Part shown: positions 1 through 21,529 of the stretch, piece after piece
Position numbering within the stretch: position 1 is the stretch's first letter
Layout of the letters: each line of letters opens with the position of its first letter
NCBI GenBank assembly: GCA_013360215.1
Contig: JABWCP010000012.1
Location: 62,001 to 83,529, forward strand
Length of the DNA: 21,529 nucleotides
Direction of reading: 5' to 3'
From: a bacterium
GTDB taxonomy: Bacteria > CLD3 > SB21
Notes under the pieces: generated by a model
Databases searched by the model: none
What the model was told of the DNA's origin: nothing
Seen by the model: the letters and a program-made list of their open reading frames with translations, nothing else
Position numbers and translations under genes: made by a program

Positions 1-1
1 G

Positions 2-1093
2 CCGGTCAGTATGGATGTGCCGGCTTTCCCCTATCCCTCTTATCCCAAATCGGATAAAGGTAAAGTGGATAACCCCGGTCATAAATATCCCTTTGCGCAC
101 GAAACGATCACCACCGGCATACGCGAAGCGACACTCACCGGTAAACCTTATCCGATCAAAGGTTGGTTTGTGTACGCAACCAATCTGCTGCATGCTTTGC
201 CTAATGAGGAAGAAACGATCAAGGCCATTCAGAATCTCGATCTGATGGTCGTGATTGATGTTATTCCCAGTGAAATCGCCGGCTGGGCCGATGTGATATT
301 ACCGGAGTCGGTGTATCTTGAGCGGCACGACGATCTTAATGTCGAATGGTTCCGCGATCCGTTTGTGGCACTGCGCCAACCCGTCGTATCTGCCCCGCAT
401 GAGCAGAAGCCCAACTGGTGGATGGCCAAGCGTCTTGCCGAAAAACTCGGGCTCGGTCATTATTATCCGTGGACTCATATCGAATCGTATTTTGAAACGC
501 GGCTTCGGCAGGCGGGATTGAGTTATGAAACACTGAAAAAAAACGGAATCCTCCTCGGCGAAAAAAAACCGGTTTATTTCGATGAAGGCGTACCGGCCGA
601 ATTTCCCACGCCATCAGGAAAAATAGAATTTTATTCATCCCAACTCGCAGAAGCCGGTTTTGAACCGGTACCCAAATATGTAGCCCCGCCTCAACCGCCA
701 CCGGGTTCATTTCGGCTTTTGTTTGGTCGTGCGCCGGTGCACTCGTTTAGCCGTACGCATACCAACCCCGTACTGATGGATATGATGAATGAAAACGAAC
801 TGTGGGTCAATGCGGACATGGCGTTACGGTACGGTTTAAAATCCGGCGATTATGTTCGTCTCAAAAATCAGGACGGTGTGGTCAGTACTAAAATCAAAAT
901 CAAAGCGACGGAACGCATTCGCACCGACTGCGTGTATATGGTGCACGGATTTGGGCATAACGCCAAAGCGCTCAAGCGCGCTTTCGGACGTGGTGCCAGC
1001 GATGCACAGCTTATCACACGCTACGATACCGATCCCTTGATGGGCGGCACCGGTATGAATAATAATTTTGTCACTCTGGAAATGGAGGCTTAG
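2..1093 (+). CDS. Molybdopterin oxidoreductase catalytic subunit, polysulfide/thiosulfate reductase (PsrA/PhsA) type; C-terminal part only, 5' end lies outside the window
   Basis: Frame is open from the window edge (CCG GTC AGT ATG). DMSO-reductase-family motifs: PYPIKGWFVYATN, DVIPSEIAGWADVILPESVYLER, F-PTPSGKIEFYS. C-terminal molybdopterin-binding domain HSFSRT...NELWVN...G-VYMVHGFG. Followed by PsrB- and PsrC-like genes. Substrate (polysulfide, thiosulfate or other) cannot be determined from this fragment. Confidence 0.85.
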   Translation, partial: PVSMDVPAFPYPSYPKSDKGKVDNPGHKYPFAHETITTGIREATLTGKPYPIKGWFVYATNLLHALPNEEETIKAIQNLDLMVVIDVIPSEIAGWADVILPESVYLERHDDLNVEWFRDPFVALRQPVVSAPHEQKPNWWMAKRLAEKLGLGHYYPWTHIESYFETRLRQAGLSYETLKKNGILLGEKKPVYFDEGVPAEFPTPSGKIEFYSSQLAEAGFEPVPKYVAPPQPPPGSFRLLFGRAPVHSFSRTHTNPVLMDMMNENELWVNADMALRYGLKSGDYVRLKNQDGVVSTKIKIKATERIRTDCVYMVHGFGHNAKALKRAFGRGASDAQLITRYDTDPLMGGTGMNNNFVTLEMEA

Positions 1094-1095
1094 CC

Positions 1096-1635
1096 ATGGC
1101 GCGTCTCGCAATGGTCATAGATACCCGAAAATGCGTCGGATGTATGGATTGTGTCGTGGCCTGCAAAACTGAAAATCAGGTTCCCGAAGGATACAATCGC
1201 GACTGGATCACGACCGAAGCCAAAGGAAAGTTTCCCGACGTGCGTCTCGAAATTCGATCCGAACGTTGTAATCACTGTTCCAATCCACCGTGTGTGACAT
1301 GCTGCCCTACCGGTGCGAGTCATGTGCATGACTATGGCGGCGTCGTGCTGGTCGATCATGATGTATGTATCGGCTGCAAAGCATGCGTCGCATCGTGTCC
1401 GTATGATGCGCGTTTTGTTCATCCCGAAGGTTATGTGGACAAATGTACATTCTGCATTCATCGCGTGGAAAAAGGACTTGAGCCGGCTTGCGTGTCCGTT
1501 TGCCCTACGCATTGTATGTACTTTGGCGATCTGGATGACCCTAATAGTAAAGTTTCTCAACTTCTGCAGAAACGCGGTTACCATACGAATTTACCGGAAG
1601 CCGGTACGCAACCGAATATTTTTTATCTCACGTGA
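1096..1635 (+). CDS. 4Fe-4S electron-transfer subunit (PsrB/NrfC/DmsB family)
   Basis: Four Cys groups: CVGCMDCVVAC, CNHCSNPPCVTCCP, CIGCKACVASCP, CTFC...PACVSVCP. GGAGG RBS upstream; starts 2 nt after the previous stop. Confidence 0.95.
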   Translation: MARLAMVIDTRKCVGCMDCVVACKTENQVPEGYNRDWITTEAKGKFPDVRLEIRSERCNHCSNPPCVTCCPTGASHVHDYGGVVLVDHDVCIGCKACVASCPYDARFVHPEGYVDKCTFCIHRVEKGLEPACVSVCPTHCMYFGDLDDPNSKVSQLLQKRGYHTNLPEAGTQPNIFYLT

Positions 1636-1642
1636 GGACGCT

Positions 1643-2584
1643 ATGAACGAATTGACACATACGCGCATGAATCCGATGATTGATCCCGCGCTGCACATTT
1701 GGGGCTGGGAAATCCCCGTGTATCTTTTTCTTGGCGGATTGGTGGCAGGGTTTATGATTTTGTCCGGTTATTTTACGCTTAAAGGCCATCATAAACATGA
1801 TCACTTCTCTTCTTTTTATTTACCGCATGTGAGTTTGGCCTTACTGAGCCTCGGTATGTTTTCCTTATTTCTCGATCTTGAGCACAAGCCTTATGTATGG
1901 CGTCTTTATACGACATTTGAAATCACTTCGCCGATGTCCTGGGGATCTTGGATTTTACTGTTAGTCTATCCTTCGTTACTTCTCAATACGTTGGTGCGCA
2001 TTCCGGAGGCTTTTAGTAACCGCATTCATCTGTTTGATAAATTTTCGGAACGCATCCATGCGCATCCTTATCTCATCAAAAACATCGGTGTTCTCAATAT
2101 GATCGTGGGTGCGATATTGGGGATATACACGGGTGTTCTCTTAAGCGGGCTGGCGGCACGGCCGTTGTGGAATAGCTCTATGCTATGGATACTTTTTCTC
2201 ACGTCCGGAATATCCGCCGCGGCAGCTTTCGTTCACCTCGTCACGACAGATTCTGTCGAACGAGAGATTTCAGCGAAAGCGGATAATGCATTTTTGATTT
2301 TTGAATTGTTTGTAATCACGCTGTTCATCGTAGGTATGTTGAGTTCCGCACAAGCGCAACAAACCGCAGCAAGGCTGATATTAAACGGTCCTTACGCTGC
2401 GGTATTCTGGGTATTTGTGGTCGGTTGCGGCATCATCATTCCTTTGATCATCCAACTGCTGGCGGTCAATCATAAAATACAACATACGCCGATAGCGCCG
2501 ATCATGGTGATGCTGGGCGGGCTCATTTTACGATTTGTTATCGTATATGCCGGGCAGGCTTCACACTGGACTATTGTACACTAA
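1643..2584 (+). CDS. NrfD/PsrC-family quinol-interacting membrane anchor subunit (313 aa)
   Basis: ATG at 1643 after GAGGAC, just past the PsrB stop; preferred over the ORF-track start at 1313. Motifs WGWEIPVYLFLGG, DLEH..., SPMSWGSWIL, YTGVLL, RPLWNS and G-LILRFVIVYAGQ; about 8 hydrophobic segments. Confidence 0.92.
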   Translation: MNELTHTRMNPMIDPALHIWGWEIPVYLFLGGLVAGFMILSGYFTLKGHHKHDHFSSFYLPHVSLALLSLGMFSLFLDLEHKPYVWRLYTTFEITSPMSWGSWILLLVYPSLLLNTLVRIPEAFSNRIHLFDKFSERIHAHPYLIKNIGVLNMIVGAILGIYTGVLLSGLAARPLWNSSMLWILFLTSGISAAAAFVHLVTTDSVEREISAKADNAFLIFELFVITLFIVGMLSSAQAQQTAARLILNGPYAAVFWVFVVGCGIIIPLIIQLLAVNHKIQHTPIAPIMVMLGGLILRFVIVYAGQASHWTIVH

Positions 2585-2601
2585 TATTCGGAGAGTAATC
2601 T

Positions 2602-3159
2602 ATGGCATCTTCAGAAGAACATTTTAATGAACATCGCGCCATGAAGCTACCGCAGCCGTACTGGAATCCATATCTGTCCGGCATCGGCCTCGGGTTGGTT
2701 TTGCTAGCGTCGTATCTGATCATGGGGCGTGGACTTGGCGCATCGGGTGCGTTTACTACGACGACGGCCGTTACTGTGAATGCCGTAGCGCCGGAGTATG
2801 CACACCAAAATACGTTTTACAGCGAATACCTCGGTGACGGCACACGCAGTCCGCTCAAAGATTGGTTAGTTTTTGAAGTGCTCGGCGTTTTTGTCGGCGG
2901 ATTGGTTTCCGGTCTTCTGGCCGGACGTATCAAAAAATCCGTCGAAAAAGGCCCGCGCATTTCCGTCCGATCACGCCTCTTGTTTGCTTTTGCAGGCGGC
3001 ATGCTGATGGGCATTGGTGCAAAACTTGCTCGGGGTTGCACGAGCGGGCAAGCCTTGACCGGCGGCGCCGTGCTTAATCTCGGAAGCTGGGCATTTATGC
3101 TGATGGTATTCGCCGGCGCTTACGGACTGGCTTATTTTTTGAGGAGGCAATGGACATGA
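2602..3159 (+). CDS. YeeE/YedE-family sulfur-compound transporter, half-size subunit 1
   Basis: YWNPY-SG-GLG, GLGASG, DW-VF-V-G and GG-LMG-GA-LARGCTSGQAL-G motifs. GGAG RBS. An alternative start exists at 2641. Confidence 0.88.
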   Translation: MASSEEHFNEHRAMKLPQPYWNPYLSGIGLGLVLLASYLIMGRGLGASGAFTTTTAVTVNAVAPEYAHQNTFYSEYLGDGTRSPLKDWLVFEVLGVFVGGLVSGLLAGRIKKSVEKGPRISVRSRLLFAFAGGMLMGIGAKLARGCTSGQALTGGAVLNLGSWAFMLMVFAGAYGLAYFLRRQWT

Positions 3160-3755
3160 ACGCACCTTTTTTCAAATATGGATTATTCGGTGACGAAGCG
3201 AGCCTGATCGTGGCTTTTATCATCGGTATCGGGTTTGGTTTTTTTCTTGAACGCGCCGGATTTGGCAGCGGTGTAAAACTCGCTGCACAGTTTTATTTTT
3301 ATGATATGAGCGTACTCAAAGTCATGTTTAGTGCGATCGTGACGGCCATGCTGGGCGTATATTGGTTCTCATGGTTTGGCTTGCTTGATCTCGATCTGAT
3401 TTATATCAATCCCACATTTCTTCTTCCGCAAATCGTCGGAGGCCTTCTGCTTGGGTTCGGATTTGTGATCGGCGGATATTGTCCGGGCACTTCGGTCGTG
3501 GCGTGTTCGACAGGACGAATGGACGCGATGGTTTATGTGGCCGGTATTTTCGGAGGAATTTTTACGTTCGGATTTATTTTTCCTTACGTCGAATCGTTTT
3601 ATACAGCGACGCCGATGGGTGCGATCACTCTGCCGCAATGGCTCAATCTGCCGTACGGCACCGTCGTATTTCTTGTCGTTGTCATGGCGATCGGCGCATT
3701 TGCCGCCGCCGAGTGGGGCGAGAGAAAAATGGCCTCCCAAGGAGGTGCATCGTGA
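3156..3755 (+). CDS. YeeE/YedE-family sulfur-compound transporter, half-size subunit 2
   Basis: ATGA overlap with the upstream stop and GAGGAGG 8 nt upstream favour start 3156 over 3150. Motifs GIGFGFFLER-GF, D--VLKVMF-AI and GGLL-GFGF--GGYCPGT. Confidence 0.88.
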   Translation: MNAPFFKYGLFGDEASLIVAFIIGIGFGFFLERAGFGSGVKLAAQFYFYDMSVLKVMFSAIVTAMLGVYWFSWFGLLDLDLIYINPTFLLPQIVGGLLLGFGFVIGGYCPGTSVVACSTGRMDAMVYVAGIFGGIFTFGFIFPYVESFYTATPMGAITLPQWLNLPYGTVVFLVVVMAIGAFAAAEWGERKMASQGGAS

Positions 3756-4405
3756 AAAACCGATGGCGTGATCTCACGTTAACGCAGAAGCTCGGCGTCG
3801 TCGCGATGCTGCTCGGTTTATTGGCATTGATCGGCGGTACGCCGCAACGCGGTTCTTTTTATACGATAGACAGCAAAGCCATGCTGATGGACGTCGCTAA
3901 AGAGACCGATCACATCGCCGTGGAAACATTGGCCGACTGGATCATTCAAGGCCGCTCGGATTACAGACTGCTGGATATCCGCGACGCCAAAGCGTTCGAG
4001 ACGTACCACATTCCTTCAGCCGAATCCGTGCCGCTCGCCGAACTCCATCAGGCCGAATTGCGCCGTAACGAAAAAATTATTTTCTACTCCGATGGCGGTA
4101 TTCATGCTTCGCAGGCGTGGTTTGTACTCAAAGCCCGCGGCTACAATGGAGTATATATGCTGCGGGGTGGACTGGAAGAATGGCAGGATCGTATTTTGTA
4201 TCCGCACAAGCCATCAAAAAACGATACGGAATCCCTGAGGCAGTTTGAAAAGTCCGCGGCGGTTGCCAAATTTTTTGGCGGCGAAGCACAAGGCGAACAA
4301 TCTACCGCGGCCGTCAAATCAGTGGCGACACCGATGCCCAAAGCCCCTGCGGGCGCTAAAGCCGTCGCACCTAAAACCGGAAAAAAGAAAAAAGAAGGAT
4401 GTTGA
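3752..4405 (+). CDS. Membrane-anchored rhodanese-like protein (217 aa) with Ser at the active-site position and a C-terminal KKKKEGC tail
   Basis: GTGA overlap with the upstream stop and a GGAGG RBS. N-terminal hydrophobic helix. Rhodanese signatures LLDIR...F---HIPSA, KIIFYSDGGIHAS and GY--V--L-GGLEEW. Ala/Pro/Lys-rich tail. Confidence 0.85.
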   Translation: MKNRWRDLTLTQKLGVVAMLLGLLALIGGTPQRGSFYTIDSKAMLMDVAKETDHIAVETLADWIIQGRSDYRLLDIRDAKAFETYHIPSAESVPLAELHQAELRRNEKIIFYSDGGIHASQAWFVLKARGYNGVYMLRGGLEEWQDRILYPHKPSKNDTESLRQFEKSAAVAKFFGGEAQGEQSTAAVKSVATPMPKAPAGAKAVAPKTGKKKKEGC

Positions 4406-4516
4406 TCAAATTTATATGACTTTTCGCATGGCTAAATCCCCTATGGCATAGGATATTTAGAAAAACATGCGGGCTGACGATATGCCCATAGATTGATACA
4501 TATGATTTTGTAATGC

Positions 4517-4548
4517 AAAGACGTTCCTCAAAGAACGTCTTTTCTTTT
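4517..4548 (+). terminator. Probable intrinsic terminator of the psr-yeeE-rhodanese operon
   Basis: AAAGACGTTC-ctcaaa-GAACGTCTTT, a perfect 10-bp inverted repeat running into TTTTCTTTT, about 110 nt after the last gene. Confidence 0.6.
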
Positions 4549-4671
4549 GGATACCGTGAAAACCGTTTGCAACTTCTGTTTTTGTTTGTGAAATTTAACG
4601 CGCATGTATCTTCATATTTTTTACCTACGCTGAACGGCCGCCAGGTCGTCTTCAGGTTTCGGAGAATCATC

Positions 4672-6699
4672 ATGAGAAGCCTTTCCAACTTTATTTTGAT
4701 TATGGCCTTGAGTTTACCCCTTTACGCTCAAGACACGTTGATCTTAAAGAATATTTCTTACCAACCCGGTCAGAAATTATTTGTCGGACTTGAAAACGAA
4801 GATCTTGGAGCGCCGTTGCGTGTCCAATTGCTCAACGCCGACGGGAAACCTGTAAGTAACCGCATCGTCCTATTTGAGATCATCGAACGACCTTCAAAAT
4901 CTAAAGGCGAAAAACTCGGGCAAGCTGAAGCGGTAACCAACGCCGAAGGTATTGCCGAAACAAGTTTTCGTCTCGGCGATCATGCGGGTGATTATATCAT
5001 CATTGCCCGGACGGACGGCATGACCGGCGATACACCGCATATCATCGTTCGCGCCCAACGCACAATGTGGTGGATGTTTTTGATTTTCGGATTGATCGGC
5101 GGCTTGGGCATATTTTTATACGGGATGAATTTGGGTTCCGGCGGTCTACAAAAAGTAGCCGGCGATCGTTTACGTACTATTCTCGGCGCATTGACCAGTA
5201 ACCGTTTTTTGGGATTGCTTGTCGGTATTGCCGTGACCGCCATAGTGCAAAGCAGTTCGGCCACATCGGTGATGGTCGTCGGATTGGTTAGCTCCGCTTT
5301 GATGACGTTACAACAAGCCATCGGCGTACTCATGGGCGCCCATATCGGCACTACGATCACCGTACAATTGATAGCCTTCAATGTTTCCGATTATTCTTTG
5401 TTGCTGGTTGGCGCCGGATTTCTTATGACGATTGCAACGAAACGAAAATTTTACATCTATATGGGTGAAATCATCCTCGGATTCGGTTTTATATTTTTCG
5501 GAATGGCCGTGATGTCGCAGGCCATTAATCCGTTAAAATCCATGCCGGCTTTCATCGCGTGGCTGATCGAATTTGGAAACTCTCCGATTCTCGGTATTCT
5601 CGCCTCCACTGTGTTTACGGCCATTATTCAATCCAGCGGCGCGACGATCGGTTTGTGCGTCGTCATGGCCGGAGAAGGGCTGCTTTCTTTACAATCCGCC
5701 ATGCCGCTTGTATTTGGCGCCAATATCGGTACATGCGCAACGGCTTTGCTTTCTACCATCGGTGCGACAACCGACGGCAAACGTACGGCCTTGGCCCATA
5801 CGGCTTTCTCCGTGATCGGCGTAATTTTATTCACGCCGTTCCTCACCCCGTTCGAAGCGTTCATCCAGAGTATCACCTCCTGGATGGGTACCGAAGCCGT
5901 GGCGCGTCAGATCGCCAATGGGCACATGATATTCAATATCATGACGGCGATGATCCTGATCGGATTTGTACCGCTGATGACTCAATTGATCACCAAAATT
6001 ATTCCCGAAAAAGCCGAAGGGGATGCGTTCAAACCGAAATACCTTAACAACGCCTATTTAGAAACTCCGGACATTGCTTTGCAGAATGCCCAGCGTGAAG
6101 AAGTGCGGTTGGTCACTATCGTACGTGCCATGTATGACAATACCATGAATCTTTTTTCCTCAGAAAACGAGGAAAAAGTGGCCAAAGTGCGCGAACAGTT
6201 GAAACAAGTGAATTTCCTCGAGGGTGAAATCCGGCGTTATCTGACGCGTTTATCGCAAAAGAGTATCAGTTTGACGCAGAGCCGGCGACTTATGCGGCTT
6301 CTGCTCACCATTGATGATTTGCGGCATATGGCCGAACGCCTTGGTGACAGCATCGCCAATCTGGCCGAACGTTATGCGGATAATCACGTGACGTTTTCTC
6401 CGGAAGGGCTGGAAGAGCTAAAACGTTTCTACGGTATGATACATGAACGGCTTGACGCGGTACTCACGGCACTTGAAAAAGAAGACGCCGTCATGGCCGA
6501 ACATATCATTAAAAACAAACATACGGTTTCCGAAGAGGAAGTGCGGCTGCGCCAGCTGCATATGACACGCCTTCAGGGTGGCAACGAACAACTCTTTGTC
6601 AGCAGTCAATACCACTTTGATTTGCTCACGGCATTGCAGCGAATTCATATTTTCTCCGTCAAGATGGCGCATGAAATAGTGGAACAACACAATCTTTGA
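4672..6699 (+). CDS. Na+/phosphate cotransporter (NptA/SLC34-like) with N-terminal signal peptide and Ig-like domain, and C-terminal PhoU-like region (675 aa)
   Basis: ATG at 4672 after GGAG. Repeated motifs TAIVQSSSATSV...GAHIGTT and TAIIQSSGAT...GANIGTC; GGLGIFLYGM and RQIANGHMIFN; helical PhoU-like C-terminus (DLRHMAE, FSPEGLEEL). Confidence 0.9.
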   Translation: MRSLSNFILIMALSLPLYAQDTLILKNISYQPGQKLFVGLENEDLGAPLRVQLLNADGKPVSNRIVLFEIIERPSKSKGEKLGQAEAVTNAEGIAETSFRLGDHAGDYIIIARTDGMTGDTPHIIVRAQRTMWWMFLIFGLIGGLGIFLYGMNLGSGGLQKVAGDRLRTILGALTSNRFLGLLVGIAVTAIVQSSSATSVMVVGLVSSALMTLQQAIGVLMGAHIGTTITVQLIAFNVSDYSLLLVGAGFLMTIATKRKFYIYMGEIILGFGFIFFGMAVMSQAINPLKSMPAFIAWLIEFGNSPILGILASTVFTAIIQSSGATIGLCVVMAGEGLLSLQSAMPLVFGANIGTCATALLSTIGATTDGKRTALAHTAFSVIGVILFTPFLTPFEAFIQSITSWMGTEAVARQIANGHMIFNIMTAMILIGFVPLMTQLITKIIPEKAEGDAFKPKYLNNAYLETPDIALQNAQREEVRLVTIVRAMYDNTMNLFSSENEEKVAKVREQLKQVNFLEGEIRRYLTRLSQKSISLTQSRRLMRLLLTIDDLRHMAERLGDSIANLAERYADNHVTFSPEGLEELKRFYGMIHERLDAVLTALEKEDAVMAEHIIKNKHTVSEEEVRLRQLHMTRLQGGNEQLFVSSQYHFDLLTALQRIHIFSVKMAHEIVEQHNL

Positions 6700-6712
6700 T
6701 GTATTGGACTCT

Positions 6713-6752
6713 AATAAAAAAAACCTCCGCGCTTACGGAGGTTTTTTTTATT
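6713..6752. terminator. Bidirectional intrinsic terminator between convergent genes
   Basis: Perfect 17-bp inverted repeat AATAAAAAAAACCTCCG-cgctta-CGGAGGTTTTTTTTATT, giving a T8 tract on both strands. Confidence 0.9.
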
Positions 6753-6780
6753 GAGTAACGTACTTATCGGAATAGAACTC

Positions 6781-6850
6781 TTCAGTCCGAGCGAAGTCAA
6801 AGCCTGATTGTACTAAACTTGGTCACGGTTCGACGCCGCTCACCGTGACG
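6781..6850. repeat. Possible degenerate REP-like extragenic palindrome
   Basis: GTCACGGT (6822-6829) and ACCGTGAC (6842-6849) form an inverted repeat. GAGCGAAGTCAAA (6789-6801) is 10/13 complementary to TTCGACGCCGCTC (6829-6841). Only one copy in the window. Confidence 0.4.
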
Positions 6851-6875
6851 AATGTGAATCATCCCGGTAAGCATA

Positions 6876-8654
6876 CTAAGTAAAGCTTTCCATTCCAAGA
6901 TCCATGGCTTCTTCGATCGCAAAAGTCGGCGGTGGAAGTTGGCGTATCATGGTTTCTTGCAGCATCAGCGCTTTGATTTGATTGGAAACGCGCGACGACT
7001 GGTGATCACTGAGCGCATACAGGAAAAGCTCTAACGCACGGCTAGCATTCTTTTTGATTTTTACTACGTCTTTATCGTTGATCGTCATGAGTTCCTGGAT
7101 TTCGGCATTGCCCGCAAAATTGGCTAATATTCGATCCGGATTGCTGACCATAGCTTGTGCCTTTTTATATACGATCTTGGCTACTTCGAGGTATTGTCCC
7201 AATAATTGATCATCTTCCGTACGCCCCAAAAGATCAACACCGACTTTGAGGGAATACATACGATCTAGAAATTCACGTATCAATGCGCCGCGAATCAACG
7301 ATCCGTGTTGCGGAGCGATCATCACCGGCCCCGGATCAAGCTTACGTATCTGATCAATGGCAAATTGAATCGCTTTATTGGCCGGCATGTAGAGTTCGTG
7401 GAATGCGCGCATTCCGTCCCAATGGCTTTCATCGGCCCACAAACCGTAATTGTCCGTACCGGTAAGTCCTCCGAATAAATCACCGGAGAAAAGAATGCGG
7501 GATTCGATATCGTACACCATTACGGCACCGCGAAAATGACAATACGGCGTAGGAATAAATTGTAACGTATGCCCGGTCGGAAGATTGGTCTGCCAGTTGG
7601 TCAATTTATCGGTAAGAATCAAACGTTCTTTATTAATACCAAAGCTGGACACGAGCCGCCACGTGTCTTCCGATGTAAGGCAAATAGCTTTAGGGTTGGC
7701 CGACTTGAGGAAAAACGTATTGGAAGCTACATCGGGATCCTGATGATTGAGGCTGTATAAATTGACCTTGGACACATCACCGATCACTTCGCCGATTTTT
7801 CCGGAAATCGTCGTATAGTCAATCGTCGGTCCGGGATCAACCAAAAAATTGACCTTATTGTTATACACGCGCAAAAAAGGATTAATCTGAAGAATACGCG
7901 ATTCTTTTCTGTCGCCGACAAAATAAATATCTTCGGCAATCGCTATAGGTTTAGAAAAATCCTCACTTTTCATCGCGTTTCCTTCCTTCGTTGAGTGCAC
8001 CGATACCGGCATTTTGTTTTCGCTTTCGGTTAATTCAGAGGGGCGCCGTGCGAGATAATATGAACCGCTGCTCCACTGCAGCATCGTCTCCAGCGCTTCC
8101 GAGTCTTTTAATTCACCGCATACGATCGTTTCGCATACACCGCGATTAAACTCGATCGAGCCGACACCATGATCGCTCTGGATAGTTAAAATTCCGTGAA
8201 CCCCTTCTTTTTCCGCCGACGCGATGAGTTCTTCGATTTTTCCGAGCACGAGCGAACCGCTTCGCAGAATACCGCTGGACCGTTGGGCGTCCACAAATCG
8301 AAACAATGCCTGAATTTTCAAAAACAACAAATTCAGATTGATCGGTTTTGGTAAAAAATCAATGGCTCCCATTTGAATGGCTTTGGCCGTCAATGACGGA
8401 TCTTTGTCGCCCGACATCAGCAGAAACGGTATGGACGCAAGACGCGGTTGTCTGCGAACGGCTTCGATAAAACCGAATCCGTCCAGTTCCGGCATCATAA
8501 TGTCCGATATGATCAAATCCGGTGATTGACCGGCCAGGATTGTAAGTGCCGCTTTGCCGTTTAACGCTGTCACTACCGAATAACCGGATTGCCCCAAAGC
8601 CAAACTTAAAGCGTCTACGGAAGTTCTTTCATCGTCCACAATCAATATCGTCAT
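6876..8654 (-). CDS. Multidomain signalling protein: receiver (REC) + DUF4388/PatA-N-like domain + ODP-type di-iron metallo-beta-lactamase-fold domain + helical tail
   Basis: REC: ILIVDDE, DLIISDIMMPELDG, LMSG, DFLPKP. DUF4388-like: GSL...GILTI...GSIEFNRG...EAL--MLQW--G-Y. ODP/FprA-like core: LVDPG, NHQDPDV, PYCHFRGA, ILFSGDLFGG, FHELYMP, IAPQHG. No flavodoxin or DNA-binding domain seen. Confidence 0.85.
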   Translation of the reverse strand: MTILIVDDERTSVDALSLALGQSGYSVVTALNGKAALTILAGQSPDLIISDIMMPELDGFGFIEAVRRQPRLASIPFLLMSGDKDPSLTAKAIQMGAIDFLPKPINLNLLFLKIQALFRFVDAQRSSGILRSGSLVLGKIEELIASAEKEGVHGILTIQSDHGVGSIEFNRGVCETIVCGELKDSEALETMLQWSSGSYYLARRPSELTESENKMPVSVHSTKEGNAMKSEDFSKPIAIAEDIYFVGDRKESRILQINPFLRVYNNKVNFLVDPGPTIDYTTISGKIGEVIGDVSKVNLYSLNHQDPDVASNTFFLKSANPKAICLTSEDTWRLVSSFGINKERLILTDKLTNWQTNLPTGHTLQFIPTPYCHFRGAVMVYDIESRILFSGDLFGGLTGTDNYGLWADESHWDGMRAFHELYMPANKAIQFAIDQIRKLDPGPVMIAPQHGSLIRGALIREFLDRMYSLKVGVDLLGRTEDDQLLGQYLEVAKIVYKKAQAMVSNPDRILANFAGNAEIQELMTINDKDVVKIKKNASRALELFLYALSDHQSSRVSNQIKALMLQETMIRQLPPPTFAIEEAMDLGMESFT

Positions 8655-8683
8655 TTAAAAAAACCTTTCCGTTAATATGAAAA

Positions 8684-11600
8684 TTAGGACTGCTCACCGG
8701 AACGTAACGGTGCGAGTACATCGTTCAACGTTTGAAGTATTTTTTCAGCGCGGTATGGTTTCATCAAAAAGGCCTGCACTTTGAATCCGTTTTTCTGAAT
8801 GGATTTTTCATTTTCCGGAAGACCGCTCATGGCGATGATGGGGATATCTTCACGAATACTGCGCAACATGCGAATAAACGCATGACCGTCCATGTGTGGC
8901 ATGCTTATATCGGTTATCACGGCACGAATGGATGCCATTTGGGCGGCGAATACCGTCATCGCTTTTCCGCCGTCCTCGGCTTCGACTATTTGGTATCCGT
9001 GATGCGTCAGGATCGTCCCCAATATTTTGCGTATGGCCGGCTCATCATCTACGATCAGGATCAATTCACCACGACCCCATAACGATTCCGGAACACGAGA
9101 TTCAACCGATTCCGTGTGGAAACCGGCGCTGGCGGGGATGTAAATTTTAAACTGTGTGCCTTTACCGACCTCACTATACACGCTCACAAAGCCGCCATGC
9201 CCTTTGATAATCGCCGCAACCGTGGATAGTCCCAAACCTGTACCGTGTTCGAGGTCCTTGGTTGTAAAAAACGGATCAAAGATATGATCTATGATATCCG
9301 AAGGAATCCCCAGTCCTGTATCCGTAACTGTAAACAGAACGTACGGGCCGGGTTTAGCCTGATGTTCCTTGTAGACATACGCCTCATCAAAAATTACATT
9401 TTCGACGTGGATCGTCAGGTCACCTCCGGAAGGCATGGCATCGCGCGCATTGACACACAGATTGAGAAATACTTGATGAAGCTGCGTGCTATCGGCCGTG
9501 ATCGGATACAGACCTTTGGCTACGTTGCAGGCAATTCTTATGTTTTTAGGAAACGTTGAAACAAGGATACGCTCAATTTCCTCAATCGTTTTTTTGGCAT
9601 CCACGGCATGATGCGCCCCTTCTGCACCGCGCGAAAACATAAGGAGTTTACGCATCAGATCGGCAGCCCGTTCTATATTAGATTCCAGCATGACGATCAG
9701 ACGTTGACTCGTATCATCCGATAATTTGGATTTGAACATTTGAACAGCCATCAAAATCGGCGATAAAATATTATTAAGATCATGCGCGATACCGCTGGCC
9801 ATACGGCCGATGCTTTCCATGCGCTGCGCTCTAAAATACTGTTTCTCAAGTCGTTTACGTTCAGTAACGTCGGTCTCGATATACAAAAATGATTTGACCG
9901 CGCTGTCCGCATCCCGCACAGGACTCTTGCGGCATTCGACGATGACACTTCTTCCGTCCCGCGTATAGTGCTCGATCTCACCGCTCCACGCCTCGTTGCC
10001 GCTGAATAGTGAACGTACCACAGCATCCGTCGCGCGGGTATGCCCGAGAACTTCCGTCGCTTGATGGCCGATGACATTGGTTTTTTCCCAGCCATACAAC
10101 GTTTCGCATTGACTGTTCCAATACACTATCCGCCCATCCGGATCGGTCATAAAAATCGCATCCCGCGCATTATCGAGGATCATCGCTTGCTCTTGGATGA
10201 TCTCGTTGGCTTTTTTATGAAATGTGATATCCCGACCGATCACGACCAATCCCAGCCGTGTTCCGTTCTCTTGCAACAGAGGAATCTTGGTCGTATCATA
10301 ATGCAATAAATCACCGCCGGGTTTTTCGATAATTTCTATGGTTTGATACCGTTGCCCTGTCTGCCAAGCCAACTCATCCGTACCGATGCACCCCTCGTAC
10401 AGCGAACGCAAAGCGGGAAAAGCTTCAGCTAGCTGCCGGTCCGTTTTCCCGTACCAAGGATACGCCGTCAATTCAAAAAGTTTGAGCACGGCGGGATTGG
10501 CGATCAACCATCGCCCGTTCCCGTCTTTGAATAATACGGCATCCGGTATCGCTTCGACTAATGTTTCAAATTCACGCAACGTTTCGCTCAATTTGACTTC
10601 GGCCTGTTCGCGTTCCGACGATAGGCGATGTTTGAGCAGCGCCAATTCGATTTCCCGCGATACGCTGTCGAGAAAATTCAGTTCTTCCTCCTGCCATTGG
10701 CGCGGACGGATCATATCATTGACAACCAAAAGGAAAAAACCATCCTCCCGAAATGAGAACGGATACCAAAGCAAACTCTGTACTTTCATGACACGATGCA
10801 ATATTTCGGCAGATCCTTCCTCGACAAAACATGCGTGCGGTGCATCAACCGTACTCGTGATGCAGGTTCGTGTGCTATGCAGCCGGCTAATACTGGACGC
10901 AAATACGGACGAGGGATACACCTCCTGAGGCGGGGCAAAATCGGAAAAATCCGGGCGAATCCATTTGGCAATAGAAACGGCTTCGCCGGCCGCCATGCGT
11001 ATATCAAATAACAGCGCGCGTTCTATATCAATCGTTTCACCGCAAATGGTCGTCATTTCCCGCAACAACGTATCGGCTGTACCGTCCGAATTCATAATCG
11101 ATGTCGCCATACGATTGAGTGCACGGGCGTAGCGTAGTTGCTCACGGATATGGTTTTCATATTTACGACGGCTTCGGTTATCGCGTCCGATACATACGAT
11201 GACCGGCGTTCCCGATGACACGGCCTTACTTGTGCGCACATCAAAGGGAATCGCTTCACCGTTTAGGTGAATAAAATCCATTTCGCGCGACGCGGCGCCG
11301 TTTTCATGGCCTGTGCCACCGGTGAGGTACGATATCGCGTCATAATCCGCATTACCGGGTAAAATCGAACTGATCATTTTCCCGGCCAATGCGCCTTGCG
11401 CATATCCGAGATTTTGTTCTACGGCCGGATTAGCATAGATGATGTAGCCGTTGTTCTCAAACAACAAAACCATATCCTGGGATGTCTCGGCGAGCGTGCG
11501 GTATTTTTGCTCACTGTGAAGCAACGCTTCCTCGGCGTTATGCCGTTCGGTGACATCTTTAAAATTAACGACGATCGCCTGAACTTCCGGCGCCTGAAGT

Positions 11601-13936
11601 AAATTAGTAAACGTACTTTCGATCCATTTCCATGACCCGTCTTTATGCTTGAAGCGATACATCGCCCGTGCGTCAATATCCGGATTTTCGATCACGGATA
11701 AGATAAGCTGTACGACACGCTCGACATCATCCGGATGGGTCATTGCGGCGGGATCCAGATCGGACAACTCCGACATTTCGTATCCGAACATGCGCGCCGA
11801 AGAAGGACTGATGTATTGAAATTTTCCTTCGACATTGATCAATACCACACCGTCCGGTGCACGTTCGATGAGGGCCTGAAAATGTTTCTCTACGCGACGG
11901 CGCTCCGAAATATCCCTTACTATACCCTGAATACGTCCGTCATCAAGCATTTTGGCGCTGATTTCAACTTCGACATGTGTCCCGTCTTTGCGGACTAAAC
12001 GCCGATGCGATAAAATTGATTGACCCTTTTCCAATTGTCTGATTTTGAGCGGTTGGCGGATTAATTCTTCCGCATCCAACAAACCGTAAAAAGGTTTCTT
12101 CAACAATTCGTTTACAGTATATCCCATTAAACGGCAACCGGCGGGATTGACATCTTCGATTTGTCCGTCACGGGTAGCTACAAAAATACCGTCCGCGGCC
12201 TGATCAATCAACGTACGATACCGCTTTTCACTGGCACGCAACGAATCTTCCGCCGTTTGACGTACCATCTGTGATAACAAACGATCTATCGTCGCCGACA
12301 TATGACTCGCTAAAGTCGTGAGATATTGAAGGGCGGATTCATCCGGCACACGCACCCCTTCATCATCATAGGTTCCCATACCGATGGATGCTAAGCGCCC
12401 TTCGGAAAGATGAACCGGTATATTTACGATCGTACGCACCCCGGTAGATTGTACGATTTTTTTATTGGTTCGTACATCCTCCGCCGCATCGGGAATAACC
12501 ACCGCACCCGCTCCCCGAGCCACTGCACTAAGCATCGCATCATTTTTGATATCAAGGCGTTTAGGTGCAAACGGTCTTGACATGCCGGCCTCGGCCAATA
12601 CTTCTGCTTCAGAGCGATCATTCGAAAAAACGTACACCCATAATCTCTGATATCCCACCAGGCGTTGCACTTCGTTTAATGCTGCCTGAGCCGCTTCATC
12701 GAAACCCGCGACACGCTCCAGCTGACGCGCTAATCGCAAAAGTGATTCCGCCTGTGATTCTTTTTGCCTGAGCGCCAGCTCGGCCAGTTTACGTTCGGTA
12801 ATATCGCGATTGCTTCCCCGAATACCTCGAAAAACGCCGGTGGCGTCGGAAATAGGCTGACAGACATGGCCAATCCATTTGATAGTGCCGTCTTTACAGA
12901 CAATACGAAAATCCAGATTACCCGGTAAACGCCGCTGCTGAATATCTTGCTGGTGAGCTAAAAAAGCCGCGCGGTCTTCGGCATATACGATGCGTTGCAG
13001 AAAATCACGATCCGTCGTAAAAGAAACCGGCGAATATCCCGTGATACGCTCGCACGACGGCGAACTGTAAATGTAGGATCCGTCCGTATCCAGCCAAAAC
13101 TCCCAATCAAATGTATTATCCGCGATGATCTGATATTTGATTTCGTTTTGCTTTAATTGATTTTGTGCTTGCCGCGTTTCGTTTTCCGAACGAATTTTTC
13201 CGCTGATATCTTTCCAAATGCCGATAAAATGCGTTATCTCTCCGTTTTCGTCACGGACCGGAGATATCGTATGCTCGACGGGTATGATGCTGCCGTCTTT
13301 TCGGCGATTATATTGAATATTTCGAAATACGCTCCCCGATAAAATTTTTTCCCACATTCCGGTATAAAAAGCCTGCTCATGGTAACCGGATTTTAATATT
13401 CGCGGATTCTTTCCCAGTACTTCATCACGCCCGTATCCGGAATTTTTTTCAAACCCACCATTCACATAGAGAATATTACCATCTTTATCGGTTATGATAA
13501 CAGCGTCATCCGTTGACTCCACCGCTCTTAAGAATAAATCCGATGCAATGGAATTATCATATTGCTTCGGCCAGTGTGATGTCGGCGATAGAAACGATAG
13601 AACATTTTTTTTAGTAAAAGGAAGAGGGATAACTTCATCCGACTTCAGCACACCCTCTTTCACGAGCCGTTTTCCTTGGGCCGCAGGCAAAGCAAACCCA
13701 ACACGCAAATTCGCCGCGTGCATCATTTTCTTTTTTAAGACAAGCGCAGAAGCTATTCCACGGTAGGTTGTAGTTAGGATGGCCGATGAAGGTCGGATTT
13801 GTGTGACTTTACGCAGCGCATTCCGATCGGTTACAGAGACAACCTCCCGTTGCGTGAGGGCGGCCAAAGCGGACGCCTGCGTCGTGCTGCCCAATAATAA
13901 CACTATTTGCGTATGTGATTTACCCGCTTTATTCAC
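8684..13936 (-). CDS. Soluble hybrid sensor histidine kinase with about 7 PAS and 2 GAF domains, HisKA, HATPase and C-terminal REC
   Basis: Repeated PAS/PAC ends (KDIS, RDITERK, RDISERR, KDVTERH, RDIT, TDVTERK). H-box GIAHDLNNIL, N-box QVFLNLCVNARDAM, G-boxes DTGLGI / FDPFFTTK / GTGLGL. REC ILIVDDE...ITDISMPHMDG...FLMKPY. No transmembrane helix seen. The GTG start is uncertain. Confidence 0.93.
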   Translation of the reverse strand: MNKAGKSHTQIVLLLGSTTQASALAALTQREVVSVTDRNALRKVTQIRPSSAILTTTYRGIASALVLKKKMMHAANLRVGFALPAAQGKRLVKEGVLKSDEVIPLPFTKKNVLSFLSPTSHWPKQYDNSIASDLFLRAVESTDDAVIITDKDGNILYVNGGFEKNSGYGRDEVLGKNPRILKSGYHEQAFYTGMWEKILSGSVFRNIQYNRRKDGSIIPVEHTISPVRDENGEITHFIGIWKDISGKIRSENETRQAQNQLKQNEIKYQIIADNTFDWEFWLDTDGSYIYSSPSCERITGYSPVSFTTDRDFLQRIVYAEDRAAFLAHQQDIQQRRLPGNLDFRIVCKDGTIKWIGHVCQPISDATGVFRGIRGSNRDITERKLAELALRQKESQAESLLRLARQLERVAGFDEAAQAALNEVQRLVGYQRLWVYVFSNDRSEAEVLAEAGMSRPFAPKRLDIKNDAMLSAVARGAGAVVIPDAAEDVRTNKKIVQSTGVRTIVNIPVHLSEGRLASIGMGTYDDEGVRVPDESALQYLTTLASHMSATIDRLLSQMVRQTAEDSLRASEKRYRTLIDQAADGIFVATRDGQIEDVNPAGCRLMGYTVNELLKKPFYGLLDAEELIRQPLKIRQLEKGQSILSHRRLVRKDGTHVEVEISAKMLDDGRIQGIVRDISERRRVEKHFQALIERAPDGVVLINVEGKFQYISPSSARMFGYEMSELSDLDPAAMTHPDDVERVVQLILSVIENPDIDARAMYRFKHKDGSWKWIESTFTNLLQAPEVQAIVVNFKDVTERHNAEEALLHSEQKYRTLAETSQDMVLLFENNGYIIYANPAVEQNLGYAQGALAGKMISSILPGNADYDAISYLTGGTGHENGAASREMDFIHLNGEAIPFDVRTSKAVSSGTPVIVCIGRDNRSRRKYENHIREQLRYARALNRMATSIMNSDGTADTLLREMTTICGETIDIERALLFDIRMAAGEAVSIAKWIRPDFSDFAPPQEVYPSSVFASSISRLHSTRTCITSTVDAPHACFVEEGSAEILHRVMKVQSLLWYPFSFREDGFFLLVVNDMIRPRQWQEEELNFLDSVSREIELALLKHRLSSEREQAEVKLSETLREFETLVEAIPDAVLFKDGNGRWLIANPAVLKLFELTAYPWYGKTDRQLAEAFPALRSLYEGCIGTDELAWQTGQRYQTIEIIEKPGGDLLHYDTTKIPLLQENGTRLGLVVIGRDITFHKKANEIIQEQAMILDNARDAIFMTDPDGRIVYWNSQCETLYGWEKTNVIGHQATEVLGHTRATDAVVRSLFSGNEAWSGEIEHYTRDGRSVIVECRKSPVRDADSAVKSFLYIETDVTERKRLEKQYFRAQRMESIGRMASGIAHDLNNILSPILMAVQMFKSKLSDDTSQRLIVMLESNIERAADLMRKLLMFSRGAEGAHHAVDAKKTIEEIERILVSTFPKNIRIACNVAKGLYPITADSTQLHQVFLNLCVNARDAMPSGGDLTIHVENVIFDEAYVYKEHQAKPGPYVLFTVTDTGLGIPSDIIDHIFDPFFTTKDLEHGTGLGLSTVAAIIKGHGGFVSVYSEVGKGTQFKIYIPASAGFHTESVESRVPESLWGRGELILIVDDEPAIRKILGTILTHHGYQIVEAEDGGKAMTVFAAQMASIRAVITDISMPHMDGHAFIRMLRSIREDIPIIAMSGLPENEKSIQKNGFKVQAFLMKPYRAEKILQTLNDVLAPLRSGEQS

Positions 13937-14019
13937 ACCGCCATACTCTCATTATTATTTAAATTACCACGAGAACCTTATTGAAATTTGGTAAGAATAA
14001 CATATTACGGCAATAATTC

Positions 14020-14037
14020 TCATGATTTTCATCATGA
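14020..14037. promoter_or_regulatory. Candidate Crp/Fnr-family operator upstream of the hybrid kinase
   Basis: Perfect 7-4-7 palindrome TCATGAT-tttc-ATCATGA, containing the TGAT-N4-ATCA core, about 85-100 nt upstream of the kinase start. Confidence 0.4.
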
Positions 14038-14090
14038 TTTAAAAAAATAAATGTAAACAAATTTAAAAAAGGAGGGGAGTTACGAGGGAA

Positions 14091-14132
14091 TAACACGGCG
14101 TTACTTTAAATACTTAAAATCCCGCCGTGTTA
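14091..14132 (-). terminator. Stem-loop downstream of the TolB-like gene; possible terminator or RNA stability element
   Basis: TAACACGGCG (14091-14100) and CGCCGTGTTA (14123-14132) form a 10-bp inverted repeat with an inner TTTAA/TTAAA pair. The U-tract is poor. Confidence 0.35.
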
Positions 14133-14230
14133 CAAAATCCGTTTCACTATCTCTAATAACAGATAACTTTAGAATGCACTTTAAATCAAAATTACCGATT
14201 GCCAATCAGCGATGGAACGCCTTTGCGTTA

Positions 14231-15598
14231 TCAATTGTCCGATGACGATGCAATTCTTTTTTCAAGTATAGCGATCACCGACTGTACCGTAACGGCAGAA
14301 GACTCTTCCGTCGAGGCGATATAAAGCTGGTACTTACCATTGCGGTTCGAGGAAAAAATAATTTTGTTGCCGTCGGGTGAAAATTTAGGATAAACGTCAT
14401 CTCCGTCGTCATTGGTAATACGGGTTTGATCGCGCCCGTCGGCTTGCATACGGTACACTTCGTAATTGCCATCACGATCCGACACAAAAGTTATAAAGTT
14501 ACCGTTTTTGGAAACGGACGGCTGCAGATCGTTCTTCGGATGATTTGTAAGATTGATCGGTTTTTCTTTAGTATCCGTACTGGTCATGTAAAGATCAAAA
14601 TCAGAATCGTCGGCACGCTGTGCAAATACGAATTGGTTCGATACTGCCTTGTACGCAACATCCGTATAATTCATCTTGTCCTGATAAAACATTTTGAAGA
14701 GGAAGCTGCCGTTTCTTTCAATCGTGTAAATGCCCGTATTCTTCTTTGCAAACGGTGTAGACGAAAAATCCGAACGATCACTGGAAAAAGCAATCGTCAC
14801 GGTATCTAAGAAAATCGGACTCCAGTTATCACCACCATAACTTGAGGTCAGTCGAGTAACCCGTTTTCCGGTTTTATCCATGAAGTACAGTTCGCGCGAC
14901 TTATATTCTTTGGTACTTTTATCATCCCGCGTGGAGGCAAACGCGATCCATTTACCATCGGTAGAATAAGCCGGATTTTCATCGGCTTCCAGGTCATCTG
15001 TCAGTTTTTTGACAGAGGACTCTCCCTGATCCGGATTCATCGTGAAGATATCCCAATTACCGCTGCGATCGGATTGAAAAATAATAGATTTTCCGTCCGG
15101 CGCGTAGGACGCCATGACGTCATTAAATTTGTTATTGGTTATCTGTGTAATTTTGAAATTACTGACAAATTTAGGGCCGATACGATCCAAATACGCCTGC
15201 CCTTTGAAATCACGCATCACCAGCAGAAATGCTTCATACGCCGATTTTTTCTTTCCCATTTCCAAAAGCAATTCGCCCTTTTCGTACAAGACATCCATGT
15301 TGGTCGGATCTTTGCGAAGCGACGCATTGATGAATTCGACGGCATAATTGCGGCGACCTATTTTCAGATACTCTTTATAAATATCATACAGTAAAGCGGC
15401 ATTATTGCTGTCGGTGCGCAGCTTGGTAAAAAGCTCCGTCAATTTGGGGGTCAGTGTTTGCGTCGAATCCAGCGGCGTTTCCTGCGGTGTCGCAGCTACA
15501 GCGGAATCCTGAGGCGTTGTTGTAGCGCCATCTTGTGCCCACGCGTTGATCGCATACATCATAACGGCGATAATGAATAACCTATGGCGTAACCGCAT
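14231..15598 (-). CDS. Secreted protein with TPR-like helices and a TolB-like (PD40) beta-propeller
   Basis: Signal peptide ending AWA-QD and a Thr/Pro-rich linker. TPR-like AVEFINASLRKDPTNMDVLYEKGELL. Repeats YAPDGKSIIFQSDRSGNWDIF, PAYSTDGKWIAFAS, FVSDRDGNYEVY and PKFSPDGNKIIFSSNRNG. GGAGG RBS. Confidence 0.85.
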   Translation of the reverse strand: MRLRHRLFIIAVMMYAINAWAQDGATTTPQDSAVAATPQETPLDSTQTLTPKLTELFTKLRTDSNNAALLYDIYKEYLKIGRRNYAVEFINASLRKDPTNMDVLYEKGELLLEMGKKKSAYEAFLLVMRDFKGQAYLDRIGPKFVSNFKITQITNNKFNDVMASYAPDGKSIIFQSDRSGNWDIFTMNPDQGESSVKKLTDDLEADENPAYSTDGKWIAFASTRDDKSTKEYKSRELYFMDKTGKRVTRLTSSYGGDNWSPIFLDTVTIAFSSDRSDFSSTPFAKKNTGIYTIERNGSFLFKMFYQDKMNYTDVAYKAVSNQFVFAQRADDSDFDLYMTSTDTKEKPINLTNHPKNDLQPSVSKNGNFITFVSDRDGNYEVYRMQADGRDQTRITNDDGDDVYPKFSPDGNKIIFSSNRNGKYQLYIASTEESSAVTVQSVIAILEKRIASSSDN

Positions 15599-15715
15599 GA
15601 AAAAAATCCTCCTGGAAATTCGGGAGTTGGTAAACGGATAATCTGTATTATAATTGCCCGCATTTTAGCCAAAAGCCCCTATAAATGCAAGCGGTTTTTC
15701 CCCTGATAACCTCTT

Positions 15716-15754
15716 AAAAATAAAAGGAGCCGAACGTCGTGCGCGGCTCCTTTT
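15716..15754 (-). terminator. Intrinsic terminator of the small acidic ORF (possibly bidirectional)
   Basis: AAAAGGAGCCG (15722-15732) and CGGCTCCTTTT (15744-15754) form an inverted repeat. On the minus strand it is followed by TTTTATTTTT, about 28 nt after the stop codon. Confidence 0.85.
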
Positions 15755-15781
15755 CAAACTTAGATTGTATACCCGAGATTA

Positions 15782-16024
15782 TTATTGCTCAAGTTCCATT
15801 TCATCTTCGCCTTTGAAGTCTTCGATGAAGCGTTCCTGCGCCTCGGTCATATCCGAATTGAACCCGCGAATGATTTCATCGGGCGAAAGATTGAGTTCTT
15901 GCAGGCAGTAGCGGATATAATAATCGTATTCCAGATCCGGATCGTCTTCGATCATGACTTCGGCTTCCGGTTCCGAACAATTATTTTCGCGTGCGACCCA
16001 CTCCGACGCGGTTAATCTCGCCAT
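15782..16024 (-). CDS. Hypothetical 80-aa highly acidic protein
   Basis: AAAGGAG RBS 5 nt before the ATG, tandem TAA TAA stops, its own consensus promoter and terminator. 24 Asp/Glu against 6 Lys/Arg. No family recognised. Confidence 0.85.
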   Translation of the reverse strand: MARLTASEWVARENNCSEPEAEVMIEDDPDLEYDYYIRYCLQELNLSPDEIIRGFNSDMTEAQERFIEDFKGEDEMELEQ

Positions 16025-16096
16025 AACAGCTCCTTTGCGTACGTGTTAAGTGAATATGATAAAATAAATTATTTACACGGTTTTCAAATTCGGCGA

Positions 16097-16125
16097 ATTA
16101 TAATAACACATGCATGGTTTGTCAA
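16097..16125 (-). promoter_or_regulatory. Perfect consensus sigma70 promoter driving the acidic ORF
   Basis: Minus strand reads TTGACA (16125-16120), a 17-nt spacer, then TATAAT (16102-16097). Confidence 0.88.
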
Positions 16126-16133
16126 GGTCAAAC

Positions 16134-16655
16134 TCATTTTTTTTCAATCCCCGGCGGATTCATGATATATCGCACCACCGCATCGGCTACGGATTGGGCA
16201 GTGAACCCGTCCGTATCAAAGCTCCGATCAGCTGTCCGGTATCCTTCCTCCCGTGCCTCCATAAGTCTATCCAAGCGATCCGCGTCCCATAAAGGACGGT
16301 TACCATCGCGTCCGATACGACGGATGATTTCCGCATGCGAAACCGCTAAATGAATCAACGCACCGGAGTTCTTGACCAAAACTTGATTTTCTCGGCGTAG
16401 TAACGCTCCACCTCCCAACGCAAAAATACCCTGATGGTAATTTTGTACCGTTTCCTTGAGGCAGACGGTTTCAGCGTCACGAAAGTACGTTTCGCCGAAA
16501 TCGGCAAACAAATCGGAGACGGTGCGGCCCGTTTTTTTTTCGATGATATGATCTGTATCAAAAAACGGAAAATTCATCCGCTGCGCTACGAATGCGCCGA
16601 CCGTCGTTTTGCCGGAACCCATAAATCCGCATATAAATATCCGACGGGTATTCAT
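16134..16655 (-). CDS. aroK: Shikimate kinase
   Basis: Walker A GFMGSGKTTVG, DTD, GETYFRDAE, ALGGG and RPL motifs. ATGA overlap with the upstream EamA gene. Confidence 0.93.
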   Translation of the reverse strand: MNTRRIFICGFMGSGKTTVGAFVAQRMNFPFFDTDHIIEKKTGRTVSDLFADFGETYFRDAETVCLKETVQNYHQGIFALGGGALLRRENQVLVKNSGALIHLAVSHAEIIRRIGRDGNRPLWDADRLDRLMEAREEGYRTADRSFDTDGFTAQSVADAVVRYIMNPPGIEKK

Positions 16656-17599
16656 GCGCGTTCTTTGTTAAAAAAAGTATTAACCAGCATAGCCGCAACG
16701 ATCAGATTGGCGCCGATGATAGCCCAAAAGCCGGGCACCTCACCGGTTCCCAAAAAAGTCCAGATCGGATTGAGAATAGGCTCTAATATCGTGTATATGG
16801 CGATTTCAACACTGGATATATATTTGGCGCCGGCAGCAAAAAACAGATAACCGCACCCCAGCTGAAATATGCCCAAGATCAAAAGGCCTATGATATCGGA
16901 TGTCGTAATGGTAAATTGTGTACCGAAAATCGGTGCCAATGCATCCGGCATCGTAACGGCATGCATCAAAAACATGGCCGATACAAAACCCATCATGACG
17001 GTCACCAGATTACCGATGACAATTGCAAATATCGAACGTAAATGATGTTGATCGGCTGTGAGGGTTTCGGCCGTCCCGGCTTCGGAACGTTTGACGTAAA
17101 TCTGCAAAAACGCAAACGCAACACCCGAAAGAATGGCTATCATATTGCCGGCAAAAGCGGTTGATTTTTCCTCCTCCAAAAAGAAAAGCACCATCCCGCC
17201 GAGGCAAATAACCACCGTTAGAATTTCCGCCCGGTATATTTTTTCTTTTAAAAAAAAGTATGTGATCAGTATGACAAAAACCGGCGAGGTATATTGCATG
17301 AACACGGCATTGGCCGCCGTGGTCATTTTATTAGCCGTGACAAACAGTGAAACAGTAAAAAAATAAAAAATGGCCGTGATCAATCCGTGCCGGTTGACCG
17401 AAAAATCAAAATCAATATCCCGGGCATGACGGCGATACAAGATGTAACCTAACAAAAAAATACCCGCAATCAGCGAACGATACATCGCGATATGGACCGG
17501 CGGCAGATTGACTAATTTGATAAATAAACCCGCGCTGCTCCAACACACGGCGGACAAACAAATAAAAATAACGCCTTTGAAATACGCTGAACGCGCCAT
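16652..17599 (-). CDS. EamA/DMT-family transporter
   Basis: About 10 hydrophobic segments in two repeats. WSSAGLFIK, TTAANAVFMQYTSPVF, LKEKI and LEPILNPIW--L--GEVP motifs. Confidence 0.9.
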   Translation of the reverse strand: MARSAYFKGVIFICLSAVCWSSAGLFIKLVNLPPVHIAMYRSLIAGIFLLGYILYRRHARDIDFDFSVNRHGLITAIFYFFTVSLFVTANKMTTAANAVFMQYTSPVFVILITYFFLKEKIYRAEILTVVICLGGMVLFFLEEEKSTAFAGNMIAILSGVAFAFLQIYVKRSEAGTAETLTADQHHLRSIFAIVIGNLVTVMMGFVSAMFLMHAVTMPDALAPIFGTQFTITTSDIIGLLILGIFQLGCGYLFFAAGAKYISSVEIAIYTILEPILNPIWTFLGTGEVPGFWAIIGANLIVAAMLVNTFFNKERA

Positions 17600-17733
17600 A
17601 GATAATTCCGATTTTGATTTTGGGGAATATAAAGCATTCCTTGTGATTCACAACGGTAAATTGCGCTACCGGTTTTTCGCTAAATATCTTTGTGGTAATC
17701 TGTTTTTAGTCCTTTGACGTAAGGAAAATAAAT

Positions 17734-17762
17734 TTGACAAAAACGGGGCTTTCACATATATT
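17734..17762 (+). promoter_or_regulatory. Sigma70-type promoter for gatC
   Basis: TTGACA (17734-17739), a 17-nt spacer, then TATATT (17757-17762), 28 nt upstream of the gatC ATG. Confidence 0.75.
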
Positions 17763-17790
17763 GCCCGCGTTAAAAAAAAGAGCGCAACCT

Positions 17791-18078
17791 ATGCCGGTTA
17801 CACGTACCGATGTCGAAAAAATAGCTTCCCTTGCGCATTTGGAATTTTCCGATGCGGACTTGGAAAAATTCACCGGCCAGCTCAATCAGATACTGACGTA
17901 TGTGGAGCAGCTCAATACCGTGGATACGACGGATGTGGAGCCCACCTACCATCCGATCACCTACCCGGATGTATTTCGTGAAGATCAGGTAGCCGAGAGC
18001 CTCCCGGTGGATAAGGTTCTCGCTAACGCACCGGATAAAACCTGGCAGTATATCGCGGTGCCGAAAGTTGTCGGCTAA
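17791..18078 (+). CDS. gatC: Asp-tRNA(Asn)/Glu-tRNA(Gln) amidotransferase subunit C (95 aa)
   Basis: DVEKIASLAHL, QLNQILTYVEQLN-VDT-DVEPT, FRED, LANAP and VPKV motifs. ATG at 17791 preferred, because the TTG at 17734 is the -35 box. Confidence 0.93.
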   Translation: MPVTRTDVEKIASLAHLEFSDADLEKFTGQLNQILTYVEQLNTVDTTDVEPTYHPITYPDVFREDQVAESLPVDKVLANAPDKTWQYIAVPKVVG

Positions 18079-18083
18079 AAACC

Positions 18084-18114
18084 AAAAGAGACACGGAAGC
18101 GTGTCTCTTTTTTT
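18084..18114 (+). terminator. Intrinsic terminator after gatC
   Basis: AAAAGAGACACG-gaag-CGTGTCTCTTTT inverted repeat ending in a T7 tract. Confidence 0.85.
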
Positions 18115-18147
18115 ATAATTACCTTTCATCATTAAGTTTCCCTTTAA

Positions 18148-19791
<1,644 letters not shown>

Positions 19792-19800
19792 TCCGCAGCG

Positions 19801-21411
19801 ATGCCGTCGTCATACACATCCGATTTCCTTGTTATCGGCACAGGCATTGCCGGATATTCTTGTGCGCTGAAATTGGCTGAACTGGGAACGGTCGCCGTCA
19901 TCACCAAAAAAAATCATCGCGAAAGTAATACCAATTACGCACAGGGCGGCATTGCCAGTGTTATTGATCCTGACGACAGTTTTGACGCACATGTACGTGA
20001 TACCCTCAATGCCGGCGCCGGTTTGTGCCATCGGGATGCGGTCGAGCTGATCGTTCGCCAGGGCCCCTCTGCGATTGACGAATTGATACGTATCGGTGTC
20101 GAATTTACACGCCACGACGACCGCCTCGATCTCGGCAAAGAAGGCGGACACAGCACACATCGTATCGTCCATGCTAAAGATCTGACCGGCCGCGAGATCG
20201 AACGTGCCCTGATCGAAGCCGTGAAACGCCACCCCAATATTCAAGTATTCGAAGATCATATCGCCGTCGAAGTCATCACCGAACATCACCTTCTTAAAAA
20301 ACTCACGGCGTATGCCAATATTCACTGCTACGGCGCATATGCGCTCGACATTCCCAACAATATTGTCAAAAAATTTATCGCCAAGGTAACCATCCTTGCG
20401 TCCGGCGGTTGCGGTCAGGTGTACAAACACACGACGAATCCGAAAATTGCCACCGGCGACGGCATTGCAATGGCGTATCGGGCGGGCGCACGCGTAGGTA
20501 ATTTGGAATTCATGCAGTTTCATCCGACCTCACTGTATCATCCCGACGGAGAATCCTTTCTCATCAGTGAAGCGGTACGCGGTTTCGGCGCCTATCTTAT
20601 CAATCATGCCGGCGAACGTTTTATGGAACGTTATTCGCCCATGAAAGAATTGGCGCCGCGTGATATAGTGGCCCGTGCGATTGACGCCGAAATGAAAAAA
20701 CGCGGCGAGCCATGTGTATATCTGGATTTGCGGCATATCGAAGCGCATAAAACGCTGGAACATTTTCCCAACATTTCCCGCCGCTGTGCCGAACTTAATA
20801 TTGATATGACACGCGAACCTATCCCAGTGGTACCGGCCGCACACTATATGTGCGGCGGCGTGGTGACGGATTTGCACGGCCGAACTAATATCCATCATCT
20901 TTATGCCTGCGGTGAAGTGGCGATGACCGGCGTACACGGTGCCAATCGTCTTGCCAGCAACTCCCTGCTCGAAGCGGTCGTTTTCGCACATCGGGTAGCC
21001 GATCATATTCGCACCGCATCGGACGATATCGAACACAAGATACCTGAATTCCCGGATTGGGATGACAGTGGTACTTTTGACACGGAAGAATGGGTACTGA
21101 TCGCACACAATCGCGCCGAAATACAGGAAATCATGTGGAACTATGTAGGCATCGTGCGCTCCAATCTCCGTCTGGAACGGGCCGAGCGCCGTATCGGCAT
21201 GATCGTCGAAGAAACGGAGAATTTTTACAAAAAAACCAAAGTTACGGAAGAGTTGCTGGAACTGCGTAATTTAGCCAAACTGGCGCGCCTGATCATTCGC
21301 TGCGCCAAATCCCGCCACGAAAGCCGCGGCTTGCACTATACGACCGACTATCCCGAAAAAGACGATCACCGCTGGCTGAAAGATACTATCACCAGCACAT
21401 TTGACGCGTAG
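19801..21411 (+). CDS. nadB: L-aspartate oxidase
   Basis: FAD-binding [75 protein letters not shown] and ESRGLHY motifs. Confidence 0.97.
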
Positions 21412-21482
21412 CGAATAGAATCGTCCGTACTGTGTCGTCCTAGAAAAAGTACACAGTTTTTTAGTTAGTGATTTATTCCGTT

Positions 21483-21515
21483 AAATCGGTGTAGGCATGC
21501 CTACACCGATTTTTT
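21483..21515 (+). terminator. Probable intrinsic terminator after nadB (perfect 30-bp palindrome)
   Basis: AAATCGGTGTAGGCA|TGCCTACACCGATTT (21483-21512), ending in a T6 tract. Confidence 0.75.
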
Positions 21516-21529
21516 GTCCATAAAATTCT

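Follow-up and report, generated by a model that had tools for sequence, protein, structure and literature searches.

A gene in the window, the whole stretch of 21,529 nucleotides of bacterial DNA that we analyzed, raises the question of what a rhodanese-like protein can do when its active-site loop lacks the catalytic Cys and its only Cys is the last residue of the chain. The gene begins with GTG, which overlaps the stop codon of the preceding gene (GTGA) and has a GGAGG 6–10 nt on its 5′ side, and it encodes 217 residues that end in ...KTGKKKKEGC and are followed by TGA. Pfam places a Rhodanese match (PF00581, E 6e-17) at residues 62–146; the AF2 fold and Foldseek (probability 1.00) likewise identify a rhodanese homology domain, and no other domain was found in the protein with Pfam and NCBIfam. 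A previous reading based on the sequence only had interpreted this protein as a membrane-tethered persulfide carrier with a swinging arm. Our analysis confirms the observation behind that proposal and lends partial support to its interpretation. The features discussed below are collected in the following table.

Features of the window relevant to the terminal-Cys protein and its operon
Feature	Positions	Strand	Evidence and remarks
psrA/phsA, 3′ part, catalytic molybdopterin subunit	2..1093	+	Pfam Molybdopterin, Molydop_binding
psrB/phsB, four-cluster ferredoxin subunit	1096..1635	+	Pfam Fer4_11, E 2.4e-25
psrC/phsC, NrfD-type membrane anchor	1313..2584	+	Pfam NrfD, E 6.4e-39, from residue 129
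YeeE-family half 1 (PmpA-like, equivalent to the C-terminal half of full-length YeeE)	2602..3159	+	Pfam Sulf_transp, profile positions 174–309
YeeE-family half 2 (PmpB-like, equivalent to the N-terminal half plus one extra TM)	3150..3755	+	Pfam Sulf_transp, profile positions 10–159
Terminal-Cys rhodanese-like protein gene	3752..4405	+	217 aa, TM-anchored; Pfam, homolog alignment, AF2
Single TM helix, residues 10–27	3779..3832	+	AF2 helix 10–27; hydropathy peak 14–30
Rhodanese-fold domain, residues 41–150	3872..4201	+	AF2; Foldseek to single-domain rhodaneses 3nhv and YgaP, probability 1.00
Active-site-loop equivalent IIFYSDGGIHASQAW, residues 109–123	4076..4120	+	Ser113 is TCC at 4088–4090
Ala/Pro-rich arm, apparently flexible, residues 178–210	4283..4381	+	pLDDT, composition; conserved (M/L)PK at 193–195
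Terminal KKKKEGC	4382..4402	+	Cys217 is the last residue; stop TGA at 4403–4405
Terminator-like hairpin with T run, closing the operon	4517..4552	+	10-bp stem, then TCTTTTGGAT

In a profile search against PDB sequences, the family loop 'YSeGGiHsa' matches 'YCGGGFRSA' of rhodanese 6mxv column for column, so that Ser113, codon TCC, occupies the position of the catalytic Cys, as had been noticed from the sequence. The Cys that heads the CxxGxR[ST]-type loop of catalytically active rhodaneses is therefore absent. Among the query and its best 120 homologs, 121 proteins in all, 120 have Ser at position 113 and the other has Ala, while Y112, G115, G116, H118, Q121, and W123 are invariant (121/121). 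The prevalence of Ser in these homologs rules out a read error or a private mutation in the loop. We also searched 1.84 billion cluster representatives with a profile of the family. The best 150 representatives have Ser at the loop position in 115 cases, Ala in 12, Gly in 12, Thr in 3, Cys in 3, and Asp in 1; the other 4 do not align there. The rhodanese cradle has degenerated in certain clades that nevertheless retain the tail, to loops such as DDGTQ or DDSLE; loading in cis at the cradle can therefore not be universal.

The translation bears out that the protein contains a single Cys, Cys217, at its very end and after a linker of about 40 residues. The KKKKEGC end is present in 121/121 of the query and best 120 homologs, 111 of which are single-Cys proteins, and P194 of the (M/L)PK motif is kept in 120. 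A terminal Cys is found in 121 of the best 150 representatives, and 103 of those 121 end in GC; the search profile included the tail, and many matches that aligned short of it still end in Cys (P0181, P0183, and P0197, for example). Measured from the FFGG motif to the end, the arm has a median length of 40 aa (range 16–89) and is 33–50% Ala plus Pro. The poly-Lys patch, which the sequence-only reading took for a putative binding site of polysulfide or thiosulfate, is not universal: a Gemmatimonadota subfamily has RRRRGC, other subfamilies have xRDGC, and paralogs at 30–38% identity end in ...TRDGC, ...IRDGC, or ...KSGC. In the organism's own genome, a Cys end is seen in 24 of 3264 long ORFs (0.74%), and of these only the protein studied here has a polybasic run before it. 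As judged from the alignments, the terminal Cys is the most conserved feature of the family, and, as the sequence-only reading had anticipated, the loop Ser and a terminal (E/D/R)GC are conserved together, beside yeeE-type genes.

The stop codon of the gene is TGA, which is also the commonest stop across loci, and an artefact could be imagined in which TGA is read as selenocysteine (a GCU-type end) with translation going on beyond it, or in which the loop Ser is erroneous or private. We consider the chance of this negligible. Beyond the loop counts given above, the codon following Cys is TGA in 8, TAG in 2, and TAA in 1 of 11 distinct genome loci, and TGA in 54, TAA in 14, and TAG in 11 of 79 metagenome loci, for which tail and loop counts are biased because KKKKEGC and the loop motif served as search patterns; TAA or TAG thus closes the frame in 3/11 and 25/79 loci. 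Across the genome loci, the sequence past the stop is not conserved and soon meets further stops. The own genome, rated 100% complete, contains no tRNA-Sec, its SelA match scores only 24 bits, and no SelD was found above cut-off. The varied stops and the absent Sec machinery rule out selenocysteine, and Cys217 is, on this genomic evidence, the true C-terminus. The sequence-level objections to which the earlier proposal had exposed itself, an unconserved terminal Cys or TGC at the loop position of close homologs, have not materialized, and the stop is genuine.

Directly upstream lie genes for a Psr/Phs-type molybdoenzyme and YeeE-family genes. Both had been recognized, but the supposed single YeeE is encoded by two half-size genes. 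The full psrA/phsA product (P0122) has 730 aa, its start lying 5′ of the window, and opens with the twin-arginine signal MLSRRRFLK. PhsA is its best-scoring NCBIfam family, yet the score of 519 bits stays under the cut-off of 694 and short of an equivalog assignment, and the substrate of the enzyme is therefore not fixed. Since the longest psrC/phsC ORF overlaps psrB, its true start is probably near 1630–1700; in several loci, tblastn matches to psrC begin at query residue ~101–111. Half 1 has four TM segments according to hydropathy, and its Cys146, in RGCTSGQ, is invariant in 51/51 sequences; half 2 has five hydrophobic segments, and its Cys111, in GGYCPGT, is invariant in 47/47. Together they form an adjacent half-size Sulf_transp pair with one conserved Cys each in a GC-containing loop, as in the split PmpAB/YedE1E2 channels. 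No sox genes were found in the operon.

The AF2 model of the terminal-Cys protein, built with a 79-row alignment, has a mean pLDDT of 84 and consists of a helix (residues 10–27), a core (41–150), and an extra helix (159–174). With pLDDT values below 50 for residues 184–214, the arm looks flexible or disordered in this model. The N-terminus ahead of the TM helix is basic, with 4 K/R in 13 residues; it is predicted to be cytoplasmic and the rhodanese domain to face outward, a topology inferred from positive-inside counts, comparison with the solved YeeE of Spirochaeta thermophila (StYeeE), and the Tat signal of PsrA. By the same counts, Cys146 of half 1 is on the periplasmic side and Cys111 of half 2 on the inner side. 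In StYeeE, the N-terminus is out and the C-terminus in; C293 sits on the periplasmic side in an indentation with positive charge, whereas the cytoplasmic side holds C91 and C22 (PMC7449682). The placement of Cys146 and Cys111 agrees with that of C293 and C91, respectively. Proteins in which half 2 and the rhodanese-like protein are fused (see below) put the C-terminus of half 2 and the N-terminus of the rhodanese-like protein on the same side of the membrane. The flexible arm and the outward-facing membrane tether that had been suggested from the sequence are thereby upheld by the AF2 model and the positive-inside counts.

The most consistent genomic association of the terminal-Cys protein is with the channel. 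The order half 1–half 2–rhodanese-like gene, hereafter the triad, is found in 15/15 genome loci, and half 2 is directly upstream of the rhodanese-like gene in every metagenome locus with room for it. Of 54 triads, 4 have half 2 and the rhodanese-like protein as a single ORF. When longer forms were searched for, 34 fused proteins were recovered, all of which combine Sulf_transp with Rhodanese and end in ...EGC; the fusion partner is always a channel half and never a Psr subunit. The four Sulf_transp matches in the own genome make up two split pairs, each followed by a terminal-Cys rhodanese-like protein, and a TusA/YeeD-family gene (PF01206) has no match anywhere in it. In most, although not all, KKKKEGC-type loci with a contig that reaches far enough, psrABC is upstream. 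Triads without Psr/Phs nearby also occur, either alone (L025) or behind a tandem rhodanese (L030, L029, L005), and ahead of each of the three xRDGC-type triads lies a secreted rhodanese of two domains whose TYCHVGQQ loop is intact. An obligate partnership with Psr/Phs is thus rejected as a general rule, and the conserved partner is the split YeeE/PmpAB channel rather than the molybdoenzyme. The shuttle between a YeeE channel and the Mo site that had been envisaged retains its link to the channel, whereas the Mo enzyme is not constant, so that such a shuttle can be at most half general. A complex of half 1, half 2, and the rhodanese-like protein is weakly supported by ESMFold2 (score 0.43, best control 0.00), the score giving no placement of the tail; contacts agreed to at least 82% between runs, and partner pLDDT was at least 67. 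Of 157 solved complexes, 116 attained this mark, as did 2 of 215 mismatched pairs; only 18 of the 157, but both of the mismatched pairs that passed, scored 0.60 or less.

We propose that the terminal-Cys protein is a periplasmic swinging-arm carrier of sulfane sulfur and an accessory subunit of the split YeeE/PmpAB channel, a reading to which we give somewhat better than even chances. One TM helix would anchor the rhodanese domain at the periplasmic face, and an Ala/Pro arm of ~40 residues would lead from it to a polybasic collar and the terminal Cys. In this proposal Cys217 would become persulfidated: it may pick up sulfane sulfur, as persulfide or polysulfide, from a periplasmic sulfur enzyme or its substrate. 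The source would be the Tat-exported Psr/Phs molybdoenzyme in the operon of the window and the secreted tandem rhodanese in the paralogous operon, and the anion cradle of the rhodanese loop, still conserved although the loop lacks Cys, could aid loading. By swinging, the arm would then bring the sulfur into the channel's outer vestibule, which is positively charged, and onto half-1 Cys146 (equivalent to C293 of StYeeE), from where it would pass to half-2 Cys111 (equivalent to C91 of StYeeE) and into the cytoplasm. The split YedE1E2 imports zero-valent sulfur and requires its conserved Cys residues to do so, as assayed in E. coli with a persulfide dioxygenase reporter (PMC10812762), and a transfer from SoxYZ to the YeeE-like SoxT has been proposed (PMC11582611, in the portion consulted). 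More tentatively, and with a probability clearly below even, the protein may be described as a 'relocated-nucleophile' rhodanese, in which the catalytic Cys no longer lies in the anion cradle but at the tip of the 40-residue Ala/Pro arm, is loaded at the still-conserved cradle or by a neighboring enzyme, and is inserted into the outer vestibule of the YeeE-family channel.

The same anatomy, together with the obligatory linkage and fusion to the channel, would also suit a gate or redox-maintenance element. The polybasic Cys tip would then act as a ball-and-chain plug or as a resolving Cys at the channel's outer Cys, which it would block reversibly, engage in a mixed disulfide, or clear of mis-formed persulfides or disulfides, so that the tail regulates import. 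The invariance of the tail, set against a cradle that some clades can do without, agrees with this, as does the ability of the StYeeE cysteines to form disulfides in vitro, described in the consulted sections of PMC7449682. It is not obvious, however, why a plug should need an arm of 40 residues whose length is conserved and which includes an (M/L)PK motif, or why it should be recruited beside periplasmic sulfur enzymes in two types of operon, and we saw no regulator-like feature; we regard this reading as unlikely.

Still less probable, in our view, is that the protein supplies sulfur from polysulfide or thiosulfate to the Mo site of PsrA/PhsA while the channel handles only a by-product such as sulfite or has nothing to do with the arm. 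This would be the role of Sud, reportedly a periplasmic rhodanese that feeds Psr and is tied to the Psr-type enzyme genetically and functionally. The frequent presence of psrABC upstream, in the window and in most sufficiently long KKKKEGC-type loci, fits such a role, and the Tat signal would put PsrA on the same, periplasmic, side as the terminal-Cys protein. Sud from Wolinella succinogenes (1qxn) is a relative by its rhodanese fold, albeit with a weak sequence match (E 5e-4). But Sud is soluble and carries sulfur on its single loop Cys, whereas the terminal-Cys family has Ser, Ala, or Gly at this position, a TM anchor, and its only conserved Cys at the C-terminus, and it is tied to the channel rather than to Psr, as the triads without Psr/Phs and the exclusive fusion to channel halves attest. 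A carrier or binder of another chalcogen or metalloid (selenium, arsenic, or tellurium) instead of sulfur is very improbable. Selenium and arsenic metabolism also involves YedE-family proteins and Psr-like enzymes, the halves give weak NCBIfam matches, far under the cut-offs, to YedE/FdhT selenium-transporter models, and the score of PsrA leaves room for other substrates; yet the genome, rated 100% complete, has no SelD above cut-off, no convincing SelA, and no tRNA-Sec, and the paralogous operon joins the triad to a rhodanese of the classical thiosulfate-sulfurtransferase type.

The carrier reading invites comparison with SoxY and DsrC, in which sulfur is passed from partner to partner on a mobile arm that bears a conserved Cys at, or close to, its C-terminal end. 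SoxY ends in GGCGG, and DsrC has its penultimate Cys on a short arm. The terminal-Cys protein shares with SoxY a conserved Cys on a mobile C-terminal arm but has neither the SoxY fold nor a SoxZ partner; the folds of SoxY and DsrC are unrelated to it, and its Cys stands at the very end of the chain, behind a polybasic run on an arm of ~40 residues. Like YeeD/TsuB, the TusA-like partner of YeeE/TsuA, it is a small single-Cys partner encoded beside a YeeE-family transporter; that partner is, in the consulted portions of PMC11582611 and PMC13047784, needed or proposed for sulfur hand-over. YeeD is cytoplasmic, with the TusA fold (PF01206) and a CPxP-type Cys, none of which applies to the terminal-Cys protein, predicted to be periplasmic and of rhodanese fold. 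The channel itself resembles YedE1E2/PmpAB in its two half-size Sulf_transp proteins with one conserved Cys each and in the order of a PmpA-like C-half and a PmpB-like N-half (PMC11582611). In the present pair, however, the halves measure 185 and 201 aa versus ~130–140 aa, half 2 has a fifth TM segment, and a tail-Cys protein, not reported for the proteobacterial pairs, accompanies the channel. Foldseek finds the fold in common with YgaP, the E. coli membrane rhodanese, and with Alr3790. In the alignment, the loop Cys is also absent from Alr3790, while YgaP keeps it, and PDB titles list the rhodanese domain of YgaP as cytoplasmic. None of the inactive rhodanese homology domains, YgaP, or Alr3790 has a conserved terminal-Cys arm.

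The route of sulfane sulfur across the cytoplasmic membrane is debated for sulfur oxidizers, reducers, and disproportionators alike, with YeeE-family proteins as the leading candidates. To our knowledge, the substrates and periplasmic donors of this family are unknown. The terminal-Cys family offers a periplasmic channel partner that is genetically hard-wired and sometimes fused to the channel, and, with one conserved and mutable thiol, it makes the relay hypothesis directly testable. Were the Cys indeed relocated from cradle to arm tip in the manner proposed, the protein would be the first periplasmic, protein-tethered substrate donor for YeeE-family transporters, and it would provide direct evidence that these channels pass sulfur through the membrane by a Cys-to-Cys relay of trans-persulfidation and not as free ions.

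The gene cluster is already known. A phsABC–pmpA/B–sulfurtransferase cluster has been reported from Ca. Electryonea clarkiae, Caldithrix abyssi, and Ca. Lernaella stagnicola, with the statement that neither the role of the sulfurtransferase nor the species transported is known (PMC9324843). It shows the Mo enzyme ABC, two half-size YeeE-family genes, and the 'sulfurtransferase' in the same order, and Ca. Lernaella has a Pmp–sulfurtransferase fusion like those found here; in the passages on the cluster, neither the missing loop Cys nor the invariant Cys at the C-terminus comes up (PMC9324843). No account of the terminal-Cys tail was found in the open-access literature searched. The sequence-only reading knew of no characterized example, and we found none either, although the cluster itself, with no function assigned, was in print (PMC9324843, in the part consulted).

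A look-up in the ESM Atlas returned only 'hypothetical protein' clusters with a Rhodanese domain and no lead on function. The present annotation of the family is only 'rhodanese-like' or 'hypothetical', and annotation pipelines would call its members sulfurtransferases despite the missing catalytic residue. The family is widespread: clustering at 50% gives 213 representatives with E below 1e-30, and its members come from Ignavibacteria-type Bacteroidota, Gemmatimonadota, an Opitutaceae bacterium, and candidate phyla.

Rhd, the 217-residue rhodanese-like protein under study, is translated from a GTG that overlaps the stop codon of the preceding gene (GTGA), and the translation ends in ...KTGKKKKEGC, followed by TGA; the last residue is its sole Cys. 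A single Pfam match (E 6e-17) places the Rhodanese domain at residues 62–146. When the family profile was compared with PDB sequences, 'YSeGGiHsa' of the loop equivalent to the rhodanese active-site loop aligned to 'YCGGGFRSA' of rhodanese 6mxv, and Ser113 therefore occupies the catalytic-Cys position. The AF2 model (79-row alignment, mean pLDDT 84) contains a helix at residues 10–27, a rhodanese core at 41–150 and an additional helix at 159–174, with pLDDT below 50 for residues 184–214; its Foldseek matches are single-domain rhodaneses, among them 3nhv, YgaP and Alr3790. All elements named in the sequence-only reading, i.e. the loop Ser, the terminal sole Cys, the TM helix and the arm, are present. 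Just ahead of the TM helix, the cytoplasmic N-terminus displays a conserved L-[TS]-L-N-x-K-L (window 3752–3790; alignment positions 8–14), and N11 is kept in 107 of 121 sequences, which argues for a retained signal-anchor and against a cleaved signal peptide.

In a set of close homologs consisting of the query and the best 120 of 474 matches (n = 121), position 113 is Ser in 120 sequences and Ala in one; Y112, G115, G116, H118, Q121 and W123 are invariant, all sequences end in KKKKEGC, and 111 have a single Cys. When 1.84 billion cluster representatives were searched with the family profile, 213 matched below E 1e-30, and the 150 best were examined. Cys is the last residue in 121 of these (GC-ending in 103 of the 121), and the 29 exceptions are for the most part fragments, very large multi-rhodanese proteins or sequences whose run of lysine codons appears to be frameshifted. 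At the loop position, the residue is S in 115, A in 12, G in 12, T in 3, C in 3 and D in 1, with 4 not aligned. By these counts, the terminal Cys is more conserved in the family than the loop position; the search profile included the tail, yet many matches aligned only short of it still end in Cys (e.g. P0181, P0183, P0197).

The collar of basic residues before the Cys differs by subfamily: KKKKEGC or KKKREGC, RRRRGC (e.g. in Longimicrobium and Gemmatimonadales records), xTRDGC or IRDGC, and KSGC. Among the 3264 long ORFs of the genome from which the window comes, only 24 (0.74%) end in Cys, and in none of the others does a polybasic run precede it. Some clades have kept the tail with a decayed cradle (loops such as DDGTQ, DDSLE and YADDGT), so that the cradle cannot be essential everywhere. 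A sub-clade of mostly fused forms (L090, L103, L104; P0303–P0324, P0137, P0159, P0164, P0188) carries a Cys one position ahead of the canonical site (I-L-C-S-x-D-G...) and keeps the terminal KKKKEGC. A few members end in ...KEKRGLLI or ...EEGRLL... instead (L065:965–1609; P0185, P0210), as if the reading frame had shifted within the A-rich run of lysine codons, probably through assembly or sequencing slips.

The stop codon of the Rhd gene varies, with 8 TGA, 2 TAG and 1 TAA over 11 distinct genome loci, in which the sequence past the stop is not conserved and soon reaches further stops. Eighty metagenome loci were retrieved by KKKKEGC and loop-motif patterns and, their tail and loop counts being biased, were used for synteny and stops only; the 79 with a complete 3' end have 54 TGA, 14 TAA and 11 TAG. 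In the window's genome (completeness rating 100%), ARAGORN found no tRNA-Sec, the best SelA-family match reached only 24 bits, and SelD gave no match above the cut-off. A Cys-Sec end by TGA read-through is rejected, as the stops vary, the read-through is unconserved and Sec machinery is missing; the chain truly ends at the terminal Cys. The broader reading of Rhd as an artefact or Sec is refuted on the same grounds and by the loop Ser in 120 of 121 homologs, and its probability is practically nil.

In L007, the window's locus with the genome upstream, the FadL/TodX-type gene, psrA/phsA, psrB, psrC, the two YeeE-family halves and the rhodanese-like gene follow in this order and are all co-directional. 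The two halves are arranged as published for PmpA and PmpB (PMC11582611), half 1 matching PmpA (C-half) and half 2 PmpB (N-half). Half-1 C146 in RGCTSGQ is invariant in 51 of 51 sequences, as is half-2 C111 in GGYCPGT (47 of 47). The best NCBIfam match of psrA/phsA is PhsA, at 519 bits under a 694-bit cut-off.

Features in and around the operon (window positions unless a locus is named)
Feature	Position	Strand	Details
FadL/TodX-type outer-membrane channel gene	L007:11611-12879	+	directly before psrA; outside the window
psrA/phsA		co-directional in L007	730 aa; twin-arginine signal MLSRRRFLK
psrB		co-directional	after psrA
psrC		co-directional	NrfD-type; after psrB
YeeE-family half 1			185 aa; after psrC; Sulf_transp profile positions 174-309
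YeeE-family half 2			201 aa; after half 1, before Rhd gene; Sulf_transp profile positions 10-159
Rhd ORF	3752-4405	+	217 aa; GTG start; GGAGG 6-10 nt upstream; TGA stop
Ser113 codon	4088-4090	+	TCC; codon 113 of Rhd
Terminator-like hairpin	4517-4552		3' of Rhd gene
Na/Pi-cotransporter	4513-6699	+	728 aa; C-terminal PhoU domain; weak Ig-like (Big_1/MG4) N-terminal stretch
Response regulator	6876-8654	-	fused to ODP-family metallo-beta-lactamase-fold domain
Hybrid histidine kinase	8684-13936	-	1750 aa; about 7 PAS, GAF, receiver domains; adjoins response regulator

The order half 1, half 2, Rhd is found in all 15 genome-derived loci compared, and psrABC lies upstream in most, not all, of them. 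A second, paralogous operon in the window's genome (contig C32, L030:9458–12064, − strand) begins with the gene of a secreted rhodanese, P0292, which has two domains and retains its catalytic loop; half 1, half 2 and a tail-Cys protein ending in ...EEEKIRDGC follow. The triads of L030, L029 and L005 have xRDGC tails, and ahead of each lies not psrABC but a secreted rhodanese of this two-domain type, its TYCHVGQQ loop intact; the KKKKEGC-type triad of L025 stands alone, flanked by unrelated genes. Across the 80 metagenome loci, half 2 lies directly upstream of Rhd wherever the contig leaves room, and psrABC is found wherever the upstream sequence is at least about 5 kb. Half 2 and Rhd form a single ORF of 421–427 aa in 4 of 54 complete, non-redundant triads, and a search for longer forms gave 34 fused proteins of 400–431 aa, all with Sulf_transp/DUF6691 and Rhodanese and an ...EGC end. 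The window's genome has four Sulf_transp matches, which are two split pairs, and no TusA/YeeD-family gene was found in it.

These natural fusions make binding of Rhd to the channel likely beforehand. An ESMFold2 run on half 1, half 2 and Rhd, with alignments supplied by us and no contact-level output, weakly supports a complex: the score was 0.43 versus 0.00 for the best control. Of 157 solved complexes, 116 come up to this mark, as do 2 of 215 mismatched pairs; scores of 0.60 or under are found in only 18 of the 157 and in both passing mismatches. At least 82% of contacts are shared between runs, with partner pLDDT of at least 67. We therefore read Rhd as an accessory subunit of the channel.

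Positive-inside counts predict both termini of half 1 inside, its K/R-rich 106–125 loop in the cytoplasm and its C146 loop entering from the periplasmic side; half 2 is predicted to have its N-terminus outside, five TM segments, its C-terminus inside and a C111 loop entering from the cytoplasmic side. For Rhd, the N-terminus (4 K/R in 13 residues) is predicted inside and the domain outside. The fusions, in which the half-2 C-terminus leads into the Rhd N-terminus, are consistent with this topology. So is the structure of StYeeE from Spirochaeta thermophila, reported to have its N-terminus outside, its C-terminus inside, C293 in an indentation of positive charge on the periplasmic face, and both C91 and C22 towards the cytoplasm (PMC7449682). 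The Rhd domain and its arm would then lie in the periplasm, together with PsrA, exported by Tat, and with the secreted tandem rhodanese.

The arm is Ala/Pro-rich and predicted to be disordered (median 40 aa, range 16–89 aa), carries one conserved thiol at its tip, and belongs to a domain that is either anchored next to a sulfur channel lined with Cys or fused to it; in two operon types, this module has been recruited beside periplasmic sulfur enzymes. Our best reading is that Rhd would be a swinging-arm sulfur carrier serving the split channel. Cys217 may be persulfidated by polysulfide or thiosulfate directly, or by a neighbouring enzyme. As it is loaded, the anionic sulfur species may be bound by the cradle, which is conserved although it lacks the Cys (Y-S-[ED]-G-G-I-H-x-x-Q-A-W). 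The anionic tip (Glu, C-terminal carboxylate, persulfide) could enter the positive outer vestibule, the basic collar remaining at its rim or on acidic lipids, and sulfur would pass from Cys217 to half-1 C146, half-2 C111 and a cytoplasmic acceptor. The general idea has some backing in the literature: import of zero-valent sulfur by split YedE1E2, for which conserved cysteines are needed, has been reported (PMC10812762), and hand-over from SoxYZ to the YeeE-like SoxT has been proposed (PMC11582611).

The same linkage evidence would fit a tail acting as a gate or resolving cysteine for the channel, which we consider unlikely. Less probable again is a Sud-like supplier of the Mo site, given that triads exist without Psr/Phs and fusions occur only with the channel. 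These two observations also revise the sequence-only reading of a membrane-tethered carrier shuttling persulfide between YeeE and the Mo site: this reading is partly supported, in that a swinging-arm carrier is still the best reading, and it is the split channel, not the Mo enzyme, that is conserved as the partner. Selenium or metalloid handling is very improbable, since selenium-utilisation genes are absent from the genome and the paralogous operon contains a classical rhodanese.

A Cys carrier on a C-terminal arm is an established principle for SoxY and DsrC, and Sud is an established rhodanese feeding Psr; a full-text search of open-access literature found no description of the terminal-Cys feature. 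On the sequences compared, the family is widespread and has no name of its own; in these rhodanese-fold proteins, the working thiol appears to have moved to a terminal arm serving a YeeE-type channel. Databases list the members only as 'rhodanese-like domain-containing protein' or 'hypothetical'. A phsABC-pmpA/B-sulfurtransferase cluster in Ca. Electryonea clarkiae, Caldithrix abyssi and Ca. Lernaella stagnicola, with a Pmp-sulfurtransferase fusion in the last, is described in PMC9324843, which states the transported species and the sulfurtransferase function as unknown; the passages on the cluster make no mention of a missing loop Cys or a terminal Cys.

The FadL/TodX-type gene is conserved in L001 and L028 (53–55% identity), and hydrophobic sulfur (S8) or polysulfide may cross the outer membrane through its product. 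The longest psrC ORF (GTG at 1313) shares about 320 nt with psrB (window 1313–1635); the Pfam NrfD match begins only at residue 129, that of tblastn, in several loci, near residue 101–111, and the real start is probably at about 1630–1700. In L001 and L003, too, the triad is followed by the Na/Pi-cotransporter (about 70% identity); the ATG annotated for it falls within the hairpin that terminates the operon, and translation therefore probably starts further downstream.
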